Below are positions 1 to 64,000 of a stretch of 64,000 nucleotides of DNA, one piece after another. A program made the position numbers and the translations under genes. The DNA lies in NCBI GenBank assembly GCA_016187025.1, contig JACPKM010000004.1:99637-163636 (forward strand). The letters run 5' to 3'. The notes below the pieces were generated by a model. That model worked only from the letters and a program-made list of their open reading frames with translations, did not search any database and was not told where the DNA came from. This stretch comes from Candidatus Daviesbacteria bacterium (lineage in GTDB: Bacteria; Patescibacteriota; Microgenomatia; Daviesbacterales; UBA10151). The stretch's first letter is position 1. Every line of letters begins with the position of its first letter.

Positions 1-587
1 CAAAAGAGCTGGCAGGGCAAGAAATTACACTTACCCTTTCTGACCCTCAAAAAATTGAGACTAGACTAGTAGGTATCACCCCAAGAAAAGACCCTCCTCC
101 AGGAGAAGGGGCAATGGGAATAGCACTGGCTCCTATTGAAACTGTCACTTTGCACTATGAAACACTTTTACAAAAAGTTTTTTCAGCTCAAGTCCATTCT
201 TGGAATATTATTTCTTACTCTGGAAAAATTCTAGGTAATTTAATTTTCCAATCCTTGAGTCAAAAAAACATTGAACCAGTATCTCAAACTATTTCTGGAC
301 CAGTTGGAATTATCTCACTTGCCAATGCAGTTTTAACATCAACAGAAAATCCTCTAATTCCTTATTTAGATTTTGTGGCACTTTTATCTTTAAATTTAGC
401 TGTAATGAATCTGCTGCCAATTCCTGCTTTAGATGGGGGGAGATTATTTTTCCTGCTTATAGAAGCTACTACCAGAAAAAAAGTGCATGCAGAAGTTGAA
501 AGATGGGTTCATGCAGTAGGTATGGCTTTGCTTTTGGCGCTTACAGTTTTGATAACCTTTTCAGATATAAGAAAATTTTTCAGTTAA
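1..587 (+). CDS. rseP: RIP metalloprotease RseP (site-2 protease), C-terminal part; 5' end outside the window
   Basis: The frame is open from the window start. The PDZ-like region and the C-terminal LPIPALDGGRLFF motif are typical of the RseP C-terminus. Confidence 0.7.
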   Translation, partial: KELAGQEITLTLSDPQKIETRLVGITPRKDPPPGEGAMGIALAPIETVTLHYETLLQKVFSAQVHSWNIISYSGKILGNLIFQSLSQKNIEPVSQTISGPVGIISLANAVLTSTENPLIPYLDFVALLSLNLAVMNLLPIPALDGGRLFFLLIEATTRKKVHAEVERWVHAVGMALLLALTVLITFSDIRKFFS

Positions 588-640
588 TCTTTGCGCGATT
601 GATCTTCCCTTTTCTTGTAAAAATAAGTACAATTGATCTC

Positions 641-2374
641 ATGCTATATTCAAAACTTTTTCCAAAAACTATAAAACAGACTCCGCAAGATGCTAGTTTA
701 GTGTCACATAAACTACTGTACCGTGCAGGATTTATTAGAGAATCCACTGCGGGCAGATACTATATGCTTCCTTTGGGAATGAGAGTCCAACAAAAAATCC
801 AAAAGATCATCAAAGAGGAGATGGATAAAATAGGTGGGCAGGAGATGATCACTCCTGTTTTGCACCCTAAAGCCTTATGGGCAGAAACCAACAGAACCAC
901 CTCAGTAGGGTTTGAGCTAATGAGTATAAAAGATAGGAATGAAATGGAGTTTGTACTGGGTGGAACTGCTGAGGAAATGTTTGTTGATTTGGTAAGAAAA
1001 TTTCAGATAAGTTATAAAGATTTGCCGCTTAACTTATACCAGTTTTCTACTAAGTTTAGAGATGAGCTTCGAGCGCGTGGAGGATTGCTTAGGGTGCGTG
1101 AGTTTTTAATGAAAGATGCTTACTCTTTTGATATTTCAGAAGAGGAGTTTAGGGTAACCTATGAGCTGATGCGGCAGACCTATTCAAAAATTTTTGAGCG
1201 GGCGGGTTTAAAAACCTTGGTGGTTGCCTCAGACAATGGCTACATCGGTGGAGAGTATTGCCATGAGTTTGTAGTGGAATCAGAGGTGGGTGAAAGCAGA
1301 TTCTTTGTAAATCCTGATAATTCATATTGTGCTCATGAGGATATAGCAGAATTCATCCCGGATAAGAAAAACTTAGATGAGCAGGAAAAAAGCTTGCAGG
1401 AGGTTGAAGCAGTGAGGGGAACTACTATGGAGGATGGGGTAAAGCTTCATAGACTGCCTTTATGGCAGCAGATTAAAGATGTTTTATTTGTGGATGAAAA
1501 GGGTAGGTTTATTTTGGCAATTATCAGGGGAGATTTTGATGTTAATGAAATAAAGCTTCTTCATGCAATCAAAGCCTATCAGCTAAGACCTGCAACAGAA
1601 GAAGAGATCAGAAACAAAATTCATTCAGAGCCTGGGTTTATATCTCCTGTAGGTATCAAAGAGTTGATAGAAAAAGATGTTGAGTTAGTAATTGTGGCAG
1701 ATGAATCCTTGCATACTGTTAAAAACGCCTATGGCGGTGCAAATAAGAAACATAGGGATTTACTGAATATGAACTTAGGTAGGGATTATAAGCCTGATAT
1801 AACTTCTGATATTGCTATGGCCAAAGAAGGGTTTCTAGCTCCAGATGGCAGTGGCCCTTTGACTGCCAAAAAGGGAATTGAGGTTGGTAATATTTTCCAG
1901 CTTGGTTTTCATTACTCATCAAAAATGAGAGGAGCAAACTTTGTAGACAAGAATGGTAAACCCCAGCCTTATTATATGGGCTGTTATGGCATAGGATTGG
2001 GTAGAACTCTGGCTTCCGTAGCTGAGGTATCTTGTGATGACCAGGGGATTATCTGGCCTTTGTCTGTAGCCCCTTTTCAGGTTCATCTAGTGGGGTTGGA
2101 TTTAAAAGGGGAAAGCGTAAAGCGTGAAGCGGAAAGAGTATATAAGTTGTTGCAAGTAGAAGGGATTGAAGTTTTGTTTGATGATCGGATAGATGTCTCA
2201 CCTGGAGCAAAGTTTGCAGATGCGGATTTAATAGGAGTTCCTTTTAGGGTGGTAATATCTAACAAGACTGGAAAGACTTTGGAGGTCAAAAAACGCGGCT
2301 CAAAGCAAACTGAGTTTTTAACCCTAAGCTCGTTAATAGAAACAGTGAAAAATAGGGAATGGTTGATTTTATAG
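641..2374 (+). CDS. proS: Proline--tRNA ligase
   Basis: The N-terminus MLYSKLFPKT...SHKLLYRAGFIRE matches the ProRS start. Class II aaRS motifs and an anticodon-binding C-terminus are present. The ORF-track start at 503 overlaps rseP; the ATG at 641 is chosen instead. Confidence 0.88.
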   Translation: MLYSKLFPKTIKQTPQDASLVSHKLLYRAGFIRESTAGRYYMLPLGMRVQQKIQKIIKEEMDKIGGQEMITPVLHPKALWAETNRTTSVGFELMSIKDRNEMEFVLGGTAEEMFVDLVRKFQISYKDLPLNLYQFSTKFRDELRARGGLLRVREFLMKDAYSFDISEEEFRVTYELMRQTYSKIFERAGLKTLVVASDNGYIGGEYCHEFVVESEVGESRFFVNPDNSYCAHEDIAEFIPDKKNLDEQEKSLQEVEAVRGTTMEDGVKLHRLPLWQQIKDVLFVDEKGRFILAIIRGDFDVNEIKLLHAIKAYQLRPATEEEIRNKIHSEPGFISPVGIKELIEKDVELVIVADESLHTVKNAYGGANKKHRDLLNMNLGRDYKPDITSDIAMAKEGFLAPDGSGPLTAKKGIEVGNIFQLGFHYSSKMRGANFVDKNGKPQPYYMGCYGIGLGRTLASVAEVSCDDQGIIWPLSVAPFQVHLVGLDLKGESVKREAERVYKLLQVEGIEVLFDDRIDVSPGAKFADADLIGVPFRVVISNKTGKTLEVKKRGSKQTEFLTLSSLIETVKNREWLIL

Positions 2375-2466
2375 GGTATTTCTGTTAAATTACAATCCAG
2401 ACAATCCTGATCCACCGGCCAAGTTTACTGTTAAACAGATGGCGGACAGGATATTTTAAAGGAAAA

Positions 2467-3537
2467 ATGTTAAATAAAACAATTACAAATCAGCCAAAAT
2501 CAATTATTGAGGTGCAAATCACTGTACCTTGGTCAGATTTAGAGCCAAAGTGGAATGAAACATTGCAAAGGTTAGCTGAAGATGTAGAAATGCCTGGTTT
2601 TAGAAAAGGCAATGTTCCTTTGAATATGGTTGAAGCAAATTTGGCCGGTAAGCTCCAGGATGAGGTTTTAAAGGTCGCTATGCCTCAATTTTTAATAGAA
2701 GCTTTAAAAGGAACAGATATAGTTCCAATTGATTATCCAAAATATGACCTAGTTTCTTTTGTAAAGGGTCAGCCGTTGCAATATAAAACCACAGTGACAA
2801 ATAGGCCTCATGTCAGCATCGGCAATTATAAAACTATCAAAGCTACAAGACCAACACCAAAACCAGTTACAGATGAAGAGGTGCAAAAAGTAGTTGATGA
2901 TTTATACAACAGATGGAAAAATAAGCCTGGAATAGGTAATCCAGCGGCTGGTCCTTCTGGGTCAATAGATTTCCAAAAGCCACAAAACCAACCTGACTCA
3001 ACTAAATCTTCAACAAGCCCTGATGATGAGTTTGCCAAAGCCATGGGTGCTACCAGTCTTGCCGATCTAAAAGACAAAATCAGGAAAGACTTGCAAGATA
3101 ACATTGGTTACAATAACGAGCTTGACTATGAGGAAGCAATCCTGCAAGAAGTGGAGAAAATGACAGCTGTTGAGTTACCAGAAGTTTTAATTCAGGATGA
3201 GCTAAACCGGATGCTAGTGTCACTGCAAAGAAGAGTAGCAGATATGGGACTACTTCTGGATGATTACTTAAGAGGTCAGGGTAAAACTTTAGAACAGATT
3301 AAAAACGAGTGGAGACAGCAAGCTGAGAAAAATGTACGTATGGAACTTGGACTGGCAGAAATTGCAAGATTAGAAAATGTAAATATTTCAGACCAAGAGC
3401 TTCAGGCAGAAGTTGATAAAATTCAGGATGCCCGGGTTAAAAAACAATTTGACTCTCAAGAACCAAGACTGCATTTAAAACATGCCTTAAGACAAACTAA
3501 AACCTTAGACCTTCTAAAAAAGCTTGTAACTGGGTAA
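2467..3537 (+). CDS. tig: Trigger factor, apparently reduced and lacking an FKBP PPIase domain
   Basis: The N-terminal ribosome-binding domain carries the PGFRKGNVP signature and a C-terminal chaperone arm is present. The middle is a Pro/Gly/Ser-rich linker where the PPIase domain would be. Confidence 0.7.
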   Translation: MLNKTITNQPKSIIEVQITVPWSDLEPKWNETLQRLAEDVEMPGFRKGNVPLNMVEANLAGKLQDEVLKVAMPQFLIEALKGTDIVPIDYPKYDLVSFVKGQPLQYKTTVTNRPHVSIGNYKTIKATRPTPKPVTDEEVQKVVDDLYNRWKNKPGIGNPAAGPSGSIDFQKPQNQPDSTKSSTSPDDEFAKAMGATSLADLKDKIRKDLQDNIGYNNELDYEEAILQEVEKMTAVELPEVLIQDELNRMLVSLQRRVADMGLLLDDYLRGQGKTLEQIKNEWRQQAEKNVRMELGLAEIARLENVNISDQELQAEVDKIQDARVKKQFDSQEPRLHLKHALRQTKTLDLLKKLVTG

Positions 3538-3559
3538 CTCAGGCAGTATAATTATCCGC

Positions 3560-3967
3560 GTGGAAGACTGTATTTTCTGCAAAATCATCATAGGTGATAT
3601 TCCTTCTAACCGAGTGCATGAAGATGAGGATGTAGTTGCTTTTTTGGAATTACACCCCTCAGCACCTGGACATGTAATGGTGATTCATAGACGACACGGT
3701 AAAACAGTTTTAGATTACTCGGAAAAAGAACTAGGAAAGATTATGACTGGTGTCCAGAAAGTGGCTGAAAAAGTTGAAAAAGGGCTAAAGTGTAATTCAA
3801 TTACGATTGGTATCAATCACAATGAACGCAGAGGTGTACCACATTTACATATCCACCTGGTTCCTAGGTGGGAAGGTGACAGAGGTGGTATCATACAGAC
3901 AGTTGTAAACAATCCTCCTCAGGATTCCCCTGAGGTCATAGCAGAGAAAATACGTAAAGCAACCTAA
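3560..3967 (+). CDS. HIT family hydrolase
   Basis: N-terminal CIFCKI and the histidine triad HLHIHLVPR. Confidence 0.85.
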   Translation: MEDCIFCKIIIGDIPSNRVHEDEDVVAFLELHPSAPGHVMVIHRRHGKTVLDYSEKELGKIMTGVQKVAEKVEKGLKCNSITIGINHNERRGVPHLHIHLVPRWEGDRGGIIQTVVNNPPQDSPEVIAEKIRKAT

Positions 3968-3991
3968 AAAGGAGGTGTTTTTTTAAAAAAT

Positions 3992-4189
3992 ATGTCAATA
4001 ATAGTTAAAGCGGGTCCGAACGATTCAACAGATGCAGTAATAAAAAAGTTTCAAAAGCGGGTAATTGCTGAAGGTATTGTGCAAGAGATTCGCGACAGAT
4101 CTGTTTATAAAAAACCTTCACAAATGAAACAAGAATATTTAGCAGAGAAACGCAGAAAGATTAAGCGTTCGAGACGTTTGAATAGGTAA
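3992..4189 (+). CDS. rpsU: 30S ribosomal protein S21
   Basis: A 65-aa basic protein with the KRRKIKRSRRLNR tail typical of S21. Confidence 0.85.
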   Translation: MSIIVKAGPNDSTDAVIKKFQKRVIAEGIVQEIRDRSVYKKPSQMKQEYLAEKRRKIKRSRRLNR

Positions 4190-4191
4190 AA

Positions 4192-4635
4192 ATGCTTACA
4201 GAAAAAATCCAAAATGATTTAAAAGAGTCGTTAAAGAGTCGTGATCAGGTAAAGGTTTCTACCTTAAGGATTCTTTTGGCAGAAATTAACAATACTAGGA
4301 TTGCAAAAGGCATAGAGCTTGCAGATGAGGATATTATTTCTGTAATTCAAAAAGAGGTCAAGAAAAGAAAAGAAGCAGCAGAGGGTTTCCGCTCTGGAGG
4401 TCGGGAAGAGTCTGCTCAGGTGGAAGAGCAAGAACTGGCTGTTTTAGAGTTTTACCTACCAGCACAATTATCAGATGAAGAGTTGACTAAAATTGTTGAA
4501 AGCACTATAACTGAGGTAGGAGCCAATTTGATTTCTGACATGGGTAAAGTAATAGGTTCGGTTATGGGAAAAGTCAAAGGTAGGGCAGATGGAGCAAGAG
4601 TAAGTGCTTTGGTTAAACAGAAATTATCAAGCTAG
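4192..4635 (+). CDS. yqeY: GatB/YqeY domain protein
   Basis: The LKESLKSRD...VSTLRILLAEI pattern matches the YqeY family. Confidence 0.75.
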   Translation: MLTEKIQNDLKESLKSRDQVKVSTLRILLAEINNTRIAKGIELADEDIISVIQKEVKKRKEAAEGFRSGGREESAQVEEQELAVLEFYLPAQLSDEELTKIVESTITEVGANLISDMGKVIGSVMGKVKGRADGARVSALVKQKLSS

Positions 4636-4646
4636 GTTGTTAAATT

Positions 4647-5060
4647 ATGATCAACATCATTGTAAACTCAGATCCACGCTATAACATAGATAAAGCAGCA
4701 ATCCGAGCAGCAGTAATTTCTGCTCTTCAAAAGTATAAGGTCACCACCAGAGTCGAGGTTGGCGTAAATATTATTGGTGATAGAAAAATGCATGAGCTAA
4801 ATAGAACGTTCAGAGGTATTGATTCCACCACCGATATTTTAACTTTTGCTCTTGAGGATCCGCAAACACCAACCTTGCAACATATTCCCCGGGTTGGGTT
4901 TGTAGCTGCACCTGATAAGTGGTTAAGGCTGGGAGATATTGTTATTTCTTATCCTCAGGTAGTGGAAGATGCATCTTTGGAAGGTATATCAGTTGATGAG
5001 GAGATTAGAGTTTTGGTAGAGCATGGGGTAAACCATCTTTTAGGTGTTCATCACGATTAG
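4647..5060 (+). CDS. ybeY: Endoribonuclease YbeY (rRNA maturation factor)
   Basis: The C-terminal HGVNHLLGVHHD motif (H-x-x-x-H...H) is the YbeY zinc-binding site. Confidence 0.8.
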   Translation: MINIIVNSDPRYNIDKAAIRAAVISALQKYKVTTRVEVGVNIIGDRKMHELNRTFRGIDSTTDILTFALEDPQTPTLQHIPRVGFVAAPDKWLRLGDIVISYPQVVEDASLEGISVDEEIRVLVEHGVNHLLGVHHD

Positions 5061-5084
5061 AAATCTCTGCCCAAAATCAAAAAT

Positions 5085-6704
5085 ATGCAGGATACTAAGT
5101 CAGCCTTCTATTTAAAATATCGTCCTCAAAGCTTAAATGATTTAATTGGCCAGGAAACAGTTAAAAAGATTTTGCAATCAGCTTTTTCTCTAAATAGACT
5201 TTCTCACGCATATATATTTGTTGGACCAAGGGGAACAGGTAAAACATCAACTGCCCGGATTTTGGCAAAGATGGTGAACTGTGAAAAGGGCAAAGCCCTG
5301 CCTGCCGGCAGGCAGGGGGAAAGCGGAAAAAGTGAATTACCTTGCAACAGCTGTTCGGCATGCCTTTCTATTACTGATGGCACTAATTTGGACCTTATAG
5401 AAATTGACGCAGCATCAAACAGAGGAATTGATGATATTAGATCACTGCGGGAAAGAATCAATTTAGCGCCTACAAATGCCAAGAAAAAAGTGTACATCAT
5501 AGATGAGGTGCACATGCTTACAACCGAGGCGTTTAACGCCCTTTTGAAGACTTTAGAAGAGCCTCCTGCCCATGCTTTGTTTATTTTGGCAACTACCGAA
5601 GGCTCAAAAGTTCCCCAAACAATTCTTTCCCGCTGCATAAGATTGGATTTTAAACTAGCCAGCCAGCAGGAGCTTGTACAAGTTTTAAGTATTATCACAA
5701 AAGAAGAAAAAATAGAAATAGATGAAGATAGTATTAAAATTGTTGCTCAAAAAGCTGATGGGAGTTTCCGGGATGGGGTTAAGCTTTTGGATCAGGTATC
5801 ATCATGGAGTGGAAAAATTACAGCCGTAAAGACTCAAGAGAGCCTGCGTTCATCCAAGTTTGAACAAACAACTAAAGTTTTAGAGCATCTTTCCCTCAAC
5901 AGCACAAAAGAGGCTTTGCTTGAGATAACAAACCAGACAAAAGAAGGCATAGATACAAAAGGATCTATCACCTCTTTAATGGAGGCCATGCGGCATTTTG
6001 TCTTTATCAAAAGTGGTTTGGTAAAAGAGCTGGTAGAACCATTCTGGGGTGAGGAAAAAACTAAAGTTTTAATATCTTTATCTGAAAAATTTGATACAGG
6101 AGCGCTAATAAAAAATTTAGATTTACTCCAAACTGCACTGGAAAAGCTTAAAACTTCCTCAATTGAGGCATTACCGCTTGAACTGGCAGTTGTCCAAATG
6201 TGCAGATATGAACCAGAATCAGCAGTTATGAATCGAGAATCAGAGGATTTAGAAATACTTCCTGTGACAAGTGAAATAAATATCCCTGTTTCCGAGACAA
6301 AGTTGGTAATGGATAAATCTGCTAAAGAGCCTAAATTGGATGGTCAAGATATGTCAGATTTATCCAAGGTAAAAGAAAAATGGAACTTTGTACTAGAAAC
6401 TGTCAGACAAAATAATTTCTCTTTGGAAGCACTTTTGCGCTCTGTAGAGCTGGGAGACTGCAGTGGTTCAACTGTTGTTATCAAAGTACCCTATTCTTTT
6501 CATCAGAGAATATTAGATGCTCCCAAAAACAGAGAACTGGTGGAAGCAATCATTTCTGATATTTTAGGACGGAGTATTAAAATTACAACCTCAGTTGGGA
6601 TAAGACGGCCTAGAAAAGAGGATATTGCCAATATTGAGGTGGCAGCAGATGATGAGGTAATAAGAATTGCCTCAGAAATTTTCAGTTCAGAAACAGTCAA
6701 TTAA
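5085..6704 (+). CDS. dnaX: DNA polymerase III subunit gamma/tau
   Basis: AAA+ P-loop GPRGTGKTS and zinc module NCEKG...CNSCSAC. Carries an extra ~12-aa loop encoded by a GC-rich palindrome (see findings). Confidence 0.88.
   Translation: MQDTKSAFYLKYRPQSLNDLIGQETVKKILQSAFSLNRLSHAYIFVGPRGTGKTSTARILAKMVNCEKGKALPAGRQGESGKSELPCNSCSACLSITDGTNLDLIEIDAASNRGIDDIRSLRERINLAPTNAKKKVYIIDEVHMLTTEAFNALLKTLEEPPAHALFILATTEGSKVPQTILSRCIRLDFKLASQQELVQVLSIITKEEKIEIDEDSIKIVAQKADGSFRDGVKLLDQVSSWSGKITAVKTQESLRSSKFEQTTKVLEHLSLNSTKEALLEITNQTKEGIDTKGSITSLMEAMRHFVFIKSGLVKELVEPFWGEEKTKVLISLSEKFDTGALIKNLDLLQTALEKLKTSSIEALPLELAVVQMCRYEPESAVMNRESEDLEILPVTSEINIPVSETKLVMDKSAKEPKLDGQDMSDLSKVKEKWNFVLETVRQNNFSLEALLRSVELGDCSGSTVVIKVPYSFHQRILDAPKNRELVEAIISDILGRSIKITTSVGIRRPRKEDIANIEVAADDEVIRIASEIFSSETVN
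5296..5317. repeat. 22-bp perfect GC-rich palindrome CCCTGCCTGCCGGCAGGCAGGG, in-frame inside dnaX
   Basis: Read directly from the sequence. The same 20-bp core occurs inside prmC at 50116-50135. It is highly atypical GC content for this AT-rich window. Confidence 0.9.
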
Positions 6705-6774
6705 GAGTTTAGGTTCTAAGCAACTTTTTCCTACTTGTTAACTTATTAATTCTTGTTATATTATCTTTCCATTC

Positions 6775-8082
6775 ATGGCATCAAAAGTTTTTAAATTAGA
6801 AAAGTCTGATCCTAAGGTGTATAAACTTATTAAAGGGGAAGAGACTCGCCAGAAAAATGGTATGGAGCTTATAGCTTCAGAGAACTATGTTTCTGAGGCT
6901 GTACTTGAGGCGTTAGGAACAGTGTTTACTAACAAATACTCTGAAGGTTATCCTGGCAAGCGATATTATGGAGGGCAAGATTTTACTGACCCTCTTGAGT
7001 CGTTAGCTATAGAGAGAGCGAAAAAACTTTTTAACTGTGATCATGCAAATGTTCAACCGCTCTCTGGTGCTCCTGCTAATGTAGCTGTATATTTCTCTTG
7101 GCTTGAGCCTGGAGATACTGTTTTAGGGATGGATTTAACTCATGGAGGACATCTAACTCATGGTAGTCCGGTTACTTACATGGCAAAACTTTTTAATTTT
7201 GTTCGATACAAAATGAAGGACGTAGAAACCGGAGAAATAGATTACGAAGAGCTAAAAAAAGTAGCCAAAAAGAATAAAGCTAAGATAATCTTGGCAGGTT
7301 TTTCTGCATATCCTAGGGAGCTAGACTATGCCAAGTTTAAAGAGGTAGCTGACGAGGTGGGTGCTGTGGCCATGGCAGATATTGCCCATATAGCTGGTTT
7401 GATCGCAGCCAAGATCCTAAAAAACCCATTTGACTTTGGATTCCATGTAGTAACTACCACTACTCATAAAACTCTAAGAGGGCCAAGAGGAGGTTTAATT
7501 TTATCAAAAGGTAAAGTCAGTAATCCTTTAAAATCTGTTGAAAAAAATATTGAGAACCTACCAACTCTGATTGACCGATCAGTTTTTCCTGGATTTCAAG
7601 GAGGACCGCATATGAATAATATAGCTGCAAAAACAGTTGCCTTTGGTGAAGCTCTAAAGCCTCAATTTAAAGTATATGCACGACAGGTAGTAAAAAACGC
7701 TAAAGCTATGGCCGGTGAATTAATGAAGCAGGGTTGTAAACTAGTTACCAATGGAACTGATAACCATTTAATGGTGATAGACTGTGTAAAATCCTTTGGG
7801 GTAAATGGCAGGGAAGTTGAAAAGATTTTAGATCTGGTAGGTATTACTACCAGCAAAAGCACAATTCCAGATGATATTCTTCCACCCTATGCTCCTTCGG
7901 GTTTAAGATTAGGAACTCCTGCTATGACAACCAGAGGAATGAAGGAAAAAGAAATAATACAAATTGCTCGTTGGATTGTAGAGGCTGTTAATAACAGAGA
8001 AAACTTGAGAATGATTAGGAGAGTTAAAAAAAGTATCTTGGAGATGAGTCTTCAGTTTCCTGTTCCGGGAATTTCCAAATAA
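6775..8082 (+). CDS. glyA: Serine hydroxymethyltransferase
   Basis: SHMT motifs are present, including the PLP-lysine context TTTTHKTLRGPRGG. Confidence 0.92.
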   Translation: MASKVFKLEKSDPKVYKLIKGEETRQKNGMELIASENYVSEAVLEALGTVFTNKYSEGYPGKRYYGGQDFTDPLESLAIERAKKLFNCDHANVQPLSGAPANVAVYFSWLEPGDTVLGMDLTHGGHLTHGSPVTYMAKLFNFVRYKMKDVETGEIDYEELKKVAKKNKAKIILAGFSAYPRELDYAKFKEVADEVGAVAMADIAHIAGLIAAKILKNPFDFGFHVVTTTTHKTLRGPRGGLILSKGKVSNPLKSVEKNIENLPTLIDRSVFPGFQGGPHMNNIAAKTVAFGEALKPQFKVYARQVVKNAKAMAGELMKQGCKLVTNGTDNHLMVIDCVKSFGVNGREVEKILDLVGITTSKSTIPDDILPPYAPSGLRLGTPAMTTRGMKEKEIIQIARWIVEAVNNRENLRMIRRVKKSILEMSLQFPVPGISK

Positions 8083-8128
8083 GGTATAATGTGTTAAACT
8101 TTTAAAGTTTAAAAGGAGAGATTTAGAT

Positions 8129-8407
8129 ATGGGATTTATGGATTCAATGAAGCAGCTTGGTGATCTTAAAAAAATGAGAGATCAAGCTGTGGAAATACAA
8201 AAAAAGCTTGCTGATATTAGAATTACTGTTGAGCACAAAGGTGTAACTGTAGTTATGACAGCAGATCAAAAAGTAGTATCTATTTCTGGGGATAATGATT
8301 TAGAGAAAGTAAAAGAAGCAATTAATGAATCTTTAAAACAAGCACAAAAAGTAGCAGCTGAGGAAATGCGGGGTATGATGGGTGGTTTAGGTTTACCTGG
8401 AATGTAA
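8129..8407 (+). CDS. ybaB: Nucleoid-associated protein YbaB/EbfC
   Basis: A 92-aa YbaB-like sequence in the conserved position upstream of recR. Confidence 0.8.
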   Translation: MGFMDSMKQLGDLKKMRDQAVEIQKKLADIRITVEHKGVTVVMTADQKVVSISGDNDLEKVKEAINESLKQAQKVAAEEMRGMMGGLGLPGM

Positions 8408-9003
8408 TGGCTACAGTTCCAAAACCTGTACAAAATTTAATAGAGGCTTTTGAAAGACTTCCGGGAATTGGTCCTAAAACAGCCCAAAGACTTACCTATT
8501 ATCTTCTTCATGCTCCAAAAGAGGAAGCAGAGAAACTGGCTACTGCAGCTTTGGAGATGAAGGACAAAACTGTTATCTGTTCAGTTTGTTTTAATATTGA
8601 TGAAAAAGATCCTTGCTGGGTAGATCAAGACCAAAGTAGAGAAAAAGATAAAATTCTGGTTGTTGAAAATCCTTTGGATATTCTGTCGCTTGAGAGGGCA
8701 GGATACAAGGGTCTTTATCATGTATTACACGGGGTAATTTCTCCTTTGGAAAACATCGGCCCGGAACAATTGCATATCAGAGAGTTGTTGCCAAGGCTCA
8801 AGGATGGAAGCATAAAAGAGCTAATTTTGGCAACAAATCCCACCATGGAAGGTGAGGCAACAGCAATGTATATACAAAGATTACTATCTCCCTTAGGTGT
8901 TAAAGTGACAAGAATTGCAAGGGGACTACCAGTTGGTGGAGATATAGAGTATGCAGATGAGACTACTCTCTCAAGGGCTTTAGAAGGGCGTAAAGAATAC
9001 TAA
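8407..9003 (+). CDS. recR: Recombination protein RecR
   Basis: HhH LPGIGPKTAQRL, a C4 zinc finger (CSVCFNI...C) and a Toprim domain. Confidence 0.9.
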   Translation: MATVPKPVQNLIEAFERLPGIGPKTAQRLTYYLLHAPKEEAEKLATAALEMKDKTVICSVCFNIDEKDPCWVDQDQSREKDKILVVENPLDILSLERAGYKGLYHVLHGVISPLENIGPEQLHIRELLPRLKDGSIKELILATNPTMEGEATAMYIQRLLSPLGVKVTRIARGLPVGGDIEYADETTLSRALEGRKEY

Positions 9004-9028
9004 ATGTTTTTTGTGCTAATATTAGTTT

Positions 9029-9514
9029 ATGGCTGATGGATCAAGTGGTGGATTTAAACAATTTGCAGGTGAGATGGGAGAAACTGTAAAAGAGGTGGTT
9101 AAGGATACAAGTGGAAGTTTTCAAGATATGGGTCAGCAAGCAGCAGAGTCTTTTACCGGAAACTATCAAAATCCCCAAAAACAGGCTCAGCAGCAACAAG
9201 CCCAGCAGCAAAAAATAGATGAGCAAAAAAGGCTCAACTGGGCAAGAACTGTTATAGAACATCATAAAAAGTTAGCCAGTCAAATTAGGTATGTACGCGA
9301 ACAAAAAGAGCAACAATGGACCAAGCGCCAGCAAGAAGAGCAGCAAAAAAAAGAAAAAGAGCGAGCCGAGCAAGCACAAAGAAATCAAGTAATTTCATCT
9401 CCATCAGCTTCCAGAAAAGGCCCGGGGGTTCCGGGAAAACCTGCCAAACAAATGAGGGAAGATCTTGCCCGATCACAAGCAGAACTTCGCGCTGGCCGTG
9501 GCCAAGGAGGCTAG
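9029..9514 (+). CDS. Low-complexity Gln/Lys/Glu-rich hypothetical protein
   Basis: This is the longest ORF in the interval, and the alternative antisense ORFs are shorter. Function unknown. Confidence 0.35.
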   Translation: MADGSSGGFKQFAGEMGETVKEVVKDTSGSFQDMGQQAAESFTGNYQNPQKQAQQQQAQQQKIDEQKRLNWARTVIEHHKKLASQIRYVREQKEQQWTKRQQEEQQKKEKERAEQAQRNQVISSPSASRKGPGVPGKPAKQMREDLARSQAELRAGRGQGG

Positions 9515-9538
9515 CCCTCATTTACTATATCCCATAGT

Positions 9539-9567
9539 TTGATTTATACTGATGTTTATTCTATAAT
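9539..9567 (+). promoter_or_regulatory. Sigma70-like promoter TTGATT-17nt-TATAAT ending 6 nt before the ATG at 9574 (leaderless transcript likely)
   Basis: A consensus -35/-10 pair with optimal 17-nt spacing. There is no room for an SD before the start codon. Confidence 0.4.
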
Positions 9568-9573
9568 ATAGAT

Positions 9574-10434
9574 ATGCCTGAAGTTATAGTTAACCAGAAA
9601 TATTTAGAAACTCATCCTTCTATAGAGAAAAGTCAGTTAGTAGATAAGCTTTTGTATGGTGTGTGGAGTCTGCCTGTATTTGGATCAAATCAATGGATGC
9701 CATGGATGGGGACAACGGGTCATAAAGCTATGCCTAGCTCAATATCAGTTAATGGTAAGGCTATTGATATTTTTGCAAAACCTTTTACAGAAGGGTCCAA
9801 TTTTATGGCGGGAAGAGAATTTACAAATGCAGGTAAGGTAAGATCGCGGAACATAAACACACCAGGCATGATAGCTATAGTTGATATTGATGATTATTAT
9901 TCGGTATTAGTGGGTGAATTATTGCATTATGTAGAGCCTTTTAGTGCTAGAGACATGAAATTTAGTCTGACAGACCCAAGAGTTTATAGCCCCTCTGATT
10001 TTCTACAAGACGTCCTGCAAGCTGTAGCAGATATTCACAACAAAGGTGTTGTTCATAACGACCTACATTTAGGTAATTTAGGCCACCAGTTTCGTAAAGA
10101 CCATCCTCCTAAAATCATTTTTTTTGATTTCGAGATAGCTGATATTTTAAGTGACCATGATCTCATGTTGAAAAATAGAGGGACGTTTCAGTCACCAGAT
10201 CAACAAGAAAAGTTGTTGAGATTTGAAGAAAAAGCTGTTGGGGATATCGGTGTATTTCTAGCTCATTTGATTATGGATGATTTTCCCATAAAAGACGATT
10301 TATTAAAAGTATCAGCGCAGTTGTATCTGCCTCACAGAAAACAATCCTATGGTTTGATGAGTGTTGAACAGTTGCATCAGATGTTAACAACGCGCTGTAT
10401 TAGCAGTTTGAAATCTATCAAAAGGAATACTTAA
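9574..10434 (+). CDS. Hypothetical protein with protein-kinase-like / phosphotransferase catalytic motifs
   Basis: VVHNDLHLGNL (HxDxxxxN catalytic loop) and IIFFDFE (DFG-like) resemble the APH / Kdo-kinase fold. Confidence 0.4.
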   Translation: MPEVIVNQKYLETHPSIEKSQLVDKLLYGVWSLPVFGSNQWMPWMGTTGHKAMPSSISVNGKAIDIFAKPFTEGSNFMAGREFTNAGKVRSRNINTPGMIAIVDIDDYYSVLVGELLHYVEPFSARDMKFSLTDPRVYSPSDFLQDVLQAVADIHNKGVVHNDLHLGNLGHQFRKDHPPKIIFFDFEIADILSDHDLMLKNRGTFQSPDQQEKLLRFEEKAVGDIGVFLAHLIMDDFPIKDDLLKVSAQLYLPHRKQSYGLMSVEQLHQMLTTRCISSLKSIKRNT

Positions 10435-10486
10435 TTTTACTACATACCCCTTGTTTTAACTGGTAGTTTTCGTATACTTTATTCTT

Positions 10487-11872
10487 ATGCTCAAGCTTTA
10501 TAATACCTTAACCAAGAAAATTGAAGAGTTTACCCCATTAAATCCACCAAAGGTTGGAATGTATACCTGTGGACAAACAGTTTATGACTATACCCATGTT
10601 GGTCATTTAAGAACTTATATTGGTGAGGATATTTTAAGAAGGGTGTTGGTTTCAAATGGATATGATGTAAAGCATGTACAAAATGTCACTGATGTTGGAC
10701 ATTTAACCTCTGATGCTGATGAGGGAGATGATAAATTAGATAAAAGAGCCAAAGAACGAGGGCAGACGGTTTGGGAAGTAGCCAGATTTTTTGAAAAATA
10801 TCATTTTGACTCTTTAGAGCAAGTTAATGTTTTAAAACCTAGTGTAATTTGTCGTGCTACAGAACATATTAATGAGCAGATTAAACTTATAGAACAGCTT
10901 TTTAAAAAAGGTTACACCTATCAAAGCGAGCAAGCTATCTATTTTGACACTAGTAAACTAGCTGATTATGGAAAGTTAACAGGACAAAAGTTAGAAGAAA
11001 AAAAGGTAGGGGTGAGAGATGAAGTAGTGGTAGATCCAGACAAAAAACATCCAGCAGATTTTGCTTTATGGTTTTTTACTGTAGGCCATTTTAAAGATCA
11101 TACCATGAGATGGTCTTCTCCCTGGGGTGAGGGTTTTCCTGGTTGGCATATTGAGTGTTCTGCTATGTCTATGGAATATTTAGGAAATACTTTGGATATC
11201 CATGCTGGAGGAATAGATCATATTCCAGTTCATCACACTAATGAAATTGCTCAATCAGAGGCTGCTACTGGTCAGCAGTTTTCAAGATACTGGGTGCACT
11301 TTGGCTGGCTTTTAATTGATGGAGAAAAGATGAGCAAATCAAAGAAAAATTTTTATACAATAGATGAAATTTCGGACAAAGGATTTGACCCACTGGCTTT
11401 AAGATATTTATTTATGACCGCACACTATCGGGATATGCAAAACTTTACCTGGGAATCTTTGGAGGCTGCGCAGAACGCTTTAAACAAAATTCGTGAGGAG
11501 ATTAGAGCATGGGAAAGCCCTAAAATAGGTTGTGCTGAGTTTCAGCAGAGGTTTTTGGAGGCTGCTAATAATGATTTAAATATGCCACAAGCAGTTGCGG
11601 TGCTACATGAGTTAATCCGCTCCGATTATCCAACATCTAGTAAAGCCAGATCAATTTTAGAAATGGATAAAATCTTGGGCCTTAAACTTGATGAGTATTT
11701 AGGCAAGCCTTTAGAAATTCCGGAAGAAGTTAGAAAACTTGTAGAACAAAGAAAAAAAGCGCGTCTAGATAAAGACTTTAAGAAATCCGATGAGTTGCGA
11801 AAAGAGATTAAGGCTCTAGGGTTTGAAGTGGAAGATACCCCAGATGGTCCAAAAGTAAAGACTCTCAACTAA
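10487..11872 (+). CDS. cysS: Cysteine--tRNA ligase
   Basis: HIGH motif (HVGHLR), KMSKS motif and CysRS-specific Zn-binding cysteines. Confidence 0.92.
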
Positions 11873-11904
11873 ATCTTTTAAGCGTATTGATCTTCGTATA
11901 AAAT

Positions 11905-13062
11905 TTGGGTATAGTAGTGTGGATGGTACCTCTTGCAGACAGATTAAGACCACAAAGATTAGAAGATATTGTCGGGCAAAAACATATACTTGCTCCGGAT
12001 AAATTATTATATAAAACTATCAAGTCAGGAAGTCTTTTTTCAATGATACTCTGGGGTCCTCCGGGAACCGGAAAAACAACTTTGGCAAGAGCAATTGCTC
12101 ATCAGGCAGGATTGGAATTTTTGGAGTATTCCGCAGTCACAACAGGTATTGTAGAGCTTAAAAAAGTTTTTGAAAGAGCCCGGGGACAACTGCAGCCTCC
12201 CTTGGTATTTATTGATGAGATACATAGGTTTAATAAAGCCCAACAAGATGCACTGCTTCCATACGTAGAAAACGGAACAATTATTTTTATAGGTGCAACT
12301 ACAGAAAATCCCAGTTTTGAAATAATCGGTCCGTTGCTTTCCCGAACCAGGGTTTTGGTTTTAAATCCTTTATCAGAGGATGATTTATCAGAACTTATAA
12401 AGCGTGGTCTAAAGGAGTTAAAAGTTAAAATTGATCAAAAGGCCAAGCAACTATTGATGGAGCTATCAAGCGGAGATGCTAGGGTTGCTCTTAATACTTT
12501 AGAAATAGCAGCAGGATTAAATACGTACATAAGTATTAAAGAGATTGAGGAGGCTTTTCAGAAAAAGGCTTTGATGTATGATAAGGCAGCAGATGAGCAT
12601 TACAACACTATTTCAGCATTTATTAAATCCATGAGAGCATCAAATGTTGATGGGGCGCTATATTATTTAGCTCGGATGGTATCTGCAGGTGAGGATCCGT
12701 TGTTTATTGCGAGGCGTATGGTGATATTTGCCTCGGAGGATATTGGTATGGCCCAACCTACTGCTTTGGTTGTAGCAAATGAGGTTTTTAAAGCTTGTGA
12801 GACAATAGGTTATCCTGAATGCCAGATTAATCTTGCCCATGGGGTTGTCTATTTATCCTTGGCCAAAAAGGATAGAGGAGCCTATGAAGCCTACTTTAAG
12901 GCGCTTGAGGATGTGCAAAAGCATGGTAGCCTACCCATACCACTAAATTTGAGAAATGCTCCAACAAGTCTTATGAGGAATCTAGGATATGGCAAAGGAT
13001 ATGAAAAATACACAAAAAAGGATTTGCTCCCTGATAAACTTAAAGGGAAAAAGTATTATTAA
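11905..13062 (+). CDS. rarA: Replication-associated recombination protein A (AAA+ ATPase RarA/MgsA)
   Basis: LWGPPGTGKTTLA Walker A and the MgsA C-terminal domains. Confidence 0.85.
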   Translation: MGIVVWMVPLADRLRPQRLEDIVGQKHILAPDKLLYKTIKSGSLFSMILWGPPGTGKTTLARAIAHQAGLEFLEYSAVTTGIVELKKVFERARGQLQPPLVFIDEIHRFNKAQQDALLPYVENGTIIFIGATTENPSFEIIGPLLSRTRVLVLNPLSEDDLSELIKRGLKELKVKIDQKAKQLLMELSSGDARVALNTLEIAAGLNTYISIKEIEEAFQKKALMYDKAADEHYNTISAFIKSMRASNVDGALYYLARMVSAGEDPLFIARRMVIFASEDIGMAQPTALVVANEVFKACETIGYPECQINLAHGVVYLSLAKKDRGAYEAYFKALEDVQKHGSLPIPLNLRNAPTSLMRNLGYGKGYEKYTKKDLLPDKLKGKKYY

Positions 13063-13126
13063 AATTTTTTTTAATTTGTCTTCAGGAATGGTTTTAAATG
13101 ATAAATTGTGATAAACTCTATTACCA

Positions 13127-13798
13127 GTGAGCACCGATATAATAACTATCGATGGTCCAACATCATCCGGCAAAAACTCAGTCGGATTTTTATTGGCCCA
13201 AAAACTCAACTTTCAATATGTAGATACCGGTATGATTTACCGTGCCGGATGTGTAGCAATTCTTAAAAACAACATCCCTCTATCAGATAAGGATAAAGTC
13301 CTTGAAATTTACAAAAGCCTCAATATTGAATTTAAAAGCGAAGACTCCGAAAGGAGGCTTTTTTTAGATGGAGAAGATGTCACAGATATTTTACACTCCG
13401 CCCAGGTTACTAAAATCGTTCCCATTGTAGCAGCCATTCCTGAGGTAAGGGAGGTTATGAAAGGTCTGCAAAGAAAGATTGGTTTAAAAGAAAATATGGT
13501 GATGTCAGGTAGAGATATTGGCTCAGAAATTTTTCCAGATGCAAAGTATAAATTCTTTTTAACAGCAGACCCTGAGGTGAGAGCAAAAAGGAGATTTGAG
13601 CAACTGGCCAAAAAAGATCCAGGTGTCAAATTTGAAGATGTTCTAAAGGATATGTTGGACAGGGATGAGAAAGACACCAACCGGAAAGTTTCTCCCCTGC
13701 GGGTTCCTAAAGGCGCAAAGCTAATAGACACCACTAATTTATCAGTTGAAGAAAGCGTCGATAAGATGCTTTCTTACATGACTCAATCCTTTAAGTAA
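13127..13798 (+). CDS. cmk: Cytidylate kinase
   Basis: IDGPTSSGKNSVG P-loop and Cmk-like lid; GTG start. Confidence 0.85.
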   Translation: MSTDIITIDGPTSSGKNSVGFLLAQKLNFQYVDTGMIYRAGCVAILKNNIPLSDKDKVLEIYKSLNIEFKSEDSERRLFLDGEDVTDILHSAQVTKIVPIVAAIPEVREVMKGLQRKIGLKENMVMSGRDIGSEIFPDAKYKFFLTADPEVRAKRRFEQLAKKDPGVKFEDVLKDMLDRDEKDTNRKVSPLRVPKGAKLIDTTNLSVEESVDKMLSYMTQSFK

Positions 13799-13885
13799 AA
13801 AGGAAATAGTAATTCCTGCTGCTTAAAGAGATTGTGTGATAAACTATTGTTTTCTCTCTGGTAACTTTGTTAGACTATTCAGGTT

Positions 13886-15148
13886 ATGCACCAGATAAAA
13901 CAGCTAAAAAATGGTTTAAATCTCATTACAGTTGATCTTCCTGAGTTAAAATCTGTTACCACGTTACTTGCTGTAGGAGCAGGCTCAAGATACGAAACAA
14001 AAAATATCAATGGTATTTCTCATTTTCTGGAACATATGTTTTTTAAAGGTTCCAGAAAATACCCCACTGCTGAGCAAATAGCTACATTGATTGATGGAAT
14101 TGGGGCTGCTAATAATGCAGCAACAGACAAGGAGGTAACCTATTACTGGATTAAATCAGCAGCCAAACATTTAGAACTGTCAACCGATGTTTTATCCTCA
14201 ATGGTCAAAGAATCACTTCTTGCAGAAGATGAGATTGAAAAAGAAAAAGGAGTTATTATTGAGGAGTTGAGAATGAGAAGGGATAACCCAGCAATTCTAG
14301 TATGGGAACAGTATGAACAGCTTCAGTTTGGAGATCAACCTTTGGGATGGGATATTGGTGGGGATGAAAAAACTATCCTTTCTATGAAAAGGACAGATTT
14401 CACTAAATATATAGACTCCCTTTATTCACCTAAGAATATGGTTTTAGTCTATGTTGGTAAACTGCCTAAGGATATTGAAAGTTTGGCTGAACAGTATTTT
14501 TCAGGTTTACCCAGCTTATCTCAGTTTAAACTGACTCCTTTTAAAAAATTAAAACAAACAAAACCAAAAGTAGGGGTTTATTTCAAAGATACAGATCAAG
14601 TCAATTTAATCTTTGGTGTTGAAGGATACGACCGGGATGATGATCGAAGATACGCAGCAAAGATTCTATCAGCAATTTTAGGAGAAGGAATGTCTTCAAG
14701 GCTGTTTATTCAAGTAAGAGAAAAACGGGGGCTTGCCTATAGAATTAGCGCTGGTCATGAACCATATATTGATACTGGAGCATTTGTTGTTTTTGCTGGA
14801 TTAAAACTGGAAAAAGTTGATGAAGGGTTAGAGGTAATCAAAGCAGAGTTGGAAAGAGTGGCAGCAGAAAATGTCCTTGAGGAAGAGTTAAAAAAAGCAA
14901 AAGAGATGATAAGGGGTAGGCTTGCACTGAGTATGGAATCAACAAACTTTTTAGCCGAGTTTTTCGGAACAAACTTTGTATTAGATAGAAAAGTAAAAAC
15001 ATTTGAGGAAATTCTCAAAAAACTTGACGCGGTAACCATTCAAGATGTCAGAAAAGTAGCAGAGGAGTTGTTTAAAAAGGAAAAGTACAACTTACAAATA
15101 GTTGGCCCCTTTAAATCTCCTGACAAATTTGCAAAAATATTAGAATGA
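13886..15148 (+). CDS. M16 family zinc peptidase (insulinase-like)
   Basis: The inverted zinc motif HFLEHMFFKGS (HxxEH). Confidence 0.8.
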   Translation: MHQIKQLKNGLNLITVDLPELKSVTTLLAVGAGSRYETKNINGISHFLEHMFFKGSRKYPTAEQIATLIDGIGAANNAATDKEVTYYWIKSAAKHLELSTDVLSSMVKESLLAEDEIEKEKGVIIEELRMRRDNPAILVWEQYEQLQFGDQPLGWDIGGDEKTILSMKRTDFTKYIDSLYSPKNMVLVYVGKLPKDIESLAEQYFSGLPSLSQFKLTPFKKLKQTKPKVGVYFKDTDQVNLIFGVEGYDRDDDRRYAAKILSAILGEGMSSRLFIQVREKRGLAYRISAGHEPYIDTGAFVVFAGLKLEKVDEGLEVIKAELERVAAENVLEEELKKAKEMIRGRLALSMESTNFLAEFFGTNFVLDRKVKTFEEILKKLDAVTIQDVRKVAEELFKKEKYNLQIVGPFKSPDKFAKILE

Positions 15149-16428
15149 ATACTTTTGATAGTGCTTTATCTCAGTTAAAAAAAGCCTCTGAGTATGCAGA
15201 TGTTGATCCATCAGTTATAAAATTACTCTCTGTTCCAAGAAGGCAAATTGAGGTTAGTTTGCCGCTAAAAAGAAATGATGGAAGTTTAGAAATATTTAAA
15301 GGTTTTAGAGTTCAGTATAATAATTGGCTAGGTCCTTTTAAGGGGGGGTTAAGGTATCATCCAAAAGTTGATATTGATGAGGTAAAAGCCCTATCATTTT
15401 GGATGGTTATCAAAAACGCCGTTGTTAATGTTCCTTTTGGTGGAGGTAAAGGCGGAATTGAAGTTGATCCAAAAAGACTCTCAAAAAAAGAATTAGAGGA
15501 GTTAACCAGGATTTTTACCCAAAGACTTTTTCCTAATATTGGGCCTTTAGGAGATGTTCCTGCTCCAGATGTGAACACTAACCCTCAAATTATGGGGTGG
15601 ATAGTAGAAGAGTATTCAAAAATTTTTAAAGAGCTTGATATGGACCCAAAAACTGAAGGAAACCCTACTGCAGTGGTTACAGGTAAACCTCTTGATAAGG
15701 ATGGGTCTGAGGGACGAGAAGAGGCAACGGGTTTAGGTGGTTTTTATATTTTTGAACAGTTGGTAAAAAAGCTTAATTTATCAAGGAAATCAACTATTGC
15801 CATTCAAGGTTTTGGGAATGTGGGTTCGCACCTTGCTAGGCTTTTATATGAGAATGATTACAAGGTTGTTGCTTTATCAGATTCCAAAGGTGGTATTTTT
15901 GATACAAAAGGCGAAGGTTTTAATATCAACTTAGTAAGAGAATGTAAGCTGGAAAAGGGCTTGGTTTCCGATTGTTACTGTATAGGATCTGTCTGCGATA
16001 TAGCAGAAGATAATGAGCGTATTTCAAATGAGCAGCTACTGGAATTACCTGTGGATATATTAATTCCAGCTGCTCTTGAGGGAGTAATTACTGCTGAAAA
16101 CGCAGATAAGATCAAAGCCAAGGTAGTGTTTGAGATGGCGAATGGTCCAACTACTTTTGAAGCAGATGAAGTATTGGACAAAAAGGGGATTACAGTTGTT
16201 CCAGATGTGCTGGCAAATTCAGGTGGGGTAACAGTTTCGTATTTTGAATGGTTCCAAAACATGCACAATGAAGCTTGGCAGATAGAAAAGGTAAGAGAAG
16301 AGCTTAAGAAATTAATGGTTGATGCATTTGATAATGTTTGGCAAATTTCCCAAGATAAAAAGATTAATATGCGTACCTCAGCCTATGTTTTAGCACTTCA
16401 AAGATTAGCTGCAAAATCTTTTCTCTAA
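15145..16428 (+). CDS. gdhA: Glutamate dehydrogenase (Glu/Leu/Phe/Val dehydrogenase family)
   Basis: FKGGLRYHP and GGGKGG motifs plus a Rossmann GFGNVG. There is a 4-bp ATGA overlap with the upstream gene. Confidence 0.85.
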   Translation: MNTFDSALSQLKKASEYADVDPSVIKLLSVPRRQIEVSLPLKRNDGSLEIFKGFRVQYNNWLGPFKGGLRYHPKVDIDEVKALSFWMVIKNAVVNVPFGGGKGGIEVDPKRLSKKELEELTRIFTQRLFPNIGPLGDVPAPDVNTNPQIMGWIVEEYSKIFKELDMDPKTEGNPTAVVTGKPLDKDGSEGREEATGLGGFYIFEQLVKKLNLSRKSTIAIQGFGNVGSHLARLLYENDYKVVALSDSKGGIFDTKGEGFNINLVRECKLEKGLVSDCYCIGSVCDIAEDNERISNEQLLELPVDILIPAALEGVITAENADKIKAKVVFEMANGPTTFEADEVLDKKGITVVPDVLANSGGVTVSYFEWFQNMHNEAWQIEKVREELKKLMVDAFDNVWQISQDKKINMRTSAYVLALQRLAAKSFL

Positions 16429-17130
16429 ATGTCGGATTTGAAAATCAATAAAAAATTTATAACAGAACAAACTAGTGTTTCAAAGTTTTCTTTTTTCCAC
16501 CGTTTTTTTACATTCAAAAATACTTTAATAGCGTTAATAACTGGTTTTTTTATTTTAACAATCTTTGCTAAGATTCACCCTTACTTTTACTTTGATTTAT
16601 ATATCACCATAAATATTCAAAAAATTAACTTCCCTTTATGGGGAGAGCTAATGTATCTAATAACTTTAGTTGGAAATCTTCCTTGGGTAATAGTTATAGT
16701 ATCAACTATCCTAATGATTTCGATAATATTAAAAAAGATAAAGGATAGTCTAATGATATTAATCTCGACAACAGGAGCAATAGCGATTAGCCATTTTTTT
16801 AAGTTTTTAATTAATAGGCCAAGGCCAGATAATCATTTGATAAATCAGTTTGATAAATTTGCCTATTCTGATAGTTTTCCCTCAGGGCATGTTTTATTCT
16901 ATATTGGCTTTTTTGGCTTTTTATTTTTCCTCACCTTTGCAAACTTGAAAAAAACCTGGCTCCGCCAGTTTCTACTGGTAATTTTGGGATTAATGATAAT
17001 TCTTATCGGTTTTTCCAGGATTTACCGGGGGGCACACTGGTTCTCGGATGTTTTGGGAGCTTATTTAATTGGTTTGGTCTGGCTTTTGGTAATGATTTAT
17101 ATCTACCCTAGGATAATAACTAAAAACTAA
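16429..17130 (+). CDS. PAP2 family phosphatase (integral membrane)
   Basis: KxxxxxxRP, PSGH and SRxxxxxHxxxD motifs (KFLINRPRP / PSGH / SRIYRGAHWFSD). Confidence 0.8.
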   Translation: MSDLKINKKFITEQTSVSKFSFFHRFFTFKNTLIALITGFFILTIFAKIHPYFYFDLYITINIQKINFPLWGELMYLITLVGNLPWVIVIVSTILMISIILKKIKDSLMILISTTGAIAISHFFKFLINRPRPDNHLINQFDKFAYSDSFPSGHVLFYIGFFGFLFFLTFANLKKTWLRQFLLVILGLMIILIGFSRIYRGAHWFSDVLGAYLIGLVWLLVMIYIYPRIITKN

Positions 17131-17476
17131 GATAGGGTAGAAATATTATCGTTCCGGCGATAGCAGCTGTAAGAGAAACTATTAAAACAGCACCTGCAGC
17201 TATATCTTTGGCAAGTTTTGCCCCAGGGTGCTCTTGAGAGGTTAAAGAATCAACAACAGTCTCAATAGCAGTATTTGTCAGTTCAAGTGCAATCACAAGA
17301 CCAATTAATATTATTAATAGAACCCAGTCGGTTAAAGATACCTTTAGTAAGGTTGCCAAAATTATAACCAGTAAAGCAATCAAACAATGAGTTTTTAAGT
17401 TCGGCTCTTCTTTTAAAGCTGCCCATATTCCTTCAAAAGCATATTTAAAAGATAAAACTTGACTATGATGACCCAT
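17120..17476 (-). CDS. dgkA: Diacylglycerol/undecaprenol kinase DgkA
   Basis: A 118-aa three-TM protein with the DgkA signature E..N.A.E. Confidence 0.8.
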   Translation of the reverse strand: MGHHSQVLSFKYAFEGIWAALKEEPNLKTHCLIALLVIILATLLKVSLTDWVLLIILIGLVIALELTNTAIETVVDSLTSQEHPGAKLAKDIAAGAVLIVSLTAAIAGTIIFLPYLSF

Positions 17477-17485
17477 ATATCAATT

Positions 17486-18289
17486 TTAAGATAATGATTT
17501 TAAATAAGCCAGGCCTCCGTAAAGACCGGCTTTTTCTTCCAGCTCAGCACGTTTTATTTCTGGTTTTTGGACAAAGACTTCTAAAATTTTATCTAAATAA
17601 GATCTAACTTTCTCAATATCAATACTTTTCATAACTGATCCTCCTAAAACAACTACCTCAGGAGACCAATGAACAATTGTATTGTTTAGTCCAATTGCCA
17701 GCAGTCTTGCTACTTCATCCCAAACCTTTGGATCAGTTATTTGTTCCGGTTTAATATTATTTCTTTTGTATAGAGCTTTGCCAGAAATGTAATCCTGAAG
17801 AATTGTTTCGTCTAAGCTTATGATTTGGTGTCCTGGCTCAAAACCAAGAGTATTTTGATCGATTTTACCATTAACTATACGAGATCCTCCGACTCCTGTG
17901 CTAATGGTTAGATAAGTTACAATTTTAAAACCTTTCCCTGCGCCATAAGTAGCTTCGCCTAAACCTCCAAGACCTGCATCGTTTTCTAAAAAGACTGTGG
18001 TATTAAAAACTTGCTCAAGATGTTTTTTTATGGGTTTCTGTGCCCAATCTGCTAAGTTACCTGATTTGACCATCATGGTATGTTGTGAGTCTAAAGGTCC
18101 TGCAATTCCTCCTGCAATGCTTTCGATCTTTTCTCCATTTGTTATCCTTTGGGCGGCTTGAATTAAGAGAGAAATTCCTTCTTCAAAGATTTGTGGGGTG
18201 GGTAATATTTCCAGGTTTAATAAGTTCTGGTCATCTCTTGAACTAGCCAGTCTCATACTGCTTCCACCAATATCAAATAGAAAATGCAT
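17486..18289 (-). CDS. ROK family sugar kinase (glucokinase-like)
   Basis: N-terminal DIGGS and ENDAGLGGLGE, the ROK signature. Confidence 0.75.
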   Translation of the reverse strand: MHFLFDIGGSSMRLASSRDDQNLLNLEILPTPQIFEEGISLLIQAAQRITNGEKIESIAGGIAGPLDSQHTMMVKSGNLADWAQKPIKKHLEQVFNTTVFLENDAGLGGLGEATYGAGKGFKIVTYLTISTGVGGSRIVNGKIDQNTLGFEPGHQIISLDETILQDYISGKALYKRNNIKPEQITDPKVWDEVARLLAIGLNNTIVHWSPEVVVLGGSVMKSIDIEKVRSYLDKILEVFVQKPEIKRAELEEKAGLYGGLAYLKSLS

Positions 18290-18431
18290 CCTATTTAGTT
18301 TAACAATAGCATTTACTCTTTACAAGACAACATCACCAAACACTTTTATCAAATCATTACCTATTTGTTACAAAATACTTAACCTTATCTACTATCTTGA
18401 AAAGGTTTAAACTTTAATGTTTACTTAAATT

Positions 18432-18683
18432 ATGAGTAATAATCACGACAAAACGCTTCATCTTGATAATGTGAACGATGAGGAGCTACAAAAGAGCTCC
18501 CCTGAGTTGGTTGATGAACAATCAGTTGGTGGACATGATACCAATCCGGAAGGAGTGGAAGGGGAATCCACCGTAGAGAGGGCACATGAGATGGGATTAG
18601 AAGGAGAAACAACTGATGAGGATGAGGGTTGGATGGGAGCTACTGGAAGTGATTTAGTAGGTAATCCCGATGATGAAGAGTAA
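18432..18683 (+). CDS. Small acidic (D/E-rich) hypothetical protein
   Basis: ORF only; an alternative antisense ORF exists. Confidence 0.25.
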   Translation: MSNNHDKTLHLDNVNDEELQKSSPELVDEQSVGGHDTNPEGVEGESTVERAHEMGLEGETTDEDEGWMGATGSDLVGNPDDEE

Positions 18684-18684
18684 G

Positions 18685-19794
18685 CTAAGAGCTTAAAAAC
18701 TTAGGTAAAAGTAGAGGATATTCATTTACAAGATCATGTTTAAGTAGTAGGTTAAACAAGTGTGGGTCTTTGGATTTATAAAATAACCTTATATCATTTC
18801 CGGAACTTAAAAATTCCTTAATTTTATTGTAACCCAGAATATATGCAGCATCTTTGGGAAACCCTCCAGGTTTAGTAGTATCTTTTAAGCCTCTTTTGAT
18901 TCTAAAAGTGACAATATATGCTTGCTTGCTAGATAAATCTTTGATTAATTCCTGATAAATTTCTCTAAAACTTTTATTAATTAAACCTGTGGCTTTGAGC
19001 CGGAAATAATAGTTATCGTAGGCTTGTTTAGTAATGGTTTTTGTTGATATTTCATTATAAACGGCAAGCCCTTCTGATAATAATTCGCCTTGTGCATATT
19101 TGTATAACTTGAGTAGTGGGTTATTAGACCTTTTAATATTTACAAACTGTAGGGCATGGCTTTCTACCTCGTGAACAATTAATCTTTTTAGATTACTACT
19201 GGATCTTTTTACTCCTTTTCCAACGACAACTTTTTTAGATCCAACCCTTATAGTAAATGGATTAAACCCGTCCACCTCCACCGGAAAATTAACAAGTCCG
19301 TAATCTTTATGAAGAATTTTTTGAAATGTATTTTTAATCTCGTCTGCCCCGTATAATCCGGCATCTTCCTTGTCTTCAATGTGTATGGAAGGTAGAATAT
19401 CCTCAAAGTTTTTTATACTTGATAAATCCCAAGAAAATAATTTTAATGCATACTTTGGAAAATTATCCGTCCCAATGGAGTTTATTGTAGCGTTTAATTC
19501 TTCCAGATCCTTTAAAAAAAGTAGTAGATATTCTTTTATCTCATCAGGTATTTTTAGTCTGTGGGTTTCAAGCACTAACTTTATAATTTCTTGGTTTTGG
19601 TCAGGAAATTTACTTGTGTGGTAGAAAAAAGTTGGATTATAGTACCTGGAGTTAAAAAATTTTTCTTTTTCCTCCTCATAATTTAAAGGAGTTAAGGTTC
19701 TGGTTCCCATTTTTAACTTGCTTTTTATTGTTGATGCTTTTGTAGTAAAAACTTTTAAATTGCTTATCATTATTTTTCTGTTTATCAGATACAC
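18685..19794 (-). CDS. DUF1704 / MATCAP-like putative metallocarboxypeptidase (atypical HExxxH, QEGLA-like motif)
   Basis: HEVESH matches the atypical HExxxH zinc motif. The SEGLAVYNE motif and ~370-aa length fit the DUF1704 (QEGLA-motif) family. Confidence 0.55.
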   Translation of the reverse strand: MYLINRKIMISNLKVFTTKASTIKSKLKMGTRTLTPLNYEEEKEKFFNSRYYNPTFFYHTSKFPDQNQEIIKLVLETHRLKIPDEIKEYLLLFLKDLEELNATINSIGTDNFPKYALKLFSWDLSSIKNFEDILPSIHIEDKEDAGLYGADEIKNTFQKILHKDYGLVNFPVEVDGFNPFTIRVGSKKVVVGKGVKRSSSNLKRLIVHEVESHALQFVNIKRSNNPLLKLYKYAQGELLSEGLAVYNEISTKTITKQAYDNYYFRLKATGLINKSFREIYQELIKDLSSKQAYIVTFRIKRGLKDTTKPGGFPKDAAYILGYNKIKEFLSSGNDIRLFYKSKDPHLFNLLLKHDLVNEYPLLLPKFLSS

Positions 19795-19817
19795 AATATA
19801 ACATAAAAAAATCCTAA

Positions 19818-20540
19818 TTAAATTTCTACTAGAATATAAGGTTTTTTTTTGTTTCTTCTTTCTTGTACAAAGATTGAAGCATTATAAACAGGTATACCTG
19901 TTAGTGTTTTACCTTCAGCAGAGCCAAAATGAGCATGTCCATGAAAAACCGCGTTAACTTTAAATCTGTTTATTGGCTCAACTAGTCTTGATGACCCTAG
20001 AAATGGGTGTATCTGGAGAGGTTCGCCAATTACCGTTTCGACAATTGGGGCATAGTGCAAAACAACTACTTTTTTTAGTGTGTGCAGCTGTGATAATTGA
20101 TTTTCTAAAACTAGTGATTCGCCGATTGCTTCCTGAACAAATTTTTTTAATGGTTCCTCTCCAAATGGACCTAGCATGTGGTCGTCAAATCCTCCGGCAA
20201 AACCCTTTGCGCCTGCAAAGCCAATATTTTTGATCTCAATGGGGTCTTTATCAAAGATCAACATTACTGGTGAAAGAATGTGTTTTATTTGATCTTGAAG
20301 ATTGTTTTCATAATCATGGTTTCCTAACACTCCAACTACTGGAATTGTACAAAAATGTAAATTTTTTGTCAGAGCCTCAGCTTGTTGAGTTAGTCCGTGA
20401 TCTGTTAAATCTCCACATAGTACTAAAATATCAGCACTTTTAGAGATATTTTCGAAAAGCTGGACGAATCTATCAGAATCTTCTTCTTTGGTATGAAGAT
20501 CTCCTATCGCTGCAATTTTTATTCTTGAATTTTTGGTCAT
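19818..20540 (-). CDS. Metallophosphoesterase (calcineurin-like)
   Basis: IAAIGDLHT, GNHDYEN and GHAHFG motifs. The start is at the second Met and overlaps the upstream stop by 4 bp (ATGA). Confidence 0.8.
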   Translation of the reverse strand: MTKNSRIKIAAIGDLHTKEEDSDRFVQLFENISKSADILVLCGDLTDHGLTQQAEALTKNLHFCTIPVVGVLGNHDYENNLQDQIKHILSPVMLIFDKDPIEIKNIGFAGAKGFAGGFDDHMLGPFGEEPLKKFVQEAIGESLVLENQLSQLHTLKKVVVLHYAPIVETVIGEPLQIHPFLGSSRLVEPINRFKVNAVFHGHAHFGSAEGKTLTGIPVYNASIFVQERRNKKKPYILVEI

Positions 20541-21271
20541 ATCTGAGTTGGGTTGTGGAAGTCTTGGTATCCCCACTCTTCAACATCGATCATGTACTGA
20601 TTTCTGGAAATTAAAGGACCGCGGCATACCTTTTGTTGAGGGATTGGAGTTGTCAGCTGTAAGTTTAGTCTATTTATTAACTCATGCATAATCCATTTAG
20701 GTACTTTTTCTCTATCAGAAGGATAGACAAACCTAAAATTTATCAAATGGGCTAGTAAAATTTCCCAGTGTATCTCCATTCTCGATAAAAGCTTTTTCCA
20801 GTCAAGCTCTTTTCCTAGTTTTAGGATCAAGTGGTGGATGTCTGCTCCGTCATAGTGACTTCTATCTTGGACATATGCTTTGCTCCATATAAGTTCAACA
20901 GGAGGAATTAGCTTTGCCTTAATCCCGAAAATATTTGTGGGAGGCGCATTCTTAAACCATCTTTCCTCAACATGCCAAAGCCCTTCTGATGTACCGAAGA
21001 TTAAATCCACATATATACCTTTGTGAAAAATCTTTGCTATCCATCTGGCATCGGTAATTTCTGTTTTAAGTCCATGTTTTTGCATTATTCCAATAATCTT
21101 TAAGTAATCACCTGCCTTACAAAAAATGTCTAAATCCTTTGTGGGACGGTTAATACCTGTATACTTCATCACAGCAATTGTTCCTCCTAGCAACACAGGT
21201 ATTTTATTGTCGTTTAAAATTTGCAAGACTTTTGCATAAAATGCCTCAGTATCTTTATCAAACAAATTCAT
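20537..21271 (-). CDS. Minimal Pol-beta-like nucleotidyltransferase fold protein
   Basis: LGGTIAV...KDLDIF (G[GS]x~14DhD) with a third acidic position at YVDLIFG. Confidence 0.5.
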   Translation of the reverse strand: MNLFDKDTEAFYAKVLQILNDNKIPVLLGGTIAVMKYTGINRPTKDLDIFCKAGDYLKIIGIMQKHGLKTEITDARWIAKIFHKGIYVDLIFGTSEGLWHVEERWFKNAPPTNIFGIKAKLIPPVELIWSKAYVQDRSHYDGADIHHLILKLGKELDWKKLLSRMEIHWEILLAHLINFRFVYPSDREKVPKWIMHELINRLNLQLTTPIPQQKVCRGPLISRNQYMIDVEEWGYQDFHNPTQI

Positions 21272-21375
21272 AAACTTAAGATAAGATCTGGAGATTAAGG
21301 GTAAATAAAGATCTAGTAATAAACTAGAAAGAGAAATTAAAGATTTTAGAGTAAAAAAAGCATAGAATATTAAAT

Positions 21376-22008
21376 ATGAAATTTGAAAGCCGAAAAAGTG
21401 CAGGGATTGCCTTATCTGATAAGCTGTCTAGGCTGAGTTTAGAGGATCCAGTGATTCTTGCTTTGCCCAGAGGGGGAATTCCAGTGGGGTATGAGATAGC
21501 AAAAAAGTTGAATGCACCTTTAGATATTTTAGTTGTAAGAAAGCTAGGAGCTCCTTTACAAAAAGAGTTTGCCATAGGAGCAATTGCCGAAGGTGATATC
21601 AAAGTTCTAGACGAGGATTCAATCGGTAAGCTCAACATCACAAGGGAGCAACTGGGAAAAATTATCCTACAAGAAAAACAGGAGCTTGAAAGAAGGATCA
21701 AGATTTATAGAGGTGACAAAACCATGCTGAATGTAATAAATAAAGATGTTATTCTGGTTGATGATGGTGTTGCGACAGGTATAACCTCACTTGCTGCAAT
21801 AAAATTTTTAAAAGCTCATTTCCCAAAACAGATAATTTTGGCCACTCCGGTTTGTTCAAAAGAAGCTTTTTTGCTTTTGTATGCTTCTTTAGATAAATTT
21901 ATCTGCCTGATAGTGCCTACCAGATTCAGAGCCGTGGGTAGCTGGTATAGGAGCTTTGGGCAGTTATCAGATACAGAGGTTGTGAATTTGTTAAATTCTA
22001 CAAGATAA
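21376..22008 (+). CDS. Phosphoribosyltransferase domain protein
   Basis: PRPP-binding loop VILVDDGVATGIT. Confidence 0.75.
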   Translation: MKFESRKSAGIALSDKLSRLSLEDPVILALPRGGIPVGYEIAKKLNAPLDILVVRKLGAPLQKEFAIGAIAEGDIKVLDEDSIGKLNITREQLGKIILQEKQELERRIKIYRGDKTMLNVINKDVILVDDGVATGITSLAAIKFLKAHFPKQIILATPVCSKEAFLLLYASLDKFICLIVPTRFRAVGSWYRSFGQLSDTEVVNLLNSTR

Positions 22009-22089
22009 AGTTTTACTCTTTACTTACCTTATTCTGGTCTCATTTTTACTACTGATGCATATCCTTATATTTAAGGAGGTCTGAAGGAT

Positions 22090-22260
22090 ATGTCAAAAGG
22101 AGAACACTTGCCCAAAGTAGGAAGTAAGGAGCAGAGGATGTATGAGCATATTTTAAGTAGTGCCAAAAAGTTGGGTAAATACAAAGGCAGAGAACAAGAA
22201 GTTGCAGCCCGGACTGTTTTCAATCATCATCAGCAGGATAAGCACAAAGCAGGAACATAA
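22090..22260 (+). CDS. Small hypothetical protein (56 aa), possibly ChaB-like
   Basis: Strong SD (AGGAGG, 9 nt upstream of the ATG). Not in the ORF track because it is under 60 aa. The sequence is [21 protein letters not shown]...EVAARTV. Confidence 0.45.
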
Positions 22261-22312
22261 GGAGTTGGAGAATAAAATCTTCATTTATGTTTGTATAATA
22301 TTTTTTGTATAT

Positions 22313-22708
22313 ATGGATGTGCAAAATAACAATTACTGGAAGAAAAAATTAACTCCAGAGCAATACAAGGTTTTAAGAGAAAAAGAGACCGAGACTCCAT
22401 TTAGCGGAAAATATGTTAATAATCACGAAGATGGAATGTATCATTGTGCAGCATGCGGAGCAGTTCTATTTTCCTCTGGTGCCAAATTTGATTCTGGTAC
22501 AGGTTGGCCTTCATTCGAAAGGGCTGAGAACTTAGAACATATATTATTAAGGGATGATAATTCTTTTAATATGCACAGAACAGAAGTGGTTTGTAAAAAC
22601 TGCGGATCACATCTAGGTCACTTATTCGATGATGGGCCTACGCAAACTGGTAAAAGATATTGCATAAACTCCTGCGCTTTAGACTTCAAAGGAGAAAAGA
22701 CTATTTAA
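22313..22708 (+). CDS. msrB: Peptide-methionine (R)-S-oxide reductase MsrB
   Basis: Two CxxC pairs ([16 protein letters not shown]) and the GWPSF motif. Start taken at the internal ATG. Confidence 0.88.
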
Positions 22709-22787
22709 AAACTTTCTTTTTAAATATTTCATATACATTGGTTGATTGACACTACTTACCAATTTGAGCTACTCTAGATTTAGTGCC

Positions 22788-23186
22788 ATGAATGAGATTT
22801 TTCATAAGGTATCTTCAAAAGTATCAGCAGTTACTGGTTCTCCTTATGCTTTTTTAGTCGCCTTTCTTGTAATTATTATCTGGCTTATTAATGGGCCAGC
22901 GTTTAACTATTCAGATACATGGCAACTGGTTATAAATACCAGTACAACAATAATTACTTTTCTGATGGTGTTTTTGATACAAAATACCCAAAATCGAGAT
23001 GCCAAGGCAATTCATCTAAAGCTAGACGAGCTATTAAAAGCAGCAAAAGGTGCTAGAACCGGACTTGTGGATATAGAAGATTTACCAGATGAGGAGCTGG
23101 GAAAACTACAACAGGAGTTTAAAGATCTACACGAAAAATATTCAATGGAAGTTGAAAAGAGAGGAAAATCATCTGGTACAAACTAG
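22788..23186 (+). CDS. Low-affinity iron permease family (PF04120-like) small membrane protein
   Basis: MNEIFHKVS...SDTWQLVINTSTTIITFLMVFLIQNTQNRDAKAIHLKLDELL matches my recollection of this family. Confidence 0.55.
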   Translation: MNEIFHKVSSKVSAVTGSPYAFLVAFLVIIIWLINGPAFNYSDTWQLVINTSTTIITFLMVFLIQNTQNRDAKAIHLKLDELLKAAKGARTGLVDIEDLPDEELGKLQQEFKDLHEKYSMEVEKRGKSSGTN

Positions 23187-23202
23187 CTAAACAGCATCTT
23201 TC

Positions 23203-24252
23203 ATGAATATCCAAACTGTCACCCACAACAAATTAACTTTTTTAAATATTACTAGTCTACGGGAGTTAGAGTCAAAAGAGTTAAGAAACCACTATCATTT
23301 TAGCCAAATCCATATAGATGATTATCTAAGTGGTCAACAAGTGCCAAAGATTGAGCTAAACAACTACTATACCCTGATAGTATTAGACTTTCCTTTTGTT
23401 GAACAGGCTACTGATACACTAAATGAAACTGGTCAACATGGTAATGGTGATAGTAATGGAAATGGAAAAGGTAATGTTATAAAAGACCTAATAACAAAGC
23501 CTGTGATTATCCCTAAAATCCTTTTTTCTAAAGATGAAAAAAGAAGAATTCGTACTGGGCATGTAAACTTTTTCATCGGCAAAGACTTTTTAGTTGTTCT
23601 ACATGATGAAAAAACTCCACAGATAGATGGTATTTTTACAGATTGCCAAAAAACTCTTAAAAAAAGGGAGGAGTTAATGTCTCCGGGTCCTTCCTATCTT
23701 TTTTATAGAATTATTGATGTCTTGGTGGATTCTACATATGGGATTATGAATGAGATTGTGACATCAATTGATCAAATTGACCTGCACCTTTTAGGCAATT
23801 ATTCACCTTTGACAATAGTAGAAGAGATTTCAGTTACCAGAAGAAATTTAGTCTTTTTAAAGTCAATGCTTTCTCCTGCCTCAAATATATTCTCAGATTT
23901 AGCTCATGAAAAACGTAAAAAATTTGATGACTTAAATGTTTCTTACTGGTTTAGTATCCTAGATCACATCAGAAAGATTAATACTAGATTAGAAAGTAGT
24001 GTGGAGTTAATCGAAGGGATTGCAAGAAGCCATGAGTCATTGCTGACTGCAAAAACTAATGAAATAGTAAAGGTGTTAACTATGTTTACAGCAATGCTTT
24101 TGCCTTTGACTTTTATCACCGGGATTTATGGAATGAATGTGGTAGATTTACCTGGGGCCTCAACCCCCGGTGTCTTAGGGTTGCTTATTTTAATGATGAC
24201 TGGTATAGCTGGAGCTATGGCTTTGGTCTTCAAAATTAAAAAATGGCTTTAA
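23203..24252 (+). CDS. corA: Magnesium/cobalt transporter CorA
   Basis: Two C-terminal TM helices and the YGMN motif. Confidence 0.85.
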   Translation: MNIQTVTHNKLTFLNITSLRELESKELRNHYHFSQIHIDDYLSGQQVPKIELNNYYTLIVLDFPFVEQATDTLNETGQHGNGDSNGNGKGNVIKDLITKPVIIPKILFSKDEKRRIRTGHVNFFIGKDFLVVLHDEKTPQIDGIFTDCQKTLKKREELMSPGPSYLFYRIIDVLVDSTYGIMNEIVTSIDQIDLHLLGNYSPLTIVEEISVTRRNLVFLKSMLSPASNIFSDLAHEKRKKFDDLNVSYWFSILDHIRKINTRLESSVELIEGIARSHESLLTAKTNEIVKVLTMFTAMLLPLTFITGIYGMNVVDLPGASTPGVLGLLILMMTGIAGAMALVFKIKKWL

Positions 24253-24280
24253 TAATAGAAGATTCCTCTTGAGAAGAATT

Positions 24281-24580
24281 TTACTCAAAGCCCCCATTAT
24301 TTTTAATAGATTGAAAAGTTTGAGCTAATCTATTTTTTACCTTTTCAATATTACCAGTTCCCGAGATTCCTATTTGGTGTTTTTTATATCTTAACCACTC
24401 TTGCGATGTTATTCTGTTTGCAGCTCTAACCACAATACTATCTTGGGACCCTGTCTCCCAGCTGATAATTTTAACCACCAACTTAAATACCTTTTCTCTG
24501 GCTTCTTGAGCTTTTAAAACGGCTAGTTTTCTCTCGTCTTTGGTCATTAACAAACTTGACTTCAGATCTGTTTTAGGCAT
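24281..24580 (-). CDS. Hypothetical protein (99 aa)
   Basis: ORF sits between the RRM gene and corA; no recognisable motif. Confidence 0.4.
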   Translation of the reverse strand: MPKTDLKSSLLMTKDERKLAVLKAQEAREKVFKLVVKIISWETGSQDSIVVRAANRITSQEWLRYKKHQIGISGTGNIEKVKNRLAQTFQSIKNNGGFE

Positions 24581-24585
24581 GAAAT

Positions 24586-24921
24586 TTATCTCCTGTCTCT
24601 TTTGTAAAAGTTTCTATTATTATCTCTATAATTATCTCTGCCTCGATTATTATTTGAATAAGAATTAGATCTTTCTTCTCTAGGTCTTGCAACTGAAACA
24701 CCTAGTCTTCTGCCTTCTAAATCTGAACCATCAAGCTTTTTTATAGCTTCTTGTGCTGCTGCGTCATCTGCCATTTCTACAAATCCAAAACCTTTGCTTT
24801 GATTGGTAAATTTATCTGTTATAACATTGGCAGATAAAACTTGCCCAAACTGAGAAAATAACTCATTTAGTTTTTGATCATTAATTGAATAGGGAAGTCC
24901 CCCAACAAATAACTTAGTCAT
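24586..24921 (-). CDS. RRM-type RNA-binding protein with Arg/Asn/Asp-rich tail
   Basis: RNP2 LFVGGL and RNP1 KGFGFVEM. Confidence 0.85.
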   Translation of the reverse strand: MTKLFVGGLPYSINDQKLNELFSQFGQVLSANVITDKFTNQSKGFGFVEMADDAAAQEAIKKLDGSDLEGRRLGVSVARPREERSNSYSNNNRGRDNYRDNNRNFYKRDRR

Positions 24922-24944
24922 TTATGTATCCTCCTTTCTAAATA

Positions 24945-26222
24945 TTAACTATCTATAAACGTTAAAGCATAACCCATTTTTCCAGCTCTTCCTGTTCTTC
25001 CAATTCTATGAATATAATCTTCATAAGTTTGTGGTAGGTCATAGTTTATCACATGTGTTACATTATCTATATCTAACCCTCTTGATGCAACATCTGTTGC
25101 TAAAAGAATCTTGATTGCATTCTGTTTAAAGCTTTGCAAGACTCTTTGTCTTTGAGATTGTCTTTTATCTCCATGAATTGCTCCTACTTTGAAACCTCGG
25201 AATTCCAGCTCCTTGTTTAGCTTTTCAATGCCATGCTTGGTTCTTCCAAAAATTAAAACTTTATCAAAGCCATCTTGTATTAAAAGATCATGGAGCTGAT
25301 CTAGCTTTTTTTGGTTACTGATTACTTTAACAACATCTTGTTCTACATTTTCTGGGGTATCTGTCTTTTTTACAGAAATAGTCACTGGATCAGCTACAAA
25401 AGATCTAAGTATATCTTGTATCTTAGGTGAAATGGTTGCTGAGAAAAAAAGTGATTGTCGCACCGCTGGCATACGAGAAATAAAGTATTTAATATCATTT
25501 ATAAATCCAATATCCACCATTAAATCCACCTCATCCAGAACAAAGTTTGAATAATCCTCGAGATGAATTAGTTTGCGCTCTATTAAGTCTTTTAGTCTTC
25601 CAGGTGTTGCAATTACCACATGCGGAGATCTTTTTATATCTTTAATTTGTCTGTTAATGTTGGTTCCTCCAATGGTTACTGCGGAGTAAAGCTTCATATC
25701 CCAAGTAAGGTTTTTAAACTCGTCTCTAATTTGTAAAGCTAACTCTCTGGTTGGGGCGATAATTAATACTTGCTGGTTGCGATCCGAATAGATTTTTTGA
25801 ATAAGAGGAATTAAAAACGCTGCTGTTTTACCTGTACCTGTTGTGGCAAGTCCAATGACATCTCTTCCCTGAAGGATTGGACCGATTGTCTGGGATTGTA
25901 TCGGAGTGGGTTTTGTAAATCCACGACTTGCAATATTTTGTTGTAAGGCTTGAGCAAGATTAAAAGATTCAAAATTATGAGATTCAGCTTGCTGGAATTC
26001 CATAGAAGGATTGGCTTTGCGGATAAACATGTTAATATTTGCTCCTTCTAGCGTGCTTTTCCTGGGACCTTTGCCTCTGCTATAGGAAGAAAATCTGGGT
26101 CTGTTAAACCTGCCATCTTGATTATGGCTATGGGAAAATCCGCCTGAGGATCTATTGAACCTGTTTGGAGATCCATGACCAGTTTGGAACTGGTTCTGTT
26201 TAAATCTTTGCCTGTGAAACAT
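24945..26222 (-). CDS. DEAD-box ATP-dependent RNA helicase with an N-terminal Arg/Gly/Ser-rich extension
   Basis: ATTGTGKT, PTRELA, DEVD, SAT and HRIGRTGR motifs. Confidence 0.88.
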   Translation of the reverse strand: MFHRQRFKQNQFQTGHGSPNRFNRSSGGFSHSHNQDGRFNRPRFSSYSRGKGPRKSTLEGANINMFIRKANPSMEFQQAESHNFESFNLAQALQQNIASRGFTKPTPIQSQTIGPILQGRDVIGLATTGTGKTAAFLIPLIQKIYSDRNQQVLIIAPTRELALQIRDEFKNLTWDMKLYSAVTIGGTNINRQIKDIKRSPHVVIATPGRLKDLIERKLIHLEDYSNFVLDEVDLMVDIGFINDIKYFISRMPAVRQSLFFSATISPKIQDILRSFVADPVTISVKKTDTPENVEQDVVKVISNQKKLDQLHDLLIQDGFDKVLIFGRTKHGIEKLNKELEFRGFKVGAIHGDKRQSQRQRVLQSFKQNAIKILLATDVASRGLDIDNVTHVINYDLPQTYEDYIHRIGRTGRAGKMGYALTFIDS

Positions 26223-26463
26223 AAAAGAATTAATATTGAGAAAATATAAGGGAGCTACTTGAAAAGTCTAATCCGTGAGGAAAGGAACAATCTAATAACT
26301 CAAATTCTTAAAATTACGTTGATAAGTTTATCACGAATTTACTAGTTTAGCAAATATTAGGTTAACATATATATGTAACATTCCAAGTAGATCTTTCTCA
26401 ACTCTTTCTCTTTTAGAATTAGGGTGGACGTAGACTTCAACTCTCACCTATTAATATTATCAA

Positions 26464-26501
26464 AAAAGTCCCTATTATGCTGAGCACTAGTCGAAGTATA
26501 A
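26464..26501 (+). repeat. 38-bp conserved motif, copy 1 (AAAAGTCCCTATTATGCTGAGCACTAGTCGAAGTATAA)
   Basis: Matches 33313-33350 at 35 of 38 positions. It lies immediately upstream of the ATG at 26514. Confidence 0.8.
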
Positions 26502-26513
26502 AATTTGCTTACT

Positions 26514-27323
26514 ATGGCAGATGAAGAACGTCTTGGGCCTTCTACTATCTTGAGACCCCATGTTGAGTATTATCCTGAAGGTTTAGCGAAACGGGATGAA
26601 TTTCCAGAACATTTAAGATCTCGATTTAATCAACTTGCCAAAGGTATTTACCCTGAAAATATCATAAACCCGTTAAAGAGCGCGGCTTATCAACCCACAA
26701 TTGTTGGGTATAAACATGGCCGAGATAAAACCAGTTTGCCCCCTATTAAAAAACGACTTGAACTGCTAAAACAAGCAAATCCTGGTAAAACACTAAAGGT
26801 GGCTTTTGAAATCATTCCACCTGAACAGCTCCAATACATTATGCATTATTTAGCAGATATGGAATATAGAAAAAGTGGTGGTGTTCAAAATAGAAAAATC
26901 ACAATGTCACCAGAGGAATACCGGAGCAAGTTAATGAGTCATCATGCAGAAAATTTGGCATTATGGATGCTGGAAAATGGTTTTAATGTAATCCCCATTG
27001 AGAGTAAACAGGTCAAAACATGGATTCAAGAAGCAAGGGCTTTATATCCTGTAGAGGAAGATTTCTGGGGAGAGCGCGAACCAGTTGAAAGAGAGGCTTT
27101 TTCCGCTATTAAAAGAGATCAATATGGTTTAGGGGTAATTGCAGCAGAAAGACCAGATGTTATCGCTGTAGGATTTTCTCATGCTCTTAAATATGATCTG
27201 CTGTTGCAAAGAGATGGAGAACGTAGTTTTTATATCATGAAGGATGTTATTAACTGGGAACAAGACATACAATTATGGGAACGTGTACATAGGACTTTTA
27301 AGGCTCAAGGAGCGCTTAAGTAA
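26514..27323 (+). CDS. Hypothetical protein
   Basis: ORF with no recognisable motif. The track start at 26505 is TTG; the ATG at 26514 is chosen. Confidence 0.5.
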   Translation: MADEERLGPSTILRPHVEYYPEGLAKRDEFPEHLRSRFNQLAKGIYPENIINPLKSAAYQPTIVGYKHGRDKTSLPPIKKRLELLKQANPGKTLKVAFEIIPPEQLQYIMHYLADMEYRKSGGVQNRKITMSPEEYRSKLMSHHAENLALWMLENGFNVIPIESKQVKTWIQEARALYPVEEDFWGEREPVEREAFSAIKRDQYGLGVIAAERPDVIAVGFSHALKYDLLLQRDGERSFYIMKDVINWEQDIQLWERVHRTFKAQGALK

Positions 27324-27419
27324 ATTTCCATACCCTTTATGCTCATAGCTATAGAAAGTCCTAAAATTTACTTTTACCTTTCATAGAATCTGGCGTTTTT
27401 AGTGAAATACGGAGAAATT

Positions 27420-28175
27420 TTAACCTTCAATAGGGTTCATGGAAACGCAGCCGGTTACAGGTTCGTCTTCATTATACAAAGCAGTATTACCGATATATTC
27501 TTCCCAAGATTTGTATAGGGCTTTAATTTTTGTAAAGGTTTCTTCTTTGATTGAGGGATCAAGATAGGCAAATGGACAAATGTGTTGGGGTGGACTTCCG
27601 CCTTTTAAAATGCCAATTTCCACAATTCCAAAACCCGGAATGTTTTTATTAAAATCACTTACCTCAGCAATAACTTGGCCTGCTTTAACTTTATCTCCTT
27701 TTTTAACTTTGGGATTGATAATATGTTCTGTTTCATACATCCACTTTCCATACTGACCATCAGCACTAACTAAGATGGAATAATCTTTACTCCAAAGTGT
27801 TGGAATGTTCACCACAACTCCATCAACTATAGAAAGGACCTTTGTGCCTAGTGGCAAGATAAAGGTGGGTTGGGGGTTTGCTTTGTTTTTACCAGTGCTG
27901 CTAAATTTGGCTGGTATTACGTATCCAAATCCCATAAAAGGCATCTCAAAACCAGTTAGATATGCCTTTGAAAAAACAATATCATCTAAATTTACTCCAA
28001 TGCTTTTTAAAAGAAGAGGAGGTTCATCATCAGAGGCTTTTGGTGGAAAAATAGAGAAGGTGTTTTGTTGGGAAGTTTGTTTGGTTGGAGAGTAATTTTC
28101 AAAAGGATTTTTAAAAACTACTATGAAGGCTATTAAAATAAGGGTAGTAATACCTACAATTAGTGCTTTGGGCAT
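27420..28175 (-). CDS. Membrane-anchored hypothetical protein with a degenerate LytM/M23-like motif (paralog A)
   Basis: N-terminal TM. WMYETEHI...VKKGDKVKAGQVIAEV resembles an M23 barrel but lacks the His ligands. Confidence 0.45.
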   Translation of the reverse strand: MPKALIVGITTLILIAFIVVFKNPFENYSPTKQTSQQNTFSIFPPKASDDEPPLLLKSIGVNLDDIVFSKAYLTGFEMPFMGFGYVIPAKFSSTGKNKANPQPTFILPLGTKVLSIVDGVVVNIPTLWSKDYSILVSADGQYGKWMYETEHIINPKVKKGDKVKAGQVIAEVSDFNKNIPGFGIVEIGILKGGSPPQHICPFAYLDPSIKEETFTKIKALYKSWEEYIGNTALYNEDEPVTGCVSMNPIEG

Positions 28176-28190
28176 TAAATAAATATTATC

Positions 28191-28985
28191 ATGTTTGACT
28201 GGTTATCTAAAATCTGTCAAACTGGATCTGTGGTCCTAAAAATTTTAATTGGTATTGGAATTTTAATTCTGGTTTTAATATCGGGAGCATTTCTTTTTAT
28301 TAAATACAATCAAAACTACCCTCCTCCTAAACTTGTTGCCAACTTTGTTGATATGAAAAAGGTAAAAGAGGTTTCCAAATATAGATCCTGTGCCGGCCAT
28401 ACAGTTGTGCCGCAAGATGGACGGGAGATGAAAAGAAACATGAAGCACTATGTTAAAGTTTATCCGCAGTACAAAAAGGAAAATACAGTGGAACTCTACT
28501 CTCCTTATGATGGGTTTGTATCACTTATTCGTGCGGATATGGGAGATCGTTTAGAGGGGGAGCTTTGGATTGCTCCGGGTGAGACAATGCCACCATTACT
28601 ACCTTTTGGAGTGTGGATGTTTAGTTTTGAGCACATGCAGCCAAGAAAGGACTTGAAGATGGGGAGTAAGGTTAAGGCAGGAGAGCTTGTAGGTTACGCT
28701 TCTTTTTTGGTGACAGAAAGAGATGCTACATTTGATGCAGTCTATGGAAAAATGGGGTTGCCTATGAAGACTATAGACAATTGGAACTCTCCATTTGCGG
28801 ATTTAGATTCTCTTTTTTATCATATGTCAGATACTGTTTTGGCTCAGTTTGAGCAAAGAGGTATAACTCAAGAAAAAATAATAATAAGTAAAGAGGAAAG
28901 AGATGAGAATCCTTGTGTATATACAGGCGAAGGACCTTATTTTACCAACCATGATGATACAGCTAATTGGGTAGAGTTAAAGTAA
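28191..28985 (+). CDS. Membrane-anchored hypothetical protein (paralog B of 27420-28175)
   Basis: N-terminal TM. WMFSFEHM...KMGSKVKAGELVGYAS is collinear with paralog A. The two are divergent with only a 15-bp gap. Confidence 0.45.
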   Translation: MFDWLSKICQTGSVVLKILIGIGILILVLISGAFLFIKYNQNYPPPKLVANFVDMKKVKEVSKYRSCAGHTVVPQDGREMKRNMKHYVKVYPQYKKENTVELYSPYDGFVSLIRADMGDRLEGELWIAPGETMPPLLPFGVWMFSFEHMQPRKDLKMGSKVKAGELVGYASFLVTERDATFDAVYGKMGLPMKTIDNWNSPFADLDSLFYHMSDTVLAQFEQRGITQEKIIISKEERDENPCVYTGEGPYFTNHDDTANWVELK

Positions 28986-29011
28986 TCTTAAAAACTTGTT
29001 ATACTAAAATA

Positions 29012-29494
29012 ATGTCTATTAACATTCCAAAACTTATTCTCTCCATTAGTCTTTGTTTAGGAGCAGGGATAATAGGATCATTTTTTACAGTCTCCTCAAT
29101 TCCTACCTGGTATGCAACTTTAAATAAACCCTCATTTTCTCCACCAAATTGGGTCTTTGGACCTGTTTGGACAATTCTTTATATTTTAATGGGAATTTCC
29201 CTATATCTGGTCTGGACAAAGAAAAACCCTTTGATTACGCTCAGGGCCATGGGAGTTCCAGCTATTTTTTGGGTTCAGCTAATTTTAAATACTACTTGGT
29301 CGATACTATTTTTTGGTACGGAAAATCCTACGCTAGCTTTATTTGATGTTGTAGCTCTATGGATAGCAATTTTATTAACGATTAAATCTTTTTACAAAAT
29401 TTCCAAATTAGCTGCCTATCTTTTATATCCTTATCTTGCTTGGGTGACCTTTGCTGCCTTACTTAACTTATCCATTGTCATATTAAATCCATAG
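29012..29494 (+). CDS. tspO: TspO/MBR family tryptophan-rich sensory protein
   Basis: Five TM segments, Trp-rich, with SFSPPNWVFGPVWTILY. Confidence 0.8.
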   Translation: MSINIPKLILSISLCLGAGIIGSFFTVSSIPTWYATLNKPSFSPPNWVFGPVWTILYILMGISLYLVWTKKNPLITLRAMGVPAIFWVQLILNTTWSILFFGTENPTLALFDVVALWIAILLTIKSFYKISKLAAYLLYPYLAWVTFAALLNLSIVILNP

Positions 29495-29495
29495 A

Positions 29496-30098
29496 TTAAG
29501 ATGTCTGAATAGAATAGTTCAACTTATGCTTGATGCTATGCATCACAATATCCACCAAGGTTTTGAGTAGTAAAAATATTATCAAAGAAGATTGGCCTAG
29601 GATTGCCCCAAAAACAATGATTAGATGCATCGGGATAATTCTGGCGTAAGGTGAAAACATTAACTGACCTATATTTTGTTTCTTAGCCTGATCTAGTATC
29701 CTGTTGTGGTGGTAAGAAAACAAGTGGTTGATAAAAAATATAAATCCTCCTAGGAATAAGTAGGGAAAATCAAGAGGTTGTTTTATAAAGAAATTAAATA
29801 GAAAGATGGCGTAAATAAAATGAAAAAAACCATAGTGGAAAGCGAAGAAAAAAGCAGTGAAGGTTTTGGTTTGAGTGGTAGGGGATACTGGCTGATTGTT
29901 AATAGTAAAATTTTCAGCGGAGAAGTTTTTTAAAGATAAAATCCTCAAAAATTGGAAAGAGCCAATAATCACAGATTGCATCCAATAAACCCAAAGCACC
30001 GTAGCCACCTCCCAGCCCTGAACCAGAGCCAGAATGATTACCAGGATATTAGAAAAGAGTAAACTAATAACAGAAGGCTTTAAAGGCAAGCTTTTCAC
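29496..30098 (-). CDS. Polytopic membrane protein, unknown function
   Basis: Several hydrophobic helices; no recognisable motif. Confidence 0.45.
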   Translation of the reverse strand: MKSLPLKPSVISLLFSNILVIILALVQGWEVATVLWVYWMQSVIIGSFQFLRILSLKNFSAENFTINNQPVSPTTQTKTFTAFFFAFHYGFFHFIYAIFLFNFFIKQPLDFPYLFLGGFIFFINHLFSYHHNRILDQAKKQNIGQLMFSPYARIIPMHLIIVFGAILGQSSLIIFLLLKTLVDIVMHSIKHKLNYSIQTS

Positions 30099-30742
30099 TA
30101 GTTAACCTTTGGAGCCAATGTTTTCTGGGTAAAAATTCTAAGATATCCTGCAGGGACATGTTCTTCGGACGTACACTTATCGCTGACATAAGTCCACAGA
30201 GTTCCCTGATCCATATCAACTAATCCTTTATCAGTTTTACAAGCAGAGAATACCTCAGCAGATTTAGATTTGCACTCACCTCCTGCGTTTGTGGAATTAT
30301 CAACATAGACTGAGAAACAATTTCCCTCTCCCGAAATAATCACTCCGTTACCTTTCTCGGAAAACTCTTTTTCTTCCCGACCTTTGACAATATAGGTTAC
30401 GGTATTATTATCTTTTTGATCACGGAATGTATAGTCCAAACTTATGACATTAAAAAAATATCCTACAGGATCGTATTTAACAACCTGGTTTTTAAAAGCA
30501 TAAGTACCCTCAATGTTTGGAGGGTTTGTTCCGGTATAGATATTCATGCCATTATCATCTAATTTTTGTAAGTTTTCCTCACTTAGGAAAGACTTAACCT
30601 CGGATGGAACTTTAGTCAAATCGACTGTTTGTTTGTGGGGGGTAGTGTTTTCTTGAATTTTTTTCTGGAATCTATACTCAATGACGCGAGAGACTGCACT
30701 TAGGATTATGGCCACTCCTACTACAGAGACAACAATCTTCAT
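30098..30742 (-). CDS. Cys-rich secreted/anchored hypothetical protein
   Basis: Signal-anchor MKIVVSVVGVAIIL. Start taken at the internal Met to leave a plausible divergent promoter gap. Confidence 0.4.
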   Translation of the reverse strand: MKIVVSVVGVAIILSAVSRVIEYRFQKKIQENTTPHKQTVDLTKVPSEVKSFLSEENLQKLDDNGMNIYTGTNPPNIEGTYAFKNQVVKYDPVGYFFNVISLDYTFRDQKDNNTVTYIVKGREEKEFSEKGNGVIISGEGNCFSVYVDNSTNAGGECKSKSAEVFSACKTDKGLVDMDQGTLWTYVSDKCTSEEHVPAGYLRIFTQKTLAPKVN

Positions 30743-30882
30743 TGGCAGTGATAATGCCCGGAAGGTTTTTATGGCATTAAAAACAAGCTTTTGTATGTTC
30801 ACTGATTTCAGTATTCTATATCCAGAATAGTTTGTCAAATTATTTGACTTATCATTTTTATCAGTGATATTCTGGTGTCAGA

Positions 30883-32097
30883 GTGAAAAAATTCCTCCTG
30901 CCCATATTGCTTATTTTTTTAACCCTGCTTTTTTTACCTTTGACGGTTAGAGCGCAAACAAACGTTGATTGTCATAGTCCCTTTGATAAGGAACTTCAAA
31001 AATGTTTGGTAGAATCAACGGAATGTATTAATTCTTGTGTCGATAAGGCCAGGGCAGCCATGAGCCTTACGGTAGATGGGGGTAAAGTTAACCTTGAGTG
31101 TCGAAAAAATGTCTGTGAGCCGGCTTCGAAGGCTTGTAATGATCAGGCTACGGCAAACTTTAGAGCCTGTCAGGATGCGCGAAAAGCTAAGGAAAAGTCA
31201 GTCCCGGAAGCCAATAAAGAAACTCCAAACCCTGTCTTTATCGGCGAATGGTTTTCCAGATTTTCTAAAGCGATTGATGGTTTAATAGTTTTGCCGGGTG
31301 CCTTTGATGCTGTTTTGGATAACAAATTTTATATTGCTCCGGATGTACCGGATCTTTCAGAGCTTAGTTTGGAAGAGATGTTCCAGGGACATTGGTATCC
31401 AAATAAAGATGAAGAGGAGTCATATAGAGCACCAAATTTGACTACTGAAGACGAACAAAAGGCCTGGGCGTTTTTGCCAAACTATATCCCGGGTGAGGAA
31501 AATATAACTGTTATTAAAGGGCAAGGTGAGATAAAAATGCCGACTTCAAGTGATTTTATTCCGATAACGTCTAAAGGTGGTGATACTTTACAAGTTACCT
31601 ACCTTGATTCAACTTTGAGGCCTACTTCAGATATGGTTCAGCTTGGGTACACCTGGTCTGCTGACTCCGGGTCAGTAATTAATGTCCCCAAATGGTCAGA
31701 GATTAAATTTCAAGAATCGGTGGAGGTTAAAGGATTTACTTCACATGCGGTGAAATTAGAGCAAGGGGAAATAGAGGTAAAGGTAAAAAATAACAAACCT
31801 GCTGAAAATCAATTTGGTGTAGATGCAGGTTGGTTGGGCGTGACAGTTAGCAGAACGCATTTTTGGATCAGTCAAAGCCAGAATAAAAGGTTAGCAGTTA
31901 TAGGTGTTTATGAAGGAGAGGTGGAAGTGAACACCCGGGATGGACAAACAATTAAGGTTAGTCCGGACGGAGGTAAACCGGGGGTGGTTGTAGTTTCCCG
32001 ACAACTTTCAGTTTTTAAACTTGCTATTGCTGGTGTGATACTGGCAGTGATTGTAGGTGGGATATTTTGGGTTGTTAAAAGAAAAAAGAGAAGATGA
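30883..32097 (+). CDS. Secreted Cys-rich hypothetical protein with a C-terminal TM anchor and KRKKRR tail
   Basis: Signal peptide MKKFLLPILLIFLTLLFLPLTVRAQ and a C-terminal hydrophobic segment followed by a basic tail. Confidence 0.5.
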   Translation: MKKFLLPILLIFLTLLFLPLTVRAQTNVDCHSPFDKELQKCLVESTECINSCVDKARAAMSLTVDGGKVNLECRKNVCEPASKACNDQATANFRACQDARKAKEKSVPEANKETPNPVFIGEWFSRFSKAIDGLIVLPGAFDAVLDNKFYIAPDVPDLSELSLEEMFQGHWYPNKDEEESYRAPNLTTEDEQKAWAFLPNYIPGEENITVIKGQGEIKMPTSSDFIPITSKGGDTLQVTYLDSTLRPTSDMVQLGYTWSADSGSVINVPKWSEIKFQESVEVKGFTSHAVKLEQGEIEVKVKNNKPAENQFGVDAGWLGVTVSRTHFWISQSQNKRLAVIGVYEGEVEVNTRDGQTIKVSPDGGKPGVVVVSRQLSVFKLAIAGVILAVIVGGIFWVVKRKKRR

Positions 32098-32585
32098 GTT
32101 CTACACAATTTTGGGTAGGAATGCTGGTACCGCCATTTATTAAATGGGCAAACCCATACCTTAAAAAATTTTTCAAACTTACTGAATTTGACGAAGAAAC
32201 AAAGAAAAGGGTTTCTATCAAAACATATCCTTTTTATTTTAGCTTCTTATATGGGTTTTGGATTATGTCGCTGCTTAGCACGGGATTTATAGCACTTATC
32301 TGGTTCATAATTTCTGGCCCGGCTATTTTTCCGGATAAAAGTTATGCAATCCCGGTCTTTCTGGGGCTAATAAATATGATCGGAGTATGGTTTATTTTTG
32401 GGGCAATTTTGGACGCACTATTTTGGCAACTATCCCCGGAAAATTTTCGGGATTATGTAAGATTGCGGCAACTCAAATTAGGATGGGGATATGATATAAG
32501 CCAGCAAATAGCTACCTTATTTAAAATTGGGACAGTTTACTATCTGCTTTTCTTGCCAGTTATATTATACTTGCTGCTGAGTTAA
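32094..32585 (+). CDS. Membrane protein, unknown function
   Basis: Four predicted TM helices, with a 4-bp overlap with the upstream gene. Confidence 0.45.
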   Translation: MSSTQFWVGMLVPPFIKWANPYLKKFFKLTEFDEETKKRVSIKTYPFYFSFLYGFWIMSLLSTGFIALIWFIISGPAIFPDKSYAIPVFLGLINMIGVWFIFGAILDALFWQLSPENFRDYVRLRQLKLGWGYDISQQIATLFKIGTVYYLLFLPVILYLLLS

Positions 32586-32641
32586 GCAGAAGAATCTAAC
32601 TATTGTCAATATTACTGTTTTGGTTTAATCTTAATATTAGT

Positions 32642-33289
32642 ATGTCTGTCCGACAACAGCAGGGAATAGCGCCAATTGTACTCATCATAATAATTTGTTT
32701 TGGTTTTTTTAGTTTCCTGCTTTTTAAAAATTATTCTAAATTCAACCTTAATATTTGGAAACAAGCTCCATCCCAAACTTCTTCTCCATCCGGTACACCA
32801 GCCGCTACCCAGCAGAAATTATCCTTAAAGGAGCTTTGCATCGCTGAGATTAATAGTGTGCCCAAATTACCCTTCCGTTATCAAAGTGAAGATAAGGCAA
32901 CTGGGACATTACGGCCTACTTTTAAAAAGGAAAGATTTGAAGGTGCCAAAAATACAGCTTCCTGTTATATAGGTTTTATGTTTAATCGGGTAATAGAACA
33001 GGCTTATGCTGACATGGGGATTCAATATTACGAAAAGGGCCTCAATGGCACTAAATTCATTAAACCAGGTGCTCCTGAAGCATTCGAGAAAGCAGTAGAT
33101 AACGCATTTGATGCTAGCTTGAAAAAAGCGGGATGGAATAGGATAACCCAGTATGGGGAAAAAAGCAAACTGCTGCCGGTTATACTACTTTCTAAACAGA
33201 AAGATGGGAAAGAGTATTTTCTTGAGGTAACACATTCAGGGTACAGCGGTGTAGCAACTTCATACATTATTACGGTTGTTGAAAAATAA
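32642..33289 (+). CDS. Hypothetical exported protein with a QQQGIAP-hydrophobic N-terminus
   Basis: It shares its N-terminal motif, and a DNA-level ATG-YCTGTCCG start, with the genes at 35501 and 34800(-). Confidence 0.45.
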   Translation: MSVRQQQGIAPIVLIIIICFGFFSFLLFKNYSKFNLNIWKQAPSQTSSPSGTPAATQQKLSLKELCIAEINSVPKLPFRYQSEDKATGTLRPTFKKERFEGAKNTASCYIGFMFNRVIEQAYADMGIQYYEKGLNGTKFIKPGAPEAFEKAVDNAFDASLKKAGWNRITQYGEKSKLLPVILLSKQKDGKEYFLEVTHSGYSGVATSYIITVVEK

Positions 33290-33312
33290 TTTTATTCTGG
33301 ACAATATCCCCC

Positions 33313-33350
33313 AAAAGTCCCTATTGTACTAAGCACTAGTCGAAGTATAA
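33313..33350 (+). repeat. 38-bp conserved motif, copy 2
   Basis: Matches 26464-26501. It lies between the convergent 3' ends of two genes. Confidence 0.8.
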
Positions 33351-33427
33351 GAGACCCTTTTAAAAGTTTAAGCATAAAACTGAAGTTTGATGAAATCCAG
33401 CCAGTTTTTTTGCCATGTCTTCATGTA

Positions 33428-34123
33428 TTAGAACTTTGGGGCATTTGCGTCTTTGTAGAAATAATCACAAAGGTCATAGTTTGAAAGCGTTTCACCGGTT
33501 TTAATTTCTGCTTTTCTTAAAACACGTTGTTTTTCATCCCCACAGGTTTCCTCCTTACCAGTTGGGCAAACCGTGCTGGAATAACCAATAAAATTCTCTG
33601 TTACGAAGTATCTTAAATAATAATCTCCTTCTTCCAGTTCAAAGGCATAAGGCTGTGGCTTCGTGGCTAAACTGCCTTTATAATTTTGGACAAAAATTTT
33701 TCCGTCTGATAGTCTTTTTGCTTCAATTTTCCCTTCAGGTAAAACCTCAGATGGGTAACAAAGCTTTCCTGTCACAGTTCCAGTCTGGTTTTGTTTAACT
33801 TCAAATTCAGGTGTGACTTCACCGCTTTTGATACTTACCCGATACCAGTTATGTGTGGCTGTGTGACCATCTTTTATTTCGTAAGTATGAACATTATATT
33901 CCCCCATAATCTCGTTATCTACCTCAATGATTGCATTGGGTACATTTTTTAGATATTCCTGCACCTCAGGCAATTGCTTAACATTTTCTATAGCTTGGTT
34001 TTCTGTTATTCCATTGGTAGAGGGGATAAATTTCTCAGGGATAATTTCTTCCAACGGGGTATTTTTAAAATACAAAAATCCGCCTGTTATCAAAACTATA
34101 AATACTAAAATAATAATTTTCAT
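33428..34123 (-). CDS. Secreted hypothetical protein
   Basis: Signal-anchor MKIIILVFIVLITGGFLYF and C-terminal cysteines. Confidence 0.45.
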   Translation of the reverse strand: MKIIILVFIVLITGGFLYFKNTPLEEIIPEKFIPSTNGITENQAIENVKQLPEVQEYLKNVPNAIIEVDNEIMGEYNVHTYEIKDGHTATHNWYRVSIKSGEVTPEFEVKQNQTGTVTGKLCYPSEVLPEGKIEAKRLSDGKIFVQNYKGSLATKPQPYAFELEEGDYYLRYFVTENFIGYSSTVCPTGKEETCGDEKQRVLRKAEIKTGETLSNYDLCDYFYKDANAPKF

Positions 34124-34542
34124 CTAAAATATTTTTTCAATAAATTTGCATCTTTGTTAATGTATGCAAGACCAAAAACATTGCCGATTAAAACAAGAAA
34201 AACTGCTGCAACGGCTGGCAGGCTGACAACTTGATAGCCCAGATTATCACTTAACCTTATCATCTCTACAAAAATTAAGACAGAGTTTATAAAATTTAAA
34301 ATGACAACTAAAGTATTAAAGGATTTACCGGATAGTAAAAGTAAAATTTGAATAAAAGATACTGCCGGAAATAGCTTTGAACCAACAAAAAACCCCAATA
34401 AAATTTGGGCACAAAGCAAACCTAGAAATATAAGTTTTAGCTGCTGCTTGGTTTCTTTTTTCTGGCTTGAAGCAATCCTCAAAACAAAAGGGGAAATTAT
34501 CAAAACAGCAGCGAAGATAATTACATAAGTAAGATCAATCAT
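34120..34542 (-). CDS. Small polytopic membrane protein
   Basis: Four TM helices and a 4-bp overlap with its neighbours, suggesting an operon. Confidence 0.4.
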   Translation of the reverse strand: MIDLTYVIIFAAVLIISPFVLRIASSQKKETKQQLKLIFLGLLCAQILLGFFVGSKLFPAVSFIQILLLLSGKSFNTLVVILNFINSVLIFVEMIRLSDNLGYQVVSLPAVAAVFLVLIGNVFGLAYINKDANLLKKYFR

Positions 34543-34787
34543 TTCTTACCTGTTAACTTATTAGTAATAAGTCCTCCAACGGTTTTACCCCAAAGTTTTT
34601 TAGCTCCCCAAAAGTAAACCACCAATAATACGATCCATAGAATTAATCCTGTATCTTTTAATTGAAGACTGAGTCCTGTACTACTAAGACTTTTACCCGT
34701 CATAATTTGGGTGGTTAAAATTGCAGTTCCTAAAACACCAAGTAAGATATTAAAAATAACAGTTAATACTGTTCCCAAATTTATCAC
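34539..34787 (-). CDS. Small membrane protein (82 aa)
   Basis: Two TM helices. Confidence 0.35.
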   Translation of the reverse strand: MINLGTVLTVIFNILLGVLGTAILTTQIMTGKSLSSTGLSLQLKDTGLILWIVLLVVYFWGAKKLWGKTVGGLITNKLTGKK

Positions 34788-34799
34788 CCCCTTCTTTAC

Positions 34800-35435
34800 T
34801 TAATTGATTGAAAAAGATTTAATGATTTCTGAAGTGATGGGTTGGTTAATTTCTTTAGTGATTTGAGTGTAAGCTCTATGTAACCGCATGCCTCTGCCGT
34901 TTTCTGCTACCTTAAATCTTTCCTCAAATAATATTTTCTTCTCTGTTGGAGGTTCTTTTCCTTCATCAAGATATTCTCCCTCTGCAAGATATCCACTGGT
35001 ATCTCCTTCAGTTTTTATATTAGAGCTAGCTACTTTTATATTGGTATCTTTCTTGAGTTTTTCCTCCATAAGTTGAGCAACTTTCTCTGTTTCTCCTGCA
35101 GCCAGTCTTGAACCGCCAATTGCTTCAATGATTACAAAAGCAGTTTTATCTGAAGCTGTGACTTTAATGATTCTGGAATTTTGCCCGGAGGAATTTTCTA
35201 CAGTCCACCCTTCAGGGTGTTTAATTGAATAGCCGCGTTCTTCGTTTTTATAAGTTTTCCATTGGGTAGTAGGTTTAGGTGTATCAGTATTATCTTGTTT
35301 ACTCTCTTGTGTTTGAGTGTTTTTCTGGGAGTTATTGGAGTTTTGGGAAATAAAATAAATTACGCCAATAACAATTACTGCAATAATGGCAATTGCAAGA
35401 GGCGGTACAGCTCCTTTTTGGTCAAGTTTGGGCAT
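34800..35435 (-). CDS. Hypothetical exported protein with a DQKGAVPP-hydrophobic N-terminus
   Basis: Start taken at the internal Met (MPKLDQKGAVPPLAIAIIAVIV). Confidence 0.45.
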   Translation of the reverse strand: MPKLDQKGAVPPLAIAIIAVIVIGVIYFISQNSNNSQKNTQTQESKQDNTDTPKPTTQWKTYKNEERGYSIKHPEGWTVENSSGQNSRIIKVTASDKTAFVIIEAIGGSRLAAGETEKVAQLMEEKLKKDTNIKVASSNIKTEGDTSGYLAEGEYLDEGKEPPTEKKILFEERFKVAENGRGMRLHRAYTQITKEINQPITSEIIKSFSIN

Positions 35436-35500
35436 TGACTTAACATTAAAGTAAAAATCATACCTTGTCAAATCCACTAAATTTATATACAGTTTAAGTA

Positions 35501-36286
35501 ATGCCTGTCCGTTTAAATCAAAAAGGAATAGCTCCGGTTGTCATAATACTCATCTTGGCTGTAACTGTCATTGGGGGTTTTGGTGTTTATAAATCAAGTA
35601 AAAAAATAAGCATCAGGGAGGATAAAACAACCGAAACAACAGGGGGTAATCTATATCCAAAAACTCCAAGCTCTAATACAATAAATTTGGCAAATAGCGG
35701 GAGTTTGGCTGCTAAAGCTGTTGAAGTTAGTGTTGATGAAAAATCACCCGAGGCTCCTAGGTTTTCTATTAAGCCTCCTGCAGGTTGGGACAGCTTGAGC
35801 GCAAATGGGAGCATAGTCATAGAATTTCTCTCTCCTGCCAAAGATACAATAGAAGAGGGTTTAGCTTATTTTGATATTCAGCCTAATATCACTGTTTTTG
35901 TTGCTAAAGGGGATTACGAGAGCTTGGATGAGGCAAGTAATGCTTTTGGAAGTAAAACCAGTGAAAATATCAGCAAACAAAAAACCACTATAAATGGGCA
36001 GGAAGCAATAGTAACGGAATCAACAAAAGATGTTTCTGGTTTATTAAGAGATACGCTTGAGCCTCAGATTAAGCAGGAACTTACTAAAGCGGCCACCAAA
36101 ATTTCAGAAAAGGATTTGCATAATGATGTAGAGAAACTTTTAAAACAGGCAAAAGCAAAGGTCATAAGTTACTCATTTTACAAAGATGGATATTATATTA
36201 ATGTTGCGGGTAAAGCCTTAGAAATTTTTTGGGATAAACGTGAGGTGCAGCTTAAAAAATCAATGGATACTTTTAAGTTAGAATGA
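35501..36286 (+). CDS. Hypothetical exported protein with an NQKGIAPVV-hydrophobic N-terminus
   Basis: MPVRLNQKGIAPVVIILILAVTVIGG, followed by a soluble domain. Confidence 0.5.
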   Translation: MPVRLNQKGIAPVVIILILAVTVIGGFGVYKSSKKISIREDKTTETTGGNLYPKTPSSNTINLANSGSLAAKAVEVSVDEKSPEAPRFSIKPPAGWDSLSANGSIVIEFLSPAKDTIEEGLAYFDIQPNITVFVAKGDYESLDEASNAFGSKTSENISKQKTTINGQEAIVTESTKDVSGLLRDTLEPQIKQELTKAATKISEKDLHNDVEKLLKQAKAKVISYSFYKDGYYINVAGKALEIFWDKREVQLKKSMDTFKLE

Positions 36287-36290
36287 TTTT

Positions 36291-36368
36291 ATAAAATGGG
36301 AGGCGTTGCATATAATACGCAGTCATATGTTCGTTTCTCCCCAGTGATAAATGCATTTTATCATAAGC
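36291..36368 (+). repeat. ~80-nt structured repeat, copy A (GGGAGGCG...hairpin...CGTTTCTCCC, then TGATAAAT...ATTTTATCA)
   Basis: About 85% identical to 41679-41757. It contains a GGGAG/CTCCC outer stem and an internal hairpin. Confidence 0.8.
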
Positions 36369-36900
36369 TTCAGCAATTACTGCTTCAAAGGATGGGGAGA
36401 ATTATGAAGCATTAGTATTTATTGATGGTTTACAAAAAAGTGAGGTTAAGAAAGTAGCCACTGGTTTGAGAAGAATAGGAGTACATACAGAAAAAGTCCG
36501 TGGACTTAGAGATGAAAGTGATGAGTTTATAAGGTTAATGGATGCAATTGCAGGACTAATTAGAGAAAATGAGGAAGGCATACAATATGCAAAAAAACTT
36601 TACAAACTAGGTTTAGAGAATAAAACGCTTATTACTGTTTAAAACCAAAGAAAAACCCACATAGCTTTCGCCAGAGGTGGGAACAACCTAGTTCTTTCGA
36701 ACACCCGCCAATACTGGTAGTATTCGGTTGCGATTTAGCTGAATTTTACCATATTTCATTTATAACGCAAATTTATGTGTGAGTGAGCTGACCACATAGG
36801 TAACATCTGATGCAAAATATTGTAGCAAGGGATGAGTTTGGAGGAATTCTACATTCAAAGCCTCCTCGATTTACAATTTAATTGGTATACTGTCAGTATT

Positions 36901-37401
36901 ATGGTTATCTTAGGTATTGATCCTGGAATTGGTAAGGTAGGATGGGGAGTAATTAAAGATGAATCTGGTAAACAGCAGGCTTTGGAATATGGTTGTTTTG
37001 AGACGCCGTCAAAGATGGATCTAGATGAGCGCCTGGCCAAGATTTATGACTTTACACTTAAGCTCATTGAAAAATTCACCCCGGAGGTATTAGCTATTGA
37101 ACAGTTATATTTCGCTGCTAATTCCAAAACCGCCTTAGTAGTTGGACAAGCCAGAGGAGTCATACTTCTGGCAGCTTCAAAGTCTAATCTTCCCACTGCC
37201 TCATATACCCCTCTTCAGGTAAAACAGGCTTTAACAGGTTATGGACAAGCTTCTAAAAATCAGGTTCAAAGCATGGTGGGGGTAGTCCTACATCTGCCTA
37301 AGAAGGTAACTCAGGATGATGCAGCAGATGCTTTAGCTATTGCCATAACTCATGCTTTCTCATATAAACTACGTAAGATCTCTGAATATAAATTAAAATA
37401 A
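36901..37401 (+). CDS. ruvC: Holliday junction resolvase RuvC
   Basis: MVILGIDPGIGKVGWGVI N-terminus and catalytic acidic residues. Confidence 0.88.
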   Translation: MVILGIDPGIGKVGWGVIKDESGKQQALEYGCFETPSKMDLDERLAKIYDFTLKLIEKFTPEVLAIEQLYFAANSKTALVVGQARGVILLAASKSNLPTASYTPLQVKQALTGYGQASKNQVQSMVGVVLHLPKKVTQDDAADALAIAITHAFSYKLRKISEYKLK

Positions 37402-37402
37402 A

Positions 37403-37984
37403 ATGATTGGATTTTTATCTGGCAGTATACATTCAAAATCTAATGAGCAAATTATTCTACTTACCGGTGGAGTAGGCTATTTAGTAACTATTCCTCCAAA
37501 TTATCTAAGTCTACTTAAAGTATCTGTACCTGCTGAACTGTTTATCTATACTCATGTCAGGGAGGATACTCTTGACTTATATGGATTCCTTACTGCTGAT
37601 GAACTGAAACTGTTTAAACTGGTATTAACTGTCTCCGGAGTAGGCCCTAAAACCGCACTACTAGTGATTGATAAAGGAGTAGGAAAGGTTGAAGGAGCTA
37701 TTAAAAATGCTGATACTGACTTTTTTACAACAGTCCCCAGACTGGGGCATAAAAACGCCCAAAAGATTATCATTGAGCTTAAAAACAAACTGGGAGGGTT
37801 AAAAGAGCTGGATCTAACTTCAGAGAGTGAAGAAAGTACGGAGGCTATTGAGGCTTTACGTAACTTAGGATATACCAGACAGGAAGCAACACAATCAATT
37901 CAAGCCGTACCGGCATCTGAGAAAACCCTTGAACAAAAAATAAGTTATGCGTTGCGTCAATTAGGTAAGGCTAAATCAAAATAG
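37403..37984 (+). CDS. ruvA: Holliday junction branch migration protein RuvA
   Basis: MIGFLSGS N-terminus and HhH SGVGPKTAL. Confidence 0.88.
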   Translation: MIGFLSGSIHSKSNEQIILLTGGVGYLVTIPPNYLSLLKVSVPAELFIYTHVREDTLDLYGFLTADELKLFKLVLTVSGVGPKTALLVIDKGVGKVEGAIKNADTDFFTTVPRLGHKNAQKIIIELKNKLGGLKELDLTSESEESTEAIEALRNLGYTRQEATQSIQAVPASEKTLEQKISYALRQLGKAKSK

Positions 37985-37990
37985 TTGTGA

Positions 37991-38263
37991 TTATTTAAAC
38001 TGAATTTGAAGAGTGGTATTAAGGGCTGTTGCTAAACGTTTCAGAAAAGAAATAGATGGTGTAGTGTTTGCTCCTTCGAGACGTGAAATCGCTGATTGTC
38101 CGGTATGCAATTTATCTGCAAGTTGCTTTTGAGTAAGACCATTTTCGATACGGGCACGGATTACTGTTTTGGCAATCTCGAACTCAACCCGGGTTTCATC
38201 ATAGAGTTTTTTAAACTCAGGATTTTTTAGTAATTTTTGTTTGTGTTTTTCAAAATCATCCAT
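37991..38263 (-). CDS. XRE-family HTH protein (HigA-like antitoxin)
   Basis: HTH LTQKQLADKLHTGQSAISRLE, located immediately downstream of the toxin-like gene. Confidence 0.7.
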   Translation of the reverse strand: MDDFEKHKQKLLKNPEFKKLYDETRVEFEIAKTVIRARIENGLTQKQLADKLHTGQSAISRLEGANTTPSISFLKRLATALNTTLQIQFK

Positions 38264-38301
38264 GGTATAATATTATCACAAAATTGTAATATTGCAAGGT
38301 A

Positions 38302-38646
38302 TCAATTTTGATCTTTTGACTGATACTCAACCAATCTTTTTAGCGCAATATTTATTTCCTTTTTATCGGTTTTCTGCTTTTTCTTTTGAAATCCATAAAG
38401 GAAGAGAAAAACTTTACCTGTATGGGTAACATAGAAAATACGGATACTGTCCTGTCCTACAATCCGGAGTTCCCATAAAGTTGTTCCTACTACTTTCTTT
38501 ACGTGGGGCAGACTCAAACTAATTCCATATTCTTTAAGTAAACCAATTGTATCGAAAACCTTAATTTGCGCTTTTACCTCTAATTCGTCAATAAATTCCT
38601 CAACAGGAGAGTTTTTACTTGTGGTTTTGTAATATTCAATTTTCCA
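38302..38646 (-). pseudogene. HigB/RelE-like (Gp49-type) toxin gene, apparently frameshifted near the start
   Basis: Translation gives W-KIEYY...PVEEFIDEL...GTTLWELRIVGQDSIRIFY...GFQKKKQKTDKKEI, a Gp49/HigB-like pattern. The only upstream ATG is out of frame by +1 (ATGGAAAATTGA); the first in-frame start is a TTG at 38517. Confidence 0.5.
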
Positions 38647-38708
38647 TTAATCAATATTTAGTTTAAAAAAAAGACTATAATTAAGAAGGTAAAAATGAAT
38701 AAGTAGGA

Positions 38709-39221
38709 GTGTTAGTGAAATTATATAGATTCAGCCCTATTAAAACTAAAGATGAGTTGTTTGAAGCTATTAAGCACATTCATCTTGAGTCATACAAGCT
38801 TTGCAAACAATCATTTGGTCACTATCTACCAAATGCTGGAAATATGGGAGTATTTTGTCACTATAATGACGAATTTGAGTTTCTCATAAACCTTGGAAAA
38901 GAATTAACTGACCTCTCTGATAGTGTTTATCAAAAGTATTTCCGGTTACATAAGCCAATTATTATTTCACCTCAAGGTGATATTCCGGAAACTACCTATA
39001 CTTACCTATATATAAGAAAACCGGATCCATATCGCTCTCACGCTGGTGATGCGGATTTTTATTTGGAACTGGAAAAATATGCCGAGCTTAAGCAAGCTAT
39101 GTTAAATGGCAAGAAAATAACAGGCGCCAGAGTATTAGAGAGAGCTGACCCGGATATGATTGAGCTATATGATCCTGATATAGATGTTTTAGCCTATGTG
39201 AGTACAAAAAAAATGACGTAA
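38709..39221 (+). CDS. Hypothetical protein (170 aa) inserted between ruvA and ruvB
   Basis: ORF with a GTG start after AGGAG; no recognisable motif. Confidence 0.45.
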   Translation: MLVKLYRFSPIKTKDELFEAIKHIHLESYKLCKQSFGHYLPNAGNMGVFCHYNDEFEFLINLGKELTDLSDSVYQKYFRLHKPIIISPQGDIPETTYTYLYIRKPDPYRSHAGDADFYLELEKYAELKQAMLNGKKITGARVLERADPDMIELYDPDIDVLAYVSTKKMT

Positions 39222-39249
39222 ACAGTTAGAATATCAAGAATTTTAAAAT

Positions 39250-40311
39250 ATGAATAAAGATACTAAACATATTATTAATGAACCTCAGGTTTTGGAGACT
39301 GCAGTAGAGACTGTTGAGGAGGAGGAGAAATTATTTAACTCTCTTAGAGCCAGCGATTGGGATGAGTTTATCGGTCAGGAGAAGATTAAAGAGTCGCTTC
39401 ATATTGCTATCACTGCTGCTAAAAAAAGAGGGGAGGCAATGGAGCATACCCTGCTTTATGGCCCTCCCGGATTGGGTAAAACAACATTGGCTCATTTAAT
39501 AGCTAAAGGAATGGGCAGTAATATCAGAGTCACCTCCGGTCCGGCCATTGAAAGAGCCGGAGATCTGGCTGCTATTTTAACCAGCCTGGAGCCTCATGAT
39601 ATTTTATTTATTGATGAAATCCACAGATTAAGTAAGGTAGTGGAAGAAACCCTTTATCCTGCGATGGAAGATTTTGCTTTGGATATGGTAATTGGTAAAG
39701 GCCCATCAGCCAGAACTTTAAGATTGGAACTACCACAGATTACTATTATCGGAGCAACTACCAGAATTGGCATGGTTTCCTCGCCTTTAAGGGATCGTTT
39801 CGGAGTAATTCATAGATTATCTTTCTATACCCCGGAAGAGCTTTCTCAAATTATTAAGCGGGCTGCTAAAAAACTCAAGGTTCCGATAGACCAGGAAGAA
39901 GTTACTCAGCTTTCTAAAAGAGCCCGCGGTACACCAAGAATTGCCTTAAAACTTCTCAAAAGAGTGAGAGATGTGACAGAAGTACACGGACAAGGAAAAG
40001 TTACCAAAGAGCTTCTTAGCCAGACCCTGGATTTACTTGAAGTTGACCCATTAGGACTGGATGATTCAGACCGAAGATTACTCCTAACTATTATTGATAA
40101 ATTTAACGGCGGACCGGTTGGAATAGAAACTCTGGCAGCCACTATCTCTGAGGATATTGGTACCATTGAAGAAGTCATTGAACCATATCTTATGCAGGTA
40201 GGCTTTTTGAAACGAACTTCCAGAGGAAGAGTAGTCACTGAGTCAGCTTATCTACACTTAGGTAAACCCGCACCTTCATTAACAGAACAGAAATCGTTAT
40301 TTGAAAAATAA
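39250..40311 (+). CDS. ruvB: Holliday junction ATP-dependent DNA helicase RuvB
   Basis: [14 protein letters not shown] Walker A and the RuvB sensor and winged-helix regions. Confidence 0.92.
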
Positions 40312-40401
40312 ATGAGTGACCCAGCAACTGTAGTATATAAGAATAGTATGATCACAAGACAAATAACATGCTAACAAACAAGAGGAAGCACTAATTGTCT
40401 A

Positions 40402-40430
40402 TTGACAACGGCTAGTTCATAGAGTATTGT
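40402..40430 (+). promoter_or_regulatory. Candidate promoter TTGACA-17nt-TATTGT
   Basis: A -35/-10-like pair upstream of the 40457 gene. Confidence 0.25.
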
Positions 40431-40456
40431 TAATACAATGCTATCAACAAAGGGAC

Positions 40457-40852
40457 ATGCAAGTTAATGCTATGAAATTTGAGCCATTTCAAGGTAAACA
40501 TAAAAGATTCAGCCGTAATTCGATAAGCATTACAATAGTTTGCGGTATTGGTTTTAACTCTGGTTTTTATTTCAGAAATAAAATTGAAAATTTTGATTAC
40601 GTGCTTTTATTTTTCGACAAAGAACAACAAGCAATTGGGTTCCAATTTCTAAAAGACGGAAAAGTTCCGGGAGTATTAAAAATAAATCATGAGCCAAGAG
40701 GTAATTCAGGATCTACCTCGGCATCAGCTTTTTTCAAAGCTTATGATATTGATGCTAAAACTTCTAAGGGTAGGTATGAACCAAAGGAACACGTCGATCA
40801 AAAATTAGGCAAGATATTCTATATTTCCTTAAAAGAAAAAATTAAAGAGTGA
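40457..40852 (+). CDS. Hypothetical protein; first gene of a three-gene nuclease operon
   Basis: ORF with the start placed at an ATG with an AAGGGA SD. The ORF-track start is a TTG at 40427. Confidence 0.4.
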   Translation: MQVNAMKFEPFQGKHKRFSRNSISITIVCGIGFNSGFYFRNKIENFDYVLLFFDKEQQAIGFQFLKDGKVPGVLKINHEPRGNSGSTSASAFFKAYDIDAKTSKGRYEPKEHVDQKLGKIFYISLKEKIKE

Positions 40853-41124
40853 AGACTAGCTATTATCATATAGATTATATTAATCAGCTACCTACATTTT
40901 CTGGCATTTATTGGTTATTTGAATCAAGCAACGGAATATTAAATCTTGTTTATCTTGGTAAAAGCCGAAATATACGACAGCGATTAAGAGATCATAGTCA
41001 ATCAAAATCACATAGATTTGATTTTTTTACTTATGAATTTTACCCAGAAAGAAAATTGAGAAAGAAATGTTATCAGATTATAAACAAAGATTCGAACATT
41101 TACCTAGATACAATAAACAATTAG
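40849..41124 (+). CDS. Small GIY-YIG nuclease domain protein
   Basis: SGIYWLFE...LVYLGKSRNIRQRLRDH (GIY...YLG...R...H). The GTG start overlaps the upstream stop (GTGA). Confidence 0.65.
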   Translation: MKTSYYHIDYINQLPTFSGIYWLFESSNGILNLVYLGKSRNIRQRLRDHSQSKSHRFDFFTYEFYPERKLRKKCYQIINKDSNIYLDTINN

Positions 41125-41137
41125 GTTAATTCTACTT

Positions 41138-41674
41138 ATGGCAAAAAAAGAGAAGAGATCAAAAACAATGAAAATTTATGCTTTTATTGATAGTCAAAAT
41201 TTAAATTTAGGGACAAGCAAAGATATTTTTCATGGAAGGAAACTAATTTATAAGGGCTGGAAACTAGATTTTAAAAAATTTAGAAAATATTTATCAGATA
41301 AATTCCGTGTAGACAAGGCGTTTCTGTGTATTGGATATATAAAACAGAATGAGAAATTATATAAGCACCTCAAATCTTTTGGATATGAACTTGTATTTAA
41401 GCCTACAGTGAAAGATAATCAGGGTAAATCAAAAGGCAATGTTGATGCAGAATTAGTTTTGCACGCAGCAGCAATACAATTTTCTGAATATGATAGAGCA
41501 GTAATTGTATCAGGAGATGGTGATTTTTACTGCCTGTATGAATTCTTAGAAAAGAACAAAAAGTTATTTAAAATCATAATCCCAAATAGGAAATCAGAAT
41601 CTTCCTTACTCAAACAATTCCAGGATTACAAGATATTTTTGATTAGGGATAAGGATAAAGTTGAAAGAAAATGA
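41138..41674 (+). CDS. NYN/LabA-like (PIN-fold) predicted RNase
   Basis: IYAFIDSQNL...GNVDAELVLHA...VIVSGDGDF are the acidic motifs of PF01936. Confidence 0.7.
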   Translation: MAKKEKRSKTMKIYAFIDSQNLNLGTSKDIFHGRKLIYKGWKLDFKKFRKYLSDKFRVDKAFLCIGYIKQNEKLYKHLKSFGYELVFKPTVKDNQGKSKGNVDAELVLHAAAIQFSEYDRAVIVSGDGDFYCLYEFLEKNKKLFKIIIPNRKSESSLLKQFQDYKIFLIRDKDKVERK

Positions 41675-41678
41675 GCAA

Positions 41679-41757
41679 ATAAAATGGGAGGCGTAGCAAT
41701 ATGACACGTAGTCATATGGTCGTTTCTCCCTAGTGATAAATCTATTTTAACATAACA
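41679..41757 (+). repeat. ~80-nt structured repeat, copy B
   Basis: Matches 36291-36368. Its inner hairpin is ATATGAC-ACGTA-GTCATAT. It ends 37 nt upstream of the ychF start. Confidence 0.8.
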
Positions 41758-41794
41758 AGGGGTAAAAATTCAATATCATGAATATAAAGAAAGG

Positions 41795-42883
41795 TTGGGT
41801 TTTGTTCTGAAAGTGGGAATAGTAGGTCTTCCGAATGTGGGGAAAAGCACACTTTTTAATGCTTTGTTGAAAAAAAGGGTGGCTTTATCCGCTAATTATC
41901 CTTTTGCCACGATTGAGCCAAATGTGGGGGTGGTGGTTGTTCCTGATGACAGGTTAAACAAACTGGCTGAGCTGGTTAAGGAAGAAGAAAAGATGGATTT
42001 TTTGCCCCCTTTGGTCCCCGCTGTTGTAGAGTTTTTAGATATTGCGGGTTTGGTAAAAGGCGCTTCAACCGGTGCCGGTTTAGGGAACCAATTTTTATCA
42101 CATATTAGAGAAGTAGATGCAATTGTCCACGTGATTAGAGATTTTGAAGATGTTGTGGTGATTAGGGAAGGTAGTGTGAATCCTGAAGAAGATAAGTTAA
42201 CCATAGAAACAGAATTAGGCTTGGCTGATTTGCAGACTATAGAAAAAGGTCAAAGGTCAAAGTTCAAAGTTCAAAATGAAAGTTCAAAGTTCAAAAATTC
42301 TGCAATAGAAAAAATTAGTGTGGCTTTAAACAGTGGACAAATGGCAAATGAAGCAGATCTAACGGATGAGGAAAAAGAGGCGGTTAAGGAATTACACCTA
42401 CTTACTTTCAAACCAATTTTATATGTTTATAATGTTTCTGAGCAGGGTTACAATGAATCGCTGGAGCGATCAGATGTAACCGAGGATAGCTTGGTAATTA
42501 GTGCAAAACTTGAAGAAGAACTGGCAGATTTTTCGGAAGAGGAGAGAAAGAATTATTTAAAAGAGTTGGGGATTGAGGAAACAGGGTTAGAAAGGTTGAT
42601 TAAAAAAGCTTATGCGTTTTTAGGTCTAATTTCGTTCTTAACTGTCGGAAAAAAGGAAGTTAGAGCCTGGACCATTAAAAAAGAGACCAAAGCTCCGCAA
42701 GCCGCAGGGGTAATCCATACTGATTTTGAGAAAAAGTTTATCAGAGCTGAGGTTATAGAATATGAAAAGCTAGTTGACGCAGGATCTCGTGCAGCAGCCA
42801 AGCAGAAAGGTTGGGTGAGGACTGAGGGTAAGGATTATGAGGTAAAAGATGGTGATGTTATTGAGTTTTTGGTTTCTGCGTAG
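41795..42883 (+). CDS. ychF: Ribosome-binding ATPase YchF (Obg-like)
   Basis: GIVGLPNVGKST and a C-terminal TGS domain; TTG start. It contains a heptamer tandem repeat at 42246-42298. Confidence 0.88.
   Translation: MGFVLKVGIVGLPNVGKSTLFNALLKKRVALSANYPFATIEPNVGVVVVPDDRLNKLAELVKEEEKMDFLPPLVPAVVEFLDIAGLVKGASTGAGLGNQFLSHIREVDAIVHVIRDFEDVVVIREGSVNPEEDKLTIETELGLADLQTIEKGQRSKFKVQNESSKFKNSAIEKISVALNSGQMANEADLTDEEKEAVKELHLLTFKPILYVYNVSEQGYNESLERSDVTEDSLVISAKLEEELADFSEEERKNYLKELGIEETGLERLIKKAYAFLGLISFLTVGKKEVRAWTIKKETKAPQAAGVIHTDFEKKFIRAEVIEYEKLVDAGSRAAAKQKGWVRTEGKDYEVKDGDVIEFLVSA
42246..42298 (+). repeat. Tandem heptamer repeat (AAAGKTC)x~7 inside ychF
   Basis: AAAGGTC AAAGGTC AAAGTTC AAAGTTC AAAATGA AAGTTC AAAGTTC, encoding KGQRSKFKVQNESSKFK. 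Confidence 0.7.
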
Positions 42884-42897
42884 CATTATATTAGTTA

Positions 42898-44289
42898 ATG
42901 AGTAGGTTAAAACTCTCTTCAATCGATTCACTTGTATTTACCTGTTTGATTTTATCTCTTCCGCTTTTTTTTTATAAATTAGGACAATCCTCATTAGTGT
43001 CTTGGGATGAGGCATGGTATGCAGATATTTCACAAAATATTCTAATAAGAGGCGATTTATTTAACCTTGTATTTAATAGCCGGCCATTTGTAGATCAGCC
43101 ACCAGGGGGGTTTTGGATGACCGCCACTACTTTTAATATATTCGGCTTAACGGAATTTTCTGCCCGTCTCTCATCAGCAGTTCTAGGATTCTTATCTTTG
43201 TATGTACTATATCTCTTGGGGAGAAAGTTATTTAATAGGTGGGTAGGGTTTGCATCATCCATAGCGCTGTGTTCTTCATTTTGGTTTTTAAATAGGGCAA
43301 GATCAGGCAATTTAGACATTCCTTTAACCTTCTTTTTCCTACTAACCCTTTACCTTGGGTTACTTGCATCTAAAAATAGAAATTTTTTTATTCCATTTTC
43401 TGCAAGTCTGGCATTTTTATATATTGTTAAATCACTTTTACCTTTTGCCATACTTCCTGCACTTTTGATTATTTTTTGGAAGAACAAAATCTATAAATTA
43501 AAAGATTATTTAATTCCAGCTTTATTTGTCTTTGCCTTTTATGGGATCTGGTTAATATTACAGCTTATTAACGATGTATCACTTGTCCAAAGGCATCTTT
43601 TTCATAGTACAAGAGGAGCTTCACTTGGAAATGATTTTTTAAATAGTCTTAGGCTGTTTAAAACCTACCTTCATAATGGCATAGGGAAATGGTTTTGGCC
43701 TGGGATGTTAGGTATAGTGATGGGATTATCTTTTATAAAAGAAAAAAGATTTTTGCTGCTTTTGGTATTTTTCTTCTCATATGCAACTCCCTTTGTGTTT
43801 TCCCAGCAGCTTCATATCTGGCATTTAATACCTCTTCATCCAATAGTTATATTACTGTTTTTTGGTGGTTCATTTAATTTAGGTACTAAGCTGTTTAATT
43901 TGCTAAAGATTAAAGCTAGTTCATTGCTTTTGGGGAGTCTGCTTATGGCTTTTTCACTATATTTCGCATATCTGCAGATTAAAACCAGTTGGTATCAGTT
44001 TATTGACATACCAGCTTTTGTTTCAGATGAGGCTATTTTGTCCAGAGAAGCTAGCAAATATCCGGGTAAAATTTACATAGATGGAGATTTTGATCCAGCA
44101 GCCACTTTTTATTCTAGAAAAGAGGTGGAAAAGATCAAAAAAGAGCAGTTAAAGCAGGTAATAGATCAGGATAAACAATTTCTTGTAATAACAAATACTT
44201 GGAGACTTGAGGTAGAAAAAATTGATCCGCAAATTTATGAGATTTTAAAACAGGATAGGGACAAAGTCTTGGTTCGGAACATAAACTAA
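42898..44289 (+). CDS. GT-C family glycosyltransferase (GT39/ArnT/PMT-like)
   Basis: A polytopic membrane protein with an N-terminal DE-containing loop (SWDEAWYADI) and a C-terminal soluble domain. Confidence 0.65.
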   Translation: MSRLKLSSIDSLVFTCLILSLPLFFYKLGQSSLVSWDEAWYADISQNILIRGDLFNLVFNSRPFVDQPPGGFWMTATTFNIFGLTEFSARLSSAVLGFLSLYVLYLLGRKLFNRWVGFASSIALCSSFWFLNRARSGNLDIPLTFFFLLTLYLGLLASKNRNFFIPFSASLAFLYIVKSLLPFAILPALLIIFWKNKIYKLKDYLIPALFVFAFYGIWLILQLINDVSLVQRHLFHSTRGASLGNDFLNSLRLFKTYLHNGIGKWFWPGMLGIVMGLSFIKEKRFLLLLVFFFSYATPFVFSQQLHIWHLIPLHPIVILLFFGGSFNLGTKLFNLLKIKASSLLLGSLLMAFSLYFAYLQIKTSWYQFIDIPAFVSDEAILSREASKYPGKIYIDGDFDPAATFYSRKEVEKIKKEQLKQVIDQDKQFLVITNTWRLEVEKIDPQIYEILKQDRDKVLVRNIN

Positions 44290-44343
44290 TGTTTCTATCA
44301 AGCTATTGAATTTCTGGTGGTTAACTAGTAAAATTACACGGTC

Positions 44344-44625
44344 ATGCAAAATTATTATTTAACTCTGGTGCTAAAACCTGATTTAGAAGACAAAGATAAA
44401 GACCGTATTTTGGATGCGGTTAAAAAGCGTGTTGTGGGGGAAGAAGGCAAAGTCAGCAAAGAAGATAAATGGGGAAGCAGAGATTTAGTTTATCCAATAA
44501 AGAAAAACTCTAAAGGATTTTATATGCACTATGAGATAGAAACAGAACCAGCTCGGGTAAAAGGCCTTGACAAATTTTTACAACTAGAGGAAGATATATT
44601 GCGGTACCTGTTGGTACGAGTCTAA
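44344..44625 (+). CDS. rpsF: 30S ribosomal protein S6
   Basis: MQNYYLTLVLKPDL...GFYMHYEIE, in the rpsF-ssb-rpsR arrangement. Confidence 0.88.
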   Translation: MQNYYLTLVLKPDLEDKDKDRILDAVKKRVVGEEGKVSKEDKWGSRDLVYPIKKNSKGFYMHYEIETEPARVKGLDKFLQLEEDILRYLLVRV

Positions 44626-44641
44626 GTAAAAAGGCAAAAAG

Positions 44642-45166
44642 ATGGCGAGTAGAAGTTGGAATCGGGTTGAGTTAATAGGAAATCTTACAAGAGATCCAGA
44701 GCTTCGATATACTCCAAATGGTGCTGCTGTTTGTACTTTCGGACTGGCTACTAACCGCTCGTTTGTTTCAGAGGGAGAAAGAAAAGAAGAGGTAGATTTT
44801 CATCGTCTTGTTGCTTGGAATAAATTAGCTGAGCTTTGTAATCAACTTTTGAAAAAAGGATTAAAAGTGTTTGTTTCTGGAAGGTTACAAACCAGGTCTT
44901 GGGAGGGACAAGATGGACAGACCAAGCAAGTAACAGAGATTGTAGTTGAAGATATGATAGTACTTTCACCCAAAGGAGAAGGATTATCAGTGCAGGCAAG
45001 TGAAGAGGTTAGTCTCGATGAGGTATCTGCTCCTAGGGAAAAGACTGAACGCTCTGTTGTTAAAGAAACTTCTCTTGAAGAAAAGAAAGAAGAAAAGCCA
45101 AAGGTTGCTGCTTCTGCTCCAAAAGAAGAGGTTAAAGAAGAAGAAATTGACGACCTTCCATTTTAA
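44642..45166 (+). CDS. ssb: Single-stranded DNA-binding protein
   Basis: OB-fold N-terminus and an acidic tail ending DDLPF. Confidence 0.88.
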   Translation: MASRSWNRVELIGNLTRDPELRYTPNGAAVCTFGLATNRSFVSEGERKEEVDFHRLVAWNKLAELCNQLLKKGLKVFVSGRLQTRSWEGQDGQTKQVTEIVVEDMIVLSPKGEGLSVQASEEVSLDEVSAPREKTERSVVKETSLEEKKEEKPKVAASAPKEEVKEEEIDDLPF

Positions 45167-45206
45167 AATCTTGATTAATACCAACAAATATGGCAAAATT
45201 GTCGGC

Positions 45207-45572
45207 ATGAAAAAAGAAATACCTGTACAAGCCAAAAAAGCAATTATCCCTCTGGGGGCAGTTTCCCGTAGGCAAATTAAGCCTATTGCTCCTCGCTCAG
45301 ATGCTGATGCTGTTGGAACAGAAGATAGCTTCTCAGTTGAAAAAGAAATTAGTGTTACCTCAGTCCAAACTAAGAGAAAATGCTCTTTTTGCGCTGCAAA
45401 AGCAACACCTTCCTATACAGATATAGCTACCTTAAAAAGGTACCTAACAGACCGGGCAAGAATTGTATCTAAAGAGAAATCCGGTATTTGCTCTAAACAT
45501 CAACGCAGAATTACTAAAGAAATTAAACACGCAAGACATCTGGCCTTGCTTTCATTCACCCCCAGAGTTTAG
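45207..45572 (+). CDS. rpsR: 30S ribosomal protein S18 with an N-terminal extension
   Basis: CSFC...RISKEKSGICSKHQRRITKEIKHARHLALL. The upstream K-rich part of the long ORF overlaps ssb and was discarded. Confidence 0.8.
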   Translation: MKKEIPVQAKKAIIPLGAVSRRQIKPIAPRSDADAVGTEDSFSVEKEISVTSVQTKRKCSFCAAKATPSYTDIATLKRYLTDRARIVSKEKSGICSKHQRRITKEIKHARHLALLSFTPRV

Positions 45573-45613
45573 TAGAATTAATGAAGAGTTGGGAATATTC
45601 TTAACTCATATTT

Positions 45614-46255
45614 ATGCCTGCCTTAAAGGGAATTTTTGAGCAATTTGAAGATATAGAAAATCTTTCGGTGACAGATTTATCTCACTGGCTAAATCCCATC
45701 CAGCAAATAACAAATATTGAAAATCACATTGCAAATCGCATTCTTTACCCCCAAACCTTACCTGTAAACAAAGATGATTTTAAGATTGATTTGGCGATAT
45801 TAAGGGAAGCTTTAAAAAGAGTCGGTATGGCAAATAAGGCAAATCGCTTTATTGATAAACAATCACACAAAATATTGATCCCAACTGATTTTATAAAATT
45901 TATCCCCAATCTAAACCAGCTAGTTTGGGCTTTTGTAGATGGATTATTTTCTGAATTGAATAAATCTGATGGTTCAAATGACTTATGGCTGATAGTTTTA
46001 TCAGGCGATTCCAATGAAATTGTGGGAACACTTTTAATTCCCAATTTTCAAGGCGGAGGAGATTTATTGGAACTTGGTGTGCAAGGAAAGATTTTTAAGA
46101 TTAAAGCTGGAAGTTTGAGTGTTATCCCTTGTTTTTCTGACAGCTGCCGTGTGGTGTTTAAGGTAAATAAAGGATTATTACTAGGCTCACAAGAGAGTGC
46201 AATTGATTTAAGAGGTGGAAAGCTTGGAATTATGATAGATGGAAGGATTAAATAA
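45614..46255 (+). CDS. Hypothetical protein (213 aa)
   Basis: ORF coupled to the next gene by a TAATG overlap. Confidence 0.45.
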   Translation: MPALKGIFEQFEDIENLSVTDLSHWLNPIQQITNIENHIANRILYPQTLPVNKDDFKIDLAILREALKRVGMANKANRFIDKQSHKILIPTDFIKFIPNLNQLVWAFVDGLFSELNKSDGSNDLWLIVLSGDSNEIVGTLLIPNFQGGGDLLELGVQGKIFKIKAGSLSVIPCFSDSCRVVFKVNKGLLLGSQESAIDLRGGKLGIMIDGRIK

Positions 46256-47394
46256 TGCAGTTTGTTTACAAAAGGGTAAGAATTGAAAAAGACAAGATAA
46301 TTAGAATAGAAAGAAGCATTTTTGGATCAGGTAAAATTTTGGTTCAAGTTGGGCAAGAAGTTTCTCCGGCTGAGCTTATTGGAAAAACCATAACTACTGG
46401 AGGGTATAAAAAGATCAATTTAGCAATTACTCTTTCTGTTCATCCCAAACGAGTGAAAGCTTTTCTACAAAAAAGTTTGGGACAACGAATCTATAAAGGT
46501 GAGGTCTTGGCAAGAAAAAAAGGTAGTCTTTTTGTTAAAGAAAAAATTATTCTTGCCTCAAGTGATGCTTTAGTTGATTCCTTAGATGAGCAAACAGGCG
46601 AGGTAAAGCTGAGTTTGCTTCCCAAAACCTCAGAGATACCTGCTGCTGTTTATGGCGTGGTAGAAGAAGTAGATCCAATTAAAGGTAAAGTAGTCATCAA
46701 AACCAAAGCTGATCTTATTTTTGGTATATGCGGCAGTGGTAGACAAAGAGAGGGTATGCTGCAAATCTTTGATGAACGTGGGGGATTACTTAACAAAAAC
46801 CAGATTCCAACAGGAAGCTTTAATCATATTTTGGTAGGTGGAGGATTGGTTTACAAAGAAGCAATTGCTAAAGCTATTTCAGAGAATGTAAGCGGGATAA
46901 TTGCCGGAGGGATAAATGTTTCTGATTTTAGAGGAATCGGGGGAGGTAGACTCCAGTTTAACGGTCAAAGATCTAGTGACATTGGGACATCAATTGTGAT
47001 TACAGAAGGCTTTGGGTCGCTATCAATAGGTGAAGATATTTATAATGTTTTAAAAGGTCATGAACATAAATTTGCTTTGATTGATGGTAACAAAGGCTTG
47101 GTTATTTTACCTGCCTTTGATGAAGCCAGTTTGTCAACAATTAAAAAGACCCAGCTTCCTAAAGTTGAAATTTCTTTGCATTCACCAATTTCTTCTAAGC
47201 TAGAATCAATTGAACTCAAATTAGGCCAAACTGCAAGAATAATAGCCCCTCCATATATGGCTGAACAGGGCAAAATAATTGCAATTGATAAAACACAAAC
47301 TGAGTTACCATCTGGTTTAAAGTCATTTTTGATAACTTTGGAGACCCCTACCCGCAAGATTAAGGTTCCTCCTTTTAATATTGAGGTAATTTAG
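46255..47394 (+). CDS. Hypothetical protein (379 aa) with Gly-rich segments
   Basis: ORF with no family recognised. Confidence 0.45.
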   Translation: MQFVYKRVRIEKDKIIRIERSIFGSGKILVQVGQEVSPAELIGKTITTGGYKKINLAITLSVHPKRVKAFLQKSLGQRIYKGEVLARKKGSLFVKEKIILASSDALVDSLDEQTGEVKLSLLPKTSEIPAAVYGVVEEVDPIKGKVVIKTKADLIFGICGSGRQREGMLQIFDERGGLLNKNQIPTGSFNHILVGGGLVYKEAIAKAISENVSGIIAGGINVSDFRGIGGGRLQFNGQRSSDIGTSIVITEGFGSLSIGEDIYNVLKGHEHKFALIDGNKGLVILPAFDEASLSTIKKTQLPKVEISLHSPISSKLESIELKLGQTARIIAPPYMAEQGKIIAIDKTQTELPSGLKSFLITLETPTRKIKVPPFNIEVI

Positions 47395-47410
47395 AGTAAA
47401 ATACAAAATT

Positions 47411-48667
47411 ATGAATAAGGCTCTGGAACAAATCAAGAACCTTTTCCTAAAAATTAACACAGGGGTTTTGCTTGTCACCATTTTAGCTTTTATTTTAGGC
47501 TGGCAACTGGGACATAAGGATGTAGAGCTTAAATGGCAAGGCTTTAGGTCTAGTATTAATGTAGAAAATAAAGAACCACCAAGAAATATCAATATCGATT
47601 TTAAGCTTTTTTGGGATACTTGGGATTTAGTAAATAAGCACTACTTTGATAAATCTGCTCTGGATCCAACAAAAATGTTTTATGGAGCAGTTCAAGGTAT
47701 GGTAGCAGCAATAGGTGATCCTTACACAGTATTTTTACCCCCAACACAACAGAAAGTGAGTAAAGAGGAGTTAAATGGTAGTTTTGAAGGGGTTGGGATA
47801 CAGCTTGGATTCAATCAAGACAAAAGATTGGTAGTAATGTCTCCTTTAAGCGGTTCTCCTGCAGAGAAAGCTGGTATCCAGCCAGAAGATATTATTGTGA
47901 GAATTGACGGTAAAGACACCAGTAATATGACTCTTCCTCAGGCAGTGGAGGTTATCAGGGGTCCAAAAGGAACTGAGGTTGTATTAACAATTTTTAGAGA
48001 AGGTGATACAGATACCAAGGATTATACTCTCATAAGAGATACGATTATTGTAAAAAGTGTTGAGCTCTCTTATAAAGATTCTACGGCTGGTAAAAAGATT
48101 GCCCATATAAAACTTACCAGGTTTGGTGAAAGAACCGAGGATGAGTGGAATCAATCGATTACTGATGTTATCTCAAAAAACGCAGAAGGTGTAGTTTTAG
48201 ATGTCCGGAATAATCCAGGAGGTTATTTAGAAGGTGCTGTATTTATTGCTTCAGAATTTCTGGATGGAGGAGATGTGGTGTTGCAGGAAAATAATAGAGG
48301 AGAAAGGATGCCTTATAGGGTAAATAGGAGTGGGAAATTACTTAAGCTGCCTATGGTGGTTTTGATAAATAAAGGTTCTGCATCAGCTTCAGAAATAGTT
48401 GCAGGTGCTCTGCAAGACAGAGACAGAGCAGAGCTTGTAGGGACTAAGTCCTTTGGTAAGGGGACTATACAGGAGGCTCAAGAACTTCCCGGTGGTACAG
48501 GTATTCATATTACGGTTGCTAAATGGTTAACACCAAAAGGTAGTTGGGTAAATGACAGCAAGGGCCTTGAGCCAGATGTTAAAATAGAAATGCCAAAGCC
48601 TGAGAATGGTGTTGTTGATGCTACCAAAGATCCGCAGTTTGACAAAGCTTTAGAGCTACTAGATTAA
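47411..48667 (+). CDS. ctpA: Carboxyl-terminal processing protease (S41)
   Basis: N-terminal anchor, PDZ domain, and catalytic Ser/Lys regions (GSASASEI). Confidence 0.85.
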   Translation: MNKALEQIKNLFLKINTGVLLVTILAFILGWQLGHKDVELKWQGFRSSINVENKEPPRNINIDFKLFWDTWDLVNKHYFDKSALDPTKMFYGAVQGMVAAIGDPYTVFLPPTQQKVSKEELNGSFEGVGIQLGFNQDKRLVVMSPLSGSPAEKAGIQPEDIIVRIDGKDTSNMTLPQAVEVIRGPKGTEVVLTIFREGDTDTKDYTLIRDTIIVKSVELSYKDSTAGKKIAHIKLTRFGERTEDEWNQSITDVISKNAEGVVLDVRNNPGGYLEGAVFIASEFLDGGDVVLQENNRGERMPYRVNRSGKLLKLPMVVLINKGSASASEIVAGALQDRDRAELVGTKSFGKGTIQEAQELPGGTGIHITVAKWLTPKGSWVNDSKGLEPDVKIEMPKPENGVVDATKDPQFDKALELLD

Positions 48668-48669
48668 TT

Positions 48670-49803
48670 ATGATGGATTTATCAAAATATAACTTACCAA
48701 AACCAAGTATCACCGGACTTTTAATAAGTATTTCACTAGGGGTTATAGTGGCAGTAGCTTTATACCAAGCGCAAGTTAGAGGCATTTTGCCTAGTAATGA
48801 TTTTAAGTTACCTCAAATCCAAACTCAGGAGAAAAAAACAATAGTACAGGAAGAAAATGCCATTATTTCTGTTGTTGATGCTGTGTCCTCCTCTGTTGTA
48901 GCAATTGGTATAACAAGGAGGGTAGTAAACCCTTTAGACCCTTTTTCCTTGCCACAAAAACAAGATAGTACTATAGGTACAGGATTTGTAGTTTCCAAAG
49001 ATGGAGTTATAGTCACAAACAAGCATGTAGTATCAGATCCAGATGTAAAGTTTATGGTTATTACAAAGGATGATCAAAAGTTTGAAGTTAAAAGAATCTA
49101 TAGAGATACAGTATTGGATTTGGCACTGGTGCAGATTGATGCTTCGGATTTAAAGCCTGTTGATTTGGGAGACTCAGCTAAGCTACGGATTGGACAGACA
49201 GCTATTGCCATTGGTAATGCCTTAGGAAGATTTACTAACACTGTTACAACGGGAGTAATTTCCGGGTTGGGAAGGGCAGTGATAGCTGGTGATCCGTTTG
49301 AAGGTTCAGTTGAAAGATTGGACAATTTAATTCAAACAGATGCTGCCATTAACCCGGGTAACTCTGGAGGGCCTCTTTTAAACTCTGGGGGTCAGGTGAT
49401 AGGGGTCAATGTGGCAACAACCGAAGGAGCGCAAAATATTGGTTTTGCGATTCCTATTAACTCTGTTAAACCTATTGTTGATGAGTTTTTAACAACAGGT
49501 TCAGTCTCGCGTCCATATCTTGGGATAAGATATAGGTTTGTTTCCCGCGATGTGGCAATTTTAAATGAGGTGCCTCAGGGGGTATATATTCAGGAAGTAT
49601 TAGATGACAGCCCGGCTAAAAAAGCAGGTATTGAAGAAGGGGATATAATTACAAAAATTAATGGTCAAGCTATAGACCAAGAGAATAAGGTATCAGATAT
49701 TGTGGCTGATAGTAATATAGGCCAAAACGTAAACTTAACTGTATGGAGAGACGGGAAGGAACTAAATATGACAGCAACTGTGGGTAATTCTCCGAGTCAA
49801 TAA
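48670..49803 (+). CDS. htrA: HtrA/DegP family serine protease with PDZ domain
   Basis: Trypsin-like catalytic triad context (TNKHVV, GNSGGPL) and a C-terminal PDZ. Confidence 0.88.
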   Translation: MMDLSKYNLPKPSITGLLISISLGVIVAVALYQAQVRGILPSNDFKLPQIQTQEKKTIVQEENAIISVVDAVSSSVVAIGITRRVVNPLDPFSLPQKQDSTIGTGFVVSKDGVIVTNKHVVSDPDVKFMVITKDDQKFEVKRIYRDTVLDLALVQIDASDLKPVDLGDSAKLRIGQTAIAIGNALGRFTNTVTTGVISGLGRAVIAGDPFEGSVERLDNLIQTDAAINPGNSGGPLLNSGGQVIGVNVATTEGAQNIGFAIPINSVKPIVDEFLTTGSVSRPYLGIRYRFVSRDVAILNEVPQGVYIQEVLDDSPAKKAGIEEGDIITKINGQAIDQENKVSDIVADSNIGQNVNLTVWRDGKELNMTATVGNSPSQ

Positions 49804-50504
49804 CAAATCAACAATACCCTTTGTTTTTTGGCCAAATCTGTTTTTACCTCAACTTGAGCTTTAGGAAAATACTTTAAGGATTCAGATATTGCCAGTTCTC
49901 CATGAGTATAGTCAATTTCACCAACAATGAGCTTGGGATTTATGTTTGCCTTTTTAATTTGTTTAAAAAGCTTGCGGTAAAGTTCAAAACCATCTTTCCC
50001 TCCGTCAAGTGCAATATTGGGTTCATAATTTTTAACTGAAGGATCCAAATATGGAATTCTTTCTGATGGGATGTAGGGGAGATTAGTAATGATAATTAGG
50101 TTGTAGGTTGTAGGTCCTGCCTGCCGGCAGGCAGGTTGTAGGGGGTAGTTAGCAAGAAGATTGCTTTGGATAAATTTAATTTGGTTTTCAACTCCATGTA
50201 GTTTTGCGTTTTTTTGAGCTACTTTTAAAGCCCGAGAGGAGATATCTGTTGCGAAAACTTTCACACCGGGTGCATTTTTAGCAATTGATATGGCAATATT
50301 TCCAGATCCTGTACCAATATCGATAACTAATATGTTTTTTTCTTCAACCTTACTACTTAATACATCATACTTAATACTTTTTAGTACCTCATCTACCAGT
50401 AACTCAGTTTCCGGGCGGGGAATTAGCACATCAGGGGTTAGCTTAAGTTTTAACTTATAAAATTCAGCAAATCCTTGTAAATACTGCTTAGGCGGTTGAT
50501 TCAT
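49797..50504 (-). CDS. prmC: Release factor glutamine methyltransferase PrmC/HemK
   Basis: SAM motif [12 protein letters not shown] and an N(L)PY catalytic motif. An extra loop PACRQAGPT is encoded by the GC-rich palindrome. Confidence 0.85.
50116..50135. repeat. 20-bp perfect GC-rich palindrome CCTGCCTGCCGGCAGGCAGG inside prmC, flanked by TTGTAGG/CCTACAA direct repeats
   Basis: Read directly from the sequence. The same core is in dnaX at 5296-5317. Confidence 0.9.
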
Positions 50505-51441
50505 TTTGCTCTTTTTCCCGCAGGGCAGAAATTACATCTTCTAAACTACCTTCCATAATTTCCTCCAAGTTGTACCAGGATTTGTTAATCCTGTGATCTG
50601 TTATTCTATTTTGCGGATAATTATAAGTCCTGATTTTTTCGCTTCTGTCACCTCCACCAACTTGTAAAGATCTTTGTGAATCCAGCTCGCCAAAGGTCTT
50701 TTTTTGTTTAATTTCCCACAGCTTGGCTCGAAGTAGTGCAAAAGCATACTCTCTGTTGGCAAGCTGACTTCTTTCTGTCTGGGCAGTCACAACAATGCCT
50801 GTAGGCAGATGTTTAAGTCTGACAGCAGTATTTACTTTATTTACATTTTGTCCTCCTGCCCCGCCTGATCTAAAGGCTTCAAACTCAATGTCTGCAGGGT
50901 TTATAACAAACTCACTTTCTACAACTTCAGGTAAAACAGCCACTGTGGCAGTTGAGGTATGTATCCTTCCTGAAGATTCTGTTACGGGAACTCTTTGTAC
51001 TCTATGCACTCCAGATTCAAACTTTAGTCTATTGTAGACATCTTTGCCGGTAATTTTTAAAATAACCTCCTTTATTTGTCCAAGCTTGCCTTCTGATCTG
51101 TTCAGCTCCTCGGTTTTCCAGTTATTATTTTGAGAAAAGCGGGTATACATTCTTTGTAAGTCTCCGGCAAAAAGTCCTGCTTCATCTCCTCCCGCAGCAG
51201 ATCTAATTTCCAATATGGCTATATTTTGTTTAACTCCACCCAAGCTTCCAGGTTCGTTACTTGATGAGGAATTATGGCTCATAGGGGTTGAGGCTGAGTC
51301 CATAAGTTCTTGCTTTTGACTTTCAATCTCAGCTATTTCATCTTTGGCAAGTTGGGACAGTTCAGGATCCTCAAGCAAAGGCTGTAAATCAGCGATCCTT
51401 TGATCAAGTTCTTTTATTTGTTGTTGAATATAATCGTCCAT
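50488..51441 (-). CDS. prfA: Peptide chain release factor 1
   Basis: PVT tripeptide, GGQ motif ([11 protein letters not shown]), and an N-terminal Ser-rich insertion. Confidence 0.88.
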
Positions 51442-51471
51442 GACTATCCAGTGCTGTTTGTTTCCTGAATT

Positions 51472-51798
51472 CTAACTGGCTGCTTGTTTGCGGGCTCTTA
51501 GAAGCATATCTTTGAGTGAGGGGCGGTCTTGTTTCTTTTCTTCTATCTTTAACTTTCTTGCTTCCACAATTTTCTTTCTTTCTTCTTGTTTTACTTTTGA
51601 GGCTTCAGTTTTTTTCTGGAATCTTTCAACTTGACCTAAAGTATCAATAAGCTTTGATTGACCAGTAAAGAAGGGATGACATTTGCTGCAAATCTCTACA
51701 CGAATCTCCCCCAGAGTAGATCCGGTTAAAAAAGAATTACCACAAGCGCAAACTACCTTAGCTTGCTCATTCCATTGAGGGTGAATTCCTTGTTTCAT
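51472..51798 (-). CDS. rpmE: 50S ribosomal protein L31 with a Lys-rich C-terminal extension
   Basis: MKQGIHP..., CxCG...[10 protein letters not shown]. Confidence 0.82.
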
Positions 51799-51840
51799 AG
51801 CGGATTGTAGTATAGCAGGCTAAGAATAAAAAATCAAAGA

Positions 51841-52800
51841 TTAAACCCGGTGGAATTTATAGCCTTTATGGTGAATTTCTTTTGCCAAAGTTCCTAAAAA
51901 TACCCCTATGCCTATAAAGACTGATCCTATCAAAAATGGAATAGTTATCTTCTCAGATAGTATCAGTACTGCAAAAAATGCAGCAACAAACGGTTCGATG
52001 TATTGAAAAAGCTGGGCTTGAGTTATATTTGTTTTAGCAAGGCCCCATTCAAATAAAAGATACGCTGAAATAGAGGATAAAAGTGCCATATAAAAAATAC
52101 CAAATATTCCAATTGCACCAACCCGAGTAGGCCAAGTTGGATCTACAAAATATTCTCTTAAAGCAGGTACAAAAAAGGCTACTGTTCCTACTATAAAAGC
52201 TATGGCAGTAACTGTTAAGGAAGGGTACTTTTTTAACATTCTTCGGGAAAATACAGATCCTACGACAAATGAAACAGATGCCAAAAATATTAAAAGATTC
52301 CCAAAAAGAGTAGTCAAAGAATAGTCGCCAAGTATGATTTGAGGTAGTCCGATAATAAGTAAAGCTCCCATCAAACCAAGGGTCAGGCCAAATAAGTTAA
52401 TCAAGTAGATCTTCTCTTTTAAAAACCACCATCCTGCCAAAACTGAAAGTACGGGAATAATCAGAGTGATAACAGAGGCATTAATGGCAGTTGTTCTAAT
52501 CATTCCTTCAAAGAAAAAAACAATGTTTAAAGTGACGATAAATACTCCTATTGCAACCAGTGTTGGCAGGTCCTCTTTTTTAATGGTTACTTTTTTGCCT
52601 CCGAATGAGGGGCGTGTTGTTTCAGCCAGGAAAAAAGGTGCCAGGAAAAGTGAGGCTACTGCAAATCTCAAAAACGCTAAAGAAGAAGGGGGGATCTCCT
52701 CAAGGGTAAGTTTGGCAACCACAAAACTGGCTCCCCAGATAAGATGCGAAACTAGCAAAGCAATGTAGGGGAGAGGCTTTTTTACAATTTGGGAACTCAT
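51841..52800 (-). CDS. EamA/DMT superfamily transporter
   Basis: Ten TM helices and duplicated EamA domains. Confidence 0.75.
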   Translation of the reverse strand: MSSQIVKKPLPYIALLVSHLIWGASFVVAKLTLEEIPPSSLAFLRFAVASLFLAPFFLAETTRPSFGGKKVTIKKEDLPTLVAIGVFIVTLNIVFFFEGMIRTTAINASVITLIIPVLSVLAGWWFLKEKIYLINLFGLTLGLMGALLIIGLPQIILGDYSLTTLFGNLLIFLASVSFVVGSVFSRRMLKKYPSLTVTAIAFIVGTVAFFVPALREYFVDPTWPTRVGAIGIFGIFYMALLSSISAYLLFEWGLAKTNITQAQLFQYIEPFVAAFFAVLILSEKITIPFLIGSVFIGIGVFLGTLAKEIHHKGYKFHRV

Positions 52801-52860
52801 GTGGAAATAATTTGTAAATAATAGTTACTCAGTTAAGAATAACTCAAAACCCACCAATCA

Positions 52861-54081
52861 TCAATCTTTAACCGATCCGATAGCTTCATCGATAGTAACT
52901 ACTTCTTGCGTTCTGTTTTTCAAATCCTTCAAAACTAATTTACCTGATTTAGCTTCATCCGGGCCGATAATAATTGCATAAGGGATGCCCTTTTGATCAG
53001 CATATTTAAGCTGTTTGTCTAATTTGGCTTCAGTATCTAACCAAACTTCAGTATTAACATTACTTGCACGGAGTTTGGAGCTTACTTCTAAAGAATTGTT
53101 TTGCAAATCTTGAGAAAATATTGTTACTAAAACTTCAGTAGTAGTTAAATCCTTGGGGAAAAGATTTAACTGATTCATGGCTTCTATTATCCTGTCAAAA
53201 CCATATGCTATTCCTACAGCAGGAATATCTCTACCACTAAACATACCAACTAGTTTGTCGTATCTTCCGCCCCCCGCAAGCGAACCGCTTTTGTAATCAT
53301 CGGAGACCAATTCAAATATTGTTGATGTGTAGTAATCTAAACCTCTAGCCAGACTTGCCTTATAAACATAATCTACCCCTTCTTTAAAGCCTAAGTTATT
53401 CAAAAGGTCAAATATCTTTAGAACCAGTGCGGTTGGCTTTGAATCATCAAAGGAGCGAACTAGTTTTTCCGCATCCTGTTTATTCATACCTTTGGTTATC
53501 AATTCAGAGATAACACCCTCTTTCCCTATCTTTTCCAGTTTGTCGATAGCAGATACAAATTTTGGTTCTAAGCCTCCAAAAATAGCTCTATCATTAATTA
53601 ACATCTGAACATTCTTAAAACCTAATTCCTTAACAGAAGTTAGTACACAAGCTATGATCTCTACATCGGCCACAAGAGAACTTGACCCAACTGTGTCTAT
53701 ATCGCACTGCAACAATTCTCTAAATCTACCTTTTTGGGTGTTTTCCGCCCGCCAAACAGTTTGGATTTGGTATCTTTTAAATGGGGTGGGGAGTATATTT
53801 GAGTATTGGGCTGCAACGCGGGCTAGGGGGACGGTTTGATCGTAACGCAAAGCCACTTTTCTGCCCCCATTGTCCTTGAAACGATACATTAACTTATCGC
53901 CTTCCTCGCCGTATTTACCCATTAACACTTCTTCATATTCCAGAGCAGGAGTTTCTAAAGGCTCAAAACCAAAGGATTCAAAAATACCTGTGAGCTTGCT
54001 TATGACATATTGTCTTTTCCGGGTTTCACCCGGCAAAAAATCCCTAAATCCTTTTAATGTTTGTGCTTTAATCTTTTGCAT
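52861..54081 (-). CDS. hisS: Histidine--tRNA ligase
   Basis: Class II motifs and the HisRS-specific GGRYD and anticodon-binding domain. Confidence 0.9.
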   Translation of the reverse strand: MQKIKAQTLKGFRDFLPGETRKRQYVISKLTGIFESFGFEPLETPALEYEEVLMGKYGEEGDKLMYRFKDNGGRKVALRYDQTVPLARVAAQYSNILPTPFKRYQIQTVWRAENTQKGRFRELLQCDIDTVGSSSLVADVEIIACVLTSVKELGFKNVQMLINDRAIFGGLEPKFVSAIDKLEKIGKEGVISELITKGMNKQDAEKLVRSFDDSKPTALVLKIFDLLNNLGFKEGVDYVYKASLARGLDYYTSTIFELVSDDYKSGSLAGGGRYDKLVGMFSGRDIPAVGIAYGFDRIIEAMNQLNLFPKDLTTTEVLVTIFSQDLQNNSLEVSSKLRASNVNTEVWLDTEAKLDKQLKYADQKGIPYAIIIGPDEAKSGKLVLKDLKNRTQEVVTIDEAIGSVKD

Positions 54082-54492
54082 AATTTCTCCTATATTATCA
54101 GTTGATAAGTTTTTTTACCACCTCTTTTGCCGAAGTACAGTTTTTTCTAGACTTTTAAGGTGGTCTTCCAGATCGGACGGAAAGAGGATCTAGAACGAAC
54201 TTTATCTTAGGGTATGCTTTTTTTATCGAATTGATGATTTCTTTAAGATCTTGAAACTCCTCATTCACTTTTTACTATCGGCTCAAAAATAAAAGGTGTT
54301 TTTTGTGTTATATTTAAATTATGCCTTTTGAATACTTTCTTATATTACTAAGCTTATTTTTAGTCTTTCGGGTTATTCAAAAGATTAATAAGATAAGGAT
54401 TTTCAAAAATATTAAACAAGCACTTTTTTTCTACTGAAAAAAACTTGATCTTAGGCTTGTTTTTTGAAAATTAAAGTTGTAGAGTAATTAAC

Positions 54493-55614
54493 ATGCGCGC
54501 ACCGGAAAATGCATATGCAGTTATTTTGGCAGGAGGTGGAGGCACAAGACTTTGGCCAAAATCACGCAAAAATCACCCTAAACACTTATTAAAACTTGTC
54601 GGTAAAAAAACTCTTTTAAGGGATACCTTTGAAAACTTTAATAAACTTTTTCCCAATGAAAGAATTATTGTCATTACTCTTAAAAGCCATGTAGATCAGG
54701 TAAAACAGCAGCTTCCAGAAATTCCTGATAACAATTTTATTATAGAACCGGAAAGTAAAAATACTGCTTTGGCAATGGGAACTGCAGCAGCCTATATTCA
54801 CCAGAGAAACCCTAATGCTGTGATTATTAATGAAGCTGCAGATCATCTATATCAAGACATCGGGCGTTTTCAAGCTATAGTTTTAGCAGCTTTGGATGTT
54901 GCCTTATCTTTTGATTATATAGTTTCAATAGGTATAAGACCGACTTTTCCTCATACGGGACTTGGGTATATTTGGGTTGGAGAACAGTTGGGTCATGTTA
55001 AAGTCTACTCTGATGAAAAAAGCAGAGATATATATACTTTTAAAGCACTTGGTTTTAAAGAAAAACCAGATTTGGCAACTGCACAATCCTTTATTGCAAC
55101 AGGTAAGTATTTATGGAATGCAAACCTTTATTGCTGGTCAACAAAAACTATATTAGATGCTTTTAAAAAACATTCACCAAAAATTTCTGAAGGTTTAGAA
55201 AAAATATTATCAGCAATAGGGACAAAGGAAGAAGATGAAGTAGTTAAAAAAGTTTATTCAGAAGCCCCAACTGAACAAATAGATACAGCTGTTTCTGAAA
55301 AGGCAAAAAATTTAGTAGTTATTCCAGGTGATTTTGGATGGAGTGATATTGGAGATTGGAATATTGTTTTTGACAGTTTAAAAAAAGATGAGTTTGGTAA
55401 TGCTATAGCTGATACGAATGGAAACCATTTAAGTATGGATACCCGCGACTCGCTTATTGAAACAAATGGTCGATTGGTCGTAACAATAGGGGTTTCTGAT
55501 CTGGTTATTATAGACACAGAAGATGCAGTTTTGATCTGCCCTAAAGACCGGACCCAAGAGGTTAAGAAAGTAGTCGAGAAACTAAAAGAATTAAAAAAAG
55601 ACAAATATCTTTAA
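54493..55614 (+). CDS. manC: Mannose-1-phosphate guanylyltransferase (sugar nucleotidyltransferase)
   Basis: AVILAGGGGTRLWP and an NTP-transferase fold. Confidence 0.8.
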   Translation: MRAPENAYAVILAGGGGTRLWPKSRKNHPKHLLKLVGKKTLLRDTFENFNKLFPNERIIVITLKSHVDQVKQQLPEIPDNNFIIEPESKNTALAMGTAAAYIHQRNPNAVIINEAADHLYQDIGRFQAIVLAALDVALSFDYIVSIGIRPTFPHTGLGYIWVGEQLGHVKVYSDEKSRDIYTFKALGFKEKPDLATAQSFIATGKYLWNANLYCWSTKTILDAFKKHSPKISEGLEKILSAIGTKEEDEVVKKVYSEAPTEQIDTAVSEKAKNLVVIPGDFGWSDIGDWNIVFDSLKKDEFGNAIADTNGNHLSMDTRDSLIETNGRLVVTIGVSDLVIIDTEDAVLICPKDRTQEVKKVVEKLKELKKDKYL

Positions 55615-56372
55615 TTTTTCTTGGAAGACGGAGTAGAGATTTGTGCCGAAGGTGTTGCTAGCTTTTTTGGTCTTAGTATTCCGCCTTGAGGAATAAGGTA
55701 AACAAATTCTGTTTCGACAACATTTTTTTCATTTGACCCCCCAGTAAAAATTATAAAATCATTTGTATCTAAGGTCTCAAAGCTTACTTTGTTTTTTCCC
55801 TCAAAAATCTCAGCTTCGGGATCAACAAAGACAGTGTAGCTTTTATATTCTTTATCTTTTAGGACCAGCTTTCTTCCTGAAACCGAAATAATTTGTCCCC
55901 AAAAATGCTTCTTACTATCTTGAGAAGAGTTCAAAAGCACTATTTTTTTAGCTGTTAAGATCCCACCATCGTCCGCATCTCCTAAAGCAGCAACATAATC
56001 TTCCCCGGCTAAGGTTTTAAATGAAAATTTTGTCTTTGATTTTTTTTCACTTTCAAACTCAGTGTCTTCGCTGATGCTAATAACTTTGGGGCCATTTAAT
56101 GTTGTCAGAGTTATAGAGCTTGCTGTTTTTGTTTTAACTGGTCCTATATATGCTTTATTTTGTAATTTCTGGGTAATTTCTTGCTTTAGCTTCGCCGCTT
56201 TAGAAGCAATATCTTTTTTTAACTCCTCAAGCTTAGATTTAACATCTGCCGAAGGTGAGGATTCTGTAGCCTTTGCACTATTTGTGAAGAAGAATTGATT
56301 AATTAGCAAAATAACTACCAAGGTAAGAATAATATTTTTAAGTATTAATTTATGGATTTTTAGCCTTTTCAT
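55611..56372 (-). CDS. Secreted hypothetical protein
   Basis: Signal-anchor N-terminus. It is convergent with manC, with overlapping stops. Confidence 0.45.
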   Translation of the reverse strand: MKRLKIHKLILKNIILTLVVILLINQFFFTNSAKATESSPSADVKSKLEELKKDIASKAAKLKQEITQKLQNKAYIGPVKTKTASSITLTTLNGPKVISISEDTEFESEKKSKTKFSFKTLAGEDYVAALGDADDGGILTAKKIVLLNSSQDSKKHFWGQIISVSGRKLVLKDKEYKSYTVFVDPEAEIFEGKNKVSFETLDTNDFIIFTGGSNEKNVVETEFVYLIPQGGILRPKKLATPSAQISTPSSKKN

Positions 56373-56803
56373 TAGATTTTCTCCTTTGAGTAATATACTG
56401 TTCTTGTTTCAAATCTTGAATCGCCATTTACATCGAATACAGAAATAGTAATTGTATTAACTCCAGGTTCAAGTTCTAGGGTGGATGAAAATTGCCCATC
56501 AGATTTTGAGTTAATTACTAAGTTACTTGATTCTGTTGAGATTACTATTGGTAAATTTGGTGTGGTTTTTCCGGATACTAGGATGGATGGTTTAAATACC
56601 AAGCGGTCATTATCTGGCTCCTCTACTGAGATAAGCAGAGAGCGTGGTTCACTGGTTACTGGTCCTCCTCCAGGGGAATAGAGAGCTATAGTAGGAGGGT
56701 TTTGGATATTTAAAACATAGTAAAGCAGGCTAATAAACACTAAACCAAGCAGTAAGATTAAACACTGAGAAATCACAAAGGTTTTAGTAGAAAGCTTCTT
56801 CAT
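56372..56803 (-). CDS. Membrane-anchored hypothetical protein
   Basis: N-terminal TM. Confidence 0.4.
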   Translation of the reverse strand: MKKLSTKTFVISQCLILLLGLVFISLLYYVLNIQNPPTIALYSPGGGPVTSEPRSLLISVEEPDNDRLVFKPSILVSGKTTPNLPIVISTESSNLVINSKSDGQFSSTLELEPGVNTITISVFDVNGDSRFETRTVYYSKEKI

Positions 56804-56864
56804 TGGCCGTTATATATTAATTCTATCTTGTTTGAGATTCAACAGCTATGTTAAAATTCAAAGC

Positions 56865-57521
56865 ATGGATATTTATTGGTTAGGTCAAGCTTGTTTTAGA
56901 CTCAAGGGTAAAAATGCTTCGGTTGTGATAGATCCTTTTGATCCAGACTTTACAGGGTTAAAACTACCTAAAGATTTTCAAGCAGACTTTGCTTTATCAA
57001 CCCACTCTCATCAAGATCACAACAACACTTCAGCTGTTAAAACTACCTCAGGTGAGCAGGCAATGGTATTTAATGGTCCAGGGGAGTATGAGGTGAATGG
57101 GGTTGTGGTTACAGGTATTGAATCTTTTCACGATAACTTAGGTGGATCAGAAAGAGGAAAAAATGTTATTTTCCACCTGCTTTTTGACAACTTGAACATT
57201 GTTCACCTTGGGGATTTAGGCCAGGATCAACTGAGTGAAGAGCAGCTTGCAGAGATTGGTCAAACAGATATATTACTGATTCCGGTAGGATCTGTTTATA
57301 CCATAGATGCAAAAGTTGCAGCAAGCATAGTTTCCCAACTTGAACCAAGTATTATTATTCCCATGCATTATAAAATAGAGGGCTTAAAATTTGATTTAGA
57401 TCCTCTGGATAACTTCTTGAAAGAAATGAGTTTAGAAAACATCGAGTCCCTGCCTAAGCTCTCCATTACCAAAGACAAGCTTCCAGAAGAGCCACAGGTT
57501 GTGGTATTAAGCAAGGTATAA
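56865..57521 (+). CDS. MBL-fold metallo-hydrolase
   Basis: HSHQDH motif; start at MDIYWLGQACF. Confidence 0.75.
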   Translation: MDIYWLGQACFRLKGKNASVVIDPFDPDFTGLKLPKDFQADFALSTHSHQDHNNTSAVKTTSGEQAMVFNGPGEYEVNGVVVTGIESFHDNLGGSERGKNVIFHLLFDNLNIVHLGDLGQDQLSEEQLAEIGQTDILLIPVGSVYTIDAKVAASIVSQLEPSIIIPMHYKIEGLKFDLDPLDNFLKEMSLENIESLPKLSITKDKLPEEPQVVVLSKV

Positions 57522-57540
57522 AGCAAGATCAGTTAAATAT

Positions 57541-58890
57541 ATGTCTGTTTCTACAAAACTGCCTCCACAAAATATAGAGGCTGAACAATCCCTTTTGGGA
57601 GCCTTGCTTATTGATAAAGATGCCATAGTAAGGATTGCAGAGCTAATAAACCCCACAAACTTTTATAGAACAGAACAACACGGCTCTATTTATGCGGCTA
57701 TTCAATCCCTTTTTGACAAAAGAGAACCAATTGATTTAGTTACTTTAACTGAGGAGCTAAAAAGAAAAGGAGTTTATGATAAGGTTGGGGGATCTGCATA
57801 TTTAACATCTTTGGTAAACACTGTTCCTACCTCTGCGCATATCGAACAATATGCAAGGATTGTTAAAGAACATGCTCTCAGGCGCAATTTAATTGTTCAA
57901 GCGACAAAACTGATTGAGAGAGCATACGATGATGGTGAACTTGTGTCTGAACTTCTAGAATATGCAGAAAGTAGCCTCTTTGCTATTTCACAGGATAATG
58001 TTAAAAGAGACTTTATTCCTATTAAAGATGTTTTGACTGAGTCTTTTGATAGGTTAGATGAGTTGCAAAAAAATGCAGGTAAGCTAAGAGGAGTACCAAC
58101 TGGTTTTAGGGATTTAGATAATAAACTGGCTGGAATGCAAGATTCCAACTTGTTAATATTGGCTGCCAGACCCGGTGTGGGAAAAACTTCCCTTGCTTTA
58201 AATATTGCTCAATATGTTGCAGTGGTGGTAGGTCTGCCAGTAGGGATTTTCTCCCTGGAAATGAGCCAAGAAGAGCTTGTAGACAGGTTGTTGGTGGGAC
58301 AGGCTGATATTGATGCCTGGAAGCTAAAAACCGGAAGGCTTGACGAGAAAGACTTTGACAAATTATCTATTGCCATGGGAGAGCTTGCGGAGGCCCCGCT
58401 TTTTATTGATGATACTCCTGGTTTATCTATTTCTGAGCTTAGAACAAAGGCCCGTCGTTTACAGGTAGAGCATGGACTTAAGTTTCTGGTTGTTGACTAT
58501 TTGCAACTTATTCATGGAAGAAACTTGGAAAATAGGGTACAAGAAGTATCAGAAATTTCCCAAGCTTTGAAAAATCTGGCAAGAGAGCTAAAAATTCCAG
58601 TTTTGGCTCTTTCGCAGTTATCAAGGGCAGTAGAAAACAGAGGCACAAGAAGACCTCAGCTGGCTGATTTAAGGGAGTCAGGAGCCATAGAGCAGGATGC
58701 TGATGTAGTGATGTTTATATATAAAGAAGATCCTGAACAGCCGGAAAACATGACCTTGGATATTCAAAAGCATAGAAACGGCTCGATAGGAGAGATTCAA
58801 CTATTCTTCAGGGGTGATAGAACCAAGTTTTATGGAGTGGAAAAAGCCCGAGTCAGTAAACCACCTGAGTCAAAGCCAAGCAGGCTTTAG
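57541..58890 (+). CDS. dnaB: Replicative DNA helicase DnaB
   Basis: N-terminal DnaB domain and RecA-like Walker A ARPGVGKTS. Confidence 0.92.
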   Translation: MSVSTKLPPQNIEAEQSLLGALLIDKDAIVRIAELINPTNFYRTEQHGSIYAAIQSLFDKREPIDLVTLTEELKRKGVYDKVGGSAYLTSLVNTVPTSAHIEQYARIVKEHALRRNLIVQATKLIERAYDDGELVSELLEYAESSLFAISQDNVKRDFIPIKDVLTESFDRLDELQKNAGKLRGVPTGFRDLDNKLAGMQDSNLLILAARPGVGKTSLALNIAQYVAVVVGLPVGIFSLEMSQEELVDRLLVGQADIDAWKLKTGRLDEKDFDKLSIAMGELAEAPLFIDDTPGLSISELRTKARRLQVEHGLKFLVVDYLQLIHGRNLENRVQEVSEISQALKNLARELKIPVLALSQLSRAVENRGTRRPQLADLRESGAIEQDADVVMFIYKEDPEQPENMTLDIQKHRNGSIGEIQLFFRGDRTKFYGVEKARVSKPPESKPSRL

Positions 58891-59478
58891 AACTTGTTCG
58901 GTGAATTTCTCAATTTCTTTTTTAAACTCATCAAGCGTATTGTTATTGACAATTTTATAATCTGCTTTAGATCCTATCTTAGGAATTAGAAGCTCAGTTT
59001 GTATTTTTTCTTCTTCCATGAATTGTGCCAAAGAGACTCCAGCCTCACCAACTTTGTCACTTTTTAATTTTAGCCTTTGGTAACGTAACTGCACCTTAGC
59101 TGTGATATATACCATTAAGTTATTGGGAGATTGTCTGATCATGTTACCATCCTCAAGCCACCTGACACCATCAATTAAAATAATATCAGCTTTTTGATTT
59201 TGTATCCTTTTACTCATGGTATGGGTAAGGGTACCACGTCCGTAGCCTGTGTTCATAATAATAGCTAGCTGCTGAAGGTTACTTCTGGTGTTGGGAATGT
59301 CCCAAAGATCTAAAGTTTCTGCTAGGATATCAGAGAACCGGAGCTGTACAATTTTTCTCTGAGGGGTAAGCTTTTTCAAAAACTTAAAAAATGTTTCCTT
59401 GCCAGATCCTTTTTCGCCGACTAAACCAATCACCAGTTTCACAAGATGTTTGTAACAGAAAAAGGGGAGGGTAGTCAA
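58870..59478 (-). CDS. P-loop NTPase, putative small-molecule kinase (CoaE/dNK-like)
   Basis: GLVGEKGSGKET Walker A, a ~200-aa kinase-sized protein. Confidence 0.45.
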   Translation of the reverse strand: MTTLPFFCYKHLVKLVIGLVGEKGSGKETFFKFLKKLTPQRKIVQLRFSDILAETLDLWDIPNTRSNLQQLAIIMNTGYGRGTLTHTMSKRIQNQKADIILIDGVRWLEDGNMIRQSPNNLMVYITAKVQLRYQRLKLKSDKVGEAGVSLAQFMEEEKIQTELLIPKIGSKADYKIVNNNTLDEFKKEIEKFTEQVLKPAWL

Positions 59479-59545
59479 TTAGAAATTAGTAAGTGCATAA
59501 CCCAGATTTGACAAATAGTTTATAATAACGGTTATAGGTTAACAT

Positions 59546-60466
59546 ATGCCGGAAGTAGTAAATCCTTATTACGTCAGATACAGCATCTCAGCAGCTAGTG
59601 TTCTCTACGGCGTGAACGGCGTGAGCAAATTTACCGTAGCTGATATTGCAAATTGGGCAGATTTTGAAGACGTTGAGGGGTTTGCTGAACGATTAGGATA
59701 TGAAAAATCTAGCTGTGTTCTTACGCAAAGGGGGCGTTGGGAAGTATGGAGCCGCTTTAACCATGCTGTGCCTAATTTTCCGGCAGGTTCAACCACAGTA
59801 CATTCGATGGTTGCTTTATATGATGGCAGATTTCCTGCGGAGCATGCTTTGGCCCGGACTAATATTGAGAATGGACCATCTTTCCGGCCGGAGCAATTTA
59901 TTGACGATCTAAAAAGGCTTACTAGATTTTATATTGAGAGGCCAGATTTTCCACGCCTCCCTATAAGTATTGCAGAAATACCTCTTTTACATCCTTTAAG
60001 CGCAGCTCTTTTAGGAGGTATAGTCTTTGCAGGCATTAGCTTACTTCCTCCGGAATTTGACAGGGCCCGTACTCTTTATGGATTAGGAGGCGGGTATCTT
60101 TTAGGCATACTAACTCCGTATGCAGCATTGGGGTGGAATAAACTCAGTGAGGTAGCCATGAAAGACGGAATTAACCATAAGGAATATAGTGCGGGCTATC
60201 AGGTCCCGAAACTGTTACAAAGAGAAGAAGAGCATACCCTCAATGTACTTGCTGAAAGAGATTTATTTCAAGCTTTGGAAGGCAGGGATATTATCCTCAA
60301 TCCGGATGAATTCCTAGAAAATGTATATAGACCCTTAGCTAACAGCGCATTACTTGCTCCAAGACTAGAAGAAATTAGAGAACAAAGAGGTAAAGACCCC
60401 ACGGAGACATTGGCAAATTCTCCTGCCAGAGAAAAATTAATAAAAGCCGCAGTTGCTTTGCTTTAA
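59546..60466 (+). CDS. Hypothetical protein with noticeably higher GC than its neighbours
   Basis: ORF that is Ala/Arg/Gly-rich, with no recognisable motif. Confidence 0.45.
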   Translation: MPEVVNPYYVRYSISAASVLYGVNGVSKFTVADIANWADFEDVEGFAERLGYEKSSCVLTQRGRWEVWSRFNHAVPNFPAGSTTVHSMVALYDGRFPAEHALARTNIENGPSFRPEQFIDDLKRLTRFYIERPDFPRLPISIAEIPLLHPLSAALLGGIVFAGISLLPPEFDRARTLYGLGGGYLLGILTPYAALGWNKLSEVAMKDGINHKEYSAGYQVPKLLQREEEHTLNVLAERDLFQALEGRDIILNPDEFLENVYRPLANSALLAPRLEEIREQRGKDPTETLANSPAREKLIKAAVALL

Positions 60467-60532
60467 ACAAACCACCAATTGGATACAAAGCCTTTATAGA
60501 GCACAATTAGTCATATAAGCGGTTAGTTGAGC

Positions 60533-60877
60533 TTAAAGATCAGATGGAGGAGTAAATTGTAGTTTAAGAGGCACATCAACTCTTGCTTTTTCTTCCAGTG
60601 TTTCTAATCTCTTTTCTGCTTTTCTTATATTAGTATCATTTGCCTGGTATGAATCAGCATAACCTTTGATTGTACTTTCAAGTCCTACAATAGCTGCTGT
60701 ATTGGTATCCAATCTATCATTTATTCTTTTTAGCCCTGTATCGGGATCTTCTAATCTTCCTTCAACACCTTCTAATCTTCCATTTATAGCCACAAGCCCC
60801 GTTTCTGGATTATTAAGTTGGTCTAGTATAGGTTTAATAGCTTCCCCAATAATACTTTTTAATTTGTTTTCATCCAT
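60533..60877 (-). CDS. Coiled-coil repeat hypothetical protein
   Basis: Internal repeats PETGLVAINGRLEGVEGRLE / PDTGLKRINDRLD. Confidence 0.4.
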   Translation of the reverse strand: MDENKLKSIIGEAIKPILDQLNNPETGLVAINGRLEGVEGRLEDPDTGLKRINDRLDTNTAAIVGLESTIKGYADSYQANDTNIRKAEKRLETLEEKARVDVPLKLQFTPPSDL

Positions 60878-61023
60878 AAGATCTATCTTATTATCCTAAC
60901 CTTTAAAATACAAGGTAGAATTTGTATATCAAAATACGGTAGCAAGAATGGTAATAATTGATGAACTTTAATTATGCACAAGACTTGACCTATAGAGCGT
61001 TTCTTCCTTTTTGTCACGAAATG

Positions 61024-61107
61024 TGCCGAGAGAGGGAGTCGAACCCTCACGGGCGTAAAGCCCAGTAGTTTTTGAGACTACCCTGTATACCATTCCAGCA
61101 CCTCGGC
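61024..61107 (-). tRNA. tRNA-Leu (anticodon CAA), class II with a long variable arm; CCA not encoded
   Basis: Manual fold of the reverse complement gives acceptor GCCGAGG/CCTCGGC, an anticodon stem GTAGT/ACTAC with loop CTCAAAA, and a long extra arm GGGCTTTACGCCC. Confidence 0.75.
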
Positions 61108-61196
61108 TCATTGATCCTGTAAATTATATCAGTTTTTTAGAAAGCGTGAGGATATACTAGACATAATCAACTTGTTTGGGTATAACTAGTAAACTT

Positions 61197-63770
61197 ATGA
61201 GGATAACAAAAACGGAGATTAGACTACCTATCCATATTTCTCCAGAAAGATACAAAATCACCTTAAAACCTGATTTGAAAGAGTTTAGCTTCTCAGGCGA
61301 GGAGACTATTTATCTTAAATTAGATAAAGAGAGTATTGAAGTTACTCTTCATGTGAAAGATTTAAAAATAAGTGATGCTTGGTACCTTCATAATGGTAAA
61401 GATCATCTAAAGGCAGTAGTTTCATATAACGCAAATAAAGAGACAGCAACATTTAAGTTCCCAGAAAACTTACCAAAAGGCAAGGGAGAGTTAAAGCTTA
61501 AATTTAGTGGTATCTTATCAGATAAGCTGAAAGGCTTTTATAGAAGCAGATACGAGGTAAATGGAGAGGAGAGATTTTTGGCTACCTCTCAGTTGGAAGA
61601 AACACACGCCCGCAGTGTTTTTCCATGCTTTGATGAGCCTTCACAAAAAGCAATTTTTGATGTAACCTTGCATATTCCATCGGATAAAACTGCTATCTCA
61701 AATACCATAGAAACAGTTGTTGCAGAGCATGAGAGTGGAATAAAGGTGGTGGAATTTGCCCCAACTCCTAAAATGTCTACTTATCTCCTAGCTTTTATAG
61801 TGGGAGAGTTTGAAAGTATTGAAGCCAAAACCAAAAATGGTAGTTTGGCTCGGGTTTTTACAACTCCCGGTAAAAAACACCAAGCAGAATTTGCCTTGGA
61901 AACCACTGTTAGGTGCTTAGAGTTTTATGAGGAATATTTTGATATTCCTTATCCATTGCCTGTAATAGATATGATAGCAATTCCTGATTTTGCATCAGGT
62001 GCTATGGAAAACTGGGGAGCAGTGACATACCGGGAATCTATGCTTTTGGTGGATCCAGAGCATTCTTCAACTGCCACAAAGCAATGGGTTGCCTTAGTAA
62101 TAGCTCATGAACTAGCTCATCAGTGGTTTGGAAATTTAGTGACAATGAAGTGGTGGACACATCTTTGGTTGAATGAAGGATTTGCAAGCTACATAGAGTT
62201 TCTGGCTGTGGCGCACCTTTTTCCAGAGTGGGATACCTGGACTCAATTTGTGTCTTTGGAGCACGGCAGTGCTTTAAAACTGGATTCTTTAAAAAGTACC
62301 CATCCAATAGAGGTTGAGGTGCATCATCCAAATGAAATAACAGAGATTTTTGATGCAGTTTCTTATTCAAAGGGTGCAAGTATTATCAGAATGGTTGCAG
62401 ATTATTTAGGTGAAACTACCTTCAGAAATGGCTTAAGGCATTATCTAAAAAAGCATGCATATGCCAATGCTGAAACAGAAGATTTATGGCTTGCCTTAGA
62501 AGAGGTTTCAAAAAAGCCGGTTAGAAAAATCATGAAGGATTGGGTAATAAAACCTGGATATCCAAAAATTACAGTATTGGAAAGAGAAGACAAGCTGACC
62601 CTTTCCCAATCCAGGTTTTTTGCAAGCCCGATATCAAGAAAGAGAAGCAAAGATAATACCCTTTGGCAGGTTCCAGTCCATATTAGAAGAGGAAGTGGGG
62701 CTCAAGAGCGTTTACTATTGAAAGGAAAAAGTATTGATATTAAAAAAAGCAAAGAAGGGGAGTGGATTAAGGTTAATGCTGGTGAAAGTAGTTTTATCAG
62801 AGTTGATTACCCAGCAAAATACATTCATTTGTTGAAAAAACCAATAGAGGATAAAAAATTAGATGTTTTAGATAGATTAGGACTGATAAGAGATGCTTTT
62901 GACCTTGCTGAAGCAGGACAGTTGCCAACACATGAGGTACTTAACTTGCTACAAAGCTACACAAATGAAGATGATCTCACGGTTTGGATGCCAATTTCCC
63001 AAGCTATAGGAAAAATTGAAATATTAATTTATAAGGAGCCATTTTATCCTGTGTATAGAGAGTTTGCCCAATATATCTTTTCAGATATTGCCAAAAAACT
63101 AGGTTGGGAGAAGAGGAAAAATGAAAAGCATACAGATACACTTTTAAGAAGCCTTGCTTTATCAAAATTTGGAAGGTTTGGTGATGAGGAAACTGTCAAA
63201 ACAGCACAGGGGTTATTTGTTAGCTATTTTAAAGGCCAAATATCACTTGATGCTGATTTAAGGGGAGTAGTGTATTCCTTAGTTGCAGAAACCGGAGGAG
63301 AAAAAGAATACTTGCAACTTAGGAAACTGCATAGCAAAACTAGTTTAGCAGAAGAGAAAAATAGAATTGCCAGAGCTCTTGGTTCTTTCAAAGATAGAAA
63401 GCTCCTTTTAGATACCTTAAAATTTTCCTTGTCAAAATCGGTAAGGGTGCAAGACGCTTTAATTGTTATAGGTAGTGTATGGAGAAACCCAGAAGGAAAA
63501 TATCTAGCATGGGAGTTTGTAAAAAATAATTGGGAAAAGCTTTTAGGCTTTTATGGGGGTAGTTATCTGCTCGGAAGACTTGTTGAAGATATAGAGGTTT
63601 TTAGCAGTGAGCAAAAAGTAAAAGAGATTGAGGAGTTTTTCCAAAAAAATAAAGCGCCGGGTGCTCAAAGAACCATTGCGCAAGGGTTAGAAACAGTCAA
63701 ATCAAATATCGACTGGCTAAAAAGGGATAAAGATGGGATTGAGAAGTTTTTAAGAGAATGGAGAGGGTAA
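61197..63770 (+). CDS. pepN: Aminopeptidase N (M1 family)
   Basis: GAMENWG and HELAHQWFGN...WLNEGFA zinc motifs and a C-terminal ERAP1-like domain. Confidence 0.9.
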   Translation: MRITKTEIRLPIHISPERYKITLKPDLKEFSFSGEETIYLKLDKESIEVTLHVKDLKISDAWYLHNGKDHLKAVVSYNANKETATFKFPENLPKGKGELKLKFSGILSDKLKGFYRSRYEVNGEERFLATSQLEETHARSVFPCFDEPSQKAIFDVTLHIPSDKTAISNTIETVVAEHESGIKVVEFAPTPKMSTYLLAFIVGEFESIEAKTKNGSLARVFTTPGKKHQAEFALETTVRCLEFYEEYFDIPYPLPVIDMIAIPDFASGAMENWGAVTYRESMLLVDPEHSSTATKQWVALVIAHELAHQWFGNLVTMKWWTHLWLNEGFASYIEFLAVAHLFPEWDTWTQFVSLEHGSALKLDSLKSTHPIEVEVHHPNEITEIFDAVSYSKGASIIRMVADYLGETTFRNGLRHYLKKHAYANAETEDLWLALEEVSKKPVRKIMKDWVIKPGYPKITVLEREDKLTLSQSRFFASPISRKRSKDNTLWQVPVHIRRGSGAQERLLLKGKSIDIKKSKEGEWIKVNAGESSFIRVDYPAKYIHLLKKPIEDKKLDVLDRLGLIRDAFDLAEAGQLPTHEVLNLLQSYTNEDDLTVWMPISQAIGKIEILIYKEPFYPVYREFAQYIFSDIAKKLGWEKRKNEKHTDTLLRSLALSKFGRFGDEETVKTAQGLFVSYFKGQISLDADLRGVVYSLVAETGGEKEYLQLRKLHSKTSLAEEKNRIARALGSFKDRKLLLDTLKFSLSKSVRVQDALIVIGSVWRNPEGKYLAWEFVKNNWEKLLGFYGGSYLLGRLVEDIEVFSSEQKVKEIEEFFQKNKAPGAQRTIAQGLETVKSNIDWLKRDKDGIEKFLREWRG

Positions 63771-63825
63771 AATAAAGCTTCTTTGTTGAACAAACAAAAG
63801 ATAGCTGCTAAAATAATCAACTTGT

Positions 63826-64000
63826 ATGGCAATGTTAAGCGTTACGGAGCTTAGAAACGGCACTTTTTATAAAGAGGGGAATAATACTCTCCTGGTTTTA
63901 ACATACGAACACGTTAAAACAGGTAGAGGTTCCGGAAATATCAAGCTCAAAGTTAGAAATATCAGGTCAGGGGCTGTTGTGGAAAAATCCTTTATTACCG
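63826..64000 (+). CDS. efp: Elongation factor P, N-terminal part; 3' end outside the window
   Basis: ELRNGTFYKEGNNTLLVLTYEHVKTGRGSGNIKLKVRN matches the EF-P KOW domain. Confidence 0.75.
   Translation, partial: MAMLSVTELRNGTFYKEGNNTLLVLTYEHVKTGRGSGNIKLKVRNIRSGAVVEKSFIT

What the first reader, a model, noticed from the sequence alone, without database searches (positions are those of the whole stretch)
50095..50160. Same palindrome in prmC, flanked by CCTACAA direct repeats (possible target-site duplication)
On the coding strand of prmC the sequence is CCCTACAA | CCTGCCTGCCGGCAGGCAGG | A CCTACAA CCTACAA, giving an extra PACRQAGPT loop just upstream of the N(L)PY catalytic motif. A 20-bp palindrome plus a 7-bp repeat is 27 nt, consistent with a frame-preserving insertion plus duplication. 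Two independent in-frame insertions into essential genes point to an active or recently active element, or to a recombination-generated hairpin.
Basis: partly seen in the sequence, partly recalled or inferred. Interest (0 to 1): 0.75.

Follow-up and report, generated by a model that had tools for sequence, protein, structure and literature searches.

The report
Tiny palindromic insertion element in prmC
A 20-base perfect palindrome sitting in-frame inside the essential gene prmC is one copy of a very small insertion element found, letter for letter, in at least 120 genomes of about ten bacterial phyla and in phage contigs, and I found no description of it in the searchable literature.

Summary
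CCTGCCTGCCGGCAGGCAGG (PAL) lies at 50116-50135 inside prmC and again at 5297-5316 inside dnaX, against 0 matches in shuffles. The host is a Candidatus Daviesbacteria (Patescibacteria) genome.

PAL is not local. The exact 20-mer occurs in at least 120 genomes of about ten phyla, including 7 cultured Bacteroidota, and in 35 viral stretches, always with unrelated flanks. Three composition-matched control palindromes gave 0 viral hits.

Where the empty state can be inferred, PAL is a clean 20-bp insertion without duplication. Examples are the variable loop of a tRNA-Met and the loop/stem junctions of phage hairpins. In coding loops it is PAL plus one base, 21 bp or 7 codons: prmC, probably dnaX, and a gatB elsewhere.

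About 10-12% of copies carry abutting 7-bp direct repeats, far above chance.

The insert encodes PACRQAG in a hypervariable loop, the only low-confidence stretch of the PrmC model.

Best reading: a non-autonomous hairpin element moved in trans by unknown machinery. No mobilising gene and no strain-level presence/absence polymorphism was found. Nothing in 10 literature searches describes it.

The parts
50116..50135 (.). PAL copy 2: the exact 20-bp palindrome CCTGCCTGCCGGCAGGCAGG inside prmC. It encodes (P)ACRQAG on the minus strand.
   Evidence: DNA hairpin of 8 bp with a CCGG loop, -8 kcal/mol.
50115..50135 (-). Inferred 21-bp insertion (PAL plus one base, 7 codons: P A C R Q A G).
   Evidence: The window loop is 93 nt against 72 nt in the orthologue of L158. 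The alignment is gap-free after removing PAL+1. Which flanking base is the extra one cannot be decided.
50094..50114 (.). Heptamer tract on the plus strand: AATTAGG TTGTAGG TTGTAGG (coding strand CCTACAA CCTACAA CCTAATT), on the 3' coding side of PAL.
   Evidence: The family-wide link with 7-nt periodicity is shown.
50136..50142 (.). TTGTAGG unit abutting PAL on the other side (coding strand CCTACAA, 5' of PAL).
49797..50504 (-). prmC (release-factor glutamine N5-methyltransferase), intact 235-aa ORF.
   Evidence: 100% to an NCBI Daviesbacteria PrmC; PDB HemK/PrmC hits.
50073..50084 (-). NLPY, the NPPY-type catalytic motif IV. It lies 10 residues downstream of the insert.
   Evidence: (TNLPYIP is invariant in 120 homologues).
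5297..5316 (.). PAL copy 1 inside dnaX, in the loop between the first and second Cys of the zinc module. It encodes LPAGRQ(G). Here the palindrome extends to 22 bp (5296-5317).
5289..5332 (+). Context of copy 1: GGCAAAGC | PAL | GGGAAAGC GGAAAAAG. This is an imperfect 8-nt repeat on both sides with heptamer periodicity.
   Evidence: The window loop is 84 nt against 60 nt in the L157 orthologue; the best fit is removal of 21 nt plus a one-codon indel.
5085..6704 (+). dnaX (DNA polymerase III gamma/tau), intact 539-aa ORF.

Best explanation
The palindrome in prmC is one copy of a very short, GC-rich, perfectly self-complementary insertion element (PAL, 20 bp). PAL is scattered at low copy number through many bacterial phyla and their phages.

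Shown: it is an insertion, not a locally evolved sequence. Where the uninterrupted state can be inferred, the insert is exactly the 20-mer with no target duplication, placed in loops or at loop/stem junctions of DNA hairpins, in tRNA loops, and even inside another PAL. In protein-coding loops the surviving form is PAL plus one base (21 bp, 7 codons).

At this locus it adds PACRQAG to a hypervariable surface loop between the motif-III strand and the NLPY catalytic motif of PrmC. PAL has no stop codon in any of its reading frames, and the loop tolerates length changes, so the essential gene stays intact. The same holds for dnaX in this window and for rpsF, gatB, ftsK and dnaX in other genomes.

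Inferred: PAL is non-autonomous and is moved in trans by machinery that recognises folded (hairpin or single-stranded) DNA. Candidates are an HUH/Y1-type transposase or a structure-specific nick-and-ligate activity. That machinery sometimes leaves 7-bp duplications, and repeated events would build the heptamer tracts seen next to many copies. The enzyme is unknown.
For: Dispersal: at least 120 genome loci, each from a different genome and spanning about ten phyla, hold the exact 20-mer with unrelated flanks. So do 35 viral stretches. Three composition-matched palindromes, including the reversed junction, gave 0 viral hits. Fewer than about 3 matches are expected by chance in 596 Gb (my calculation).

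Insertion status:
- None of 119 PrmC homologues has the segment.
- The closest DnaX relatives have 5-9 residue loops against 20 in the window. A 58%-identical DnaX (P0165/L156) carries an independent PAL in the same loop.
- prmC is exactly 21 nt longer than the L158 orthologue.
- The L104 gatB is +7 aa against two solved GatB structures.
- tRNA-Met in L145 is called as 92 nt with PAL and as a canonical 72 nt without it.
- In one phage contig, 3 of 19 paralogous hairpins carry PAL at the junction of the 9-nt loop and the 3' stem; 10 are plain.
- PAL is nested in PAL in L018 and L042.

Other features:
- Degenerate copies exist.
- 7-bp repeats abutting PAL: 15 copies with at most 1 mismatch against 0.4 expected. 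A period-7 duplication is present in 10.2% of sites against 0.4% of controls, and periods 6, 8 and 9 are much weaker. These copies are mostly outside long ORFs.
- Only 23 of 127 copies lie in long ORFs.
- In the AlphaFold model of PrmC (mean pLDDT 86), the only residues below 50 are 123-130, QPACRQAG.
- The PAL-bearing prmC is assembled identically from several independent sequencing runs.
Against: No presence/absence polymorphism between near-identical genomes was found, so current mobility is not demonstrated. The nearest relatives of this genome are only about 70% identical in these proteins.

No transposase-like gene recurs near PAL in 155 loci or was found among the window ORFs checked.

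Copy number per genome looks low, which is unusual for MITE- or REP-like families.

Three different insertion outcomes (20, 21 and 20+7 bp) are not explained by one simple mechanism.

Identity of a 20-mer across phyla is hard to reconcile with ordinary vertical decay of a selfish repeat.
Confidence: 0.6

Rival explanations
1. One reading: a classical miniature inverted-repeat transposon. PAL would be two abutted 10-bp terminal inverted repeats of an insertion sequence, inserted by a DDE transposase that makes a 7-bp target-site duplication, so each event adds 27 bp and preserves the frame.
For: A sharp excess of exactly 7-bp direct repeats abuts PAL, for example L045, L080, L082, L101 and L139. 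In L121/L150 a filled site has one more heptamer than its empty paralogue.
Against: About 85% of exact copies have no flanking repeat, although a 14-bp duplication pair should survive as well as the 20-mer does. All sites with an inferable empty state are clean 20-bp or 21-bp insertions. At prmC the repeat spacing is 28 and the net gain is 21. Solo half-sites are only degenerate PAL copies; none bounds a larger element. No parent element with a loop or cargo was found.
Confidence: 0.15
2. A repair scar. PAL would be a self-annealing oligonucleotide or duplex captured as filler when breaks or nicks are sealed, for example at hairpin tips cut by a structure-specific nuclease. Blunt breaks would give clean 20-bp inserts and staggered breaks would give 1-bp or 7-bp duplications after fill-in.
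For: This accounts for the mixture of 0, +1 and +7 outcomes and for the position at hairpin loop/stem junctions. It also fits the low copy number per genome and the lack of a nearby element-encoded gene.
Against: No source of such an oligonucleotide is known. It does not explain why this one sequence is used, and its reversed junction is not, across phyla. Many of the lineages, notably Patescibacteria, are not known for end joining (my knowledge; not tested).
Confidence: 0.12
3. A functional motif. PAL would be a protein-binding site or structural DNA/RNA signal kept by selection, and its presence in genes would be incidental.
For: The sequence is exactly conserved, about 80% of copies lie outside long ORFs, and the hairpin is stable.
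Against: There is no enrichment of T-runs, 9.6% against 11.9% in controls, so it is not an intrinsic terminator. No Rfam family matches. Flanks and genomic neighbourhoods are unrelated. Copies interrupt tRNA(-like) genes and essential proteins. Decayed copies are common.
Confidence: 0.08
4. Local origin or artefact. Either ordinary codon repetition and replication slippage created the hairpin independently in prmC and dnaX, or it is an assembly or adapter artefact.
For: The site is embedded in short tandem repeats, and the loops are hypervariable.
Against: The identical 20-mer occurs in more than 150 unrelated loci. These include cultured isolates, a curated complete genome, and contigs whose record titles point to different assembly programs (MEGAHIT- and SPAdes-style contig names, and 'tig'/'contig' names). 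The window region is reproduced in several runs. Control palindromes gave 0 hits. The reading frames stay intact.
Confidence: 0.03

Closest known systems
Rickettsia palindromic elements (RPE; Ogata et al. 2000, from my knowledge)
   Same: Palindromic selfish repeats that sit in-frame inside essential protein-coding genes, in surface-exposed segments, without destroying function. They are also found in RNA genes and intergenic DNA.
   Different: RPEs are about 100-150 bp, are restricted to Rickettsia and relatives, and diverge between copies. PAL is 20 bp, identical across about ten phyla and phages, and adds only 7 residues.
REP/REPIN elements with RAYT (TnpA-REP) transposases
   Same: Short (20-40 bp) GC-rich hairpin repeats, mostly extragenic, thought to be moved as single-stranded hairpins by an HUH/Y1 enzyme without target duplication.
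   Different: REPs carry a GTAG or CGTC tag, are imperfect palindromes, occur in hundreds of copies, often as inverted pairs, and are lineage-specific. PAL flanks are random apart from A at -1, copy number looks low, and no RAYT-like gene was seen nearby.
Neisseria dRS3 repeats / NIME (20-bp ATTCCC-N8-GGGAAT; my knowledge)
   Same: Exactly 20-bp palindromic repeats scattered through a genome. Closely similar hairpins (ATTCCCGCGAAAGCGGGAAT) occupy the same PrmC and DnaX loops in relatives of this organism.
   Different: dRS3 has conserved ends with a variable centre. It is known as a target for phage and IS110-type integration and as a border of mosaic elements. It is not known as an in-frame insert shared across phyla.
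Yeast mitochondrial GC clusters (for example the optional clusters in var1; my knowledge)
   Same: Short GC-rich palindromes invading an AT-rich genome, sometimes in-frame within a protein gene, flanked by short duplications, with no encoded enzyme.
   Different: They are organellar, 30-50 bp, and fall into several sequence classes. Their spread is documented by gene conversion in crosses. No link to bacteria is known.
Bacterial MITEs (Correia, Nezha, RUP and others)
   Same: Non-autonomous, with terminal inverted repeats, sometimes with target duplications, and sometimes inside genes.
   Different: MITEs are 100-400 bp with a recognisable parent insertion sequence and a constant duplication length. 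PAL is only the inverted repeat itself and mostly lacks a duplication.

Membership tests
MITE (DDE-transposase derived) | Constant target-site duplication at every fresh insertion | tested here: not met
   Only about 10-12% of 167 copies have an abutting 7-bp repeat. Clean 20-bp insertions occur at L145, L141/L149, L004 and L152, and 21-bp insertions in prmC and gatB.
MITE (DDE-transposase derived) | Terminal inverted repeats shared with an autonomous insertion sequence | tested here: inconclusive
   In the 1.27 Mb of fetched loci, every solo 10-mer half-site printed (55, from the 34 loci that carry one) was part of a degenerate or tetranucleotide-extended PAL copy. None paired up as the two ends of a larger element. 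Whole genomes could not be searched.
REP/REPIN-RAYT | Conserved GTAG or CGTC tetranucleotide next to the hairpin | tested here: not met
   Flank composition from -12 to -1 is near background, apart from A 41% / T 10% at -1.
REP/REPIN-RAYT | High copy number in one genome with a cognate RAYT gene | not testable with these tools
There are 2 copies in this 64-kb window and no Y1-like ORF among those checked.
Rickettsia palindromic elements | 100-150 bp element with family consensus, confined to the Rickettsiales | tested here: not met
   PAL is 20 bp. Its hosts are Patescibacteria, Bacteroidota, Omnitrophota, Planctomycetota and others.
Rickettsia palindromic elements | In-frame residence in functional protein genes at tolerant surface sites | tested here: met
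   prmC, dnaX, rpsF (L047), gatB (L104) and ftsK (L013) keep open frames. The insert is the only low-pLDDT segment of the PrmC model.
Intrinsic terminator | GC hairpin followed by a T-run | tested here: not met
   9.6% of copies have a T- or A-run within 10 nt, against 11.9% of control positions.
Known structured RNA (Rfam 15) | Match to a covariance model | tested here: not met
   0 matches at E<=1 over window 49800-50500.
CRISPR repeat | Regularly spaced array of repeats with unique spacers | tested here: not met
   The two window copies are 44.8 kb apart. Most loci hold a single copy.

The most novel reading that the evidence does not exclude
PAL is the smallest mobile DNA yet seen: a 20-nt self-complementary element spread across phyla and phages by an unrecognised, structure-directed insertion machinery. 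That machinery would target hairpin loops, tRNA loops and heptamer tracts, leave 0-, 1- or 7-bp duplications, and through repeated visits build the hypervariable, 7-residue-periodic surface loops of essential proteins in Patescibacteria and other environmental bacteria.
Probability: 0.22. Interest if true: 0.9.

Novelty: new variant of a known kind. Interest (0 to 1): 0.74.

Why it matters
Short palindromic repeats such as REP, RPE, dRS3 and organellar GC clusters are known only as lineage-restricted families, and how they move is largely unresolved. An exact 20-mer shared by Patescibacteria, Bacteroidota (including culturable strains), Omnitrophota, Planctomycetota, proteobacteria and phages would be a tractable system for that open question. 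Its insertions can be dated against tRNA and paralogous hairpins.

It would point to a broadly distributed insertion activity that has not been recognised. It would explain part of the odd loop insertions in essential proteins of candidate-phyla bacteria. It would also matter for annotation and for homology-based inference on those proteins.

The cultured Bacteroidota carriers (Winogradskyella echinorum, Flagellimonas yonaguniensis, Longitalea luteola, Aquiflexum lacus and others) make experiments possible.

Tried and rejected
- Strain-level presence/absence. Gapped-anchor scans for filled and empty alleles of L139 and L123, an empty tRNA-Met allele in viral contigs, and L101 in JGI metagenomes returned only the known filled alleles or nothing. 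The nearest relatives of the window's PrmC and DnaX are 71% identical or less.
- Parent element. Solo half-sites are only degenerate PAL copies. CCTGCCTGCC-N1-30-GGCAGGCAGG in viral contigs gave mostly chance GC-rich contexts plus a few nested or tandem variants.
- Linked gene. All-against-all clustering of 3749 ORFs from 155 loci gave no family shared by more than 6 genome loci. No transposase was found among 10 unassigned window ORFs.
- Known RNA family: none.
- Terminator role: rejected.
- tRNA restoration. Removing PAL restores a canonical tRNA only in L145. L030 is a pseudo-copy beside an intact tRNA-Val. L015, L037, L085, L099 and L152 are D-arm-like 5' fragments that ARAGORN does not call, so my early impression of many interrupted tRNA genes was scaled back.
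- Frame filter. The idea that the 7-bp repeat peak comes from selection for reading frame was rejected, because those copies are mostly non-coding.
- Curated collections. GenBank phages and PLSDB plasmids hold no exact PAL.
- Literature. Ten searches, including the exact sequence and related hairpin sequences, found nothing describing the element. The only lead was the similarity of a neighbouring hairpin family to Neisseria dRS3 (plus my own knowledge).

Full report
**1. What is in the window**

The window is 37% GC. At 50116-50135 it holds the perfect 20-bp palindrome CCTGCCTGCCGGCAGGCAGG, called PAL here. On the coding (minus) strand of the 235-codon ORF 49797-50504 the context is ...TAC CCC CTA CAA | PAL | A CCTACAA CCTACAA CCTAATT.... 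This gives ..[28 protein letters not shown].

The ORF is PrmC/HemK. It is 100% identical to an NCBI Candidatus Daviesbacteria protein and matches solved HemK structures.

An identical copy lies at 5297-5316 inside dnaX, in ..NCEKGKA-LPAGRQG-ESGKSELPCNSC. The shuffled window gave no match, even with 3 mismatches allowed. These two are the only long GC-rich palindromes in the 64 kb.

**2. PAL is not a local oddity**

By record title they are:
- 36 Patescibacteria: WWE3, Daviesbacteria, Saccharibacteria, Uhrbacteria, Peregrinibacteria and others.
- 38 Bacteroidota, including 7 cultured isolates: Winogradskyella echinorum, Flagellimonas yonaguniensis, Longitalea luteola, Flavivirga sp., Aquiflexum lacus, Agriterribacter humi and Aestuariivivens sediminis.
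- 10 Omnitrophota.
- About 8 Planctomycetota/PVC.
- About 12 uncultured Gammaproteobacteria.
- Smaller numbers of Bdellovibrionota, Desulfobacterota, Nitrospirota, Chloroflexota and Elusimicrobiota.

IMG/VR viral contigs gave 35 further stretches, and one 29.5-kb contig carries six copies. Flanks are unrelated between loci.

From base composition I expect fewer than about 3 chance matches in the whole genome collection. Three control palindromes of identical composition, including the reversed junction GGCAGGCAGGCCTGCCTGCC, gave 0 viral hits against 35 for PAL.

Copies occur in a curated complete genome, a single-cell genome, and contigs whose record titles point to different assemblers. The PAL-bearing prmC region is reproduced base for base in independent assemblies of several sequencing runs. 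Artefact and independent local origin are therefore excluded. Degenerate copies with 1-3 changes are common in the same loci, as expected for a decaying repeat family.

**3. PAL is an insertion, and its size can be read**

(a) None of 119 PrmC homologues has the segment. The loop between ..SNLL and IIVTNLPYIP is hypervariable, 0-25 residues.

(b) The window loop DNA is 93 nt, against 72 nt in the gene for P0054 (L158). Removing PAL plus one base gives a gap-free alignment with 53 of 72 positions identical. Removing 27 nt needs 6 gapped positions.

(c) In DnaX the closest relatives have 5-9 residues between the first two zinc-module cysteines, against 20 in the window. Against P0122 (L157) the best fit is removal of 21 nt plus a one-codon indel. 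A 58%-identical DnaX (P0165, L156) carries its own PAL in the same loop with different flanks. That is most simply an independent insertion.

(d) Elsewhere PAL sits in-frame in rpsF (L047; the window's own S6 at 44344-44625 lacks it), in gatB (L104) and in ftsK (L013). The L104 GatB is exactly 7 residues longer at that point than two solved GatB structures.

(e) In non-coding contexts the insert is exactly 20 bp, with no duplication:
- A viral tRNA-Met(CAT) is called as 92 nt with PAL forming a long variable arm, and as a canonical 72 nt once PAL is deleted.
- One phage contig has 19 paralogous hairpins of the form CCCATCCTTG-loop-CAAGGGTGGG. Ten have a plain 9-nt loop. Six have the loop replaced by another small palindrome, TCCGCCGCGGCGGA. 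Three have the 9-nt loop plus PAL, exactly at the loop/3'-stem junction.
- L004 and L152 hold paralogous copies with and without PAL.
- PAL is nested inside PAL, one base off centre, in L018 and L042.

Fourteen of 125 copies lie at or near the apex of a larger inverted repeat of at least 7 bp, against 2.9 expected.

**4. The flanking direct repeats**

Over 167 copies, a 7-bp direct repeat abutting both sides of PAL occurs with at most 1 mismatch 15 times, against 0.4 expected. With PAL removed, an exact period-7 duplication is present at 10.2% of sites against 0.4% of control positions. Periods 6, 8 and 9 reach only 0.6, 2.4 and 1.2%.

These copies are mostly outside long ORFs, so the number 7 is not a reading-frame filter. 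Flanks also show raised lag-7 and lag-8 autocorrelation within a single flank. However, the controls are mainly coding sequence, so this last point is weaker.

About 85% of exact copies have no repeat at all.

At prmC the two repeat copies are 28 nt apart, because an extra base follows PAL, and the net gain is 21 nt. The same layout is seen at dnaX (GGCAAAGC | PAL | GGGAAAGC) and in L156. PAL-free orthologues already show a weak heptamer rhythm at the homologous place, for example L157: GGTAAAG GGGCAAG CGGAAAG GGTGAAG.

So at this site the CCTACAA units are better read as a heptamer tract into which PAL+1 was placed than as a fresh 7-bp duplication. Whether such tracts are footprints of earlier events or a preferred target is unresolved.

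**5. Why the genes survive**

PAL has no stop codon in any frame (what the sequence shows directly). The three readings PACRQAG, LPAGRQ and CLPAGR are all seen in long ORFs.

The PrmC model is confident (mean pLDDT 86, pTM 0.86). The only residues below 50 are 123-130, QPACRQAG. This is a loop between the strand ending in SNLL and the strand leading into NLPY. Solved HemK proteins also differ in length there.

The same PrmC and DnaX loops in relatives hold other small hairpins: ATTCCCGCGAAAGCGGGcAT in L159, and ATTCCCGCGAAAGCGGGAAT plus ATCCTCGCCTTCGCGAGGAT in L160. These resemble Neisseria dRS3 repeats (and my own knowledge). These loops are therefore recurrent landing sites for several hairpin elements.

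Only 23 of 127 copies lie inside long ORFs, although the genomes are gene-dense. This fits purging of most genic insertions.

**6. Mechanism**

Shown:
- PAL is a dispersed insertion.
- The insert is a clean 20-mer in structured non-coding targets, and 21 bp in tolerated coding loops.
- It is preferentially placed at hairpin loops or apices and in its own centre.
- It has a specific association with 7-bp duplications.

Inferred: PAL is a non-autonomous element moved in trans by an activity that recognises folded single-stranded DNA.

Not found:
- Any linked gene.
- Any parent element.
- Any empty allele in a near-identical genome.

The rivals, given with their weights in the Rival explanations section, are a classical MITE with 7-bp duplication, capture of a self-annealing oligonucleotide during break repair, and a selected binding site or RNA signal. 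PAL is not an intrinsic terminator and matches no Rfam family.

**7. Comparison with what is known**

PAL works most like Rickettsia palindromic elements, which also reside in-frame in essential genes, and like REP/REPIN or dRS3 repeats, which are short hairpins without duplication. It fails the defining features of each: length, lineage restriction, sequence tags and copy number. It also fails the constant-duplication criterion of MITEs.

The exact sequence and several related queries gave no paper. Curated GenBank phages and PLSDB plasmids hold no exact copy.

I rate it a new variant of a known kind. The cross-phylum identity of so short an element is the surprising part.

**8. Limits**

- Orthologue comparisons rest on relatives 58-71% identical, in loops that evolve fast.
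- Most "tRNA" contexts are only D-arm-like fragments.
- Mobility is inferred from comparative anatomy, not observed.

Noticed in passing
window 5297-5316 (dnaX, ORF 5085-6704): A second exact PAL lies in the loop between the first and second Cys of the DnaX zinc module (LPAGRQG). The closest relatives have 5-9 residue loops there, against 20 in the window.
   Followed up: yes
L156 376-395 (Logan SRR12113419, dnaX of a 58%-identical relative): An independent PAL sits in the same DnaX loop with different flanks (GGTCAGCG | PAL | TCTCAGCG). An 11-nt repeat AGCGTCTAGTT lies on both sides and is read in different frames.
   Followed up: partly
L047 3381, L104 3773, L013 5955: PAL is in-frame in rpsF (another Daviesbacteria), gatB (an uncultured gammaproteobacterium; +7 aa against solved GatB) and ftsK (Saccharibacteria). 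All are variable loops of essential proteins.
   Followed up: partly
L159 1181-1205; L160 295-342: Other small GC hairpins occupy the same PrmC and DnaX loops in relatives: ATTCCCGCGAAAGCGGGcAT, and ATTCCCGCGAAAGCGGGAAT plus ATCCTCGCCTTCGCGAGGAT. They give peptides such as VIPAKAGIQ and SFPRKRES..RLREDD and resemble Neisseria dRS3. Several hairpin families seem to colonise these loops.
   Followed up: partly
L141, L148, L149 (IMGVR_UViG_3300037242_000417, 29.5 kb): A phage contig holds 19 copies of a hairpin CCCATCCTTG-loop-CAAGGGTGGG. Ten have a plain 9-nt loop, six have the loop replaced by the 14-bp palindrome TCCGCCGCGGCGGA, and three have PAL added at the loop/stem junction. This is a natural series of filled and empty sites.
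   Followed up: partly
L154 3915-4124 (viral contig IMGVR_UViG_3300025106_000007): A tandem array of 10 copies of a 21-mer PAL variant, CCATGCCTACCGGCAGGCAGG. L173/L180, one of which is from the same contig, hold two abutted 21-mer variants. The unit length of 21 equals PAL+1, as in the coding insertions.
   Followed up: no
L145 2284-2303: A viral tRNA-Met(CAT) has PAL in its variable loop. ARAGORN calls it as a 92-nt tRNA with a long extra arm, and as a canonical 72-nt tRNA once PAL is removed. The related contig L122 has the same insertion plus a 12-nt deletion of the T-arm.
   Followed up: partly
L015 4041, L037 2127, L099 5992, L152 515, L085 67, L030 3628: PAL recurs at the 3' edge of tRNA D-loop-like sequences (..TAGCTCAGTTGGTA | PAL | GAGC..). 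These are 5' fragments or pseudo-copies, not tRNAs that ARAGORN calls. L030 is a partial duplicate just upstream of an intact tRNA-Val.
   Followed up: partly
all 125 genome-derived copies: The bases next to PAL are not random. A...T occurs 33 times against 20.8 expected, and G...G or C...C 33 times against 15.7 expected. This suggests a 22-bp subfamily and/or a one-base duplication or a 21-nt variant.
   Followed up: no
PrmC homologues P0004, P0024, P0040, P0058, P0063, P0072 and others: Many relatives show a 7-residue direct repeat in the same loop at protein level (YTL.P.PYTL, CNLLPVPCNL, NCKLPTVNCQL). That is a 21-nt periodicity, which could be three heptamer units.
   Followed up: no
window about 50821 (inside prfA, near the GGQ-motif codons): Three independent Logan contigs carrying this region (L161-L163) all end at exactly the same base and are otherwise identical to the window. 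This is probably a graph break at a sequence shared among related populations.
   Followed up: no
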